Positions 1 through 64,000 of a DNA stretch of 64,000 bases are shown in pieces. The notes beneath the pieces were generated by a model, which was given only the letters and a program-made list of their open reading frames with translations, made no database searches and was not told where the DNA came from. The translations under genes were made by a program, and so were the position numbers. The DNA is taken from the NCBI GenBank assembly GCA_042408215.1, contig JAYFMW010000006.1:1-64000 (forward strand), given 5' to 3'. This DNA comes from Microcoleus sp. Its GTDB lineage: Bacteria > Cyanobacteriota > Cyanobacteriia > Cyanobacteriales > Microcoleaceae. How positions within the stretch are numbered: the first letter of the stretch is position 1; each line of letters begins with the position of its first letter.

Positions 1-14
1 ACTCAAGCGTGCCT

Positions 15-544
15 ATTGGTGTCAACTTAAGCCTAAAACCCATATAAATGTCGCTTTTAGGCAAAGTCTAGATCCCCCTAAATCCCCCTTAAGAAGGGGG
101 ACGAAAGATCCCTTTCCGGTTCCCCCCTTAAGAAGGGGGGCTAGGGCGTGTTTTCAAACTTTCTAATCAAACCCGGAGATCCCCCTAAATCCCCCTTAAG
201 AAGGGGGACGAAAGATCCCTTTCCGGTTCCCCCCTTAAGAAGGGGGGCTAGGGCGTGTTTTCAAACTTTCTAATCAAACCCGGAGATCCCCCTAAATCCC
301 CCTTAAGAAGGGGGACGAAAGATCCCTTTCCGGTTCCCCCCTTAAGAAGGGGGGCTAGGGCGTGTTTTCAAACTTTCTAATCAAACCCGGAGATCCCCCT
401 AAATCCCCCTTAAGAAGGGGGACGAAAGATCCCTTTCCGGTTCCCCCCTTAAGAAGGGGGAGTAGGGGGCAAGAATGCGGGGGGATCTAGATTTAATAGT
501 CAAACAGCAGTCTGTGACTACTTTTGACGTTAAGTTGACACGAA
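15..544. mobile_element. MITE-like element (TIR ATTGGTGTCAACTTAA...TTAAGTTGACAC) containing a tandem array of a 107-bp palindromic unit
   Basis: Units start at 71, 178, 285 and 392 (period 107) with CCCCCTTAAGAAGGGGG palindromes. The same TIR recurs at 9001 and 59255. Confidence 0.75.
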
Positions 545-707
545 GAAGGGCACGCTTGAGTGTCCCTACTGGACATCTGTACTTCACTCAACTGAGAAAT
601 GCTATAGAAGGAAGAAGGAAAAATTTATTTCCGTTGATTTAACCCTCTTCCATAGCTTGCCTCAAACACCAGGTTTCTTGAATAAATCTGGTTGTTTGAT
701 GTTGGGT

Positions 708-1808
708 TTATTTGCATTCTCGATTTGCCAAACTATTGAATCGCATTCTTTCATACACTTGCGAGGGGAGTATTTTATGAATGCTGGTTCGCGTCTTGAT
801 GGTGGCAATTGTTGTGCCTTCTGTCTCTGCTGATGTTGATTTTAACTCTGACCCAGATTGAGGAACTGGTGCAACTAGAATTTTCCAGATACTTTTTATT
901 GACAAAAGATACAAGTTATGGCGCAAAATAGCCATGAATAAATCTTCTTTAAAAGCTCTAATTAGCCCAAATAAGGTACTTCGGTGATTACTAATTCGGT
1001 TGCTTTTGATTGCTAAATAAATGTAAAAATTGCTGTTAGACCAGCGATCAATACTGGCGGGAATCTCAGGATGCCGCGGCCGGACATCTGCCATAATTAA
1101 AGCCTGACATTTTGCCATTGCTGCATAGTTGCAAGACATACTGCTGGGAATCTGTCGGTAGCCAACTAAAAATTCTGGCACTACTTTAAATTGATAATGC
1201 TCGGCGATGCGGAGGTGAAGTTCCCAGTCTTCGCAGCCTTGAGCGTTTTGTGCTTTCATTTTGCTGTTGTAACCGCCGACTTTCTCGAAACAAATGCGGC
1301 GGATCAGAGAGGAACTGACATTTCCTATGAAATATTTATAAACTAAAGCTTTGTATACTTCTCCTTCGATGGTGGAGTTGTAAAATCCACCTGTGAGTAA
1401 GTCTTTTTCGTTGATATCAAGGGACTAGGAATAGACAACTCCTACGGATGGTTCTGATTTAATGAAGCATTCGACTTGTTTTTCGAGGTTTTGCGGATAC
1501 CAAATATCGTCGGCATCGATGGGAGCGATATATTCGCCTCTAGATTTTTCTATTGCGAGGTTGCGCGCGGCGGCTACGCCTGCATTTGATTGCTGCAATA
1601 AGCTGAGTCGGCTATCTTTTTGGGCGAAAGATTTGACGATTTCAGCGGTTTGATCCCAAGAGCCGTCATCAATGACTAAAACTTCTATGTTTTGATAAGT
1701 TTGAGATCGTACAGACTCTAGGGTTTTAGCAATAAAGATTTCAGCGTTGTAAGCAGGTATGATGACTGAAACTAAGGGTTGGTCTAGTTGGTTTTTGGAG
1801 GTGTTCAT
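708..1808 (-). pseudogene. Family 2 glycosyltransferase with an in-frame TAG at 1425-1427
   Basis: ORFs 1425..1808 (VSVIIPAYN, DDGS, DADD) and 708..1259 (GCEDW) are in the same frame. The gap reads VVYS*SLDINEK...GNVSSSLIRRICFEKVGGY. Confidence 0.85.
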
Positions 1809-1894
1809 GCACGCAACTTGTTTCCTAAAAATTGGGCTTGAAAGTTCGGATGCGAGGGAATTCAGCTAACGCTATGTTAGCAAAATGTTAGCAA

Positions 1895-3195
1895 TTGACA
1901 TCCACCCCGCGCTCTCTGCGACGGGGATTCCTAAGACTCACGACTTAGGTTTCTGTTTCATAGCACCAGCCTTAACAGATTTACTCTGTTCGGGTCTTAC
2001 AGTCGCTCCACAGACATTAACCGCAAGCCCTGCGGCCAGAATATTTTTAGCAGCATTTACATCTCTATCGTGATGTGTACCGCACTTAGGACAATCCCAC
2101 TCTCTGATATTTAAAGGCAACTTATCAACGATATGTCCACAATATTCACACCTTTTAGAGCTAGGGAACCATCGGTCAATTTTGACAAAAGTACGACCAT
2201 ACCATTTGCACTTATATTCAAGTTGCCTGACAGTTTCACCCCAAGCAGCATCACTAATCGAGAGAGCGAGTTTTCGGTTTTTGACCAGATTCTTCACCGA
2301 CAAATCCTCGACGGCAATCACTTGGTTTTCACGAACCAATCGAGTTGTCAATTTGTGAAGAAAATCATTGCGTGCATCGCTAATTTCAGCATAAACTTGA
2401 GCGACTTTCAATCTGGCTTTGTGGCGATTATTAGATCCTTTTTTCTTGCGACTAAGCGCTTTTTGAACTTGACGCAACTTACGACACTTTGCTTTGAAAG
2501 TTTTAGGATTAGTAATTTTTTCACCATTACTCAAAGCCATCAAGCTAGTAATACCTAAATCTAGACCAATTTGATTAGGAGATTCAGGCAATGTTGCAAT
2601 CTCAACATCTACTAACAAAGAGACTGTCCACCGTCCAGAGGGCGAGAGCTTCACCGTAATGGTTGATATTTGGGCACCTTCTGGAAGTTCACGGCTCCAT
2701 CGGATTTCCAATGGTTGAGAACATTTTGCTAAATACACTTTGCTATCTTTCCATCTGAAAGCAGCTTTAGTGAATTCAGCATTGCCGCCGTGATGCTTTT
2801 TCTTAAAGTTAGGGTATTTTGCCCGTCCTGCAAAGAAATTAGTGAACGCAGTTTGTAAATGCCTCAATCCTTGTTGTAATGGCACACTGCTAACTTCATT
2901 AAGAAACTGCAAGTCTTCTTGTTTTTTCCAACTGGTTAGCATTGTTGAAGTTTCAGAGTATCCGACTTGCTCTTTTCGTTCATACCATGCCTCAGTCCTT
3001 GCGGCTAATGCACGGTTATAGACTAATCGAGCGCAACCCATCGTTCTCCTAAGCAATATTTCTTGCTCAGGCGTTGGATATAATCGGTACTTAAAAGCTT
3101 TTTGTGTCATGCTTGGATCATATCTGATATTCTGTCAAGTATTTAATTAATATAAAGCCGTCCTAGAAGGACGGGGTTTTAAACCCAATTTCCTG
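1895..3195 (-). mobile_element. IS200/IS605-family (IS1341-type, tnpB-only) element
   Basis: Minus strand: TTAT|CAGGAAATTGGGTTTAAAACCCCGTCCTTCTAGGACGG left end; right end GGAATCCCCGTCGCAGAGAGCGCGGGGTGGATGTCAA. Confidence 0.85.
1938..3110 (-). CDS. tnpB: RNA-guided endonuclease TnpB, canonical RuvC triad
   Basis: KAFKYRLYPT N-terminus, GLDLG, AVEDL, CEYC/CPKC zinc ribbon, HDRDVNAA. Confidence 0.95.
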   Translation of the reverse strand: MTQKAFKYRLYPTPEQEILLRRTMGCARLVYNRALAARTEAWYERKEQVGYSETSTMLTSWKKQEDLQFLNEVSSVPLQQGLRHLQTAFTNFFAGRAKYPNFKKKHHGGNAEFTKAAFRWKDSKVYLAKCSQPLEIRWSRELPEGAQISTITVKLSPSGRWTVSLLVDVEIATLPESPNQIGLDLGITSLMALSNGEKITNPKTFKAKCRKLRQVQKALSRKKKGSNNRHKARLKVAQVYAEISDARNDFLHKLTTRLVRENQVIAVEDLSVKNLVKNRKLALSISDAAWGETVRQLEYKCKWYGRTFVKIDRWFPSSKRCEYCGHIVDKLPLNIREWDCPKCGTHHDRDVNAAKNILAAGLAVNVCGATVRPEQSKSVKAGAMKQKPKS

Positions 3196-3736
3196 ATAAC
3201 TAAAGCTCGATCGCACACCGTCTGCTATTTAAAAATATATATCTTAAGATTGTTGCTAAAACTCACAAAGTGTGATATATAGAGTCGGCAAAGAAACTTG
3301 GTGTCAAAGTCACTTTCCCGATGGAGCCTGTACAAAAGCTGTGGGGGCTAGTCCTGACAGCAACGGGAGCTACTTAGGTGTTCAATGTAATATTTAATAC
3401 TGAATGTAGTGACAATCGAAAATTTATGTTGGATGCCAAGACTGTCAACCAAAAATGCTGGTGAGTATTTTTATCAGGTTTACAAAAACAATGGTATTTT
3501 TAAAGATTCTGTAAAGCTGTTGTATTCATACTTCCATTCTCAGCAAGATCTGGCCTAGGATACTGGTATAGCAAGAGAAAAATCCAGTCAAAAACGTCAG
3601 CGCAAAAATCTAGTTGAATAAAAACAAAGATCGGGTTATAAACAGAAAAGTAGAGCTGATTTTACTTTTGGTAAATTAGCATCTGTAAAATCTCAAAAAT
3701 CCAAGTATTTTTTTTCAGGAAATTTAAACGATTTAG

Positions 3737-4789
3737 GTGATGATTTCTACCGCCGATCCGACTGTATCCGTCATTATCCCGGTTCACAACGGGGGATCGT
3801 ACTTCCGTACTTGTTTGTCAAAACTGGCTGAAGCTGTACCGAGACCGATCGAGATTATTGTAGTAGCAGATGGCGACAGCGACGGTTCCTGGCGTTTGGC
3901 TCAAGAATTTGGCGCTAAATTAATCAGAATTCCTGAATCCGGCGGCCCGGCGCGGGCCAGGAATTTGGGTGCCCAGGCTGCGAAGGGAGATATTCTGTTT
4001 TTCGTGGATGCTGATGTGGCTGTTTGTCCAGAAGCTGTAGGCTACGCGATTTCGGTCTTCAAAAATAATCCGTACTTGGCTGCGGCGATTGGTTCCTACG
4101 ACGATGCTCCTGGAGATCCAGGTTTTCTGTCGCAGTATAGAAATCTGATGCACCACTACGTGCACCAAACAGGTAATGAAGAAGCTTCGACTTTTTGGGG
4201 CGCTTGTGGATTGATGCGCCGGGAAATTTTTTTGCTGATGGGTGGCTTTAATGAAAGTTATCGCCGACCTTCTATAGAAGATATTGAGCTGGGCTACCGT
4301 TTGAAACAAGCCGGTTACAGAATTAGGCTGTGTAAAACATTACAAGTGAAGCACTTAAAGCGGTGGGAAGCGATTTCGTTACTGAGAGCTGATTTTTTCT
4401 ACCGAGCACTTCCTTGGACAGAGTTGATTTGGCGCGATCGCAAATTGAACAATGACCTCAATTTGCAAGTTTCGAGCCGCGTCAGCATAGTTTTAACTTA
4501 TGCAATGCTACTGTCATTTTTGGGTACTTGGTGGTCTCTGGGTGCTCTGATATTGGCTAGCTTGCTGGCTGTACCGCTGGTAGTAATTAATGCTCCGCTT
4601 TACGCCTTTTTTTGGCGGAAACATGGTATGATATTCGCGATCAAAACAATTCCTTGGCACTGGCTTTACTACTTTTACAGCGGACTGGCTTTTGCGATCG
4701 GCACTGCTCGCCATGTGTTGTCCCAAAAAAAGCCCTTGACTGTCAAGGTTAGCTTGTCAGTATCTGCTCAACCGCTCAAGACCAACTGA
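3737..4789 (+). CDS. Family 2 glycosyltransferase with C-terminal TM helices
   Basis: VSVIIPVHN, ARARNLG, FVDAD, IEDIELG motifs. Confidence 0.9.
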   Translation: MMISTADPTVSVIIPVHNGGSYFRTCLSKLAEAVPRPIEIIVVADGDSDGSWRLAQEFGAKLIRIPESGGPARARNLGAQAAKGDILFFVDADVAVCPEAVGYAISVFKNNPYLAAAIGSYDDAPGDPGFLSQYRNLMHHYVHQTGNEEASTFWGACGLMRREIFLLMGGFNESYRRPSIEDIELGYRLKQAGYRIRLCKTLQVKHLKRWEAISLLRADFFYRALPWTELIWRDRKLNNDLNLQVSSRVSIVLTYAMLLSFLGTWWSLGALILASLLAVPLVVINAPLYAFFWRKHGMIFAIKTIPWHWLYYFYSGLAFAIGTARHVLSQKKPLTVKVSLSVSAQPLKTN

Positions 4790-4906
4790 AGAAGGTAAAT
4801 GTTTCAATCGATCGAGAATGTCTCAGGGTATTCACGGGTGCATCCACTAAGTTCACAAGTTATAACAGCATTAGATAGTCAGATCAAAAACTAGAGGTAG
4901 GCAAGC

Positions 4907-6358
4907 GTGAAACATTATCCTGTTGCGATCGTCGGTGCTGGGCCCGCCGGTTTGACCGCAGCTTACGAGCTAGTCAAGCAAGGTATCATCCCTGTGGTAC
5001 TAGAAAAAGGTGATAAAGTTGGGGGAATAGCTCGCACTGAAACCTACAAAGGCTATCGTTTCGACATTGGCGGCCACCGCTTTTATACTAAAGTTGAAGC
5101 CGTGCAGCAGTTGTGGCAAGAGGTACTGGGAAATGAGTTTATTAAAGTGCCACGATTGTCGCGAATTTTTTATCGAGGTAAATTTTTCAACTATCCGATT
5201 AGTGCCTTCAATACTCTCTTTAATTTGGGCATAATTGAGAGTACGCTGATTATTTTGAGTTATCTGAAAGTGAGAATTTGGCCACTTACCGAAGAAAAAA
5301 CTTTTGAACAATGGGTGATCAATCGTTTTGGCGAACGCTTGTATAAAACATTTTTTAAGACTTACACTGAAAAAGTTTGGGGCATTCCTTGTTCGGAAAT
5401 TCAAGCAGATTGGGCGGCGCAGCGGATTAAAGGATTGTCGCTGACGACAGCAATTATTAATGCTTTGTTTGGCAGCAACGACACTAAAACATTAATCAAA
5501 GAGTTTGATTATCCGGCTTTGGGGCCGGGGATGATGTGGGAAAGGTTCGCGGAAGCTGTGGAAAGTAAAGAGGGCAAAGTTTACCTCGATACTAAAGTCA
5601 TTAGCTTGGAGCGTGAAGGAAACAAAATTAAAAGTATTACTGCTGAACATAACGGAGAATTAGTGCAATTTTCGGCGGATAATTTCATTACCAGTATGCC
5701 GATATCGGCGCTGGTAGCAAGACTATACCCGCAGCCGCCACCAGAGGTTTTGCACGCGGCGCGATCGCTCAAATATCGAGATTTTTTGATTGTCTCGCTG
5801 ATTGTCGATCGCCAGGATTTGTTTCCCGACAACTGGATTTACATTCACTCCCCCTCAGTCAAAGTTGGACGAATTCAAAACTTTAAGAATTGGAGCGCCG
5901 CTTTAGTTCCCGATGCCAGCAAAAGTTGTTTAGGAATGGAATATTTCTGTAGCGTAGGCGACGAGATTTGGGAAATGTCGGACGCGGAACTTGTCGAATT
6001 AGCAACTCGCGAGTTGGTTGGTTTGGGTTTAGCAAAATCTGCGGATGTTGAAGATGGAGTTGTGATACGGCAACTCAAAGCTTATCCAGTTTATGATGGC
6101 GAATATCGGGGACATTTGCAGGTACTTGAAGGTTTTTTGAAGGGAATTGAGAATTTGCAGACCATCGGGCGAAACGGTATGCACCGATACAACAATCAAG
6201 ACCATTCCATGCTGACGGGGATGCTGGCTGTGAGAAATATTCTCGGCGAAAAGCACGATTTGTGGGATGTGAATACTGAGCGATCGTACTATGAAGATTT
6301 TTCAGTCGATCGCTCAAAGGAAAAAAGGGATTCGGATTTGATTTCGCAGTCTAGTTGA
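4907..6358 (+). CDS. NAD(P)/FAD-dependent oxidoreductase (protoporphyrinogen oxidase/UDP-galactopyranose mutase-like)
   Basis: GAGPAGL Rossmann motif, FDIGGHRF, GRNGMHRYNNQDHS. Confidence 0.85.
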   Translation: MKHYPVAIVGAGPAGLTAAYELVKQGIIPVVLEKGDKVGGIARTETYKGYRFDIGGHRFYTKVEAVQQLWQEVLGNEFIKVPRLSRIFYRGKFFNYPISAFNTLFNLGIIESTLIILSYLKVRIWPLTEEKTFEQWVINRFGERLYKTFFKTYTEKVWGIPCSEIQADWAAQRIKGLSLTTAIINALFGSNDTKTLIKEFDYPALGPGMMWERFAEAVESKEGKVYLDTKVISLEREGNKIKSITAEHNGELVQFSADNFITSMPISALVARLYPQPPPEVLHAARSLKYRDFLIVSLIVDRQDLFPDNWIYIHSPSVKVGRIQNFKNWSAALVPDASKSCLGMEYFCSVGDEIWEMSDAELVELATRELVGLGLAKSADVEDGVVIRQLKAYPVYDGEYRGHLQVLEGFLKGIENLQTIGRNGMHRYNNQDHSMLTGMLAVRNILGEKHDLWDVNTERSYYEDFSVDRSKEKRDSDLISQSS

Positions 6359-6480
6359 TATTTGGGAACTATTGCAATGAGGCGATCGCTCAACTAAGTA
6401 AGCCCAGCTAAAAAAACAGAATACCCAGAGCCCCGACTTCGCAGAAGTTGTCGGGGCTCTAAGGCTTGCATAAATCAGTA

Positions 6481-6611
6481 ATATCAATTCCGGTTGCACT
6501 CTTGGAGATGATTGTTGATGGTTGACGGTTGACAGTTAACAGTTAACTGTTAACAGTTAACTGTTAACAGTTAACTCAAATTTACTATTCCGATGCTAAC
6601 GGATTTGATAT
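6481..6611. mobile_element. Small MITE-like element with internal AACAGTT/AACTGTT heptamers
   Basis: Imperfect TIR ATATCAATTCCGGTTGCA...TGCTAACGGATTTGATAT; a related copy lies at 10501-10605. Confidence 0.6.
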
Positions 6612-6616
6612 AAGTC

Positions 6617-6640
6617 CTATACAACAAATATTTTGCTCAT
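6617..6640 (-). pseudogene. iscB: iscB 5' stub (MSKIFVV*)
   Basis: ATGAGCAAAATATTTGTTGTATAG directly after GGAGG at the omegaRNA 3' end; resembles the xVFV start of the IscB PLMP domain. Confidence 0.6.
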
Positions 6641-6880
6641 CAAGAGCCTCCGAATAATCGGGTGATTTGTGCCTTGGTAATGTTAAGAGGGCTTTTTAGG
6701 CTAGCAGCACTTTCTGAGGGAGATAAAAATGTTGAACTACTAGCGACAGAGCAAGGATCTGGCAAGTACCCACAGGGTGTCGTGACCTTCTTAACGTAGT
6801 CTGTGGTTAGACTTAACCGGGCTATATCTTTACTGGGAGAGAGCAGGTTGTCCAGTGGTGTCCAGGAGCTCGCGGATAGC
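6641..6880 (-). ncRNA. IscB-associated omegaRNA (HEARO-like)
   Basis: Minus strand has GCTATC...GATATAGCCCGGTTAAGTC, GACTACGTT, GACACC, TGCCAG, GCTCTGTCG, AGTGCT, AACATT, ACCCGATTATTCGGAGG in the order typical of HEARO/omegaRNA. Confidence 0.8.
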
Positions 6881-6934
6881 ATCTAGAGAGACTTTTAAGC
6901 GATCGCTCACTACATATTCTAAATCAGCTTGTAA

Positions 6935-7025
6935 CTCAACCATCCGCGAGCAAACCTCCAACGGGAGCAAATAACGTCTGATTTTCAGGCGGGCAGAGTT
7001 TGTCTAAATCTCGCTCTAATCCCAC
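6935..7025 (-). pseudogene. 5' remnant of a GNAT acetyltransferase toxin
   Basis: GTG overlapping the antitoxin 3' end reads VGLERDLDKLCPPE, then unrelated sequence and a stop. Position matches the DUF1778-GNAT operon layout. Confidence 0.5.
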
Positions 7026-7312
7026 GGAGATTGTGTGTTTAGTAATGCGTTTAGCTTCTTGTTTGGCGTCGGCGGTGCATCGAGCAACGCCAAAAATTGC
7101 TGAAATTTCAGTTCATCTAACCGAAAAAAACAGCCGTCTAGAATCACATCTTGAGTTTTTTGGTAAGCTGATTCAAGCATGAATTCCGATCGGCTCTTTC
7201 CCTGTAATTCAGCGGCGCGATCGATGAGAGCGCGTTGATTCGGCTTAGCTCGAATGTTGATTGTAACATCGCGGGTCTGGCTGACTGACCCGACCGATGC
7301 TGGCGGGTGCAT
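7016..7312 (-). CDS. DUF1778-family RHH antitoxin (TacA/AtaR-like)
   Basis: INIRA...LIDRAAELQGKSRSEFMLESA...F..LLDAPPTPNKKL..LL.T.SPWD. Confidence 0.9.
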   Translation of the reverse strand: MHPPASVGSVSQTRDVTINIRAKPNQRALIDRAAELQGKSRSEFMLESAYQKTQDVILDGCFFRLDELKFQQFLALLDAPPTPNKKLNALLNTQSPWD

Positions 7313-7488
7313 AACAGTATAAGTTATCAGTATGCTCAGTTTAACTTATCGAAACCGCGCCGCGAGCTTGTGGCAGGGGCGTGTGTTTGAGAACAGGCAT
7401 CAATTTTTGAAAGCTTGATGTTATTTCTTGACTTACAGACTGACAGAGTGAAAATATGCGTATACGCAAGCAACAAACCAACCAACCT

Positions 7489-8862
7489 ATGAACTTTTCA
7501 GAGAAATCAGAGGGCAAAAGTGCCACACCCTCAAAAACCAACTCAACACAGCATCTCAACGCCGCAGGGTTGCGGAAATTACTCCTCGCCGCTGGCATAG
7601 CCTCTCTGTGCGCCAGTTGTCAAAGCCCTCAAACACCCACCGCCACAACCCCCGGAAGCACTCCCGGAAGCAGTCCCGCAGCCTCTCCCGCAGCCTCTCC
7701 CGTAGCAGTTAGCAGCCCCGCCGATCCAAACACTGTCAAAATAGTCTCCATGCTCCCGATGACAGGTAGCGCATTGGGTCAAGCTCAAACAATGGTCAAC
7801 GGCATCAAACAAGCCCTCGCCGAAACCGACTCCAAAGCCTGCGACGGCAAAATCAAAATCGAATACGAAGTTCTCGATGACGCCACCGCTGCGGCGGGCA
7901 AATGGGACCCAAGCCAGGTAACATCCAACTCCAACAAAGTCGCCGCCGACGGTTCGGTAGTTGCTGCTATTGGTCACTACAACTCCGGTGCGGCCAAACT
8001 TTCAATTCCCGTGCTCAACCAAGCTAATGTAGTGATGGTAAGTCCGGCCAACACCTATCCGGGCTTGACAAAACCAGGAAAAGGTGAACCCAAAGAACCC
8101 AACGTTTATTACCCTACAGGCACTCGCAATTTCACCCGCGTTGTACCCGCTGACGACCTCCAAGGTGCTGTAGCCGCCAACTGGGCGAAATCTTTAGGAG
8201 TCCAAAAAGTTTACATCCTCGACGACCAAGAACTCTACGGCAAAGGCATTGCTGACATTTTTGAAGCAAGTTCTAAAACTTTGGGAATTGAAGTCCTCGG
8301 CCGCGAGGGAATTGATATCAAAGCCAGTGATTACAAAGCTTTAATGAATAAGATCAAAGCTTTAAATCCAGAAATGATTTACTTTGGTGGCACTACCCAA
8401 AGCAATGCTGGACAAATAATTAAAGACATGAGAAATGTCGGAATGGCCGCTGATGCTGTTAAATTCATGGGGCCGGATGGCATTAAAGAGCAAGCTTTAA
8501 TTGATGCCGGTGGCAAAGATGCCGAAGGCGTTTATGCTACCTTTGGCGGCTTACCTCCTAAAGAATTGACTGGTGAGGGCGCGAAGTGGTACGAAAGCTA
8601 CAAGGCAAAATATAATGCTGAACCAGAAGCTTATGCAGCTTATGCTTTTGAATCTGCTAAAGTGATTATCGGCGCAATTAATAAGGTTTGCAAAAATGAC
8701 CGCGCTGCTATCCGCGATGCTGTTTTGGCAACTAAAGATTTTAACGGCGTACTTGGCACTTGGAGTTTTGACGCTAATGGCGACACTAGCTTGACTACAA
8801 TGTCAGGAAATGTTGTTAAAGATGGCAAGTGGGAGTTTGTGAGCCCGCTCAAGACTGAATAA
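7489..8862 (+). CDS. livK: Branched-chain/neutral amino acid ABC transporter substrate-binding lipoprotein
   Basis: Lipobox LCASC, Pro/Ser linker, IGHYNSG, DDLQG, YAAYAFES. Start may be 7456. Confidence 0.9.
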   Translation: MNFSEKSEGKSATPSKTNSTQHLNAAGLRKLLLAAGIASLCASCQSPQTPTATTPGSTPGSSPAASPAASPVAVSSPADPNTVKIVSMLPMTGSALGQAQTMVNGIKQALAETDSKACDGKIKIEYEVLDDATAAAGKWDPSQVTSNSNKVAADGSVVAAIGHYNSGAAKLSIPVLNQANVVMVSPANTYPGLTKPGKGEPKEPNVYYPTGTRNFTRVVPADDLQGAVAANWAKSLGVQKVYILDDQELYGKGIADIFEASSKTLGIEVLGREGIDIKASDYKALMNKIKALNPEMIYFGGTTQSNAGQIIKDMRNVGMAADAVKFMGPDGIKEQALIDAGGKDAEGVYATFGGLPPKELTGEGAKWYESYKAKYNAEPEAYAAYAFESAKVIIGAINKVCKNDRAAIRDAVLATKDFNGVLGTWSFDANGDTSLTTMSGNVVKDGKWEFVSPLKTE

Positions 8863-8866
8863 TTAG

Positions 8867-9000
8867 TCATTGGTTATTGGTTATTGGTTATTGGTTATTG
8901 GTTATTGGTTATTGGTTATTGGTTATTGGTTATTTCTAATAACCAATGCCCAATGCCCAATGCCCATTGCCCAATGCCCAATGCCCATTGCCCAATGCCC
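8867..9000. repeat. Heptamer STRR tracts (TTATTGG)n and (CCAATGC)n
   Basis: Direct inspection. Confidence 0.9.
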
Positions 9001-9214
9001 ATTGGTGTCAACTTAATGTTAAAAGTAGTAGCGGTCTGCCGTCTAACGATTAGGGTTCGATCCCCCCTAGCCCCCCTTAATAAGGGGGGAACTGGAAGCG
9101 CTCAAAGTCAACCCCTACTCACACCCTACTCCCTTATTAAGGGGGATTGAGGGGGATCGAAACTAAGCTATAAGCGATATTTTTCATTGATATTAGGCTT
9201 AAGTTAACACCAAT
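9001..9214. mobile_element. Single-unit MITE of the ATTGGTGTCAACTTAA family
   Basis: TIRs ATTGGTGTCAACTTAA / TTAAGTTAACACCAAT with an internal CCCCCCTTAATAAGGGGGG palindrome. Confidence 0.75.
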
Positions 9215-9253
9215 TCCCAATTCCCCATTATCAATTACCAATTACCAAAAAAC

Positions 9254-10330
9254 ATGAAAAACTGGAAAATTATTCTCTTATATTTAGGTGTAGTTTATAT
9301 AGTTTTGCTATTAGGACCGATCGCCGGATTTGATTTACCGAAAATTGTTGGAGAAATAGTCCGAAGTCCTGAAGTGCTGATTCAACAATTGTTAGTGGGT
9401 TTGGTTAACGGCGCACTGATTGCAATTATTGCTTTGGGTTACACGATGGTTTATGGCATTATTGAGTTAATCAATTTTGCTCACGGCGATTTGTATATGT
9501 TGGGTGCTTTTGCTTCCCTAACTGTATTCGGGGCTTTTGGCATTCAAGACGGCGCATCTTTAGGTACTGCGATACCGGTGATGTTAGTGGCTTTAATTGT
9601 ATGTTCGGTGTTTTGTGCTGGACTGAATATGGTTGTCGAAAAGTATGCTTATCGACCTTTGCGAAATGCTCCTCGTTTAGCTCCTTTAATTTCGGCGATC
9701 GGGGTTTCTTTTATTTTCCAAAATATGGGATTATTTTGGGGAGGATTGAAAGCTTTTATTCCGGTGATGGGTTCTAATTCGGCGGCTCCGAAAAGTTTTC
9801 CCGATTTGTTACCGCGAGTTGATATTCTCAAAGCTATGGGAATTCAAACGACTATTGTATTTACTACAAAAGATTTAATTGTGTTGGTAGTAGCTGTGGT
9901 ATTGATGGTTTTGCTTCATGTTTTCGTGCAGTACACTCGTCTGGGAAAGGCGATGCGGGCAACGGCTCAAAGCCGCGATGCTGCTAAAATTATGGGGATT
10001 AATGTAGATCAGATTATTGCTCTGACTTTTTTGATTGGTGGGGCTTTGGCTGGTTCGGCGGGAATTTTGGTGGGTTTGTATAACAATACTATTGTGTTTA
10101 CGATGGGGTTTACGGCGGGTTTGAGGGCTTTTACGGCTGCGGTTTTGGGGGGGATTGGTAATATTGTGGGGGCGATGTTAGGAGGGGTTTTGATTGGGGT
10201 GTTGTCGTCTTTGAGCGATCAATATTTGTCGAGTCGCTGGACTAATGCTTGGGTGTTTGGGGTTTTGGTGGTGATTTTGGCTTTTCGCCCAGGGGGTTTG
10301 TTGGGTGAGAATGTTCAGGAGAAGGTTTGA
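9254..10330 (+). CDS. livH: Branched-chain amino acid ABC permease
   Basis: ALGYTMVYGIIELINFAHG, GKAMRA, AFTAAVLGGIG. Confidence 0.93.
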   Translation: MKNWKIILLYLGVVYIVLLLGPIAGFDLPKIVGEIVRSPEVLIQQLLVGLVNGALIAIIALGYTMVYGIIELINFAHGDLYMLGAFASLTVFGAFGIQDGASLGTAIPVMLVALIVCSVFCAGLNMVVEKYAYRPLRNAPRLAPLISAIGVSFIFQNMGLFWGGLKAFIPVMGSNSAAPKSFPDLLPRVDILKAMGIQTTIVFTTKDLIVLVVAVVLMVLLHVFVQYTRLGKAMRATAQSRDAAKIMGINVDQIIALTFLIGGALAGSAGILVGLYNNTIVFTMGFTAGLRAFTAAVLGGIGNIVGAMLGGVLIGVLSSLSDQYLSSRWTNAWVFGVLVVILAFRPGGLLGENVQEKV

Positions 10331-10368
10331 AGGTGTTCTTTTGAAAAAATGGCAAGAGACATTTAAGC

Positions 10369-10475
10369 AGGACTTACGCACTCCGACTAAAGAAACCGGG
10401 TTTTTTACCGAATCTGCGGGCTGCAAGGAAGTATTTTCGTAAAAAAACCCGGTTTCTGGGCTACGTGCGTCCAAG
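10369..10475. repeat. Dispersed palindromic repeat (GGACTTACGCA...GAAACCGGGTTTTT...AAAAAACCCGGTTTC)
   Basis: Related copies near 39590, 51828, 57915 and 60547. Confidence 0.75.
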
Positions 10476-10500
10476 GAGTATGCGCGATCGCCTATTATTT

Positions 10501-10605
10501 ATATTGTTTCTGGTTGCATCGGAATGATTTAACCGCAGAGAACACAGAGGACACAGAGGGAGAGAATACAGAGATGAATAATTCAGATGCTACCGGATTT
10601 GATAT
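10501..10605. mobile_element. Small MITE-like element related to 6481-6611
   Basis: Ends TGGTTGCATCGG...GATGCTACCGGATTTGATAT; it supplies the stop codon of the Uma2 gene. Confidence 0.55.
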
Positions 10606-11203
10606 TACTCGATTCCACTATTTTCGGTTCGGTACTAAAGCCTGGTTTGAGCCAGCCAAAAACTTCGCCTAAAGTTAACTGCATTTCGCCCATAAATTCG
10701 GGAACCGGTAGTATATCTGTCGGTTCTTGCAATGAAATCGGCTGCTGCCTTGCGGGATAGGCTAAAATGTTTTTTTCATCGGGATCGAGCAACCAACCCA
10801 TCTGACAACCGGCATTCAAACAGTGCAAAATATTGTTTGTGACTTTGGTTTGGCTTTGGGCTGGGGACAAAATTTCTATTGTCCAGTCTGGGTGAGCATT
10901 AAATGTATTGGCAATTTCGCCGTCAGCGTCTAGGGGAATGCGATTCCAAACAAAAATCGCGACATCGGGGACAATAGAACGTCCGCCAAAGGTGCAGCGA
11001 AGTTCTGGAAATGCCCAAGCAATCCGCTGAGGTTTGCCCACTGCATTAACCGTCGTGATGAGTTCTCCCTGAATTGTGCTGTGTTTTCCTTGTGGCATAG
11101 GTTTTTGTAAAATGACACCGTTGATGTATTCCCTAGCGGGTTTGGTTTCTGGGAGTTGCAAAAACTCCTCCAGGGTGATAGTTTTTTGAGGAGCTTGTAC
11201 CAT
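10583..11203 (-). CDS. Uma2-family (DUF820) PD-(D/E)XK endonuclease
   Basis: ITLEEFLQLPETKPA, PELRC, VPDVA, PDWTIEILSP. True start is MVQAPQ; the longer ORF only extends through a repeat array. Confidence 0.9.
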   Translation of the reverse strand: MVQAPQKTITLEEFLQLPETKPAREYINGVILQKPMPQGKHSTIQGELITTVNAVGKPQRIAWAFPELRCTFGGRSIVPDVAIFVWNRIPLDADGEIANTFNAHPDWTIEILSPAQSQTKVTNNILHCLNAGCQMGWLLDPDEKNILAYPARQQPISLQEPTDILPVPEFMGEMQLTLGEVFGWLKPGFSTEPKIVESSNIKSGSI

Positions 11204-11271
11204 ATCGCGATCGCTCGTTTGAAGTGTGTTGCGGTAACAGTTCCAGTATATAGCAGTTGACAGTTGACAGT

Positions 11272-11487
11272 GACTAATGGTAGGGTGCGTCGCTATGAGA
11301 TTGTCTATTTTTTTGAGGGATTCTTTGTGGCGACGCACCCTAGGACTAATGGTAGGGTGCGTCGCTATGAGATTGTCTATTTTTTTGAGGGATTCTTTGT
11401 GGCGACGCACCCTAGGACTAATGGTAAGGTGCGTCGCTATGAGATTGTCTATTTTTTTGAGGGATTCTTTGTGGCGACGCACCCTAC
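11272..11487. repeat. 3 x 72-bp tandem REP doublets (GTAGGGTGCGTCGC...GCGACGCACCCTA)
   Basis: Units at 11272, 11344 and 11416, near-identical. Confidence 0.9.
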
Positions 11488-11539
11488 GACTTTTTGACAT
11501 CCGTTACATCCGTTACCAAATCCGTTGCCGAACTTCCTT

Positions 11540-13108
11540 ATGTCAAACAAGATAATTCAAGCAATTAAATCGAGTGGTATTTTAGGGGCGATCGCCTCTT
11601 TGACTGTCCTCTTATTTGGCGGTTGGAGTGGCACCGTTATCGGCTGGCTGATGGGTACGGCCGCGGGCTTGATCGCTGGTCAGGAACAGAAGGTTTACAG
11701 CCCGAAAATGGGTGCAACAATCGGCTGTTTAGCGGGACTGGGATTGGGAGTTTGGCTGTTAGCTGCTAGTGTGGTAGAAGGGGTTTTGATTAGACCTTTT
11801 TCTGGTCAATCTACTGTGGATTTGCCGACTACGTTGCTGTACGGAATTTCCAGTTTGGCGATCGCAACTTTTACCGCTACATTAATGGGTGCTCTACAAG
11901 GTTTACCAAACGAACCTCAGCGATTGGCAACTTTGGTGACATTAGCTTTTATTCTAATTCTGTTTCCGTTCATTGATATTCAGGCTAAAACTGGTTGGAT
12001 TGCGACTGTAGTACAGATTCAAATCTTTATTATGTTGGCGCTGGGTTTGAATATTACTGTGGGTTTTGCGGGTTTGTTGGATTTGGGATATGCGGCGTTT
12101 TTTGCGATCGGGGCTTACACGACGGCTTTGCTATCTTCTGGACAGGTAAATATTGCTTGGAATTTTTGGATAGTTTTACCGATCGCCGCCGGTGTAGCTG
12201 GTATATCGGGCGTAATCCTGGGTATTCCGACACTGCGGCTCAAGGGCGATTATTTGGCGATCGTCACCCTCGGTTTTGGCGAAATTATCCCGGTTGTGTT
12301 TAGAAATTTAACGGCGATTCGGATCGATGAACCAGTCTCAAAGATTGTGGCGGCTGTTTTGGGTAAACCAGAGTTGGTGTTATGTCTCGTTGGGTGCGAT
12401 CGACCTTTCAACCTCACCGGCGGCGAAGCAGGAATTAACCCGATCGGGCGTCCATCTCTCCCCATCATCGGCACTTTTAGTACCGGCAACTACTTTCCCT
12501 GGTACTACCTAATTTTACTATTAGTGGTCTTCGCATACTTCATGATTTCGAGGCTGCGAGATTCCCGCTTGGGGAGGGCCTGGAATGCCATGCGCGAAGA
12601 TGAATTAGCGGCTAGTGCAATGGGCATTAACATCGTCAAAACCAAACTTTCGGCTTTTGCGATGGGAGCGACCTTTTCGGGGTTTGCCGGCGCGTTTTAC
12701 GCCGCTTATATCAGCGCCATTTTTCCCAGCGTCTTCGATTTTTCCGTCTCGGTCATCATCCTGTGTATGGTAATTTTAGGAGGCTTGGGCAACATGACCG
12801 GGGTAATTTTGGGCGCTATCATTATCATGTCTGCCGATCGACTTTATCTACCCCAACTAGCACAAGTCCTCAAAGGTTTTCTGAATACTTTTGTAATACC
12901 TAGGATTGCAAATCCTCAGTTGCAAGACTTTCTCGCTACCAGTTTAGACCCGATTCAAATGCGTTTATTTCTATTCGGTCTAACTTTAGTTGTGATGATG
13001 ATTGTGCGGCCAGAAGGGCTAATTCCTGATAAAATTCATCAAGCTGAATTGCATTCTGAGGATGAGCCGATTAATGAGTCTTTAGCAGATTCAATAATTC
13101 AATACTAA
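11540..13108 (+). CDS. livM: Branched-chain amino acid ABC permease
   Basis: ALGLNITVGFAGLLDLGYAAFFAIGAY, LRLKGDYLAIVTLGFGEI. Confidence 0.93.
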   Translation: MSNKIIQAIKSSGILGAIASLTVLLFGGWSGTVIGWLMGTAAGLIAGQEQKVYSPKMGATIGCLAGLGLGVWLLAASVVEGVLIRPFSGQSTVDLPTTLLYGISSLAIATFTATLMGALQGLPNEPQRLATLVTLAFILILFPFIDIQAKTGWIATVVQIQIFIMLALGLNITVGFAGLLDLGYAAFFAIGAYTTALLSSGQVNIAWNFWIVLPIAAGVAGISGVILGIPTLRLKGDYLAIVTLGFGEIIPVVFRNLTAIRIDEPVSKIVAAVLGKPELVLCLVGCDRPFNLTGGEAGINPIGRPSLPIIGTFSTGNYFPWYYLILLLVVFAYFMISRLRDSRLGRAWNAMREDELAASAMGINIVKTKLSAFAMGATFSGFAGAFYAAYISAIFPSVFDFSVSVIILCMVILGGLGNMTGVILGAIIIMSADRLYLPQLAQVLKGFLNTFVIPRIANPQLQDFLATSLDPIQMRLFLFGLTLVVMMIVRPEGLIPDKIHQAELHSEDEPINESLADSIIQY

Positions 13109-13362
13109 GGTGGGAAATATAGCGATTAAAAATGTAACTTGCAATGCTAATCTCAAGCTTTTGTAGAGATGTAGGGGTGAAGCAGTTGGGCGACAATTCA
13201 TGTTAAAAACCTTTGATTTTATACCCAAATGCTTCACCCTCCCCAGTCGGAACTCGCTCACACTCCTACGCGATATTTTATTTTTTGGAGATGTCTAATA
13301 GACAATCATCAAAAATATTACTGGTTTACCGCCCGATCGCCTGACAACTTTCGGCATTGCTA

Positions 13363-13606
13363 GTACCCTAGAAAATGCAGTAGGGTGCGTCAGTCAAGAA
13401 ATTTGACTCAACTCAAACAATTTGCTGCTGACGCACCTTACCACAACAAAAACGATCGAACTTTGTCTGTACCCTAGAAAATGCAGTAGGGTGCGTCAGT
13501 CAAGAAATTTGACTCAACTCAAACAATTTGCTGCTGACGCACCTTACCAGAGCAAAAACGATCGCACTTTGTCTGTACCCTAGAAAATGCAGTAGGGTGC
13601 GTCAGT
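13363..13606. repeat. 106-bp tandem REP doublets (two complete plus the left half of a third)
   Basis: Units at 13363, 13469 and 13575; GTAGGGTGCGTCAG...CTGACGCACCTTAC. Confidence 0.85.
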
Positions 13607-13634
13607 GATTTCCTGAACAATCGCAAACCATTTA

Positions 13635-14342
13635 TTAGGTCAAGCGAATTCGTAAAGAATCAATAAGACCATGTTTAGCCAACCAATCTTTTACCTCTGG
13701 CGTTAAAAGTCCCAGGGTAGCACCCTCATTAGCAGCCACTCTCAGAAAACGAAGCACTGCTTCAGGAACCTCATCAGAATTTAAGCCCTCCCAGCACTGC
13801 TTTAATTGCTCAATTAGCCGATCGACTTTCTCAAAATCCTCACTGCTTTGGGGAATTGAGTTTGAGTCCTGAATTTGCGAATCTAAACTTCTAATCCGTT
13901 GGACAGTTGGCTTAAATGCCGAAACTTTATCCAATAAATTTAGGATTTCATTATTAGTGCTGGGCCGATTTTGATTTCGGTAGCGTCGCCAAGCTTGACT
14001 CAGTTGATCTTCCAGTGCTTTTTGCAATTGTTCTATCCTAGATTTAAACGACCTATTATTAAAATTTTGATTGTCTATAATCCACTCAGGATCTTCTTGA
14101 AATTCTGCCTTAACATTAGCAATAATTTTCAGCAGATCCTCAGCTTTTTGAGTTAAATTAAAATTGGTAATTCCTTTTTTACGAAAAGCTCTCAAAGATT
14201 GAACGAGAGGTAGAGTTCTAGTCACAGCTTGCTCGATTTGTTCTTGTCTTGATTTAAAACCTTCAAGATTGGTTGCATACCTCTGAAGATTAATTTTATT
14301 TTGAGATAACTCAATCAGTTGAGTGGATTTTTCGAGAAGCAT
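13635..14342 (-). CDS. Helical protein, DpdI-like by position downstream of dpdH
   Basis: 235-aa ORF starting 5 nt after the dpdH stop; assignment rests on synteny only. Confidence 0.55.
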   Translation of the reverse strand: MLLEKSTQLIELSQNKINLQRYATNLEGFKSRQEQIEQAVTRTLPLVQSLRAFRKKGITNFNLTQKAEDLLKIIANVKAEFQEDPEWIIDNQNFNNRSFKSRIEQLQKALEDQLSQAWRRYRNQNRPSTNNEILNLLDKVSAFKPTVQRIRSLDSQIQDSNSIPQSSEDFEKVDRLIEQLKQCWEGLNSDEVPEAVLRFLRVAANEGATLGLLTPEVKDWLAKHGLIDSLRIRLT

Positions 14343-14347
14343 ATTAT

Positions 14348-17282
14348 CTATCCTTTAATTTCAGTAATTAGATTTCGCAGTTTAGCCAATCCATCTTGAA
14401 TAGCCCTATGGCAAGATTCTACTGTTGCACCACCAGACACTTCTAAATGTTCAATTTGGTTATTCACCTCGGTTAGAGAAGCATCAAGAAAATTGTTAGT
14501 GTTCCCGATAAATTCCGAGCCCTCAATCATTGCTTTTTGATGATTTTCGCTGAGATACTTAAGCAGCTTCCCCGGTTTACTATCTGGATGATCTTTCTCA
14601 GTTTGCACGCGCTTCATTGTTTCTAAATAGCTAGAAATCCCAACTCGTTTAAACTGTTCCAATACTGATTTTAGGTCATCGACACTCTTTCTGCCGCGAA
14701 ATACACCAGCTTCTTGTGAGCGATCGATCGCCTGTTTTACTAAATCGATAACCTCCTTTTTTTTAATATCTTCCCCTAATTCAGATATGAGAGAATTATA
14801 AACAGCAAGTTGGCGATCGCACTCTTCCTGAATGGCTTTTTCTAGCAGTTCATCCGCAGCTTGACGCGCTTTATCAATTTCGGGAAACTTCTCTCGAACA
14901 TCAGCCGGAATTTCACATTGAGGTTGCCAAGATTTGCTAACCTGCTTCAAAGGTTCAAGAATTTGTACAACATCAATAATCTGAAATTGTTTAGAACTTC
15001 CTTTTGTGCAAGCCGTGCGACTTTTAACAATTTCTAGTAAAGATTCGCGGTGTTTTTGCAAGCTATTAAATAGCTTTTTCCAGGTAGCTGAACGATTTTC
15101 TAAATCTTTGGCTTCTAAATCCAGAAACAAACTATTAATCAAATCTTCAATCGAATTTGTAGGATGTCCTGCCATTGTTGCGGCGATCGCCAGTAGCTCA
15201 ACTGCCGCTGGTACAGGGTTCCAGGGTTCCCCAGACTCGCGGGGATACAGGCGAATCTGGTCAACAACATACTGACTCCATTTTTCCAGTTGTTTGGCGT
15301 AGGTGCGAAAGTAGCGATCGCCCTTGGGGAACTTCCAATGCTTGTAATGGTTGTATTGTAAAATGCCTTGGAAGGCGATCGCGCTTTCTCGAAACTCATC
15401 AGGATCGTCAGGATTAATAGGAAGAGATAGTTTAACTCCAGAAATCGTCTCTCTCGTAACTTTTGGACTGTAAAAAATTAAGTTTCGGCGCTTAAAGTAT
15501 TGACTATCACTAGCAGCAAAACTCCCCTGAAGTAGCATTTCTGTATCCCATTCTATCCGCTAAACAATAGCTGAGTAAATCAACGGTCGCAGTTCTCCAC
15601 CGATATCTTGCGGGAGAATTTCTTGGTTGTTCCAGCTATCAAGAATTTGCAGTTGTTTAGTCAGTTTGTCTGGAATTTGTGCGGTTGTTGTCTGATTTTT
15701 TCCAGGTTGAGATTGTGGCTCAAGTTGATAATTACTAACTGAAGACCTAGACTCTTTAGCACGCGGAAATAACCGTGAAGTTTTTGTCGGCTGAACCTTC
15801 ACGCCAAGTGCAGGAATCTCAAATGCCGTGTGAACTTCTGAATTTAAGTCACAAAGATCGTTACTATCCGTCCACAAGTCGATGAGAATTTGGCGGCGAT
15901 CGTAGTTTTGTGAATCTTTGGCCTTAATATCTGCTTGCAGCATTGCACTCAGTCGCATTTTGCCAAAGTGTTCCCGCAGAGAGATAGAAGGAAAATTTCC
16001 TCGCTCAATATCAGCGACTGAATTTTCTAGCGTCCATTTTAGAACATCTTTAATTAAAATGCGGGGGTTAAAATCTTGAGGATTTACTCTAGCAAGCATC
16101 TGTTCTAATGCCTTCGGAGTGAACGGATACAAACCAAAACCGTCCGCTTCTCCAAAGCCTGCATGACAATCTCGTTGATGTTCGCATTCATTGCAAGCAC
16201 TTGTAAGTAATTTTCTTTCTGAGTCTTCCTCTGTTGTGATAAAATTAGCCCAGTTGCGAATTGTTTGATCTTCTAAGCGAACAGCATTGAGGTATCTGGC
16301 AACGAATTTTTGGATATCTCCCTGAGTAATTAAAGATTGTTCGCCAACTGTACCGATATCGAGATTGACGCTGAATGTAACGCGAGTTCGCACAGTGTCA
16401 ATTAAACTTTGGAAATAACCTGTAGTGCAGGCTAATCCTGTTCGGATCGGACATAATTGTTTGCGTCCGGGTTGTTGAGGCCGTGCTAAAACTGCTTCTA
16501 AAACTTCGCGGTCGATTCCTTGAAATTTGGCAAAGTCTTCAATCAGTAAAACTAATTCTACTTCCTCTGTTCGGCTAGAGTTTCGCGAACTTCTCGCATT
16601 AATCTTTGCAAGTCTTCCCGTCCGAGGCTCAAAACTCTGAGCGATCGCTTCATCTAAATGTCGGTTCAACCAATGTACAGTTGCCTTTTGGATATCCTCA
16701 TTGCCGATTAACAAGCTGTAAAAATCCTGCGATTTCTTCCCAGCTTTTGGCAAGTCTAAAATATTTAGAGGCAAGTCCTCAAGGGAAAATTGCCGCCGTT
16801 CTTCAACGATTTCTACCGTATCTCGATCTCCAAAAATATGGATAACTAACTTATGAATAATACCTCCATCTTTTAGCCAGTGTTCTAGGAAAAATGGATC
16901 GTAGAGTAGAGAGTCAACAACATCAACAAGGTAATTTTCCTCATCAGAAAGTTTAGTGCGATCGCGCCTACCGTTGGGGCCAACCGCAGCAGCAAGCTGA
17001 TTCAGAAGTTGTTCCCGCGCTTGCGCTTCTGTTAAGGTGCTAGTGGCTCGATTTAGGCGTTTTCGATATTCATCAAAGCTCGCTCCTTCCATCCCTTCTA
17101 ATATTAAGCTGATAATATCTTTGAGATTTGTTCCAATTTTGGGAATCAGCAAAACTCGGCGCTTGTCGGTCGATTTTATATTGGCTGCTAACCAGCGAAT
17201 GAGGTGAGATTTTCCCGTTCCCGAACTTCCTAAAACTGGTACAAATGCGAAATCTTTTTCAGCGAGAAAGTCTTTCAGAAAT
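14348..17282 (-). pseudogene. dpdH: DpdH-like P-loop ATPase, 5'-truncated, with internal TAG at 15560-15562
   Basis: Frame is open upstream of 17152: FLKDFLAEKDFAFVPVLGSSGTGKSHLIRWL (Walker A). LVLLIEDF (Walker B), GLYPF, FNPR follow. Continues in frame past IV*RIEWD into 14348..15538. Confidence 0.75.
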
Positions 17283-17759
17283 CAGTCCTGTCATCCCGCG
17301 ACTGACAGCGCGTTGTTGGATGAGACACTGGACAAAAGCTAAACGTCGATCGTGAAAGTAGGGCGTTTCCTGACCTTTCATCGCTAGAGTTTCGATGGGC
17401 TCGTCGATGGGTAGGTTACAACGAACGTAAATTTTCTGTTCAGCCACTAATGCTATCTTTTTATCGGGTAGATCGATTCGATACTGACCTTTGTCTTCGT
17501 CCCAGTCAAAAATTCGGCCAATTATCCATGTATCCTGGCTTTCTGGCTGGATGTAGCATCGTGTCTGAGGCGGGAGTTGAACTCTATAAAGCGAAGTTAA
17601 GGGTAAGGTTTTTTCAAGGCGTTGCCCGATCGAGCAGAAGTATTCAACCGTTGCTGTAGAGTAGGATAGCTCGGTAACTTTTCCGATTCCTAAGTCGTTG
17701 TTTGGCGATTTTTCTGCGGAGACGCTTCGCGATCGCACCAGCAAACCAAGCTTTATCAT
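17259..17759 (-). pseudogene. dpdE: N-terminal fragment of DpdE-like SF2 helicase
   Basis: LGIGKV...VEYFCS...QTRCY...YVRCNLPI.EPIETLA...ETPYFHDRR...QRAVSRGMTGLIS; ends just before the expected helicase core. Confidence 0.7.
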
Positions 17760-18054
17760 AGTTCCGGCCTCAACACTACCCCTTACTAGAGTAGCCGATC
17801 GCCCGTGACCAAATATCAGTGTAATTTAATTTTCCAGTCTTTTTGTCCTTAAACTGAAGGGGGAACCTTAAACCGAAACGCAGTCATGAAGCTTAGCCCA
17901 AGACTTTCTGTAACGAATTCCGATGCCCAAATCTTTCCGTGTCGTAACGAGCATCGCACCACTGCCAAGCTGACGCACTTTAACAGAGCAGATTTGGTAT
18001 TATATAGAATCCGACCTCTAACAGCTTAACCAATATTATAAATATAGAACCAAA

Positions 18055-18834
18055 ATGTCATTATTAGAAGCACAACAACTTACCATGCGATTCGGCGGCT
18101 TGACTGCGGTAAATCAGGTCAGCTTAACTTTGGAAAAAGGGTCGATCGCCAGTTTAATTGGCCCTAACGGTGCCGGCAAAACCACATTCTTTAATATGCT
18201 GACCGGCATCTACAAACCCACTGCGGGCCAGTTGGTACTTGAAAATAAAAATATTACCGGTTTCCCGCCCGATCGCCTGACAACTTTCGGCATTGCTAGA
18301 ACTTTTCAAAATATCCGCTTGTTTAACAACATGACTGTGCTGGATAATGTTTTAGTAGGTAGACACTGCCGATTAAAAACAGGTTTGTTGGGTGCAATCC
18401 TCCGCCCTCCAACTGCGATTTTGGAGGAACGGGAAGCTAAGAAAAAAGCCTTGAGTATGCTGGATTTTGTTGGTTTAGGTGCTTCTAAAGCGCCGGAGTT
18501 CGCAAAAAACCTTTCCTACGGCGACCAGCGTAGATTGGAAATTGCGAGGGCTTTGGCCTCTGACCCGAAAGTTTTGCTTTTGGATGAACCGACTGCGGGA
18601 ATGAATCCGAACGAAACGGCTGATTTAACTCGCTTTATTTACCGGATTCGCGATGAGTTGGATTTGAGTATTTTGCTAATTGAACACGACATGAAAGTGG
18701 TGATGGGAATTAGCGATCGCGTGAGTGTTATGGAGTACGGTACTAAAATTGCGGAGGGAACTCCCGATGAAGTTCGCGCTAATCCTCGCGTGATTGAAGC
18801 CTATTTGGGAAAAGAAGAAGATGGCAATGGGTAA
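18055..18834 (+). CDS. livG: Branched-chain amino acid ABC ATPase
   Basis: GPNGAGKTT, ARTFQNIRLF, LSYGDQRRLEIARAL, VIEAYLG. Confidence 0.95.
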   Translation: MSLLEAQQLTMRFGGLTAVNQVSLTLEKGSIASLIGPNGAGKTTFFNMLTGIYKPTAGQLVLENKNITGFPPDRLTTFGIARTFQNIRLFNNMTVLDNVLVGRHCRLKTGLLGAILRPPTAILEEREAKKKALSMLDFVGLGASKAPEFAKNLSYGDQRRLEIARALASDPKVLLLDEPTAGMNPNETADLTRFIYRIRDELDLSILLIEHDMKVVMGISDRVSVMEYGTKIAEGTPDEVRANPRVIEAYLGKEEDGNG

Positions 18835-18887
18835 TAGGGTAAGGTGCGCCCATAAGCACCCTACCCGATCGATCTTTTGGATTATTC

Positions 18888-19724
18888 CTAAACTTTTGAT
18901 TGGATTTCAGACAATTTATTCTGAAGTTTTTTCCCCTTCACCAGGAAACCTAAAAAGATGGCACTGCCTAATATGGTGCTGGCTTCTGGAACCGCTTCCG
19001 CTTCTGCCTCTGCGATGTTGTTCTTGACTTCTACTAATCTTAAGTTAGTGGCGCTGTCAAAAGTCCGCGAATACACTCCAGAAGTATAAACTACGCTTTC
19101 TTTTGCATTGCCTTCAGCAAGAAAAGCCAAATTAATTTGTGTGGGATTAAAGCTGTCGCTGTATGACAAACTCAAATCACCGCGCTTAAAAGAGTGCAAA
19201 CTGCCGCCCAGTTCAAAGGAGTCTAAAAGAATGTTAGAAACAGTGTCAATCAACAAAAAAGATAGATTTCCCTGGGCGCTGGCGCGTTCGGATTGGCGGT
19301 TGTCAACCGATGTAAAAAGATGTAAAACTGTCTGGAAAGTGAAGGAAAAAGTTTCTTGGGGATCGAGGTCGAAATCACCGAGAATTGCTGCTTGACTTTG
19401 GGCTAAACCGGAGTATTTACTGCCGTCACCTTGGACTGTACTCTCCGAGAGATTTGCGGCAAGTAATTGTTGGCAGTTAGATAGAAAAACTGCATTAGCA
19501 TTCGCTGCGCTAATGACTGCACCTTTGTTAGCGATTGTCTGAGCGTAAGTGTTAGTAGATGTACCAGTCTCAGTCGGTCGATGACTGAAGTTGTCAATGC
19601 TGACTTCTGCCGCAGAACCTGCTATAATCGCAGCACTGCTGGGCGCAATGCCTACACTCAAGCCTGTTACTAAAGGAGTTGCAAATAAAACTGCGATCGA
19701 GCCAATACCATGATTTATTTTCAT
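18888..19724 (-). CDS. Secreted PEP-CTERM-like sorting domain protein
   Basis: N-terminal signal peptide; C-terminal VPEASTILG, TM helix and basic tail. Confidence 0.8.
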   Translation of the reverse strand: MKINHGIGSIAVLFATPLVTGLSVGIAPSSAAIIAGSAAEVSIDNFSHRPTETGTSTNTYAQTIANKGAVISAANANAVFLSNCQQLLAANLSESTVQGDGSKYSGLAQSQAAILGDFDLDPQETFSFTFQTVLHLFTSVDNRQSERASAQGNLSFLLIDTVSNILLDSFELGGSLHSFKRGDLSLSYSDSFNPTQINLAFLAEGNAKESVVYTSGVYSRTFDSATNLRLVEVKNNIAEAEAEAVPEASTILGSAIFLGFLVKGKKLQNKLSEIQSKV

Positions 19725-20012
19725 GTTAAGTCTCCTTAAATTTTCTAAATTTTAAGTAATCAGGACTTACGGAAAGCCTAGGTGTCATCCTGAGTGCAGC
19801 GAAGCATCTCGCTCGTTGCTTCGCTTCCCTTGCGAATGACATAATTACGTTGAAATCCGTAAATCCTGTAATGTTAATTTTGGAATTAGTAGTGCTTAGC
19901 TTTCCTTTACTTATTAATACTATCTATTTACTTAGAGGTTTATGTAAAGATACAGTCAAGATCTCCGTGTTTTTCTTAAAGTTTATGTAAAGTTAGCCCA
20001 GCCAGAGTAATT

Positions 20013-20720
20013 ATGCTAGAAATCAAAGACATTCACACCTACTACGGAAATATCCACGCCCTCAAAGGAGTGTCGTTAACGGTTAAGGAGGGAGAAGTTG
20101 TGACATTAATCGGTAGCAACGGGGCCGGGAAAACTACAACTCTCCGCACGATTCAAGGGCTGCTGCGTCCGCGCCAAGGTACTGTGTTATTTGAAGGGAA
20201 GCCTTTGGAATCGCTGTCTACAGAGGCGATCGTCCGTTTGGGGATTTCTCAAAGTCCAGAAGGGCGGCTAATTTTCCCGCGAATGACAGTACAAGAAAAC
20301 CTAGAAATGGGTGCTTATCTCCGTAATGATACTCTCGGTATCAAATCAGACATGGAAAAAGCATTAAATTTATTTCCCCGTTTGCGAGAAAGAATTAGTC
20401 AAAAAGGCGGTACTCTCAGCGGCGGTGAACAGCAAATGTTGGCGATCGCCCGCGCTTTGATGTCGCGCCCCCGTTTGCTATTATTGGACGAACCGAGTAT
20501 GGGACTCGCACCGATGTTAGTCAGTCAAATTTTTGCGATCGTCCGCGACATTAACGCCCAAGGAACAACTATTTTACTGGTAGAACAAAACGCGCGTATG
20601 GCTTTAAGTGTAGCTCACCGCGGCTATGTCATCCAAACTGGTCAAGTTGTAGTCACCGGTACTGCTAGGGATTTGCAGTCAAATGAAACTGTTCGTAAAG
20701 CATATTTAGGGGAAAATTAA
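20013..20720 (+). CDS. livF: Branched-chain amino acid ABC ATPase
   Basis: [40 protein letters not shown]. Confidence 0.95.
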
Positions 20721-20730
20721 ATATGGCATT

Positions 20731-20842
20731 AGGCCTTGGGCCTTGGGCCTTGGGCCTTGGGCCTTGGGCCTTGGGCCTTGGGGAATTGGGAATTGGGAAT
20801 TGGGAATTGGGAATTGGGAATTGGTAATTGGTAATTGGTAAT
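20731..20842. repeat. Heptamer tracts (GGCCTTG)n, (GGGAATT)n, (GGTAATT)n
   Basis: Direct inspection. Confidence 0.9.
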
Positions 20843-21099
20843 AAAAACCGGGTGTTAAGTAGGTAAGTGGAAAAAAACAATAATAGAAGATCGCCAATTG
20901 TAGGGGTGGGTTTAGTTAGGGTTTATAGTACCAGCGAGTTGACTCATTCAAAACCCACCCTCTCCTCATGTTATGTTTATTTGTACCCACTTTATATCAA
21001 AGTCCGGTGGCATCCTTACCGCATGGGGGGGGCGGGTTTACGAGATATTTAGTTTTCAACAATTATGGTTGGTAAAACCCGCCCCTACAGGATTTATGT

Positions 21100-24000
21100 C
21101 TATATTACCAATTCCCCAATTCCCCAATTCCCAATTCCCAATTCCCCATTCCCAATTCCCCAATTCCCCATTCCCCATTCCCAATTCCCCATTCCCAATT
21201 CCCCAATTCCCCATTCCCAATTCCCCAATTCCCCATTCCCAATTCCCCATTCCCAATTTCCCAATTCCCCAATTCCCAATTCCCCATTCCCAATTCCCCA
21301 ATTCCCCATTCCCAATTCCCAATTCCCCACCCAACCCCGGCCCACCCCGAGGCCGCACCCAATTCCCTCCCACGTCGTCGCAACCCCCGTCCCCGTCTCA
21401 AAAGCCACCCGCACCTTTTCCCACTCCACTTCCGCTTCCAACAGCCAATCGCCGGCTATGACCGCATCAAAAACCAGTTCCCCTCCCGACTCAACCACCT
21501 CGCGGCTCATAGATTCCAACTCCTTGCAAACTTCAGAAAAAGACAGGGCCCCCAAATTAGCGCTGCTCGACTTCAGCGTGTGAGAAGCCAGCTTCAAACT
21601 GTTAGCATCGCCCAGAAAAATAGCCTCCTTCATCGTTGCTATATGCTGCGGTGCATCCGACAAATATATTTTAATTAAATCCCCCAAAAAATCCGGGTCT
21701 TCCTCATCATCAAGCTCGCGGAGACTGTGCAAAATATGAAAATCTATAGGCGAATTTTCTCCTGGTTGCTCCCTTGAAGATACAGCAGCAGCACTCTCTG
21801 ATTTGTCAGAAACCTCTCCATTTTTCGGCTCAGCAACCGTAGCCAATTCATCCGGCTCCAGAGGTTGACACTTGCTCAGAGCGATCGCCAGCTCTTCCCG
21901 GCGGACAGGCTTGGTAATATAATAATCCATACCGGCTTCGAGACACTTTTCGCGATCGCCCTGCATCGCATTAGCAGTCATCGCAATAATCGTCGGCTTC
22001 TGATTAGCCGGCCAATCCCGACAAATGCGGCGCGTCGCTTCCAACCCGTCCATCTCGGGCATCTGCACATCCATCAGCACAACATCGTAAGACTGGCGCT
22101 TCAAGGCCTCCAAAACCTCGAACCCATTAGCCGCAATATCGGCCCGATATCCGATCCGATCGAGCAAGTGTATAGCTACTTTTTGATTCACCACATTATC
22201 CTCTGCCAGCAAAATCCGAATCTGAGCAGAATTAGCAGCATCTGGCCCCGAAGAATTGCTCGCAACCTGTCTCAAAACCGCAGGTGTCTGCTGTACGCGG
22301 TGTTGTTCCTGAGAATTTTCAAAATACTTCAATCCCGAAGTCAAAGTTGGCACATGAGAAATTTCCCCCCGCCCACTTTTGCCAGTAGCATACCCAAAAA
22401 CTTGCAGGAGTACATTATAAAACTGCGACTGTTTTAGAGGTTTAGTTAGAAAAGCAGCAAAATGCACTTCTGTAGTTTCAAGTTTTTTCCAAACTTCCGC
22501 CTTGCTCAAATAAGTAAACAGTACCAAAGGCAGCGGAACTTTGCGATCGCTTTTAACTTTTGCCCCATTGCGACGGTTCTGCACGTCGCCCGCAGCAAAA
22601 TTGCTCAGCTCAAATTTCCGAATCTCTACAGCCAGGGTAACACCATCCATATCTGATAGATTCATCGCCAAAATAGCCAAATCGATCGCCGAGTTTTGTT
22701 TCACTATTTCCAAAGCTTCAGCCGCCGAACTTGCGGTAATAGGTATCATGCCCCAAGACTCTGCCTGGGCGATCAAAACTTGCCTGTTAATGGCATGATT
22801 CTCCACAATTAACAAACGCTTTCCTGCGACAAACTCCGGCGGTTTTTCCTCAGTAATGCTCTCTATAGATTCAGCCATCACTGTGAAGTAAAAAATCGAA
22901 CCAGACCCCGATATCGACGGCTCTGCAAACTCTGCTGGTGGCTTTCCCGCCGTACTTTGGGCGATCGCACTTGCGGCCTCGGAATTGGCACTGCCCTGAG
23001 CCACCTGACTCACCACCCACATTTTACCGCCCATCAGATCGCTCAAACGCTGACTAATAGCCAGTCCCAAACCCGTCCCACCGTAATGTCGCGTCGTCGA
23101 AGCATCCACTTGCGAAAAAGCTTTAAACAGCCGATCCATCCTGTCTGGGGGAATACCAATTCCCGTATCTTTGACAGCAAATTTAATCTCATACTGTCTG
23201 CTAACTACTAACCGTTCGTTGTTAATTACTAAAGGTTCTGGCTCTTGAAAATTTGTCGTTTCCGGCAAACTATTAATAGTCAGCGTCGGCATCATCCTCG
23301 CCGTACAACATACCACAATTTCTCCCGACTCTGTAAATTTCACTGCATTGGCGAGCAGATTAACCAAAATTTGGCGCAGCCTCGTGACATCTCCTAAAAT
23401 ATTCTTGGGCACCGAATGATCGATCAAGTAAGCCAATTCTAAACCTTTTTCCGAGGCTCTGGGAGCTAGCAATTCCAGAGATTCTTCAATACAGTTTTGC
23501 AGCTCGAAGGGATGCTTTTCTAAATCCAGTTTTCCCGATTCTATCTTGGAAAAATCGAGGATGTCGTTAATGATCGTCAGCAAAGCATCGCCGCTAGTGC
23601 GAATTGTCTCCACAAAATCCCGCTGTTCAGTAGTTAGTTCCATATCCAGCAGCAAACCCGTCATCCCAATTACCGCATTCATCGGAGTGCGGATTTCGTG
23701 ACTCATCGTCGCTAAAAATTCGCTCTTAGCTCGGTTAGCAACTTCCGCCGCTTGTCGGGCTTGTTCCAAAGCTTCATTTTGCTCTGCGAGTTGTTGCTGT
23801 CGCTGCACTTCCGTCTCTAAAAGTTGTGCTTGAGCTAAAGTAATTCCGACTTGAGCGGCAACATCTTCTAACAGTTCAATTTCGTCAGGAGTCCATTGAC
23901 GAGTTGCATCGCACTGGTGCAAAGTAATAATGCCATTGGGTGTTCCTTGATAGGAAGTGCGAACTGCTAGCATAGATTTCAGTCCGATGCGGCGGCACAT

Positions 24001-26853
24001 AGGCACTGAAGATTCGAGCAAAGGATCGGCGAAGACATCGGGAGATGCCAGTGCTACATCTTCAGAAAGAAGTTTTTCGGTATAGGGGTTGTAAGTGACG
24101 GAAAGTTCTAAATCTAAGGCCGATTCGTAGGCTGGTTCTAAGTATTCGGCGACGCAAGGAAGGTGGGGATAAGGTTCGGCAATGTAAGTGTGAATTGTAC
24201 AGCGATTGACTCCAAATACGCGGCCGATTTGGGTAGCTGTAGTCTGAACAATTTCTTGAGTATCTAAGGTCGATCGCACTTTTTGAGTGATTTGTCTCAG
24301 CAGCAAACCGCGCTGGTACTGCCGCTCCAAAGTTCTCTCTCGCTCCTCCCGGGCAATTTCAGTGCCGATGTAATTACCCATCAACTTTAAAATTTCTAAA
24401 TTTAGCGGTTTCAAAGGAGGTTTAGGGGTGTGGGAAGTAAAGCTTAAAGTGCCAAAAACTCGCCCTCGCACCATTACCCGCGTACCAACAAATGCTTCTA
24501 GCCGCCGCACGGTGTAAGCGGGGTGATGACGCCACTGAGTCGTGCCGGCGGATTCTATAGCAATCGGTTCGGGCGATCGCAAAACCTCTCGCTCAAAAGT
24601 TCTACTCAAAGCAAAACCGTCTCCTTTGACAAATCCGAAGGGAAAATCTTCTGGCAAATAAGACGCGATCACTTCGTAGCGATCGCCCAAAACCCTCCCC
24701 AACAGCCCTATATCCATCCCTAACTGACTGCAACCCATTGCCAACAACCGTGCGGTTCGCTCATCAAAAGAGCCGTCATAACTCACCATTACCTCGTAGA
24801 GCGATCGAATAGCCCTCTCGCTTTCCCGCAGTTCCTCAACTTCTTCAACCCGGTAGCTGATGTCATGCAAAGTCCCTAAAAATCCGGCTATTTCACCTTC
24901 AGAATTCAGCCTGCTCTGGGCAAAAAGTTCCAGTGAAATAAAGCCTGAATGACTCGAATTTGCCAAGTCATCTTTGCCTGGTTCCGACTTTTTCAGAAAT
25001 CGCACTTCTCCCCGGAAAAACTCAGACTTTTGATGCAGCAAAGACTCGAATAAATTTGCACACTGCTGTCGCTCCTGCGGGTGCACCCAATCGAGCCAAT
25101 TAGTTTGCAAACTTTCGGCCACCGAAAAACCCGTAATTTCCGTCCAAGCGCGATTCAGAAATGTCCAAATACCCGCCACATCCGTCTGGAAAATTACTGT
25201 TGCTTTCAGACAGTCAAATACTTGCGATTGCTGCTGCTCGCTCTCGCAGAGTCTGAACTCTAACTGCTTGTTTTTAGTAATATCTGTATGAGTTCCCACC
25301 ACCCGCAGCGGTTTCCCCACAGCGTTGCGAAAAACTTGACCTTGGTTCAGCACCCAGACGATGCTCCCGTCTTTGCAGTACATCCGATATTCCGCTGCAA
25401 AATCGGCAGTTTTTTCTGCTAAGTGTGCTTCTAAAGCAGCCGTTACCGCATCCAGATCATCTCGGTGGATTCGGCTCCACCATTCCGATCGACGATTGGA
25501 TATTTCGTCTTCTTTGTAGCCGATAATTTCTTTCCACCGCACCGAATAAAAAAACTCATCAGTTTCGATGTTCCAATCCCACAACCCTTGATTGTTGACT
25601 TGAAGGGCGAGATTTGCGCGATCGGCAGCGTTTTGAGAAATTTCTTTAACTTCTGGGCGATTTGCCGCAGTAAGCTGTATTTCTGCTGAGAGTTTTTTGT
25701 ATTGCGCGCTGGTAGATTCTAGCTGGCGCTGCAAAGCGATTAAGCTCGAATGCAGAGATTTTGAATCCAGCGCTTGCAAAAGGATAGTTTTAGGATTAAC
25801 AATACCGATCGGGTGGCCGTGTTCATTAACAACTAACAAAGGCAGTTGGTAGTAGGTTTTTTGCAACAGAGCGATCGCCCCAGACAGGGTGTGGTAAGAG
25901 CGCACCAACGCCGGCGGACTACTGCAAATCGCTCCCGCTTTAGTTCTGAGCGAGTCCAGAGAGAGTGCTTGCAACAGTACGATATCGTGGCAACTTACCA
26001 CCCCAACCACTTTCTGGGAGTTCTGATTGGTAAATTTTGAATTCTGAGCAGCAGCAGTCGAGTTATCTTCTGAACTTTCGGTGATTAATACATAGCTAAC
26101 ATTGTGTCTGAACATCAATTGCGCCAAGTAGCGAACTGAAGAATTAGCCGGAGCATGAATAATTCGCTCCCCAGCGATTTGAGCGATTTGATAAAGTTTA
26201 ATTAATTTAGCTGGCAACTCTAATTTCGGCGGCAAAATTGGCAGCGGCGGAGGCGACGCGAAAGTCGCCGTAGAGGGCGTGGTGCTACTAACTGCTTGTT
26301 GTCTCGATTTCCCACTCTCTGATAACAGTTGCAGCAAGCTTTGAGAGTTAATTAAACCGACAAGTTCCTCAGCGTCATTGACGATGGGTAAGTGGCTGAT
26401 CTGGTTTTGCTCCAGCAGAGTGGACAAGGCAAAAAGATCGGGAATTTGCGATTCTCTCGCTACAACTACGGATCTGATCATGATTTGCTCGATCGCAAAT
26501 CCTCTCAAAGAAGCCCCGATCGAATTTAGTTGTAAGATGTCCCGTTCTGTAAAAATACCCAGCACCGACCCGCCGCGATCGCTTGAAGCAGCTTTTGAGC
26601 CATTGACACTGCGTCCGTCGAGTTCCCCCTGTACCGGACGCGGTACGCTATGGTACAAAGCCGACTTTTTCCCGCCTAGTGGCGAAGCCCCGTTTGTCCG
26701 ATTTCCGAGTAGAGAATTCCCGTGTGGTTCTAGCACGAGCACGTAACTAGCCCCTGTACGGCCCATCAGCTCTATCGCCTCTTCTATGGGCGTTTGAGGC
26801 GTGACTGTGAGGGGATTGCGGTTAATTACCTGACTAAGGGAGGGAATAAACAT
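21100..26853 (-). CDS. Hybrid sensor histidine kinase: CBS pairs, 2 PAS, 2 GAF, HisKA, HATPase, pseudo-REC, REC, HPt
   Basis: GLWDWN (PAS), [43 protein letters not shown]. Confidence 0.92.
21107..21328. repeat. (AATTCCC)n-type STRR tract inside the 3' end of the kinase ORF
   Basis: Direct inspection. Confidence 0.9.
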
Positions 26854-27125
26854 CAGGGGGCATAAAAGTGATATTTGTGGAAAAACTCGATCGCAGGTGG
26901 CGAGTTAATTGACAGATTTTGCCCGCGAGGTTTGTTCCTCTGGCGCTCAAAGTTTCTGTACGATTTGACCCACCCCTACTTGCAACATCTTGACATTCAA
27001 TGTTAATTCCGCGCCCCTTTCCTGACTGGGAAAAGGTTAATCGTGTCTGAACCGATGCTCGCGCGCGAGATGGCCAACTTTTGCCTCGCCTCTAGAGTCC
27101 TCAATAGCCTAACCGCTGCGGGGTT

Positions 27126-27640
27126 GTAAACTACCCCACGGCGGTCAGCCGGGGGCTTTTAGTAGCCCTGATGTGGTCTGCAAGATTGCTGAACAACACC
27201 GAACCTCCGAGCGGGTTTACAAATGCCGCTCCAACGATTGAAATCATTTTTGAACCATTTTCATCGGCATCACAATGACTTCTACAACGCCCACACTTGA
27301 AAGCTTTACTACTCCGATAAGACTTCCCTTTTACGGGGTGGATGTGCAAGCAATTGTGGCAAGTCTGGCAGATGTGGGCTTAGGTCCTTTCAACTTACCC
27401 GCTGGATAGTTTATTTGTATAGTCGCAAGCATCCGCAAACGCTTTCAGCAAATCCTCAATCTTGACGGTTTGCTCGAAAGTGGGGTTGAGCTTGCAAACT
27501 CTAGTCAGCGTTTGTTCCATATCTCAATTAGATCGCAAGTGATACCATATAGTTCAAGGCGACTAAAGTCGCAGCCGCTTACCTCCCCAAGTCGGTCGCC
27601 AGGGGCTGACCCTCGGCTTTTCGGTGAGCCAGAATTTTGA
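27126..27640 (-). mobile_element. tnpB: Internally deleted IS200/IS605 element with tnpB remnant (27131-27520)
   Basis: MEQTLTRVCKLNPT...AFADACDY N-terminus joined to QTCHNC...CGRC...DADENGS C-terminus; right end AAGCCCCCGGCTGACCGCCGTGGGGTAGTTTAC. Left boundary approximate. Confidence 0.75.
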
Positions 27641-27879
27641 CGATCCTCTGAAATGCACCTGACTTCCTTGCCCTCAACCGAACTCGATCGAATTCTGTTT
27701 GAGGCAAGATGCCTACACGCTACCAATTTAGCAGCGACATGAGACTTCTCACCACATTACGACTTAGGTATTATAAAACTTTATTAAGTTTGTAAGCAGT
27801 AGTAAGCAATGGTAGTATTATATAGTCAGAAGGCTCAACTGAGAGAATTATTGCGCTTGTTGAAAAATGGAGAGTCTGA

Positions 27880-29175
27880 ATGCAACTAGCAGAGAGGCAC
27901 ATCATTAAATCCACAGAACATCGTTTCGCCCCGATCGATGGATTAGCATTTCAATCTAAAAATCTTTACAATGCTGCTAACTACGTGATTCGCCAGAGTT
28001 TTGTATACGGATGGGGATATCTCAATTACAACAAAATGGCTCAGTTAATGAAATCTCATCCAGCATATAAGGCATTACCAGCTAAAGTAAGTCAACAAAT
28101 ATTGATGATATTGGACAAGAATTGGCAAGCTTTTTTTGAAGCCATTAAAGCTTACAAAAATGAACCCACAAAATTTACTGGTCGCCCAAAGTTACCCAAG
28201 TACAAAGATAAAGTCAAAGGGCGAAACATTCTCGTTTATACGATTCAGGCGATTAGTACCAAGCAATTGAAGAAAGGAATTATCAAGCTGTCCGGGACTA
28301 ACATCTTGATTAAGACCCAGGTAAAACCAGAGCAAATTTGCCAAGTTAGACTTCCAAATGTGATTCTTATGTAATCGAGGTAATTTATGATGAGCCGGAG
28401 TCCACCGTCGAACCAAGTCCGAAAGAAGCAATTGCTAGTATCGATTTAGGGCTAAATAATTTAGTGGCGTTAACTTCAAATCAGCCGGGATTTGTCCCTT
28501 TACTGATTAACGGGCGACCACTGAAATCAATTAATCAATTTTACAACAAGCGTAAAGCACATCTACAATCTCAATTGAAAGGGAGTCGCAAAACATCGTG
28601 TAGAATTCAGCGCTTGACTCGTTGTCGAAACCAGAAAATCGATAATTACTTGCACCAAGCCAGTCGTTCTATCATCAATCTTTTAAGATCGGGAAAGATT
28701 GGGACTCTGGTAATAGGGAAAAACCTACAATGGAAAAACGAGATTAACTTAGGGAAACAAACTAATCAGAACTTCGTAACAGTTCCTCATACTCGATTGA
28801 TTGAGATGTTGGAATATAAGGCTGTATTGGTTGGAATAAAAGTGATTGTACAGGAAGAATCATATACTTCTCAATCCAGTTTCCTAAATTTAGATCCAAT
28901 TCCTGTATACGGGAGTATTGGTGACATGGATGTCACATTTAGTGGTAAGCGAATTAAGAGAGGATTGTACAAAACATCGAGCGGTAGATTGATTAATGCT
29001 GATGTTAACGGGTCTTACAATATATTGAGAAAAGCAATCCCAAATGCCTTGTGCAATGGGATAGGTCGTGGGCGTAGTTCAGCCCGTGTTGAATCCGCTC
29101 GAAGTAAAAAAGAAAGGGGAGGGATTCAACGCCTCCCATGGCACTGTAATAGATGACTATACTTTTACAAGCTAT
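27880..29175 (+). pseudogene. tnpB: Frameshifted tnpB, paralog of 42621..43943
   Basis: ORFs 27880..28374 and 28464..29156 align with the intact copy; small deletion near 28350 and further indels near 29070. Confidence 0.9.
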
Positions 29176-29304
29176 TTCCAGCGTGCAATTAGGAGAGGAT
29201 GGGGAGAGAGGGAGAGGGGGAGAGGGGGAAAGAGGCAGAAAATCAACAATTCTCATCTTGACTAATTCTATGTTATCCCAATTGTGACTCAGAGGATTGG
29301 AGAT

Positions 29305-30385
29305 TCAATTCGTGCGATCGAACTTGACCAAAATAGCACTGTTCCCCGCCACCGTAAAAGTAGCATTCCCACCATTCAGCGTTAACTTCCCAACAACCTC
29401 ATCCATCGCCCTCGAACTCAACTCCCGCACAGTGCCGCTACCCGCTTTTATCAGAGCCGAAATATCAGCATTAACAATGTAAGAATTGGGTTGACTGTTG
29501 ACAGCCAGCAGAGCAACATTATTGCTAGCATCTTTAATCGCAACTACCATTAAATTAGGACTATTAGCGATCGGAAAAAAAGTAGATTTCCCCCCTGCAA
29601 AGCCCTAATTCCCATCCGCAAAGCATAGTAACCGGCGCGCCGTTTTCCCCCACTTAAGAGCAAACCTTCTGCCAGTCCCAGCTTTCCCCAGTCGTACAAA
29701 CAGAATATGTGACTACCATCAATATAATTATCCCCCGGCTGGGAAACCCGAATCAAATTCTTAATCAAATTTAAAGCTCAAGATAAATTGTTATAGCTAA
29801 TTTCATAACTTCCCCATTCCCCCACCCAAAGCGGAGAGTTAGCAAGAGGAGTTCCCTGCATCCAGCCGTGCACTTTGCGGGTGTAGTTAGAAATATCTGC
29901 ATCGTAGTTGTGGACATTGACAGTATCGAAATAACTAGGAATTTCCTGCAAAGCAACAGCAGGCCAATTGCAGCCACAGTTTTCGGGCCGTGGATGCGGT
30001 AAGTGCGCGCAGGCAAATAAGTTTTGTAAACAAAGTCGATCGCATCAGACGCCACTTTCACCAACTCAAAATAATCCGCCCTAGTCCCCCCCCAACCCTG
30101 AGCGCGATTATCCGGTTCGTTGTGAATTTCCCAATCATCAACCCGGTAATCATTGCGAACATTCAGCCAATAAACCGTAGCAAAAACCTGTTCCCACCAC
30201 TCATTCCAATCTTCTTGATTGCGGGGCGGATTCAGTTGCAGAGCCCAACTAGGTTTCCAGCTATTGTCAACATTCCGAATACTTACAACGGGGCGAATCT
30301 TAGCTTGTTTAAGACTACTAAAAATAGTCCTGGCATTGCCTTCCCAAAAAGTACCGGGTTTTCCCCACCACCAAGAATCGCTACC
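29305..30385 (-). pseudogene. Fragmented clan GH-A glycoside hydrolase-like gene (5' end missing)
   Basis: Minus-strand translation ...EWWEQVFATVYWLNVRNDYRVDDWEIHNEPDNRAQGWGG... with NEP motif; downstream part broken across frames. Confidence 0.6.
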
Positions 30386-31192
30386 GTTGGGCGGCTGTCC
30401 GAACTTTACTATCTTTTGCTCCTAATTCTTTGAGTTTGTTGAACTCTGCTGTATATTCTTCCCTCGTCAAACTCGGCATATTCGCTATCTGAAACTGCGA
30501 ACCTTTTGTCATTGCAAAAGGTTTGACATTTTTCCAGTGTGGTATGGAAGCTGGTTTCAAGTCGGGCGGTATGGGCTGCCAGTAACCTGGTTGATTAACG
30601 GGAGTATATGTCACCTCGACAGTAGCGCCATCATCTTTGCGCCATTCTAGGATTTTGTTCGCTACAAATTCTCCCAATTGCACGCCGTCGGTTTTTGATT
30701 TCCCTTCAGCTATTGCTGCCAAAGATGCTGTTTTTGCTGCATCTAAAGTTGCTGTTTGTTTTGGGTACAAATTTGCTAACACGCGGTGTGCTGCTGCTAC
30801 TGCTGCTGCTTGGGCTGAGGCACCGGCGGGTGCTTCTACTGGTACTTTGTATAGTTTGTGAGTTTTGCTAACAGCATTTGCCGCATCGTAAATCGCAGCA
30901 TGAACCATCGCTAAATTGCGCGCTGCCATTGGCCCAGAGGTTTTTTCACCACGGATGATATCTAATGTGAGAGCATTCCAGCGGACGATCGCATCTTGAG
31001 ACTGGCGATCGGGGGTTTGGGCGATTCCCTACGGGATAGCTTCGCACGCGCGTGCTTTCCGGTTGCAGCACCAAGCGCAGGGGAGTTTGTTGCAATTTCA
31101 GAACCAATAGTGCTCGTAGCAGCTAGGGAACTAACTGCAAGAATTGCGAAAATTAAACCCATTTTCAGAGGCTGGCGCGGTTTTGAATTCAT
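30381..31192 (-). pseudogene. Vanadium haloperoxidase/PAP2-like secreted protein, frameshifted and 3'-truncated
   Basis: AARNLAMVHAAIYDA.N, AAAHRVL..LYP, W..VKPF, ELGAKDSKVRT; 17-nt insertion at 31026-31042. Confidence 0.8.
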
Positions 31193-31961
31193 GGCGTTTA
31201 TTGAAAATAATATTCAAAAGCTTGTTGCGACCAGGATTGTAAGCCCTACTTGTCAACCAGCTAGTTTTCTTAAACAATTCTTAAGAAATATTCTTGATAT
31301 TATTCTGATTTAAAAAAGAAACGATTAACCAGACTGTAGCAGTGTAACCTTTGTATTTATGGAGTTTGAGTGATTAGTAGGATTCAAAAAAAAAATTTTT
31401 TTATAAATTAGTTGACTTTAATTATCAATAAGCTTACAATCTAAATCGTCTAGATTAATTGGGGCAAGACAATTAAACGTAATTGCAGATACGTGATTCT
31501 TCCAGTCTTTTGACTGAGAAGATAATCCGAGCGTGTCAGAGAAAGGGCTGATTACGATCGACTGATCCATCGAGATTAATTTCTGATATTGACATAGCTT
31601 GACCCGCAGATAGCGCTTGTGAAAGCTAAAAAAGGCGCTGGCGGGGAAACTTATAAACCAGATGCGTTTGCCCTGGTTTTATCGTATCCAGGTAAGTATC
31701 CGACAGGTTGTCACAAGTGGCGATCGGAGTTTGCTGACGCAATTCATAGGCAAGATGTCTGTGCTATGGACTGAGGATTTTGCGGTCAACTTACCGACAA
31801 AACTATTCGAGGTCAACTGTTGATTGTTCAATAAATCGACTCAATTGTCGTCATTTTTTTTCGATATTGTGGCATCAATATTACTCCCAAAGTCTGACTT
31901 CAGGGTGTGGTTTTACACGCGCTTAAATAAAACTAAAAAATAAACATCAAAGGAGTTTCTA

Positions 31962-33854
31962 ATGGTTCCCGATAACTTGTTGAATACATCATCTCCCCTA
32001 TTTCCCAATACTGCAATAGCAGACTTAGGAATATCCAGTGGCTTATCAGCGTTGGATAGTTTAGTTGCAAAGTCGATCGGCTCACCCAGCATCCTCAATG
32101 CAGAAAGAACCGCTAGCGAAATTAAATTCCAAAACAATGACAGCCTACTCACAGGCGACGGTAGTGGCATAATTTTTGCAGACACAGGTAAAGACATTAT
32201 TAATGCCGGAGAAAAAGCAACCGCCATCTTCGCTAGCGAAGGTAATAAAAACATTACCGGCAGCCCCGGCGATGATACCATCAATGCCCAAGCAGGCAAC
32301 GACATCATCAATGCCTCAGAAGGCAACAACCGCGTCTTCGCAGGCAAAGGCAACAACCGCGTGGTTACAGGGAGTGGCAACGATTTCGTCACCGCAGGTA
32401 GTGGCGACGACCAAATCTACACCGGTGCCGGCGATGACAACATCAACGCAGGCGACGGCGATAACCTGATCAAACCAGGCACTGGCAACGATACAGTTTC
32501 CCTCGGTAATGGTAGCGATCAAATCGCTCTGGAAGCAGGTGCTGGTTCCGTGACCATATCTGGATTCAATGCAGCGGCAGATAAACTGCGCTTAGGTGGC
32601 AGTCTTGTCGGTAAACCCCTCTCCTTTGTGACCGAAGTGGGCAACACCCTGATCAAAGCCGGAGATGACTTGTTGGCAACCATCAAAGACGTAGCTACAG
32701 GAGTGCAAAAAGCTGTTCTTTCCAACGAAATACCCATGTACCGATACCAGGCTATTGACCTTGGTTCGATCGCTCCCACAGGCAATGACACGCGAGCTAA
32801 TGCCATTAACGATCGGGGACAGATAGCTGGTCGTTCCCAAACCACCGAAGTGCTTGGCACGGGGTTCCGCAACCAAGGGTTTATTTGGGATAACGGGGTG
32901 TTCAAGCCGCTGACTAGCACCGGCATCAAAAATGGTGGCGGTGAGAATACCGGAAAAGAGGTTACTCAGCGTGGTGGTGGTGGGTTTACCGCAGCCATCA
33001 ACGATTTAGGCGCGATCGCCGGTACAAGCGATGAAATTGCCGGTCAAGCCACAGACCGCGGCTTACTGTGGCAAAAAACTGGCGACGACTACAGCCTACA
33101 AATCACCGACTTGCCCGGTGTTGAAACCTATTTCTTCGACATTAACAACCAAAACCAAATGGCCGGCCGCCACATCTACAAGCCGTCCAGCGGCACAATC
33201 CCCGCTCGCACCCGCCCGTTTTCTGTAGACCGGGGTTTCATCAATCCACTGCCGGATTTGGGTGGCGACACCGGTATCGCAAATGGAATTAACAACAAAA
33301 GTGTCATAGTCGGACAAATTGACAGTGACGGACTCAACGACAAGACCGTCAACACTGCGGCGTTGTGGGAAAAAGGCGCAGATGGTAAATACGAACTCAC
33401 CAACCTCGGCACCTTTGGGGCAGAAGGAGCCATTGCCCGCGACATCAACGATAGCGGTCAAATCATCGGTCAGACTAGCAGTGGCACCGGTGCTACAGCT
33501 ACAAGTTCGCCATTCCTGTTCCAGAACGGTCAAAAAACTAACCTCGGCAGTCTTGGCGGTGCAACGGGTTCCACCACTGGCATTAACCAATTCGGTCAAG
33601 TAGTCGGCGTCTCCCAGAATGGGGTCGGTCAAAACCGCGCCTTTGTCTGGAACAACGGTGTAATCAAAGACTTGAACGGTCTGACACTAACGAGTCCGAC
33701 CTTTGGCGGCTCGAATGTGACATTAACTAACGCGACTGGCATCAATAATTTCGGTGATATTTCTGCCTACGGGAGTTATACCTACAAAGATGCCAAGGGT
33801 GCGACCTTAACGGGAACCCGCGCTTATCTGCTGAAGGCGATTCCGACAACTTAA
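31962..33854 (+). CDS. Secreted protein with RTX Ca-binding repeats and HAF/DUF3466-type repeats
   Basis: GxGxD nonapeptides; repeated DLG...A.AIND.GQI.G...AF.W units. Confidence 0.85.
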   Translation: MVPDNLLNTSSPLFPNTAIADLGISSGLSALDSLVAKSIGSPSILNAERTASEIKFQNNDSLLTGDGSGIIFADTGKDIINAGEKATAIFASEGNKNITGSPGDDTINAQAGNDIINASEGNNRVFAGKGNNRVVTGSGNDFVTAGSGDDQIYTGAGDDNINAGDGDNLIKPGTGNDTVSLGNGSDQIALEAGAGSVTISGFNAAADKLRLGGSLVGKPLSFVTEVGNTLIKAGDDLLATIKDVATGVQKAVLSNEIPMYRYQAIDLGSIAPTGNDTRANAINDRGQIAGRSQTTEVLGTGFRNQGFIWDNGVFKPLTSTGIKNGGGENTGKEVTQRGGGGFTAAINDLGAIAGTSDEIAGQATDRGLLWQKTGDDYSLQITDLPGVETYFFDINNQNQMAGRHIYKPSSGTIPARTRPFSVDRGFINPLPDLGGDTGIANGINNKSVIVGQIDSDGLNDKTVNTAALWEKGADGKYELTNLGTFGAEGAIARDINDSGQIIGQTSSGTGATATSSPFLFQNGQKTNLGSLGGATGSTTGINQFGQVVGVSQNGVGQNRAFVWNNGVIKDLNGLTLTSPTFGGSNVTLTNATGINNFGDISAYGSYTYKDAKGATLTGTRAYLLKAIPTT

Positions 33855-33916
33855 CCATAACTGGTTCCCAGGCAGAGCCTGGGAACCGAGATCCAGAGGC
33901 TCTGCCTCACTTTTAT

Positions 33917-35364
33917 AAGAAATACCCTGAAAACCCTGCGACTTTAGTCCAGGGATGAAAGGGCTTGGGAGACTTTAGTCTCCCATTTAGATATTTCTAA
34001 ATATAGTACAATTAATCAAAGGAGGTAAAACGGATGTATGCAGTGCAAAAAGACGTTTGGCATTTAACGGGACTCAATAAAACTATTGTTGAGCAAATCC
34101 TCAGATGGTCAAACAATCTGTTTAATGTCGGCACTTATGAAAGTCGGCAACGATACTTCAAGGACAAAGGCGCGATTAAATACCCAGACTTGTACAAAAT
34201 TGCCAAGACCAATGAGAATTACGGGTGGCTCTACTCGCAGGTAGCTCAACAATCCCTTAAATCTGTCGCTGAATCCTTTAGCTCTTTCCGAGCCTTAGAG
34301 AAGTTAGCCAAAAAAGGAGAACTTAATCAAAAACCGAGATTGCCCAAGTACAGAACCAAGGGAGCGATGTACCAAGTCTCCTATCCGGGACAAGCCTTAA
34401 AAATAGTCGGCAATCGGGTAAGACTACCTTTAGGAACCAAAGGAAAAGAACACTTTGGGACGGATGCCCTTTGGGTGACTTTACCGGAACGGCTGAAAGA
34501 TTGCCCAATTAAAGAACTTCGACTAATCCCTAGAAATGGCGAGGTTTGGGTTGAATTTGTCCACGAAAGTCTAACTGAGCAAGCCCCTAGTTGTAGTCTG
34601 GAAGTAACAGGGGTTTTGGGAATAGATCACGGTATCAACAACTGGTTAACCTGTGTTTCGAGTAATGGCAAGCCATTCATCATTGATGGTCAAAAGCTGA
34701 AGTCTTGGAACCAGTGGTTTAACAAAGAAAAAGCGCGAGTCCAATCGACTCACGCTCAACATAAGTTACCTAAAGGTTTCTCGTCAAAAAGGCTGCAACA
34801 GTTGTCAGAAAATCGCGCTAGAAGGATGAGAGATGCGGTTAACAAGGCAGTCAGAACCATGATAGAATATTGCGAAAATCACCAAGTCAATGTGATAGTT
34901 TGTGGCTGGAATAAAGGACAAAAAAAAGAAGTGAATATGGGAGGTAAAACCAATCAGAACTTTGTTCAGATACCCACAGCCAAAGTCAAAGATAGACTAC
35001 AACAAGAGTGCGACTTAAGGGGTTGGAGATTTGTAGAGCAAGATGAATCTTACACATCAAAATCCAGTTTCTTAGAGCGAGACTTTCTGCCAGTGAAAGT
35101 CGGTGAAAAACCCGACAATTGGCAACCATCAGGTAAAAGAATTAAACGAGGTTTGTATCGTTCGGCTCAGGGATTAACCCTGAATGCTGATGTGAACGGT
35201 GCGGCAAATATCATCCGAAAATCAATCATTTGCCACAGACTTAATAATCTCGCTGTGTGGGTAGCGGGTTGCTGACTAACCCTTTAAGAATTAAACTTTG
35301 GGCGGATTTATCCCCCAAAGTTTGTCCTTAAGAATCCCCGCGTCTTTAGACCGGGGAGTGTCAA
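33917..35364 (+). mobile_element. IS200/IS605-family tnpB-only element, copy 1
   Basis: TTAT|AAGAAATACCCTGAAAACCCTGCGACTTTAGTCCAGGG left end and AAGAATCCCCGCGTCTTTAGACCGGGGAGTGTCAA right end, both shared with copy 2. Confidence 0.9.
34034..35275 (+). CDS. tnpB: TnpB (rearranged RuvC-II type, no zinc ribbon)
   Basis: GIDHG, GWNKGQK, QDESYTSK, NADVNGAANI. Confidence 0.9.
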   Translation: MYAVQKDVWHLTGLNKTIVEQILRWSNNLFNVGTYESRQRYFKDKGAIKYPDLYKIAKTNENYGWLYSQVAQQSLKSVAESFSSFRALEKLAKKGELNQKPRLPKYRTKGAMYQVSYPGQALKIVGNRVRLPLGTKGKEHFGTDALWVTLPERLKDCPIKELRLIPRNGEVWVEFVHESLTEQAPSCSLEVTGVLGIDHGINNWLTCVSSNGKPFIIDGQKLKSWNQWFNKEKARVQSTHAQHKLPKGFSSKRLQQLSENRARRMRDAVNKAVRTMIEYCENHQVNVIVCGWNKGQKKEVNMGGKTNQNFVQIPTAKVKDRLQQECDLRGWRFVEQDESYTSKSSFLERDFLPVKVGEKPDNWQPSGKRIKRGLYRSAQGLTLNADVNGAANIIRKSIICHRLNNLAVWVAGC

Positions 35365-35930
35365 TTCTGTGTTTGAGAGGAGGCTCTGCCTCCGCATCTG
35401 CATCCCCAGCCGTGTAGGGTGCGTCGCCATCTATAATCTGCAAGTTTTATCCAAGATCTCGTAGCGACGCACCCTACCAAACACCTGCTGTATTTCATGA
35501 ACCTGGAATCGACTTTACCCATGAACCGTTCCCCGACAAATTTTTGCACGAGGTTCCGTCCTTAGCTTTTGGCAATGTAAAAGTTAAAATTACAGGCGAT
35601 CGAATCGGCAATGGCGATCGCGATTAAACCCTGGGTGAGCCCAAACAATCCACCTGCTAGAATTGCATAAGCAGTACCCGGTATGGCAGGAATCACAATA
35701 CTTACCAATAAAATCCTTCCATTTCATCCAATTGATAAAAATTCCGGGGTAAATTTTTAATATTCATCGATCGAGTATGATTCTGAAGATTTTAGATTTT
35801 GGATTAAAGAATTGAAAAATTCACCCCACGGATGAATCCGGGGGCTTATTAATAACCATTTGTTTTCGGTCAATTCTTGTCTGTAGGTGAAGCAACCTGA
35901 TGTTAATGTAGACATAAGAAGTTTGAAATG

Positions 35931-36521
35931 TCACAGACGCGAAGTTAAAACAATGTATTGAGGGCGAGTGCGATCGATAATTCCCTCTTCCTCCAACCGA
36001 CACATCAGCCTCGTTACCGTAATCCGCGTAATTCCCATCGCCTCAGAAATCTCCTGGTGAGTCAATCTCAGATCGATCAACAGTCCTTGTGCCACCTCGC
36101 GGCCAAATTTTTGTCCCAACCAAGCTAATAGTTGCACCAATCTATCCCGCAGAGATTCGCTGCGAACAATGCAGAAAAATGCTTGAGTTTCCTGAATGTG
36201 TCTGAAAATGTCATCTAAGGATTGATAGCACAAATTTTGAGGAATATAACTAACTTCTACATGAGTTTTGCACTCAATTTGATAAGGTTGAACACCTGAC
36301 AACGACTGACTGAGTACGTCCCCAATTCCCCAATATCCCAGCGTCATTGCTGTTCCCTGTTCGCTCCAAGTCACGGATCGGACGACCCCCCGTTCAATTC
36401 GCAGTAAGCCGTTAAAGGGCATGGTCACTAACTGACGGCAGGTGAAAGTCTGCTGTCTCAAATTGGGGTACAAGGCTGGAGTGTAGGTTGAAAAAGCCAT
36501 AGTATTTAGGTTGAGCGCCAC
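35931..36521 (-). CDS. Crp/Fnr-family transcriptional regulator
   Basis: IERGVVRS, LGYWG.GD, LTHQEISEAMGITRITVTRL HTH. Start may be 36500. Confidence 0.9.
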   Translation of the reverse strand: MALNLNTMAFSTYTPALYPNLRQQTFTCRQLVTMPFNGLLRIERGVVRSVTWSEQGTAMTLGYWGIGDVLSQSLSGVQPYQIECKTHVEVSYIPQNLCYQSLDDIFRHIQETQAFFCIVRSESLRDRLVQLLAWLGQKFGREVAQGLLIDLRLTHQEISEAMGITRITVTRLMCRLEEEGIIDRTRPQYIVLTSRL

Positions 36522-36779
36522 CGCTACTTTGGATGATGATGTACAGTTTAAGCTAGTTGATAATTTATGTCAACTAGCTTAAGAATAAATTCCAATTCGG
36601 GACTGCTGAGGTTAAAATTCTTTGCCTGTAATGTCAGAGAGGTTTCGGAACTTCACAATATCTGTGTCTGGGCTGTAGAGACTTATTGACAATACTTAGC
36701 TGTAATTGACACTCAAATGCAGTCGCCCGATCGCCTCTCTCCCGCCCTCCCCCACTACTGCGCCTTTGCGGTTTCTTCA

Positions 36780-37748
36780 TCAAGGCTTAAAAGGAGTATA
36801 TTTACCACCTAAACCTTCTACAATAGTTCGGGTATTAGCAACCAACATTTTCTGATAAGTATCAGCCTCACTTCCCGGTTCTCCCAAACCATCGGCAAAT
36901 AATTCTCGCGGCGAAATTTTCACCTTAGCTTCCCTTGCCACGGCCTCAATTAATTTAGGATTAATCGTAGATTCGGCAAAAATTGTCGGCACTCCAGAAG
37001 CCTTAATTTCTCTAACTAATTGAGCCACCCGCGTTGGTGTTGGCGCTTCATCGGTACTAATACCTTCTAATGCTCCTACTACTGGAATTCCGTAAGCTTT
37101 AGAGTAGTAACCTAAAGCATCATGAGTCGTGACAAGCTTGCGATTATTGGCAGGAATTGTGGTAATTTCTGATTTAATCCATGTATCTAGTTTTGTCAAA
37201 CTTGAGGTCATTTCTTGAGTTTTTGCATTATAAACAGGTGCTTGGTTTGGCAAAACTTTACCGAGTTGAGTGTTAATAACTTTTGCCATAGCCATGCCAT
37301 TTTTAGCATCGTGCCAAATGTGCGGATCTGGAACTTTTTTGCCGTCTTCTTCAATCTCTAGTGCTTTGGGTACTGCTGCTTCACCGACAGCAATTTTCGC
37401 TGATTTATTGGAACTGGCTTTAATTAATCGAATTAAACTTGGTTCAAAATCATAGCCGCTGTATAAAATCAATTTTGCTTGCTCAATTGCTTTGCGATCG
37501 TCTGGTTTTGGGGTGTAAACGTGGGGGTCTGAACCTGCATCTACCAAGCATTTGAGGTCAATCGTATTGCCAGCTATTTCCTTTGCTAAACCGCAAATAA
37601 CTGTAGACGTTGCTACGACTTGCGGACGACTTTGGGCGACAATCTGATTTGTATTTGTCTGTGAAAAAGTTGACCCCGCGCTACTCGATCCAGCAGCCAT
37701 CATCAAGCTAAACACAGCAAGGCTTTTGAGGTTGAATTTTTGTAACAT
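36780..37748 (-). CDS. Zn/Mn ABC transporter substrate-binding protein (ZnuA/MntC family)
   Basis: DPHVY, DPHIW, THDALGYY, TIFAES, ADGLG. Confidence 0.92.
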   Translation of the reverse strand: MLQKFNLKSLAVFSLMMAAGSSSAGSTFSQTNTNQIVAQSRPQVVATSTVICGLAKEIAGNTIDLKCLVDAGSDPHVYTPKPDDRKAIEQAKLILYSGYDFEPSLIRLIKASSNKSAKIAVGEAAVPKALEIEEDGKKVPDPHIWHDAKNGMAMAKVINTQLGKVLPNQAPVYNAKTQEMTSSLTKLDTWIKSEITTIPANNRKLVTTHDALGYYSKAYGIPVVGALEGISTDEAPTPTRVAQLVREIKASGVPTIFAESTINPKLIEAVAREAKVKISPRELFADGLGEPGSEADTYQKMLVANTRTIVEGLGGKYTPFKP

Positions 37749-37770
37749 TTTCTGTTTCTCCTTTGTGTTA

Positions 37771-37791
37771 TGATAATGATAATCGTTATTT
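37771..37791. promoter_or_regulatory. Overlapping Zur-like boxes in the divergent promoter
   Basis: TGATAATGATAATCGTTATTT versus consensus TGATAATNATTATCA. Confidence 0.7.
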
Positions 37792-37804
37792 TTCAAGATT
37801 TACT

Positions 37805-38533
37805 ATGTTAGAGGTTCGACATCTCGCTGTCAACTACCGAGGCGTTACCGCTGTTGAGGATGTCAGCTTCAGCTTGGAACCTGGGCAAATCGTGGGGGTA
37901 ATAGGGCCTAACGGCGCGGGGAAAAGTACGATGGTGAAGGCGATTTTAGGGCTAATTCCGACGGAAAATGGGGTTGTGAGATATCGCGATCGCGCACTTT
38001 CTAAGCAGCTAGGACAGGTGGCTTATGTGCCCCAGCGATCGCAGATAGACTGGGATTATCCGATTTCTGTTCAAAATGTAGTAATGATGGCCCGGACTCG
38101 CCATAGGAGTTGGTGGCGATCGCCTTCACGTCAATCCAGAGAAATTGTCAAAGCCGCCTTAGAAAGAGTCGGAATTTGGGAATTAAGAAACCGCCAAATT
38201 GGGGAGTTGTCAGGGGGACAACAACAGCGAGTATTTTTAGCTCAATCATTAGCGCAAGAAGCTGAGTTATTTTTCTTTGATGAGCCTTTTTCGGGAGTTG
38301 ACAAAAAGACAGAAGCTATACTATTTGAAGTTTTTGACGAACTGAAAGCTGAAGGTAAAATCTTGCTAGTAATTGGTCATGAATTGGGAGAAGCTTCGAG
38401 GAAGTACGACCGATTTTTATTGATAAATAAACAACTAATTGCTGATGGAAACAAGTCAGAAGTAATTACCGCTGACAATATTCAGCGGGCCTATGGCGAT
38501 TGTGTAATATTGGTGCAACGGGAGATTGACTAA
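37805..38533 (+). CDS. Zn/Mn ABC transporter ATPase
   Basis: GPNGAGKST, AYVPQ, LSGGQQQRVFLA. Confidence 0.92.
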   Translation: MLEVRHLAVNYRGVTAVEDVSFSLEPGQIVGVIGPNGAGKSTMVKAILGLIPTENGVVRYRDRALSKQLGQVAYVPQRSQIDWDYPISVQNVVMMARTRHRSWWRSPSRQSREIVKAALERVGIWELRNRQIGELSGGQQQRVFLAQSLAQEAELFFFDEPFSGVDKKTEAILFEVFDELKAEGKILLVIGHELGEASRKYDRFLLINKQLIADGNKSEVITADNIQRAYGDCVILVQREID

Positions 38534-39414
38534 TGTTAAATTTACTCAGAGAACCCCTAGAATTTGAGTTCATGCGGAATGCGATCGCGATCGCTGTCAT
38601 GCTCGGTATTCTCTGTTCCGTAGTTGGCTCTTATTTGATCGTGCAACGCATGGGATTATTGGGAGACGTGATTGCTCATGCAGTATTGCCGGGATTGGCG
38701 ATCGCCTTTTATGTAGGCATTGATATTTTTATAGGAGCATTTATTTCCGGGACATTCAGCACCTTAATCATTGCTTGGATTCAATCACAGTCCCGCGTCA
38801 AAGTCGATGTCGCAATGGCGCTAGTTTTCTCAGGCTTTTTAGCATTAGGAATCATGCTAATTACCCTACTAAAAAGCAAACTTGATTTAAATCATTTCTT
38901 GTTTGGAGATATCTTAGGAGTGACAGTTGATGATGTGTGGCGAACTTTAGGAATTTCCATATTTGTCCTAATTTTTGTCAAAATATTTTATAAAGAACTG
39001 CTATTTTACACATTTAATCCCCTCGGCGCACAAGCAATAGGATTGCCAGTAAATTTAATTCACGTCGGGTTAATTTCAGCAATCACCCTGACGATTATTG
39101 CCAGTATGCAAGCAGTAGGCGTTTTGCTAGTGGTTTCGCTGCTGATTGGGCCGAGTATCACTGCCTATTTATTAGTTAAAGAATTGCACCAAATGATGGG
39201 CTTGGGAGCAATTGTGGGTATGATTAGCAGTGTGTCTGGGATGTATATCAGTTATTACTTAAATGTGCCTTCTGGTGCAGCAATTGTGTTAGTTGTGACT
39301 GGGTTATTTGTAGTAGCATTACTCTTTAGTCCGTCTCAGGGAATTTTGACTCGGCCGTCCATGTCGAGTCGTAGAAGTACGATTTTGCAGCAGTTGAAGC
39401 AACTGGGGCGCTAA
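38533..39414 (+). CDS. Zn/Mn ABC transporter permease
   Basis: GDVIAHAVLPG, HFLFGDILG, GAAIVL. Confidence 0.92.
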   Translation: MLNLLREPLEFEFMRNAIAIAVMLGILCSVVGSYLIVQRMGLLGDVIAHAVLPGLAIAFYVGIDIFIGAFISGTFSTLIIAWIQSQSRVKVDVAMALVFSGFLALGIMLITLLKSKLDLNHFLFGDILGVTVDDVWRTLGISIFVLIFVKIFYKELLFYTFNPLGAQAIGLPVNLIHVGLISAITLTIIASMQAVGVLLVVSLLIGPSITAYLLVKELHQMMGLGAIVGMISSVSGMYISYYLNVPSGAAIVLVVTGLFVVALLFSPSQGILTRPSMSSRRSTILQQLKQLGR

Positions 39415-39708
39415 GATTATAGTCTTGGATGCACGGGGAGGGCTGTTTAATTCTCAAGTAAATCATCGTTTTGTAGGGGCGGTGCCCCCGTGCCCGCCCT
39501 CCGCGATTTTGTAGGTGTTTCAGAGATTGGGGCAGCCACGGGGGGCGGCCCCTACAAAAGAATGAAACAGTCTTGGATGCACGGGGGCTTAGAAACCGGG
39601 TTTTTTACGAAAATACTGGTTGTAACTCGCAGATTCGGTAAAAAACCCGGTTTCTCTGTCGGAGTGCGGCGAAAACTGAACTATCCGCCCTTAAAAAAAT
39701 TCCCTTAT

Positions 39709-42419
<2,711 letters not shown>

Positions 42420-42620
42420 CTATGCCCTATGCCCTATGCCCTATGCCCTATGCCCTATGCCCTATGCCCATGAGTACCTCATCTTTCTAAGAAGTGCTGT
42501 ATATGTGGTATTATAAAACTTTATTAAGTTTGTAAGCAGTAGTAAGCAATGGTAGTATCATATAGTCAGAATAGTCAACAAGCGAGAATTATAGCGAGCG
42601 TTAAAAAATGGAGATGCTGA

Positions 42621-43943
42621 ATGCAACTAGCAGAGAGACACATCATTAAATCCACAGAACATCGTTTTGTTGAAATAGACGGATTAGCCTTTAAATCCAA
42701 AAATCTCTACAATGCCGCTAACTACGTGATTCGTCAGAGTTTTGTCTATGGATGGGGTTATATAAATTACAACAAAATGAATCGTTTGATGAAATCTCAT
42801 CCAGCATACAAGGAATTACCAGCCAAGGTAAGTCAACAAATATTAATGATATTAGACAAGAATTGGAAGTCTTTTTTTGAAGCAGTCAAGGCTTACAAAA
42901 TAGACTCCACTAGATTCACAGGCCGCCCGAAGTTACCGAAGTATAAAGATAAAGTCAAGGGTCGGAATATTCTCGTCTATACAATTCAGGCGATTAGTAG
43001 CAAGGAACTAAAGAAAGGAATTATCAAGCTGTCGGGTACTAATATTTTAATTAAAACCCAAATCAAACCAGAGCGAATTTGTCAAATTAGATTGGTGCCA
43101 AAATGCGATTCCTACATAATTGAGGTGATTTACAATGCCTGTACTGAGCCGGAGTCCACCCTTGAGCTTGATGAAAACCCCAAAGCATTAGTAGCTAGTA
43201 TCGACTTAGGGCTGAATAATTTAGTGGCGTTAACTTCAAATCAGCCGGGATTTGTCCCTTTACTGATTAACGGGCGACCACTGAAATCGATTAATCAATT
43301 CTACAACAAGCGTAAGGCACGACTACAATCTCAGTTAAAAGGTCTGCGTAAAACTTCATCACGGATTCAGCGTTTAACCCGTTGCCGCCATCAAAAAGTC
43401 GATAATTACTTGCACTCTGCTAGTCGGTATATCATCAATGTTCTCGGCTCACAAAATATCGGGACGCTAGTAATTGGCAAAAATGCACAATGGAAAAACG
43501 AGCTTGATTTAGGAAGAAAAACTAATCAAAACTTTGTAAGCATTCCTCATGCTCGACTAATTGAAATGTTGAAGTACAAAGCTGAATTGATGGGAATAAA
43601 GGTAATAGAACAAGAAGAATCCTATACTTCCCAATCGAACTTCCTGAATTTAGATCCAATTCCTGTGTACGGGAATATTGGAACCTTCGATGTCACATTT
43701 AGTGGTCAGCGAATTAAGAGAGGATTGTATAGAACATCATCGGGTCGATTGATTAACGCTGATGTTAACGGGTCTTATAATATTTTGAGAAAAGCAATCC
43801 CAAATGCGTTCAGCAATGGGATAGGGAGCTGTGTAGTTCAGCCGAGGCGGGTCAATCCGCTCGAAGTAAAAGCGAAGGGGGAGGGACTCCATGCCTCCCA
43901 TGGCACTGTCATAAATGCCTATACTTTTACCAGCTATACATAA
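42621..43943 (+). CDS. tnpB: TnpB (rearranged RuvC-II, probably IS607-derived)
   Basis: SIDLG, VIGKN..WK, QEESYTS, NADVNGSYNI; upstream segment GGTATTATAAAACTTT... shared with 27767. Confidence 0.9.
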   Translation: MQLAERHIIKSTEHRFVEIDGLAFKSKNLYNAANYVIRQSFVYGWGYINYNKMNRLMKSHPAYKELPAKVSQQILMILDKNWKSFFEAVKAYKIDSTRFTGRPKLPKYKDKVKGRNILVYTIQAISSKELKKGIIKLSGTNILIKTQIKPERICQIRLVPKCDSYIIEVIYNACTEPESTLELDENPKALVASIDLGLNNLVALTSNQPGFVPLLINGRPLKSINQFYNKRKARLQSQLKGLRKTSSRIQRLTRCRHQKVDNYLHSASRYIINVLGSQNIGTLVIGKNAQWKNELDLGRKTNQNFVSIPHARLIEMLKYKAELMGIKVIEQEESYTSQSNFLNLDPIPVYGNIGTFDVTFSGQRIKRGLYRTSSGRLINADVNGSYNILRKAIPNAFSNGIGSCVVQPRRVNPLEVKAKGEGLHASHGTVINAYTFTSYT

Positions 43944-44098
43944 TCTGATGGCAAGTAAGGTGCGTCGCCCTGAGTCAATCTGCAAGTTATATCCAAGATA
44001 TCGTAGCGACGCACCCTACATATCAACTCAAGAAAGAGAATTTATCCGTGGAATCAATCCAAAATCCAAAATCTAAAATCTCAAATCGAATGACAGAA

Positions 44099-45329
44099 TC
44101 AACCAGCAATTTTAGCAGATGAAACCCTAGCCCTAGACTTAATTAAAGCTGGCACAATGCGAGAACTTGCCATTCTTGCACCGGAAAGATTTCGACCTAC
44201 AGGCCCTACTTGCAAAGCGGCTAAACCACCCATAATAAATAACTCGCATCCGGGCCAACGCAAATACTTGTCCAAAACAGGCAATCCTTTAACTATTTTA
44301 GTTGGATAAGCTGCTAAGACTTCTGTCAGCAATGGTTCGGCTGTTACATCTAATTTTGTTCCCGTTGCTAACCAAATTCTATCAACGAGATAGCTGATTT
44401 CCATCCTGACAGTAAACAGTCCATTGATTGTCATCCCATTTAACTTCAACAATTTGGCATTTTGGATGAAATTCGATTCTCAAATCCCGCGACATTCGAC
44501 GTAATTGTATCATTATTTCAGGAGTCATAGAGCCACCATTGCGAGCTTGTTGAATCATCTCCCATTTTTTTTCCCAGTCGGGTTCATTTTCAAAACCTTT
44601 GAGATATTTTGGCCCTAACCAACCCGGTTCGGCATCAAATAATTTTTCTTGCAACTGTCGTCTTGACATTAATATTACTTGGGCACCCCGCCCGATCGCA
44701 CCTACTGCTAAATGTCCGCTAGTTAAACCGCCCCCAACGATTAAAATCCTTTCCCCCTGCAACTTTAATCCCCGCAAATCAACTTGATGGGAATGGCAAA
44801 GTTTGTCTGGCGGATAGGGCGTTTGAATTTGATTTGTCCACTCCGGTAGTTGGGGCTTACCGCCGCCTGTGGCGATCGCCACACGACGCGCGATCGCACT
44901 TTCTCCATCCTCAAACCAAAGCCGAAAACTTCCTTGCAATGGTTCAATCCGAGTTATTTTTGCCTTGATGACGCGATCGCCCAATTCCCATCTCTTAACC
45001 ACATCGCCACAAAATTCCTCAAACAGCCCACTTCCCGGCAAATCGTAGGGCGCAAACAACTCGTTAGGGCGAGATTCGGCAAACCGTCGCAACTCAAAAG
45101 GATTGGGATCGGGATGGTGAACCGCAGGCGATCGCAAGTGTGGAATTTCCAAAGCCGCAAACTGCCTCTCCCACTGAGTTAGCCAGCCACCACTGGGGTC
45201 AAAAACCCAAAATTTGCCCCGCTTCTTCTGGCATTTTTGCAGCAAATGAGTAACCAGAGTTAAAGCGTGAGGCCCCGCCCCGACTACCGCTAAATCGATT
45301 TGCGATGGCGTAACACTGGTGATTTCCAT
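44099..45329 (-). pseudogene. FAD/NAD(P)-binding oxidoreductase split by a frameshift near 44395
   Basis: GAGPHAL, HLRSP, GGGLTSGH; continues in another frame as YLVDRIWLATG...GPVGRNLSGAR. Could be a sequencing error. Confidence 0.75.
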
Positions 45330-45351
45330 AGAAAATTCTAGTCGATCGTAA

Positions 45352-45366
45352 CAATAATGATTATCA
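45352..45366. promoter_or_regulatory. Zur-like box
   Basis: CAATAATGATTATCA. Confidence 0.7.
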
Positions 45367-45434
45367 TTATAGTGCGATTCGATCGCGATCGCCTACAGTT
45401 CTCAGCTCTTCAATACGCTGCTAAAAGCAGTCAG

Positions 45435-45788
45435 CTAGAGCATGAAGATCGGCAGGGAAACGGAATTGAAAAAACAACTCCTCACGCCTGTGTGACAAGC
45501 TATTTCACCAATCTGTTCTATTTTGAGCAGAATAGTATCGGCGTCGCAATCGTAAAATATTTGTTTGACTTTTTGGATGTGCCCGGATGTCGCGCCTTTG
45601 TGCCAAAATTCAGAGCGCGATCGGCTCCAATAGTGTGCTTCTCCTGTAGCTAGAGTCTGCTCGATCGACTCTTTGTTCATCCACGCCATCATTAAAATGG
45701 TACCATCTCGATCGTCCTGGGCGATCGCCGGAATCAAACCTCGATCGTTAAATTTTAAAGCTTCAATCCATAAATATTTTTGATCCAT
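45435..45788 (-). CDS. hisI: Phosphoribosyl-AMP cyclohydrolase
   Basis: [36 protein letters not shown]. Confidence 0.93.
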
Positions 45789-45975
45789 ATTCAGTTTACA
45801 GGAGTTGTATTTTCTCAAGTAAGATTTTTTACCGCAGAGGGCGCAGAGGGCGCAGAGGGAGGAAAGGGAAAGAAAAGAGAGACAAAAAGATGGCTATCAA
45901 ATATGACTCTCTTTTCTTCTGTCCCTCTGCTGGGACGAAAGTTGGTATATCAGCGAATAAAATTCGCTGATGATT

Positions 45976-46626
45976 CTAGTGAAAACTTGATTTGTGCGCG
46001 ATTAAACTCATGAATTCTTGACGAGTTCTAGAATCTTCAGCGAACACACCACGCATTGCTGAAGTCGCAGTCCAAGAACCTGGTTTTTGCACACCGCGCA
46101 TTACCATACACATATGAGTTGCTTCGATTACAACTGCTACACCTTGAGGTTTTAGCAATCCTTGAAGTGCATCCGCAATTTGTGCAGTTAAGCGTTCTTG
46201 TACTTGCAATCTGCGGCCGTACATTTCACAAATTCGAGCAATTTTTGACAAGCCAATTACTTTCCCGTTGGGGATGTAAGCAACGTGGGCGCGACCAATA
46301 ATTGGCAGGATGTGATGTTCGCAAGAACTGAAAATATCAATGTCCCGCACTAACACCATTTCGTTAGCATTTTCTGTGAATACTGCTCCGTTGAGCAGTT
46401 CGTCGAGAGATTGACGATAACCTCCAGTTAGAAACTGCAAGGCTTTGACAACTCGTTTCGGTGTATCTCGCAACCCTTCACGGTCTGGGTCTTCTCCCAA
46501 TCCTAGCAGCAATGTACGCACTGCTTGCCTCATTTCTTCATCTGATACAGGGGGGTGAGATTGCGTAGGAATCGATGACACTACACCATTTGGAGAAGTC
46601 AGTTCTGGGCGAGTAGATAAAGTCAT
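45976..46626 (-). CDS. folE: GTP cyclohydrolase I
   Basis: [36 protein letters not shown]. Confidence 0.96.
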
Positions 46627-46869
46627 GCTTGCAGTTTGTGAAAATGTTTAACAGTGGCTATGGACTTTTATTTGCCATTTGATTATAACAAGATTTACAA
46701 AATAAAACATTAAAATAGTTTAGTTTTTTTTAAAAGATTTGATACCTAAAAATATGAAATTAACCGTTGGCAGTTACACTGTTTTTGCTGTCAAAAAGTG
46801 CAACTACTAACGGCGTAATTAAATCTAAAATATTTTAGCTATGAACGTGATACTGAGATTGACGCAATC

Positions 46870-47928
46870 TTAAACTAAACAATTGTTAAGTTGTTCTCGA
46901 ATTTGAGCGGTATCTAAGTTACGACCGATGACTACGAGTTGATTTTTAGGTGAAGTCAACCATTCGTAAGCATTTAGTTCATAGCGCGCGCCGCTGAGTT
47001 GAAAAATGTGTCTCATCGGACTGTCTTCAAACCAGAGAATGCCTTTTGCTCGAAATACATCGCAGGGCATTTCTTCGGTGAGAAATTCTTGGAATTTGTG
47101 GAGATCGAAAGGTCGATCGCTCTGAAATGATAGCGAAACAAATCCGTCATTATCTAAGTGATTGGAGTGATGTCCGTGATGATGTTCGTGTTCGTGATGC
47201 TCGTGATGGTGATGTTCGTGATGATGCTCGTGATGGTGATGTTCGTGTTTTTCCTCAGTTTCAAAACTATCGAAAAGATCGGCTTGCGTCAAACCCACAC
47301 CCAAAATTAAGGGTAAAGGAACTTCACCATGTTGAGAGTATAAAATTCTCGCTCCTTCCTTGACTGTGCGAATGTAAGCTTCTAATTCTTCTACTTTTTC
47401 TGAAGGAGCTAAATCAGTTTTGTTCAGCAGCACAATATCTGCGAATGCTACTTGTTTTAAAGCTGCTTCGCTGTCAAAATGATCGGTGGTGAATGTTTCG
47501 CTATCGACTACAGTGAGTACAGAATCTAGACTGGTTAAATCCCGCAATTCTGTGCCGAGAAATGTCAATATAATCGGCAGTGGATCGGCAACTCCCGTGG
47601 TTTCAATCACCATGCAGTCGATGCGGTCTTCCCGTTCTAAAACTCGGTATACTGCATCAACTAAGCCTTCGTTGATGGTACAACAAATACAGCCGTTGCT
47701 CAGCTCTACCATATCATCTTCGGTAGAAATTAAAAGCTGTGAATCGATGTTAATATCGCCAAATTCGTTAACTAAAACTGCTACTTTTAAATCTTGACGA
47801 TTTTTGAGGATTTGATTGAGTAAAGTCGTTTTTCCGCTGCCGAGAAAGCCGGTAATTATAGTTACTGGCATTCCTCTCTTGGGAAAATCGGAAACTAAAT
47901 CTGGGGTTTGTACAGTGAGATTAGTCAT
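46870..47928 (-). CDS. COG0523 (CobW-like) GTPase metallochaperone with His-rich insert
   Basis: TGFLGSGKTT, NEFG, GCICC, IETTG, NKTD, poly-His/Glu tract. Confidence 0.93.
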   Translation of the reverse strand: MTNLTVQTPDLVSDFPKRGMPVTIITGFLGSGKTTLLNQILKNRQDLKVAVLVNEFGDINIDSQLLISTEDDMVELSNGCICCTINEGLVDAVYRVLEREDRIDCMVIETTGVADPLPIILTFLGTELRDLTSLDSVLTVVDSETFTTDHFDSEAALKQVAFADIVLLNKTDLAPSEKVEELEAYIRTVKEGARILYSQHGEVPLPLILGVGLTQADLFDSFETEEKHEHHHHEHHHEHHHHEHHEHEHHHGHHSNHLDNDGFVSLSFQSDRPFDLHKFQEFLTEEMPCDVFRAKGILWFEDSPMRHIFQLSGARYELNAYEWLTSPKNQLVVIGRNLDTAQIREQLNNCLV

Positions 47929-48077
47929 TGTCCCTCGTTGATTAATTGTAGAAGCCCTGCTGTTAATTTGGAACGCCGCTAAGCATCCCAAGGCATTTTC
48001 CGTTAGCGCAGCCCTCGAAGAGGAGCGCACTTCATAGCTGAAACACAGGTAATACGGGCGATCGCACTCGGTTTGGA

Positions 48078-48092
48078 TGATAATCATTCTCA
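48078..48092. promoter_or_regulatory. Zur-like box
   Basis: TGATAATCATTCTCA. Confidence 0.75.
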
Positions 48093-48197
48093 TAATATCC
48101 TAAGATGTGCTTTAAGCGCAAGCCCTAGAATTATTGCTCAGCTAGCTGATGACTCATAAACTCTTCACTGTCATCCCTTTTCCAGACAAATCCCATG

Positions 48198-48491
48198 TTA
48201 CAGACGCGAAGTTAAAACAATGTATTGAGGGCGAGTGCGATCGATAATTCCCTCTTCCTCTTGATCGGGTTGAACACCTGACAACGACTGACTGAGTACG
48301 TCCCCAATTCCCCAATATCCGAGGGTTATTGGTGTTCCCTGTTCGCTCCAAGTCAGGGTTCGGACGGTTCCCCGCTCAATTCGCAGTAAGCCGTTAAAGG
48401 GCATGGGTACCAACTGACGGCAGGTGAAAGTCTGCTGTCTGAGACTGGGGTACAAGGCTGGAGTGTAGGTGGAAAAAGTCATAGGATTCAC
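48198..48491 (-). pseudogene. Internally deleted duplicate of the Crp/Fnr regulator
   Basis: Matches the N- and C-termini of 35931..36521 but lacks about 95 codons including the HTH. Confidence 0.88.
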
Positions 48492-48569
48492 CGCTACTTT
48501 GGATACAACGTACAGTTTAAGCTAATTGATAATCTATGTTAACTAGCTGAATAAATTCCCATTCGGGAG

Positions 48570-49301
48570 TCAAGAAGGTTGAAACCCTTTGCGCGTGCTG
48601 TAAGAGACGTTTCGGAACTTCACGGTATCTGTATCTGGGTCGTAGAGAGTATAAGTTGCTTGTCCGCTGAGCCGACCCACATTCCCCACTCCGATCGCCC
48701 TCCGTGCTGTTGCAGACACGGTTGCAGGCGGCTCTTGAGAGTCCAGAGTTTGCACCCAGTTATTGATAATAGTGGGCTGTAATTGATACTCAAATGCTAA
48801 GCCCGATCGCCCGCAAAACAAAGTATTAGCATCAGCGCGAATCACGCGATCGAGCATCACAGGCGGCGGAGTCTCCGGGGTAAGCTCATCAGACGCGCTA
48901 ACCGTACTCCCATGAATCAACAAACAATCCAATTCATGAAAACCAAAATTCAAAGAGCGCAACCACTCTACAGTTTTCCGGCTAACGGAATCCCAGAGCA
49001 ACTTAATCGTATCTGCGCCGTATTTTTCTCGCAATTCTGTCGCATCTGGGCTAGCTCCTATTCCGTGTAAGTTAAAACACTGTTCTTCCCACCAACCGAT
49101 ACAGATTTGTGGTTCGATTTCTCCTCGTTTGGGCGATCGGACTCGCTGAACTAATTTTTCGCATTCGGGATTCGGGCCGACTAAATCGCCCAATATATAC
49201 AATTCGTCAACGCGACTTCTCAGGCGCTTTATGTCAGCTAGTACAGCTTCGTAAGCAGCCAGATTTCCTTCGATTCCACTTATTATTGCCCAGTTTTTCA
49301 T
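48570..49301 (-). CDS. Metallophosphoesterase-family protein (degenerate metal motifs)
   Basis: SGIEGN, LGDLVG, GWWE, IHGS, FCGRSG, GNVG. Confidence 0.85.
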   Translation of the reverse strand: MKNWAIISGIEGNLAAYEAVLADIKRLRSRVDELYILGDLVGPNPECEKLVQRVRSPKRGEIEPQICIGWWEEQCFNLHGIGASPDATELREKYGADTIKLLWDSVSRKTVEWLRSLNFGFHELDCLLIHGSTVSASDELTPETPPPVMLDRVIRADANTLFCGRSGLAFEYQLQPTIINNWVQTLDSQEPPATVSATARRAIGVGNVGRLSGQATYTLYDPDTDTVKFRNVSYSTRKGFQPS

Positions 49302-49578
49302 ATTTGTTAAGTGTTAGTAATGCTAAAGTTCAGAGTTTGTTTTGAACGGATATCTTACACCAAGATCAAAAAATTGTAGGGGCGGGTTCACCAACAATAA
49401 TCGCCAAAAACCAATAATCTGATAAACCCGCCCCACCCAACAGTAAATCGCAATCTACCTCTTTAATGAACTAATCTCAAGTTTTGGCGATTGCTTCGTT
49501 CCTCGCAATGACTAATGACCCTTCGACTACGCTCAGGGCACCGCTAATGACTAATGACTGCAAACTAATGACTAATGA

Positions 49579-50394
49579 CTACCTCTCGCAAACATGAGTC
49601 GGATCGTCGGCTCTTTCGGCATATTCTAAACCTCTAGCCAAACGCCATGCAAAAATCGGCGGCAAACCTTTTTCAATAATTGCAGCGCAAGTTGCTTGAT
49701 AGTCATATTCCACTTCTCGCAATGTCACTTGTTGCGCGTCAACATCGTAAATCACGTAGGTAGCATTCGGTCTCCCGTGGCGCGGTTCTCCTACGGAACC
49801 CACATTCACAATCCGTTTTAAGGGAGCGGTAAAACTTAAATCTTTGTCTCCTTCAATGCTTGGCCCGCTGACTCGCACCTGCATATTTCCAGCGTCTAAG
49901 GTGCGGACGTAGGGTACGTGGGTGTGACCGCAAAACAGCAGGTCAGCACCGGCAGAAAATACTCGTTCTAAGGCATAAAAAGCATCCATTGTTGGTAGTA
50001 AATATTCATGGTTGCTGTGAGGACTACCGTGAACGAAACACATATTGTCTTCTCGCAAACTCTGTGGCAATTTGGCTAAATATTCCCGCGTTTCTGGGAA
50101 GATTTGATTGTTAGTCCATTCGTGGGCTAATTTGCCTCTTTTTTCTGCTAAAACTGAGGGATAGCTGCATTCGCAGGAGTTCAAACCTTCGACAATATCT
50201 TCGTCCCAGCAGCCGACGCAAGTGGGAATATCGAGGGAGCGAATCATTTCTACTACGGCGTGGGGATTGGGCCCATAACCGACTAAATCTCCGAGACAAA
50301 AGATTTTTTCGGCTTGTTGTTGGTCAATGTCTGATAAAACTGCATTTAAGGCTTCGTAGTTGCCGTGAATGCAGGACATAACTGCTATTTTCAT
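49579..50394 (-). CDS. Metallophosphoesterase-family protein (Cys-substituted motifs)
   Basis: SCIHGN, LGDLVGYG, GCWD, VHGSP, GHTH, NVGSVGEPR. Confidence 0.9.
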   Translation of the reverse strand: MKIAVMSCIHGNYEALNAVLSDIDQQQAEKIFCLGDLVGYGPNPHAVVEMIRSLDIPTCVGCWDEDIVEGLNSCECSYPSVLAEKRGKLAHEWTNNQIFPETREYLAKLPQSLREDNMCFVHGSPHSNHEYLLPTMDAFYALERVFSAGADLLFCGHTHVPYVRTLDAGNMQVRVSGPSIEGDKDLSFTAPLKRIVNVGSVGEPRHGRPNATYVIYDVDAQQVTLREVEYDYQATCAAIIEKGLPPIFAWRLARGLEYAERADDPTHVCER

Positions 50395-50399
50395 TCTGT

Positions 50400-51167
50400 T
50401 TATTCTGCTGATAAAAGTGCTTGTTTGACTTGTTGTTGGTAATTCAACATGATTGTTTCTGACAGACAGCAATCTTCTAGGGTTTCTCCTAATGCTGTTT
50501 CATCGAGATTTTCGCCGACTATTTCTATCCCGCTAAATCTTTGGGGGCGGCCTTCGAGCCAGCGGGGAAGTGGCAATTCTTCGTGGGCCGTTTCTTTGAA
50601 TTCCGCAGCGAAATCGAAGTAGAACGATCGCCCGTCGGCTATGTCAAAAATGCCTTTGGCTCGGTGGATTTTGCCGTAGGCTCCTTGGGTCATTTCTTGG
50701 TACCAAAACAGATCTAGGCTGGCGGGATCGAGGACTTGTCCTCTGGTGGGGCTGCGCCAAATTGATAGTTTTTCTAGTTCCCCGCTAACGGCTATTCCTT
50801 CGACAATGACATCACCCCACTGATGCCATTCGGTGTTTTTGATGTCTGCGGGTACAACAGCAATCCGACGGCTGGGGAAGCTTTGGATCAGGTTTTCTAG
50901 TGTTGTCAGTTTCAGGTGAAATCCTAGTTCGATGTAGGCTGAAACGCCGTTTTCTAGGTGTTTCGCGAGATCGGACTCTTCGCCGTCTCTCAGGGTTTTG
51001 ATTTGGGGGAATTCGGCAGCGATGCAGGTTTGGTCGATCGGCACATTGCCGGTTCCAGGGCAGAAATACAGTACGGGTGTTGTCTCTGTTGCTAGCTGCT
51101 GTCGAATCCAGGTGGTTTTGCCACTTCCGGGCGGGCCCGCTACGGCGGTGATTATAGGTTGACTCAT
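50400..51167 (-). CDS. G3E/COG0523-related short GTPase
   Basis: GPPGSGKTT and CobW_C-like RAKGIF...GIEIVG. Confidence 0.8.
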   Translation of the reverse strand: MSQPIITAVAGPPGSGKTTWIRQQLATETTPVLYFCPGTGNVPIDQTCIAAEFPQIKTLRDGEESDLAKHLENGVSAYIELGFHLKLTTLENLIQSFPSRRIAVVPADIKNTEWHQWGDVIVEGIAVSGELEKLSIWRSPTRGQVLDPASLDLFWYQEMTQGAYGKIHRAKGIFDIADGRSFYFDFAAEFKETAHEELPLPRWLEGRPQRFSGIEIVGENLDETALGETLEDCCLSETIMLNYQQQVKQALLSAE

Positions 51168-51175
51168 AAATTTAA

Positions 51176-51190
51176 TGATAATCGTTCTCA
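51176..51190. promoter_or_regulatory. Zur-like box
   Basis: TGATAATCGTTCTCA, 8 nt from the ATG. Confidence 0.7.
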
Positions 51191-51414
51191 GTGTAAAGTG
51201 AGCTCTTAGATATTTGGATTTAATTGGGCGATCGCGCCCGATGCCCGCGTAGCGAGAGTTTCAAGCTCTTGTGGGGTGGGCTTCGGGCCCGCCCAAGCCT
51301 TACTTACCAACTCTTGTGATTAGCATCACAAACTTTCATGCGTCAAGTCACTGTAATATAAGTTAACACTCTGTTACATTAGTTTACATAAAGCAACAAA
51401 ACAAGGAAAAGCAC

Positions 51415-51633
51415 ATGACTTCACGTAACCTGATGGTAGATGACCAAGGCCTGCTCAACAACTTCGCAGTTGAACCCACGATGTATGTAGACGCTAACGT
51501 CAGCACCGGTTTCACCAAGTACGCCGAGAAAGTTAACGGACGTTTTGCGATGATCGGATTTGTTTCTTTGCTCGCAACGGAAATTTTGACCGGACAAAGC
51601 TTGATCGGCTTCATCAAAGATATTTTAGGCTAG
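51415..51633 (+). CDS. High light-inducible protein (HLIP)
   Basis: NNFAVEP, AEKVNGRFAMIGF. Confidence 0.93.
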   Translation: MTSRNLMVDDQGLLNNFAVEPTMYVDANVSTGFTKYAEKVNGRFAMIGFVSLLATEILTGQSLIGFIKDILG

Positions 51634-51937
51634 GTTATTGTATTGGAATTAGCTCAGACTGACACAAAGAAACCCGGTTCCTGTGAAAAATCCTGCCTTC
51701 AGTGATACAGACTTGTACATTAACCGGGTTTCCGATTCCCCGCAACAATTTTTAAAACACTTTTGAAATAATCACGATTTTAGAACAACGATAAACCCTC
51801 AGCAATTGCTGGGGTTTATTCATTTTAGGACTTACGATGGGGGCTCAGAAACCGGGTTTTTACCGAATCTGTGGGCTGCCACGAAGTATTTTAGTAAAAA
51901 CCCGGTTTCTTTGGTCGCAGTGCGTCCAGGACTGCTT

Positions 51938-52576
51938 TTATATCATCAGCTTATTTATCAGCTCATTCACCTTCCTAAGTTCTTGAATAATTTGCTCTAC
52001 TCTCCGCAGTTCAGTTGCAGGATCTGGCACTTGAATAGTGGGAGATGTAGATGAAGAATGAGCCACAACACCTCGTTCTTCCCCAAAGGTATTCATCGTG
52101 GCCAGCCAAGCAGGATCTAAATCATCTGTATCTATTCCTATTGGCAAAAGCAACGCCAGAATATTAGCTTCTTTGATGCCATGATTCTGCTTAATGATTC
52201 GGTTAAAACTCTCAATAGCTGAATCTATTTTTTTGTTAATTTTTATTTTTCCATCCGGGATTTTTTTACTTCCCTTCGTTGGACTCAGTGTATCTGGCGG
52301 TACTTCCATCATTTGACCGGAGAAGGCAAGCAGGCAGATTAAAGTACGGCAAGTCTTACCCTGACTATCCCAATGATTTTTAGCATTAAGGACTACTTCC
52401 CAAACTCTATCCTCAAAATAAGCCTCAATTTCAGCATGAACTAAAACTCTGTAGGCAAGAGTGAGGGCCAACTGTCGATCGGAATATGAACCTATAGGGT
52501 TAATTTTAGGAAGAAATTGTTTTTTTAACCTATTTAACTCCTTGGTTAGTATCCGAAATCTAACGGATTTTGGCAT
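51938..52576 (-). CDS. HEPN-domain protein (putative RNase effector)
   Basis: HAEIEAYFE N-terminal motif, NHGIKE, RGVVAH (Rx4H). Confidence 0.8.
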   Translation of the reverse strand: MPKSVRFRILTKELNRLKKQFLPKINPIGSYSDRQLALTLAYRVLVHAEIEAYFEDRVWEVVLNAKNHWDSQGKTCRTLICLLAFSGQMMEVPPDTLSPTKGSKKIPDGKIKINKKIDSAIESFNRIIKQNHGIKEANILALLLPIGIDTDDLDPAWLATMNTFGEERGVVAHSSSTSPTIQVPDPATELRRVEQIIQELRKVNELINKLMI

Positions 52577-52589
52577 GGCTATTAATAAC

Positions 52590-53837
52590 TTACCTCAAAC
52601 CGTTAAAGATAATACGGTTATCTACGAGTTCAGGTACATTAAACTCTACATCCAAAACCTTTAACAAAGCTTGGCCCCATAGTGAGAGACGAGTATGAGT
52701 TTCACGAATGCTAGTTGTTCTTTTCTCAACCGCTTCTCTGAATTCGCTATTAGATGATGAACATAACTCTTTAAAAGCATTGGCCACGCCCGTCAGATTC
52801 TGCTCAGCAGCTTGTCTAATAACTGGGTCTGAAAAATAAAAAACCATTACATCTAAAATAGCTCGATTAGACTTGCTTCGGTAAGCATTAGAACTGCTCA
52901 ACCACAGGCGAAATATATTTTCTTCTCCAAATATTCTACTGGTTGTTTGCACTGCATTCTCAAATTGGCTAACTGTATCTCCGATTTCAATTTCTCGCTC
53001 TTCCCAATCACTGTTGAGTTTTTCGCAGGTCATATCTAGGAATCTTTTAAGATTGCCGCGATAATCGGATAAAAAATGATGGAATGCTACATACCGCAGT
53101 AATAATTCGACATCGCGCATCCGAGAATCGGGATTTTTGGATTTGAGTATTTTTCTTAAAGCCTGATTTTTAATTGATTCGTCATCTAAAAAATTGATGA
53201 AATCACCGGGATGCAATGCTTGTCTCAGTTCTTGTGGAGATAGTGGAGTATTTTCTACATTAAGACGTAGAAAAATTTTGTAGAGTAAACTTTCTGTACG
53301 CCAATTCCGAATCAATGTAGTACGAAGAGTTTGATTGTCGAGTGCATCAAGTACAGAACTCAGGAGAATATCGTTTTTTATGTCCTGATGGGTACAACCA
53401 TTGAGTTCTGGTCTAAATTCTAAGTTTTTTAAAGCAAAACTATCGTTAGGAGTTTCGCTCCTGCCATAAAATTGCAGGATCGTAAGTAAGCGTTGCTTGC
53501 CGTCAAGAACTACAAATTTACCGCGTTTTTTTGCTGGGGAAGCTAACACTATTTCTGGAATAGGAAATCCCAGAAAAATTGATTCGATAAATCTACTTTT
53601 GCGAGTTATATCCCAGGCATCTCTTCTTTGAAATCTGGGATTTAGTTGAATATTTTCACGGATAAGTTGATCGAGTATGGTGGCTGTTGTCCAGTCAGTT
53701 CCAGCTACAAGAATATTTGAAATTTCCTTTAATGCTGATTGTTGCTTTTCCTTAGATTCAAGTTCATCATCTAGATCTTCATGTTCTTCATCAAAGCTTA
53801 CTTCTTCTGGTTTTTCCAAGAGTTTTAGTTCAGGCAT
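52590..53837 (-). CDS. DUF262 (GmrS/ParB-like) domain protein
   Basis: PRFQRRDAW, FIESI..GFPIP, LDGKQRL, IFLRLN....L.PQELR. Confidence 0.9.
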   Translation of the reverse strand: MPELKLLEKPEEVSFDEEHEDLDDELESKEKQQSALKEISNILVAGTDWTTATILDQLIRENIQLNPRFQRRDAWDITRKSRFIESIFLGFPIPEIVLASPAKKRGKFVVLDGKQRLLTILQFYGRSETPNDSFALKNLEFRPELNGCTHQDIKNDILLSSVLDALDNQTLRTTLIRNWRTESLLYKIFLRLNVENTPLSPQELRQALHPGDFINFLDDESIKNQALRKILKSKNPDSRMRDVELLLRYVAFHHFLSDYRGNLKRFLDMTCEKLNSDWEEREIEIGDTVSQFENAVQTTSRIFGEENIFRLWLSSSNAYRSKSNRAILDVMVFYFSDPVIRQAAEQNLTGVANAFKELCSSSNSEFREAVEKRTTSIRETHTRLSLWGQALLKVLDVEFNVPELVDNRIIFNGLR

Positions 53838-54041
53838 GACTTCGCTCTACTGGGTGAGTTTAGTCTGGATAGACTATGTATTTCCTAAGTATATTCGATC
53901 GCCACAGCCTGGAGGCAAGATTATTTGCGAAATTTACACTAAAATTTATGACAAAATCATGATAATTATAGAGCCGATCGCGATCGCAGGAAAACTCATG
54001 TACGCTATCCTGTGATTGTACCCATCTCAAGCATTAATACC

Positions 54042-54536
54042 ATGTCTGGCGATCGCCTGCAAAAAATTGTTGACAGCTTGACAGTTCGTCTCAAGCGCGA
54101 TGTATTAGTAGAAAAATCCCTATCCGAGATTCGAGAAGTCTTGCAGAGCGATCGCGCCGTACTGTATTATTTTTACAGGCACTGGCAGGGTCAAGTTACC
54201 TGCGAGATGTTAAGTGCGATCGAACTGTCAATTTTGGGTTCCACCGGGGCTGACGAGTGTTTTAACGGCGAATACGCTGCTTTGTACGAAGCAGGCCGAG
54301 TCAGAGCAATTGCAGATATTGAAGTAGAACCAATTCACGAATGTCACCGAGATTTTCTGCGTAGCATGAAGGTACGCGCTAATTTAGCAGTGCCAATTTT
54401 AACGGCGAAGGGACTTTGGGGGCTGTTAATTGCTCATCAGTGCAGTGGGCCCCGTACTTGGTTGCGATCGGAGATTGAATTTATGGAGAAACAAGCACAA
54501 AATATGGCAATTTCCCCCGCAATTCAAGATAGTTAA
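54042..54536 (+). CDS. Stand-alone GAF protein, DXCF cyanobacteriochrome-like
   Basis: DRAVLY, DECF, ECHRDFL, ANLAVPI, LWGLLIAHQC. Confidence 0.8.
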   Translation: MSGDRLQKIVDSLTVRLKRDVLVEKSLSEIREVLQSDRAVLYYFYRHWQGQVTCEMLSAIELSILGSTGADECFNGEYAALYEAGRVRAIADIEVEPIHECHRDFLRSMKVRANLAVPILTAKGLWGLLIAHQCSGPRTWLRSEIEFMEKQAQNMAISPAIQDS

Positions 54537-54554
54537 GTATTTGAATTAGGCTAA

Positions 54555-54768
54555 CTGAAAAGCGATATTTGTAGGGAAACGGCAATGCCGTGTCCGGCGC
54601 GGGGAGTAGGACATGGCAATGCCTGAAAAGCGATATTTGTAGGGAAACGGCAATGCCGTGTCCGGCGCGGGGAGTAGGACATGGCAATGCCTGAAAAGCG
54701 ATATTTGTAGGGAAACGGCAATGCCGTGTCCGGCGCGGGGAGTAGGACAAGGCAATGCGGTGTCCCTA
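54555..54768. repeat. 3 x 68-bp tandem REP-like units (GTAGGGAAACGGCAATGCCGTGTCC)
   Basis: Units at 54555, 54623 and 54691. Confidence 0.9.
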
Positions 54769-54771
54769 GGG

Positions 54772-57735
54772 TTAACTAATAGCTACAGCCTCCCCCAAAG
54801 GATGTTGCTGCAAAACAGCTTGCAAATATTTCCCAGTATAAGAACGAGGATTTCCCGCCACATCCTCCGGCGTCCCCGCCACAATAATCTCACCTCCCTT
54901 ATCTCCCCCTTCCGGGCCCAAATCGATCGCCCAATCGCAGCACCGAATCACATCCAAATTGTGTTCAATCACCAAAATTGAATTTCCCTTATCCACCAAT
55001 CTTTGCAACACATTTAACAAATGGTGAACATCATAAAAAGATAAACCAGTCGTCGGTTCATCAATCAAATAAAGCGTCTTCCCAGTAGCGCGACGCGACA
55101 ATTCCGTTGCCAATTTCACCCGCTGCGCTTCCCCTCCAGAAAGCGTCGGTGCGGGCTGTCCCAACTGAATATAACCCAAACCAACATCAGCTAAAGTTTG
55201 CAGTCTCATGGCCGCCCTGGGGATATTTTTAAACATCTCCAAAGCTTCCTCCACAGTCATGTTCAAAACATCAGAAATTGACTTGCCTTTGTACTTAACC
55301 TGCAACGTTTCCCGGTTGTAGCGCGCACCTTTACAAACCTCGCACTGCACGTAAACATCCGGCAGAAAATTCATCGAAATCACGTTCACACCTTGACCGC
55401 CGCAAGCTTCACACCTTCCCCCTTTCACGTTGAAAGAAAACTGTCCAGCTTTGTAACCTCTGGCTTTAGCTTCAATGCTTTCGGCAAACAAATCCCGAAT
55501 CACATCAAAGAGTCCCGTGTAAGTAGCGGGATTAGAGCGCGGAGTGCGGCCGATGGGAGATTGATCGATGACAATTACCTTATCAACCACATCCTCTATA
55601 GAGCGTTCGCCTTTCGTTTTTAGGGCATCCATATCGGGCGGCAAAGGCACTTTTTTGGTAAGATAATGTTGCAGCGACGGGTACAGCAATTCATTGATTA
55701 ACGTAGATTTTCCTGAACCAGAAACTCCCGTAACACAGACAAGTTTTCCCAGGGGAATTTCGACATCAATATTTCTTAAATTGTTGCGGCGAGCATTTTT
55801 AATTGAGAGATATTTACCATTGCCTTTTCTCCTTTCATTAGGGGTTTCAATTACTCGCTTTCCTGACAAATAAGCGCCCGTCAAAGATTCCTCAGCCGCC
55901 AGCAAGTCTTCTAAACTTCCTTGGGATATAATTTTGCCCCCGTGCAAGCCAGCACCGGGGCCGATATCGACAATGTGATCGGCCGCTCGCATGGTTTCTT
56001 CGTCATGTTCTACTACAATCAAAGTGTTGCCTAAATCTCGCAACTTTGTTAAAGTTTGCAGCAGCCGGAAATTGTCTCTTTGGTGCAAACCAATACTCGG
56101 TTCGTCCAAAACGTAAAGCACTCCTGTCAAACCGGAACCGATTTGAGTCGCAAGGCGAATTCGCTGTGCTTCCCCGCCAGAAAGGGTCATGGCTGCCCGG
56201 TCTAAGGTTAGATAATCTAACCCGACATCGAGGAGAAATTGCAGCCTTGCTTTGATTTCTCGGAGGGCTAAATCGGATATTTGAAATTGTCGATCGCTCA
56301 ATCCCAAATTATCTACTCGTTCCCGACATTCCCGAATCGAAATACTGGTTAAATCCACAATTCCGTACTGTCCCAACCGCACCGAAAGTGCCTCTGGTTT
56401 CAACCGCTTCCCGTGACAAACCAGGCAAAATTGATCGACACGATACTGTTCCAACTTCTGCTTGATTAAATCAGATCCAGTATCTTCATACTGGCGCTGC
56501 AACATCGAAATTACACCCTTGAAATCTCTCCTTAAATCCGTGGCACTGGTGTCCCGCTTCTTATTTTCTGCGGTTCTCTTTTCCTCATTTCCATACAAAA
56601 TCACCCGCTGATGTTCGGGCTTTAACCTGTACCAAGGAGTGTCAATATCAAACCCGCAAGTATCAGCAAGATTGCAAAGCAAAGACAGATAATAAGAATT
56701 GTCTTTGTCAGACCAAGGGGCGATCGCACAATAAATAGGCGCTTTCACATCCGGCACCACCAACTCCGGCGAAAAAGTCCGCAAACTCCCCAAACCGTGG
56801 CAGTTTGGACAAGCGCCGTAGGGCGAATTAAAGGAAAACAACCGGGGAGAAAGTTCCTCCATCACCGCCCCATGTTCCGGGCACGCAAAGTTTTCGGAAA
56901 AGACGATCGGCCCCTTTGGTTCTGGATTTTCGTCTGTTGGTAATTCTTCAATTACCGCAATTCCCTCAGAATGGCGCAGACAAGTTCCCAAAGAATCAAC
57001 TAAACGTTCTTCTAAACCTGGTTTTTTAATTAACCTGTCAACAACTATTTCGATGTTGTGGGTATGATTTTTATCTAATTCGATATTTTCCGACAGTTCT
57101 AAAATCTCGCCGTTAACTTTGACGCGACTAAATCCTTCTGCGGCTAAACTCGACAGTAATTTGCGGTGAGTGCCTTTTTTTCCCCGCACAACTGGTGCCA
57201 GAAGGTGAAAGCGAGTACCATCAGGAAGGGCCATGACGCGATCGCACATTTCATCAATTGTCTGCGGCGCAATGCAGCGATCGCAAATCGGACAGTGCGG
57301 TTCGCCAGCTCTGCCGTAGAGCAATCTGAGATAATCGTAAATTTCTGTAACAGTACCGACAGTCGATCGCGGGTTGTGAGAAGTTGATTTTTGGTCGATG
57401 GAAATAGCCGGACTCAAGCCCTCGATGGCGTCCACATCCGGTTTATCCAACTGTCCCAAAAACTGGCGCGCGTAGGCGCTGAGGGACTCCACGTAGCGGC
57501 GCTGTCCCTCGGCAAAAATTGTATCGAAAGCGAGGGAAGACTTACCAGAACCGGAGACACCCGTAAAAACTATAAGTCGATCGCGCGGCAGTTCCAAATC
57601 AATATTTTTCAGGTTGTGCTGTCTGGCGCCGCGAACCCGAATCGTATTTTGGTTGTTAGAGTTAGAAGTCATCACATTATGCCCGTTGCGGGATGCACTT
57701 GGCTGGCTTTTTGAGGTTTTGGCGCGTTGGGACAT
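54772..57735 (-). CDS. uvrA: Excinuclease ABC subunit A
   Basis: GARQHNLKN, two GVSGSGKS, zinc fingers, LSGGEAQR twice. Confidence 0.98.
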
Positions 57736-58085
57736 GAGAGTAGTGCAAAACAGTGCTTAACCATCTTAGCGCTGCCTTTGGAATAGCTGGCATCCAAAGT
57801 CAAGAATATCAAATCTCAATCAGCTATTGAGTCATCTTTCAGAGGACTTAAGCTTTGAGGCTGGGAATTAATTCCCAGGCGGACTGTGGCGATCGGTGCA
57901 AGATCTCAGATAGTTCTGGACTCAGAAACCGGGTTTTTTTACGGAAATACTGCATTTGAGGCTTTAAGACTGTTGAACACTTCGGCGGAGTTTATCCTGA
58001 GCGGAGCGTCGCACCCTCGCGTAGTCGAAGTGTCGAAGGGCGATCGTGGTTTGGTATTTATGCGTCCAGGACTATCAGATTAACC

Positions 58086-58530
58086 TTAAAGAATCGTCAA
58101 ATAAGTTTCCGTCGGCCCATCGGACAAAACCTTCAATCTTTGATTTTTCAAATCCACTTCAATTCCCAGCACTTCCATCGGAATCACCCCTAAAAGTGGC
58201 GTTTTCCCCTCTGACAATTCCCGACACTCAAAAGTCCCTTCGCGCCCGCACAGAGAAATTTTAGCATCTTGAAAAAATCCTCGCCTCACTGAGACCCGTA
58301 GCAGTTTCCACAACCACTTGCTTGAGGATTCTCAAACCCAATCTAGCAATGACATCTTTAGGCAAACATAAAGTAGTCGCGCCCGTATCCACTCAAACAT
58401 TTTCTAGAGTAACAGACCTGATTTGCTCAATTGGAATCATGCCCCGTTCCGCATCAGCCTGATCTATCAGATTTAAGATCGTTAGCGTTGTTGTAACTTT
58501 TCCCATTGGGGTTTCCGTAGTTGACTGCAT
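58086..58530 (-). pseudogene. Clan AA aspartyl protease-like, copy 1
   Basis: ENV*VDTGATTLCLP; +1 T in run at 58272-58277; LLGVIPME.LG C-terminus. Confidence 0.8.
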
Positions 58531-58560
58531 AATTTTACTTGACCTCAATTGAGATTAACG

Positions 58561-59014
58561 TTAAAGAATCGTCAAATAAGTTTCCGTCGGCCCATCGGAC
58601 AAAACCTTCAATCTTTGATTTTTCAAATCCACTTCAATTCCCAGCGCTTCCATCGGAATCACCCCTAAAAGTGGCGTTTTCCCCTCTGACAATTCCCGAC
58701 ACTCAAAAGTCCCTTCGCGCCCGCACAGAGAAATTTTAGCATCTTGAAAAAATCCTCGCCTCACTGAGACCCGTAGCAGTTTCCACAACCACTTGCTTGA
58801 GGATTCTCAAACCCAATCTAGCAATAACATCTTTAGGCAAACATAAAGTAGTCGCGCCCCTATCCACTCAAACATTTTCTAGAGTAACATACCTGACTTG
58901 CTCCATTGGAATCAGACCATCTTCTGCTTTCCCTTCATCCAGCCTATTTTTAATTACTAGGGTTGCGATCGCTTTTCCCATTGGGGTTTCTGTAGTTGTT
59001 TCCATTACGTTCAT
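58561..59014 (-). pseudogene. Clan AA aspartyl protease-like, copy 2
   Basis: Same TGA and frameshift, 475 bp away; DTG changed to DRG. Confidence 0.8.
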
Positions 59015-59254
59015 AATATAGCAATCCTTGCAGGAGTCGTAAATTTTTTACCCCACCCCAACCCTCCCCGCGGCTTCGGGGAGGGAGTAAGAAATTCACA
59101 AATGATTTAGGATTGCTATATCATAAATTGCTGCTTTAATTTTAGTATATACAGCGTATTCCAGGTTGATGAAGTAGAGACAAGGCAATGCTGTTTCCTA
59201 GTCCTAGTAGGGACTAGGCATTGCCGTGTCCTAGTAGGGACACTCCAAGAGCCC

Positions 59255-59833
59255 ATTGGTGTCAACTTAACCTCAAACCCAGTCAGAGAATGCTGTTTGA
59301 CTATTAAGGCCAGATCCCCCCTAGCCCCCCTTAAGAAGGGGGGGACAGGAGTATTCTTAAAGTCCCCCTTCTTAAAGAGCCCATTGGTGTCAACTTAACC
59401 TCAAACCCAGTCAGAGAATGCTGTTTGACTATTAAGGCCAGATCCCCCCTAGCCCCCCTTAAGAAGGGGGGGACAGGAGTATTCTTTAAGTCCCCCTTCT
59501 TAAAGAGCCCATTGGTGTCAACTTAACCTCAAACCCAGTCAGAGAATGCTGTTTGACTATTAAGGCCAGATCCCCCCTAGCCCCCCTTAAGAAGGGGGGG
59601 ACAGGAGTATTCTTAAAGTCCCCCTTCTTAAAGAGCCCATTGGTGTCAACTTAACCTCAAACCCAGTCAGAGAATGCTGTTTGACTATTAAGGCCAGATC
59701 CCCCCTAGCCCCCCTTAAGAAGGGGGGGACAGGAGTATTCTTTAAGTCCCCCTTCTTAAGGGGGATTTAGGGGGATCTAGACTCAGCTAAAAACGAGATT
59801 TCTCAAGGCTTTCAGTCTTAAGTTGTCACCAAT
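59255..59833. mobile_element. ATTGGTGTCAACTTAA-family MITE with 4 x 128-bp tandem amplification
   Basis: Units at 59248, 59376, 59504 and 59632; right TIR TTAAGTTGTCACCAAT. Confidence 0.8.
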
Positions 59834-59871
59834 AGCCATTGCCGTGTCCCTACTGTGTCGAAGCCATCAAA

Positions 59872-60498
59872 TTATTGCACGCCAATAAACTTGTGAGTTT
59901 GCAAAGACAACCGGTAACTAGGATTTTGTTTCAGGAATTCCAATATAATCGGAATTCCTGACTCTTTCGAGTTCCATTCCGGCTGCAAAAACACAGGAAT
60001 ATTAACATTATTTGCCAAATATTTGTGGTAAAATTCTACTTCTTCGCCAGTGCTAACCACCAATTTAATTTCATTGGCTCTAGTCCAAAAAAGCTCTTGT
60101 ACCGGATATTTAGGATTGACGTGTTCTTTAGGAGAAAGAGTAATCCAAGCCAGCGGCGAAACATCCAGCCAGTAAGCACCGGAAGTTTCAATGCTAACCT
60201 GCTTATCGGCTTCTAACAAAGCTTGTACTAACTCAGGTAAATCCCGGTGAATGAAAGGTTCGCCGCCAGTAATCACAACTCTCGGAGACTGCAATTCGGC
60301 TAGCAGTTCAGAGATCGATCGCGCCACTGATGGTAAATCTTTTCCCCCATTTTCGTAACCAGTGTCGCACCAAGGACACCGCACAGGACAGCCAGCCAAT
60401 CTGATAAAATCAACTAAAGTCCCCGTCCAGTAGCCCTCGCCTTGAACGGTAGATTGAAACGTTTCGTGAATTGGCAATTTTACCTGTAAATTAGACAC
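59872..60498 (-). CDS. queE: 7-carboxy-7-deazaguanine synthase (radical SAM)
   Basis: STVQGEG, FIRLAGCPVRCPWCDT, TGGEP, IETSG, LSPK, LSLQTHK. Confidence 0.93.
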   Translation of the reverse strand: MSNLQVKLPIHETFQSTVQGEGYWTGTLVDFIRLAGCPVRCPWCDTGYENGGKDLPSVARSISELLAELQSPRVVITGGEPFIHRDLPELVQALLEADKQVSIETSGAYWLDVSPLAWITLSPKEHVNPKYPVQELFWTRANEIKLVVSTGEEVEFYHKYLANNVNIPVFLQPEWNSKESGIPIILEFLKQNPSYRLSLQTHKFIGVQ

Positions 60499-60658
60499 CT
60501 GAATTTCCGCCTCAAACCAATTAATTATGTTGTTTAAATATAGTCAGTCCTGGACGCATAAATACCCAATAAACCGGGTTTTTTGCCCGGTTCAAGGGCT
60601 GCAACGCGTCTTTCGAAAAAAAACCCGGTTTCTGACCACCCGTGCGTAAATCCTATTT

Positions 60659-61354
60659 TTAATTCTGTTCAGGTTCCATCATAGTAGCCCAGCGCCGTTT
60701 CAATGCCAAAGTCAGTCCGTCAGCAATCGGGACAACACTGAGAGTAACTCTGGGATCGTTACGCAATTTGTCGTTGAAAGTACGAAGGGCTAGGGTACTT
60801 TGGTCTTGTACTTGAGGATCGGCAACTCGTCCAGACCACAGAACGTTGTCAATTACAATTAAACCGCCATTCCGCACCAGTTGGAGCGATCGCTCAAAAT
60901 AAACCTCATAATTTTCTTTATCGGCGTCAATGAAAGCAAAATCAAAGGTTCCTGCTTGTCCTTCGGCGATTAACTTGTCGAGAGTATTAATTGCTGGCCT
61001 CAAGTACAAAGCAATCTTGTTGGCGACACCCGCAGCTTCCCAATACCTGCGCGCGATCGCAGTATATTCCTCGCTGACATCGCAAGCCACAATCTGCCCA
61101 TTTGAAGGCAGCGCTAAAGCTACGCACAGCGAGCTATACCCAGTAAAAACCCCAACTTCTAAGGTTTTTCTCGCTCCCATAAGTTGCACCAGCATCTGCA
61201 TAAACTGACCTTGTTCAGGAGCTATTTGCATCATACCCCTAGGGTGCTTAGCAGTTTCTTCTCGCAGTTGCTGGAGAATATCTGGCTCCCGCAGGGAAAT
61301 AGATAACAGATAGTTGTAAAGTTGATTTTCCAGGCAAATAGTTGAGTTCGCCAT
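60659..61354 (-). CDS. Class I SAM-dependent O-methyltransferase (caffeoyl-CoA OMT-like)
   Basis: LEVGVFTGYS, FDFAFIDADK, DNVLWSG. Confidence 0.92.
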   Translation of the reverse strand: MANSTICLENQLYNYLLSISLREPDILQQLREETAKHPRGMMQIAPEQGQFMQMLVQLMGARKTLEVGVFTGYSSLCVALALPSNGQIVACDVSEEYTAIARRYWEAAGVANKIALYLRPAINTLDKLIAEGQAGTFDFAFIDADKENYEVYFERSLQLVRNGGLIVIDNVLWSGRVADPQVQDQSTLALRTFNDKLRNDPRVTLSVVPIADGLTLALKRRWATMMEPEQN

Positions 61355-61698
61355 CGGTTTGTCCTTGCTACTGACTTTTGATTTGAGATTGTAGACGCGC
61401 AGTTAATGGAAATTGAAGACGGTATAGCTAATTTTGGCACTAATTTTGCTTTGGCTGATATCTGGTGACACCAGGGTGTCTCTGTTACAGAGACGCAACT
61501 TGCAGAACGTGCGATCGCCATACATTTCAGTGTATCTCACTCAGTCATCAGTGATGCTACTGCTCTACTGACTACTGACTACTGACTAATGACTACTGAC
61601 TCTCGTTCACTAGGTCGCTTTCCTAACTGTCACACCCTTTCCACCTAGCCCCGCAAACCCACACACAATCAAAACAACATTCCCCAAGGGCGAGCGCA

Positions 61699-62469
61699 AT
61701 GTATTCCACTTTCGCAGGTTTTGGTGCCAGCACAGGCATATTTTTACTATTAGTTTTTGCCATTCTGCAATGGCTGCACATCCCTGCCGGCAGCTTCATA
61801 GATTGGGTAATTGCCATTGCTATTTTTGAATGGCTATTATTGATAGTTACGGTTCCCTGGAACATTCATTTTGAAGCTAAAGAAGTTTTAGCCCAAGCCG
61901 CAGAATCAACAGAAAAAGGCATTGTAGTTGACGATAAACAAGTCAAATATGTTACTTACTTAGCTAGTCGATCGCTCTTGGTGGCGATCGGGCTGCACCT
62001 CTTGAGTGCGATCGCACTTTACGCCCTAGCAGCCACCGGAATTAGTGCTGTTGGTTATCTCAGTTCCGGTGCAGCACTGCTGTTAACCATACTGCGTCCA
62101 GCGATTAGAGGTTATCAGTATTTAGCGGCGCGCCTGACAATGATTCGCAGTCAATTTTTGTATCCCCGCGAAGATATTGTCGAACTCCGCAACCGCTTTG
62201 CTAACGTGGAATCTACCGTTAAAAATTTAGAAGCTACATTCAATTCTAACGATCCAAATTCTTGGGTAGCTGTACAAGAGCGACAGCAGGAAGCTACTAG
62301 AAGAGAATTAACTCGACTAGCAGCATCTCTGGAAAATTTGCGATCGACAAATCAGGCAGAACACACTAAACTCGAAAGAGATGCAGAAAGTGCGATCGCC
62401 CAACTCACCGATGACGGACGCTTCCTCAATCATGTCCGGGAAATCCTCAGATTCTTTAAAGAAGCGTGA
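61699..62469 (+). CDS. Hypothetical membrane protein with C-terminal coiled coil
   Basis: 256-aa ORF with about four hydrophobic segments. Confidence 0.75.
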   Translation: MYSTFAGFGASTGIFLLLVFAILQWLHIPAGSFIDWVIAIAIFEWLLLIVTVPWNIHFEAKEVLAQAAESTEKGIVVDDKQVKYVTYLASRSLLVAIGLHLLSAIALYALAATGISAVGYLSSGAALLLTILRPAIRGYQYLAARLTMIRSQFLYPREDIVELRNRFANVESTVKNLEATFNSNDPNSWVAVQERQQEATRRELTRLAASLENLRSTNQAEHTKLERDAESAIAQLTDDGRFLNHVREILRFFKEA

Positions 62470-62818
62470 AGTCTGTTGACGGTTGACGGTTGACGGTTGA
62501 CGGTTGACGGTTTACTGTTGACGGTTGACGGTTGACGGTTGACGGTTGACGGTTGACGGTTTACTGTTGAGTTTCGTCATTCCCAATTACCAATTCCCCA
62601 TTCCCTACCTAAAGATAGATGTCAAAAGTCACCGCCCGTGAAAATTTCATTAAAATCATAATTTCATCTGTCTTGAGGCATACTAATTAAATGTATTTCA
62701 CATCAGATCAATAATTAGCAAACTATAACCAAAGATAGTTGGTAAATGAGTTAGCTTAAGTCTAATATTTAAACATAAGTCAAAGACATTTTGTGAAAGA
62801 ATAAATCAGGAGTAAATC

Positions 62819-63235
62819 ATGAGTATTAGCAAAGCAACACCAGCCGACGAAAAAATCGAAGCTAATATGGAAGCTCCCCACTACGACAGGGGTATCACTC
62901 CTGCCGAAACAGCAGCGCGACAAGAGCGTGAAGGCTCTAACTTCATGCACACAACCACAGAAAAACATCAGCAAGATGCAAAAACAGACGACCAAACCGA
63001 TGACGAAAGCATTCACACCACAGAGGGCTATACAGTAGATCAAGAAGGTCTCGTCAACAATTATGCGATCGAACCGGAAATGTACATCAACGAACCGGGT
63101 GACTTGAGAGAAAAACAGGAAGCCGAAGCCCTAGAACGCGGTCGATTTCTGGTAGAACTCAAAGCTCAAAGAGGTGAGGAAGGAGAACTGACAATGGAAG
63201 GAGACACCCGGGGAAAAGGCCCAGGAATGATCTAA
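62819..63235 (+). CDS. Hypothetical acidic protein
   Basis: AGGAG RBS; GYTVDQEGLVNNYAIEPEMY motif. Confidence 0.75.
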   Translation: MSISKATPADEKIEANMEAPHYDRGITPAETAARQEREGSNFMHTTTEKHQQDAKTDDQTDDESIHTTEGYTVDQEGLVNNYAIEPEMYINEPGDLREKQEAEALERGRFLVELKAQRGEEGELTMEGDTRGKGPGMI

Positions 63236-63319
63236 ATTGTCTAGTTTGGAGTTGCGCCCAAGCGCTATGTGAGTTTTGAATTTAACCTTAAATTCAAAAC
63301 TCGCTCGCTCGCGCACTCA

Positions 63320-63676
63320 ACAATTTTATAGCAGCCCCGCAGCATTTCGGCATCAGCTTTCCGCTGGTTGTTGGCCGCCATATAAGAAACCCTTGCACCG
63401 CCACCGGACGACGGGTTAGAAGCTGCGCTAGCTTGAATTTCCTTTCGCTACATCGCCCATGCGATCACGCTTGTTGATCCCATCAATGGTTTGGACTTGA
63501 CTGAGATCATCCGGGACAGCCAGGACTTCCAGGGCGCGCGATCGCAATTAGCCCACCACCAAGTCGCGAATTTGGATCATTTCCCTAGCTTTGATAGTGT
63601 CGCCGGCTACTTTTCCCCAGTAGATCGTACCGTTTTCAGAGTTGCCGTAACCGGCTGATAGAAAAATTCGCGCCAT
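63320..63676 (-). pseudogene. Degraded N-acetylmuramoyl-L-alanine amidase (TftA-like) N-terminal fragment
   Basis: MARIFLSAGYG...EMIQIRDLVVG*LRSRALEVLAVPDDLS...GDVAKEI; internal TAA and loss of catalytic His. Confidence 0.65.
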
Positions 63677-63798
63677 ATTGTCTTTCAACTTCAGCTTTTA
63701 GAGTTTTGATTTTATTAGGACTTACGCACTGTCTCGCGCTTTAGAACCCCGACTTCTTAAAGAAGTCAGGGATCTGGTATTCTGTTTTTTACAGTATC

Positions 63799-64000
63799 TC
63801 AAGCCCTAACATTTTGCATCAGCCAATTAAACTTAGCCTGAGCTAGCGCCAAATTCTCCATCACACTCGGATTGATATCCTCCCGTACTAATTCTGGTTC
63901 TTCCAATTCTATATTACGACCGTATTCTATATGTCTGACCGTACCGCGCATTCTATCTGCCAGACACAGAGAAATTCCATAATAAAACCGGGAAGCAAAG
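63799..64000 (-). CDS. 3' end of a probable cyclic nucleotide-binding domain protein (runs off window)
   Basis: FASRFYYGISLCLADRMRGTV...LAQAKFNWLMQNVRA*. Confidence 0.55.
   Translation of the reverse strand, partial: FASRFYYGISLCLADRMRGTVRHIEYGRNIELEEPELVREDINPSVMENLALAQAKFNWLMQNVRA

What the first reader, a model, noticed from the sequence alone, without database searches (positions are those of the whole stretch)
6617..6900. Orphan IscB-type omegaRNA with a readable guide, left after loss of iscB
Seen: a ~240-nt minus-strand segment (6880 to 6641) with the ordered motifs of HEARO/omegaRNA, closed at its 5' end by GCTATC...GATATAGC pairing. It is followed by GGAGG and a 7-codon MSKIFVV* stub that abuts a MITE end. 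Known: IscB guides lie immediately 5' of the scaffold, giving a candidate guide near GCTTAAAAGTCTCTCTAGAT (6900 to 6881). Inference: the scaffold looks complete and lies downstream of a TA operon on the same strand, so it could be transcribed and load an IscB encoded elsewhere. The ORF track misses it entirely.
Basis: partly seen in the sequence, partly recalled or inferred. Interest (0 to 1): 0.72.

Follow-up and report, generated by a model that had tools for sequence, protein, structure and literature searches.

The report
Stranded IscB guide-RNA relic in antitoxin
This is the guide-RNA end of a small jumping element that carries IscB (the ancestor of Cas9): it sits inside an antitoxin gene at the commonest cyanobacterial repeat, has lost its nuclease gene and far end, and is likely a decaying leftover rather than a working guide.

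Summary
Rfam HEARO matches 6880-6662 (minus) at 82.8 bits (cut-off 83), followed by a 7-codon iscB stub. Two intact sister elements in the genome are 85% identical. Relatives show the empty site: the element landed in codon 22 of an MntA-type antitoxin gene, inside HIP1 (GCGATCGC). iscB, the far end, the rest of mntA and the HepT toxin gene are gone. The upstream 'TA operon' has lost its GNAT toxin. The guide is simply mntA flank. Its only matches are relatives' intact mntA alleles (8 of 29 exact with GCGATC behind); none was found in this genome, phages or plasmids. The scaffold has four broken pairs against the intact copy and no RNA evidence, and 45 of 70 HEARO hits in this genome also lack iscB. 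Best reading: an immobile, decaying relic; a working trans guide is possible (about 15%). The more unusual part is the parent family: HIP1 target, IS607-like phased end repeats, predicted TAM GCGA. This scan noted that family before on other DNA.

The parts
7016..7312 (-). TacA1/DUF1778-type antitoxin gene, open frame of 98 aa
   Evidence: Pfam PF08681, 86 bits
6982..7025 (-). First ~15 codons of the GNAT toxin gene; about 470 nt deleted at 6982/6981. G024 and G006 match across this point without the gap, so the loss likely predates the insertion
6830..6943 (-). 5' part of the MntA-type nucleotidyltransferase antitoxin gene (codons 1-21); it reads on in frame into the element as a 37-aa peptide that stops at 6832-6830
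   Evidence: orthologues of 115 aa with Pfam NTP_transf_2
6881..6897 (-). Predicted guide (16-17 nt of mntA flank directly 5' of scaffold G1)
   Evidence: guide position from PMC9640706; empty-site comparison
6662..6880 (-). HEARO/omegaRNA scaffold. The element boundary lies after G6880 or C6879, inside the former HIP1 site. Two 10-bp-phased TGGACA end repeats start at 6864 and 6854
6647..6661 (-). Short terminal hairpin and GGAGG, identical in the intact copies
6617..6640 (-). iscB stub MSKIFVV*. Similarity to intact iscB ends at 6620. About 1.3 kb of element and about 0.6 kb of mntA tail plus hepT are missing beyond it
6484..6608 (.). Multi-copy 125-bp MITE with short inverted ends and TA duplication; a separate insertion, not the deletion end point
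   Evidence: 11 of 24 pattern matches flanked by TA on both sides
6393..6481 (.). Further multi-copy repeat DNA; sequence shared with relatives resumes at 6392-6389, about 20-25 nt past the hepT stop of G024

Best explanation
This is the omegaRNA end of an IscB element that sits in codon 22 of an MntA-type antitoxin gene at a former HIP1 site and lacks iscB, its far end and the downstream hepT toxin gene, so it is likely immobile and likely decaying rather than working as a guide. Shown by comparison: the empty site in relatives, the breakpoints and the sister elements. Inferred order: (1) loss of the GNAT toxin, (2) insertion at G|CGATCGC or GC|GATCGC without target duplication, likely by an IS607-type serine recombinase supplied in trans, (3) one or more deletions from iscB codon 7 to just past hepT, perhaps favoured because the insertion had destroyed the antitoxin that neutralises HepT (about 40%; neutral loss is as likely), (4) repeat insertions and point decay. 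While intact, the element would have made a guide from mntA flank and cut the empty allele next to a GCGA-type TAM. The filled junction reads GCTA and would be spared by one base.
For: 55 of 78 other genomes of the genus match the flank; none of the listed matches runs more than 6 nt into the scaffold. Of 29 such loci fetched, 25 read GCGATCGC at the junction and 22 keep the mntA frame through its GSX10DXD region. Sister elements are 1.59 kb with intact iscB. No far end or iscB body remains near the window copy. Against the C5 copy the scaffold has 41 of 261 differences, four broken pairs (one in the hand-assigned pseudoknot) and a private A>C in the GUUAAAC motif. It scores 82.8 bits against 95.7-114.5 for five relatives. 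An independent one-ended relic of the same family, upstream of a sigA-like gene in three genomes, has decayed further (46.8 bits for the one copy scanned). No site in the genome pairs the guide's last 8-16 nt with GCGAT. Far ends of this type were found in 17 of 73 IscB loci and all 17 are followed by N-CGATCG. An exact empty site for the G077 copy confirms the junction.
Against: The core 6825-6771 is identical to the intact copies. 21 of the 41 differences are shared with other family members, one pair change is compensatory (C-G to U-A at 6728/6713) and one pair is gained, so much of the divergence is lineage, not decay. The scaffold lies in the sense direction behind tacA with no terminator found between, the orientation that Meers et al. 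link to omegaRNA production. The toxin-removal step is weakened because the TA block is labile anyway: mntA is broken in 7 of 29 relatives without any insertion, and the exact HepT motif was found in only 11 of 29. The IS607 link is indirect: no BLAST hit of the ends near IS607 tnpA genes, and no serine recombinase within 1.5 kb of 80 IscB loci.
Confidence: 0.72

Rival explanations
1. Working trans guide: read-through from the tacA promoter makes the RNA, the two intact sister IscBs load it, and the complex cuts intact mntA-hepT alleles that arrive from relatives, keeping that toxin module out or copying the relic into it.
For: Cognate IscBs with RuvC/HNH motifs are present. The core is identical to theirs. 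8 of 29 relatives carry an exact 16-nt match followed by GCGATC. Meers et al. discuss protein-less elements whose omegaRNAs would be used in trans (said of TnpB). A 226-nt contig of a sister omegaRNA lies at depth 51.8 in RNA run X19 (a weak hint about the family only).
Against: Four broken pairs and a changed conserved motif. Guide and first stem lie in a reading frame that stays open to 6832. No RNA contig carries this allele (only two RNA runs, each with 0.06 of the words). No target in the genome, 50,697 phages, 72,556 plasmids or IMG/VR. The insertion was seen in no other of 78 genomes, and the junction was not found in two collections, so there is no sign of spread or conservation.
Confidence: 0.15
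2. Same relic, but the parent is an ordinary IS200/IS605 (Y1 TnpA) element with an unusual target, not an IS607-type one.
For: IscB is described from IS200/IS605 elements, and Meers et al. found tnpB but not iscB next to serine resolvases. No target duplication fits both families. The IS607 GG core is not met.
Against: The ends lack the GTCA start seen in most other HEARO copies here. They carry 10-bp-phased repeats at both ends. The YGGACA-N4-YGGACA pair occurs 8 times in the genome (1.5 expected): 3 at these omegaRNA ends and 2 in front of IS607 tnpA genes.
Confidence: 0.25
3. The relic was kept by the host for a cis role, such as ending or stabilising the tacA transcript.
For: The deletion spared the whole scaffold and its terminal hairpin; a similar one-ended relic is shared by three genomes upstream of a sigA-like gene.
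Against: It occurs in one lineage only. Relatives without it, or without the whole TA block, exist. No terminator was found on the minus strand.
Confidence: 0.05

Closest known systems
HEARO RNA / IscB omegaRNA (Rfam RF02033; OgeuIscB omegaRNA, PMC9640706, passages read)
   Same: Full-length match to the model; guide lies 5' of scaffold G1; iscB start directly behind.
   Different: 0.2 bit under the curated cut-off; starts GCTATC instead of GTCA; several broken pairs; iscB reduced to 7 codons.
Protein-less PATE-like IS200/IS605 derivatives carrying omegaRNA (Meers et al., 10.1101/2023.03.14.532601, section 5 and passages read); standalone omegaRNAs of Ktedonobacter racemifer (Altae-Tran et al. 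2021, recalled, not held)
   Same: omegaRNA without its nuclease gene, in a genome that holds cognate nucleases.
   Different: PATEs keep both ends; this copy has one end only, so it is a deletion relic and not a mini-element.
ISC2 elements (Kapitonov et al. 2016, PMC4810608, passages with Table 1 read)
   Same: About 1.6 kb, iscB only, no target duplication.
   Different: Listed targets are GT|GG, GT|GA, N|ATGA, CC|CG and the like; none is HIP1. This family has phased direct repeats at its ends.
IS607 family (Chen et al. 2018, PMC6188088, passages read)
   Same: No inverted repeats, no target duplication, short helically phased direct repeats near both ends; the repeat motif is shared with two IS607 elements of this genome.
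   Different: Cargo is IscB, not TnpB; the crossover overlap is C or GC, not GG; no tnpA in the element.
HepT/MntA type VII toxin-antitoxin pair (PMC7641770, abstract read)
   Same: The disrupted host gene is the MntA-type antitoxin, with a HepT-like gene behind it in relatives.
   Different: Only codons 1-21 of mntA remain here; hepT is absent from this locus.

Membership tests
HEARO / IscB omegaRNA | Match to covariance model RF02033 | tested here: met
   Whole model, E 3.3e-17, 82.8 bits against cut-off 83; five family copies score 95.7-114.5
HEARO / IscB omegaRNA | Lies directly upstream of iscB | tested here: met
   7-codon stub identical in protein to the start of two intact IscBs
HEARO / IscB omegaRNA | All stems and the pseudoknot intact | tested here: inconclusive
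   51 of 60 pairs against 54 in the intact copy; 11 of the 60 pairs were assigned by hand
Functional trans-acting omegaRNA | Transcribed as a guide-plus-scaffold RNA | tested here: inconclusive
   Two RNA runs with small shares, contigs only; none carries this allele
Functional trans-acting omegaRNA | Cognate IscB in the genome | tested here: met
   C21 and C5 copies, 445 aa, RRXRR and HNH
Functional trans-acting omegaRNA | Loads IscB and directs cleavage | not testable with these tools
   Needs biochemistry
PATE-like mini-element | Both transposon ends kept | tested here: not met
   The far-end motif occurs at 5 places in the genome, none on C6
IS200/IS605 (ISC) | No target duplication, fixed short target | tested here: met
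   Empty sites
IS200/IS605 (ISC) | Subterminal hairpins read by Y1 TnpA | not tested
   I did not fold the far end or search the genome for Y1 TnpA
IS607 | Phased short direct repeats near both ends | tested here: met
   10-bp-spaced GGACA/CGACA repeats at both ends; motif shared with two IS607 left ends
IS607 | GG dinucleotide at ends and target | tested here: not met
   Overlap is a single C or GC; so not filed as IS607, only as IS607-like
IS607 | Serine recombinase in the element or available in trans | tested here: inconclusive
   None within 1.5 kb of 80 IscB loci; 19 over-cut-off IS607 tnpA matches elsewhere in the genome, the two with the shared motif each holding one TGA

The most novel reading that the evidence does not exclude
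The relic is a live trans guide of an IscB family that is moved by IS607-type serine recombinases and uses HIP1 as both landing site and TAM. Loaded on the two intact sister IscBs it would cut intact mntA-hepT alleles coming from relatives, so a transposon leftover acts as one-spacer immunity against regaining a toxin-antitoxin module, with self told from non-self by one base (GCTA against GCGA).
Probability: 0.1. Interest if true: 0.72.

Novelty: new variant of a known kind. Interest (0 to 1): 0.36.

Why it matters
As a single copy it matters little: orphan omegaRNAs are known and are the majority in this genome. Its value is as a clean, testable record. The empty site is known from many relatives, so guide and predicted TAM can be read exactly. 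It adds an independent insertion showing that this IscB family lands in HIP1 and has IS607-like ends, a pairing I did not find in the papers searched. A GC-rich GCGA(TC) TAM would widen IscB targeting and raises the question of how the nuclease copes with methylated HIP1 DNA.

Tried and rejected
Rfam gathering scan of the window: no hit, because the match is 0.2 bit short. Folding z-scores do not separate relic from intact copies. Order-level DNA search of 401 genomes at E 1e-25 found only this genome, but scored just 2 candidates per genome, so it is weak. Guide searches in genome, plasmids, phages and IMG/VR found nothing meaningful. The 22-nt junction was not found in metagenome or genome contigs (records very near this genome may be left out). 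BLAST of the element ends gave no hit near IS607 tnpA. RNA runs X18 and X19 hold 0.06 of the words and are contigs only: no evidence for or against expression. The idea that the MITE caused the deletion was dropped: it keeps TA duplications on both sides and starts 11 nt from the break. The crude GTCA/other classes printed are not used. Altae-Tran 2021 and Weinberg 2009 were not held; no supplements were read, and those of the IscB surveys may list this family's TAM or ends.

Full report
Observation. The minus strand carries a full-length HEARO match at 6880-6662 (82.8 bits, E 3.3e-17), just under Rfam's cut-off of 83, which is why the gathering scan was empty. Behind it come a short hairpin, GGAGG, and MSKIFVV* at 6640-6617. 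The closing stem is 5 bp plus a C-U mismatch. Contigs of DNA runs X1, X4, X6 and X9 (studies P1, P3, P4) cross the flank/scaffold junction with 0-2 differences, and those of X1 and X4 cross the stub/MITE junction with none, so the arrangement is real. These runs may be close kin of the source.

Family in the genome. The genome has 70 HEARO matches; this one ranks 65th. 25 of the 70 have iscB similarity within 1.7 kb downstream and 45 do not. Two copies (C21:57951, C5:441871) are 85% identical to the window over 6880-6620 and go on into a 445-aa IscB beginning MSKIFVVD, with RRXRR and HNH domains. The closest named holders of this IscB are Microcoleaceae. No iscB body or far end remains near the window copy.

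Empty site. Of 18 regions fetched around this locus from relatives, 14 contain the flank and show what it continues into: an MntA-type nucleotidyltransferase of 115 aa followed by a HepT-like RNase (Pfam). The element sits between codons 21 and 22. Across the genus, 55 of 78 genomes match the flank and no listed match runs more than 6 nt into the scaffold. In the 29 best loci the junction reads GCGATCGC in 25, GCGATCTC in 2, GCGATAGC in 1 and GCAAACTC in 1. The upstream pair is tacA plus a GNAT toxin in relatives; here about 470 nt of the toxin gene are gone, and G024 and G006 match across the same point with mntA free of the element, so that loss likely came first. Shared sequence resumes at 6392-6389, about 20-25 nt past the hepT stop, so iscB, the far end, the mntA tail and hepT are all missing. 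The gap holds a TA-flanked MITE (6608-6484) and other repeats. Losing MntA would leave HepT unmodified (PMC7641770, abstract), which could have favoured the deletion. But the block is labile without any insertion (mntA broken in 7 of 29; exact HepT motif in 11 of 29), so I put that at about 40%.

Parent element. An exact empty site for the G077 copy places the junction at G|CGATCGC or GC|GATCGC without duplication. A far end of this type was found in 17 of 73 IscB loci examined (of 80 fetched), and all 17 are followed by N-CGATCG. HIP1 occurs 5,097 times in this genome. Both ends carry 10-bp-phased repeats, kept in the window copy. The pair YGGACA-N4-YGGACA occurs 8 times against 1.5 expected: 3 at these omegaRNA ends, 2 before IS607 tnpA genes. 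Phased repeats and no duplication are IS607 traits (PMC6188088, passages), but the GG core is not met, direct BLAST of the ends found no IS607 neighbour, and no serine recombinase lies within 1.5 kb of 80 IscB loci. I took the IS607 lead from earlier notes of this scan on the intact copies. Meers et al. report tnpB but not iscB beside serine resolvases. Searches for IscB with IS607 or HIP1 and for HIP1 as an insertion target showed no paper describing this pairing in the listings; I read only listings there.

Guide and TAM. With scaffold G1 at 6880, the guide is 6897-6881 (16-17 nt suffice for OgeuIscB; PMC9640706, passages). The empty site predicts a TAM beginning GCGA; the filled junction reads GCTA. 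OgeuIscB needs purines at TAM positions 3 and 4, so one base would protect the filled allele; this is inference from a different IscB. The 20-nt guide has no other match in the genome under 4 mismatches, and no site pairs its last 8-16 nt with GCGAT. Plasmid, phage and IMG/VR searches were empty of meaningful hits. The only targets are relatives' intact mntA alleles: 9 of 29 match 16 of 16, and 8 of these have GCGATC behind.

State of the scaffold. Against the C5 copy there are 41 differences in 261 nt; 21 are shared with at least one of 7 other family rows and 20 are private. Four pairs are broken (6875/6826, 6769/6758, 6725/6716 and the hand-assigned pseudoknot pair 6765/6669), one is gained, one changes on both sides, and the conserved GUUAAAC reads GUUCAAC. 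The score is 82.8 bits against 95.7-114.5 for five family copies. The core 6825-6771 is unchanged. So this is a sister lineage with added decay, damaged but not destroyed.

Expression. No minus-strand promoter or terminator passed the scan. Read-through from tacA is plausible, and Meers et al. note that IscB omegaRNAs depend on such outside transcription. The mntA frame stays open through the guide and first stem to 6832, which would put ribosomes on them. No RNA contig carries this allele; run X19 has a 226-nt contig of a sister omegaRNA at depth 51.8, which speaks only to the family and cannot show strand or level.

Verdict. A real omegaRNA and a one-ended relic, most likely drifting (0.72); a working trans guide aimed at incoming mntA alleles is not excluded (0.15). 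The orphan state is of a known kind. The parent family, with HIP1 target and IS607-like ends, is a variant I could not find in print and that this scan has already noted on other DNA. Interest 0.36.

Noticed in passing
L087, L088, L104 (G052, G009, G051): A second one-ended relic of the same family (omegaRNA plus a short iscB stub) sits at one shared site about 150 nt upstream of a sigA-like gene in three genomes; it is absent from G000 at that site and scores 46.8 bits in the one copy scanned.
   Followed up: partly
run X12, laid on window 6620-6892: A 327-nt contig has 19 differences, the listed ones being intact-family bases, and 54 further letters beyond 6620: either a filled allele that still has iscB, or an assembly chimera across the identical core.
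   Followed up: no
L085:1501 and L110 element starts: Two family copies begin GCGATC instead of GCTATC, which would restore the predicted TAM at their own junction; neither has a full-length iscB frame.
   Followed up: no
G000 C3:172214-172618: A 405-nt member of the same family keeps both ends and an omegaRNA but no iscB: a true mini-element.
   Followed up: partly
G000 C6:994266 and C19:98782: Lone omegaRNA-end (about 80 nt) and lone far-end (about 30 nt) fragments of the family, showing that one-ended remnants are common.
   Followed up: partly
G000: Most other iscB-less HEARO copies start GTCA and share conserved tails, so they look like two-ended mini-elements, unlike this copy.
   Followed up: no
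window 1938-3110 (-): Open 390-aa TnpB gene (Pfam OrfB_IS605, HTH, zinc finger).
   Followed up: no
window 6866-6669 (-): 6 of the 20 private substitutions are A>C, an unusually high share; independent runs carry the same bases.
   Followed up: no
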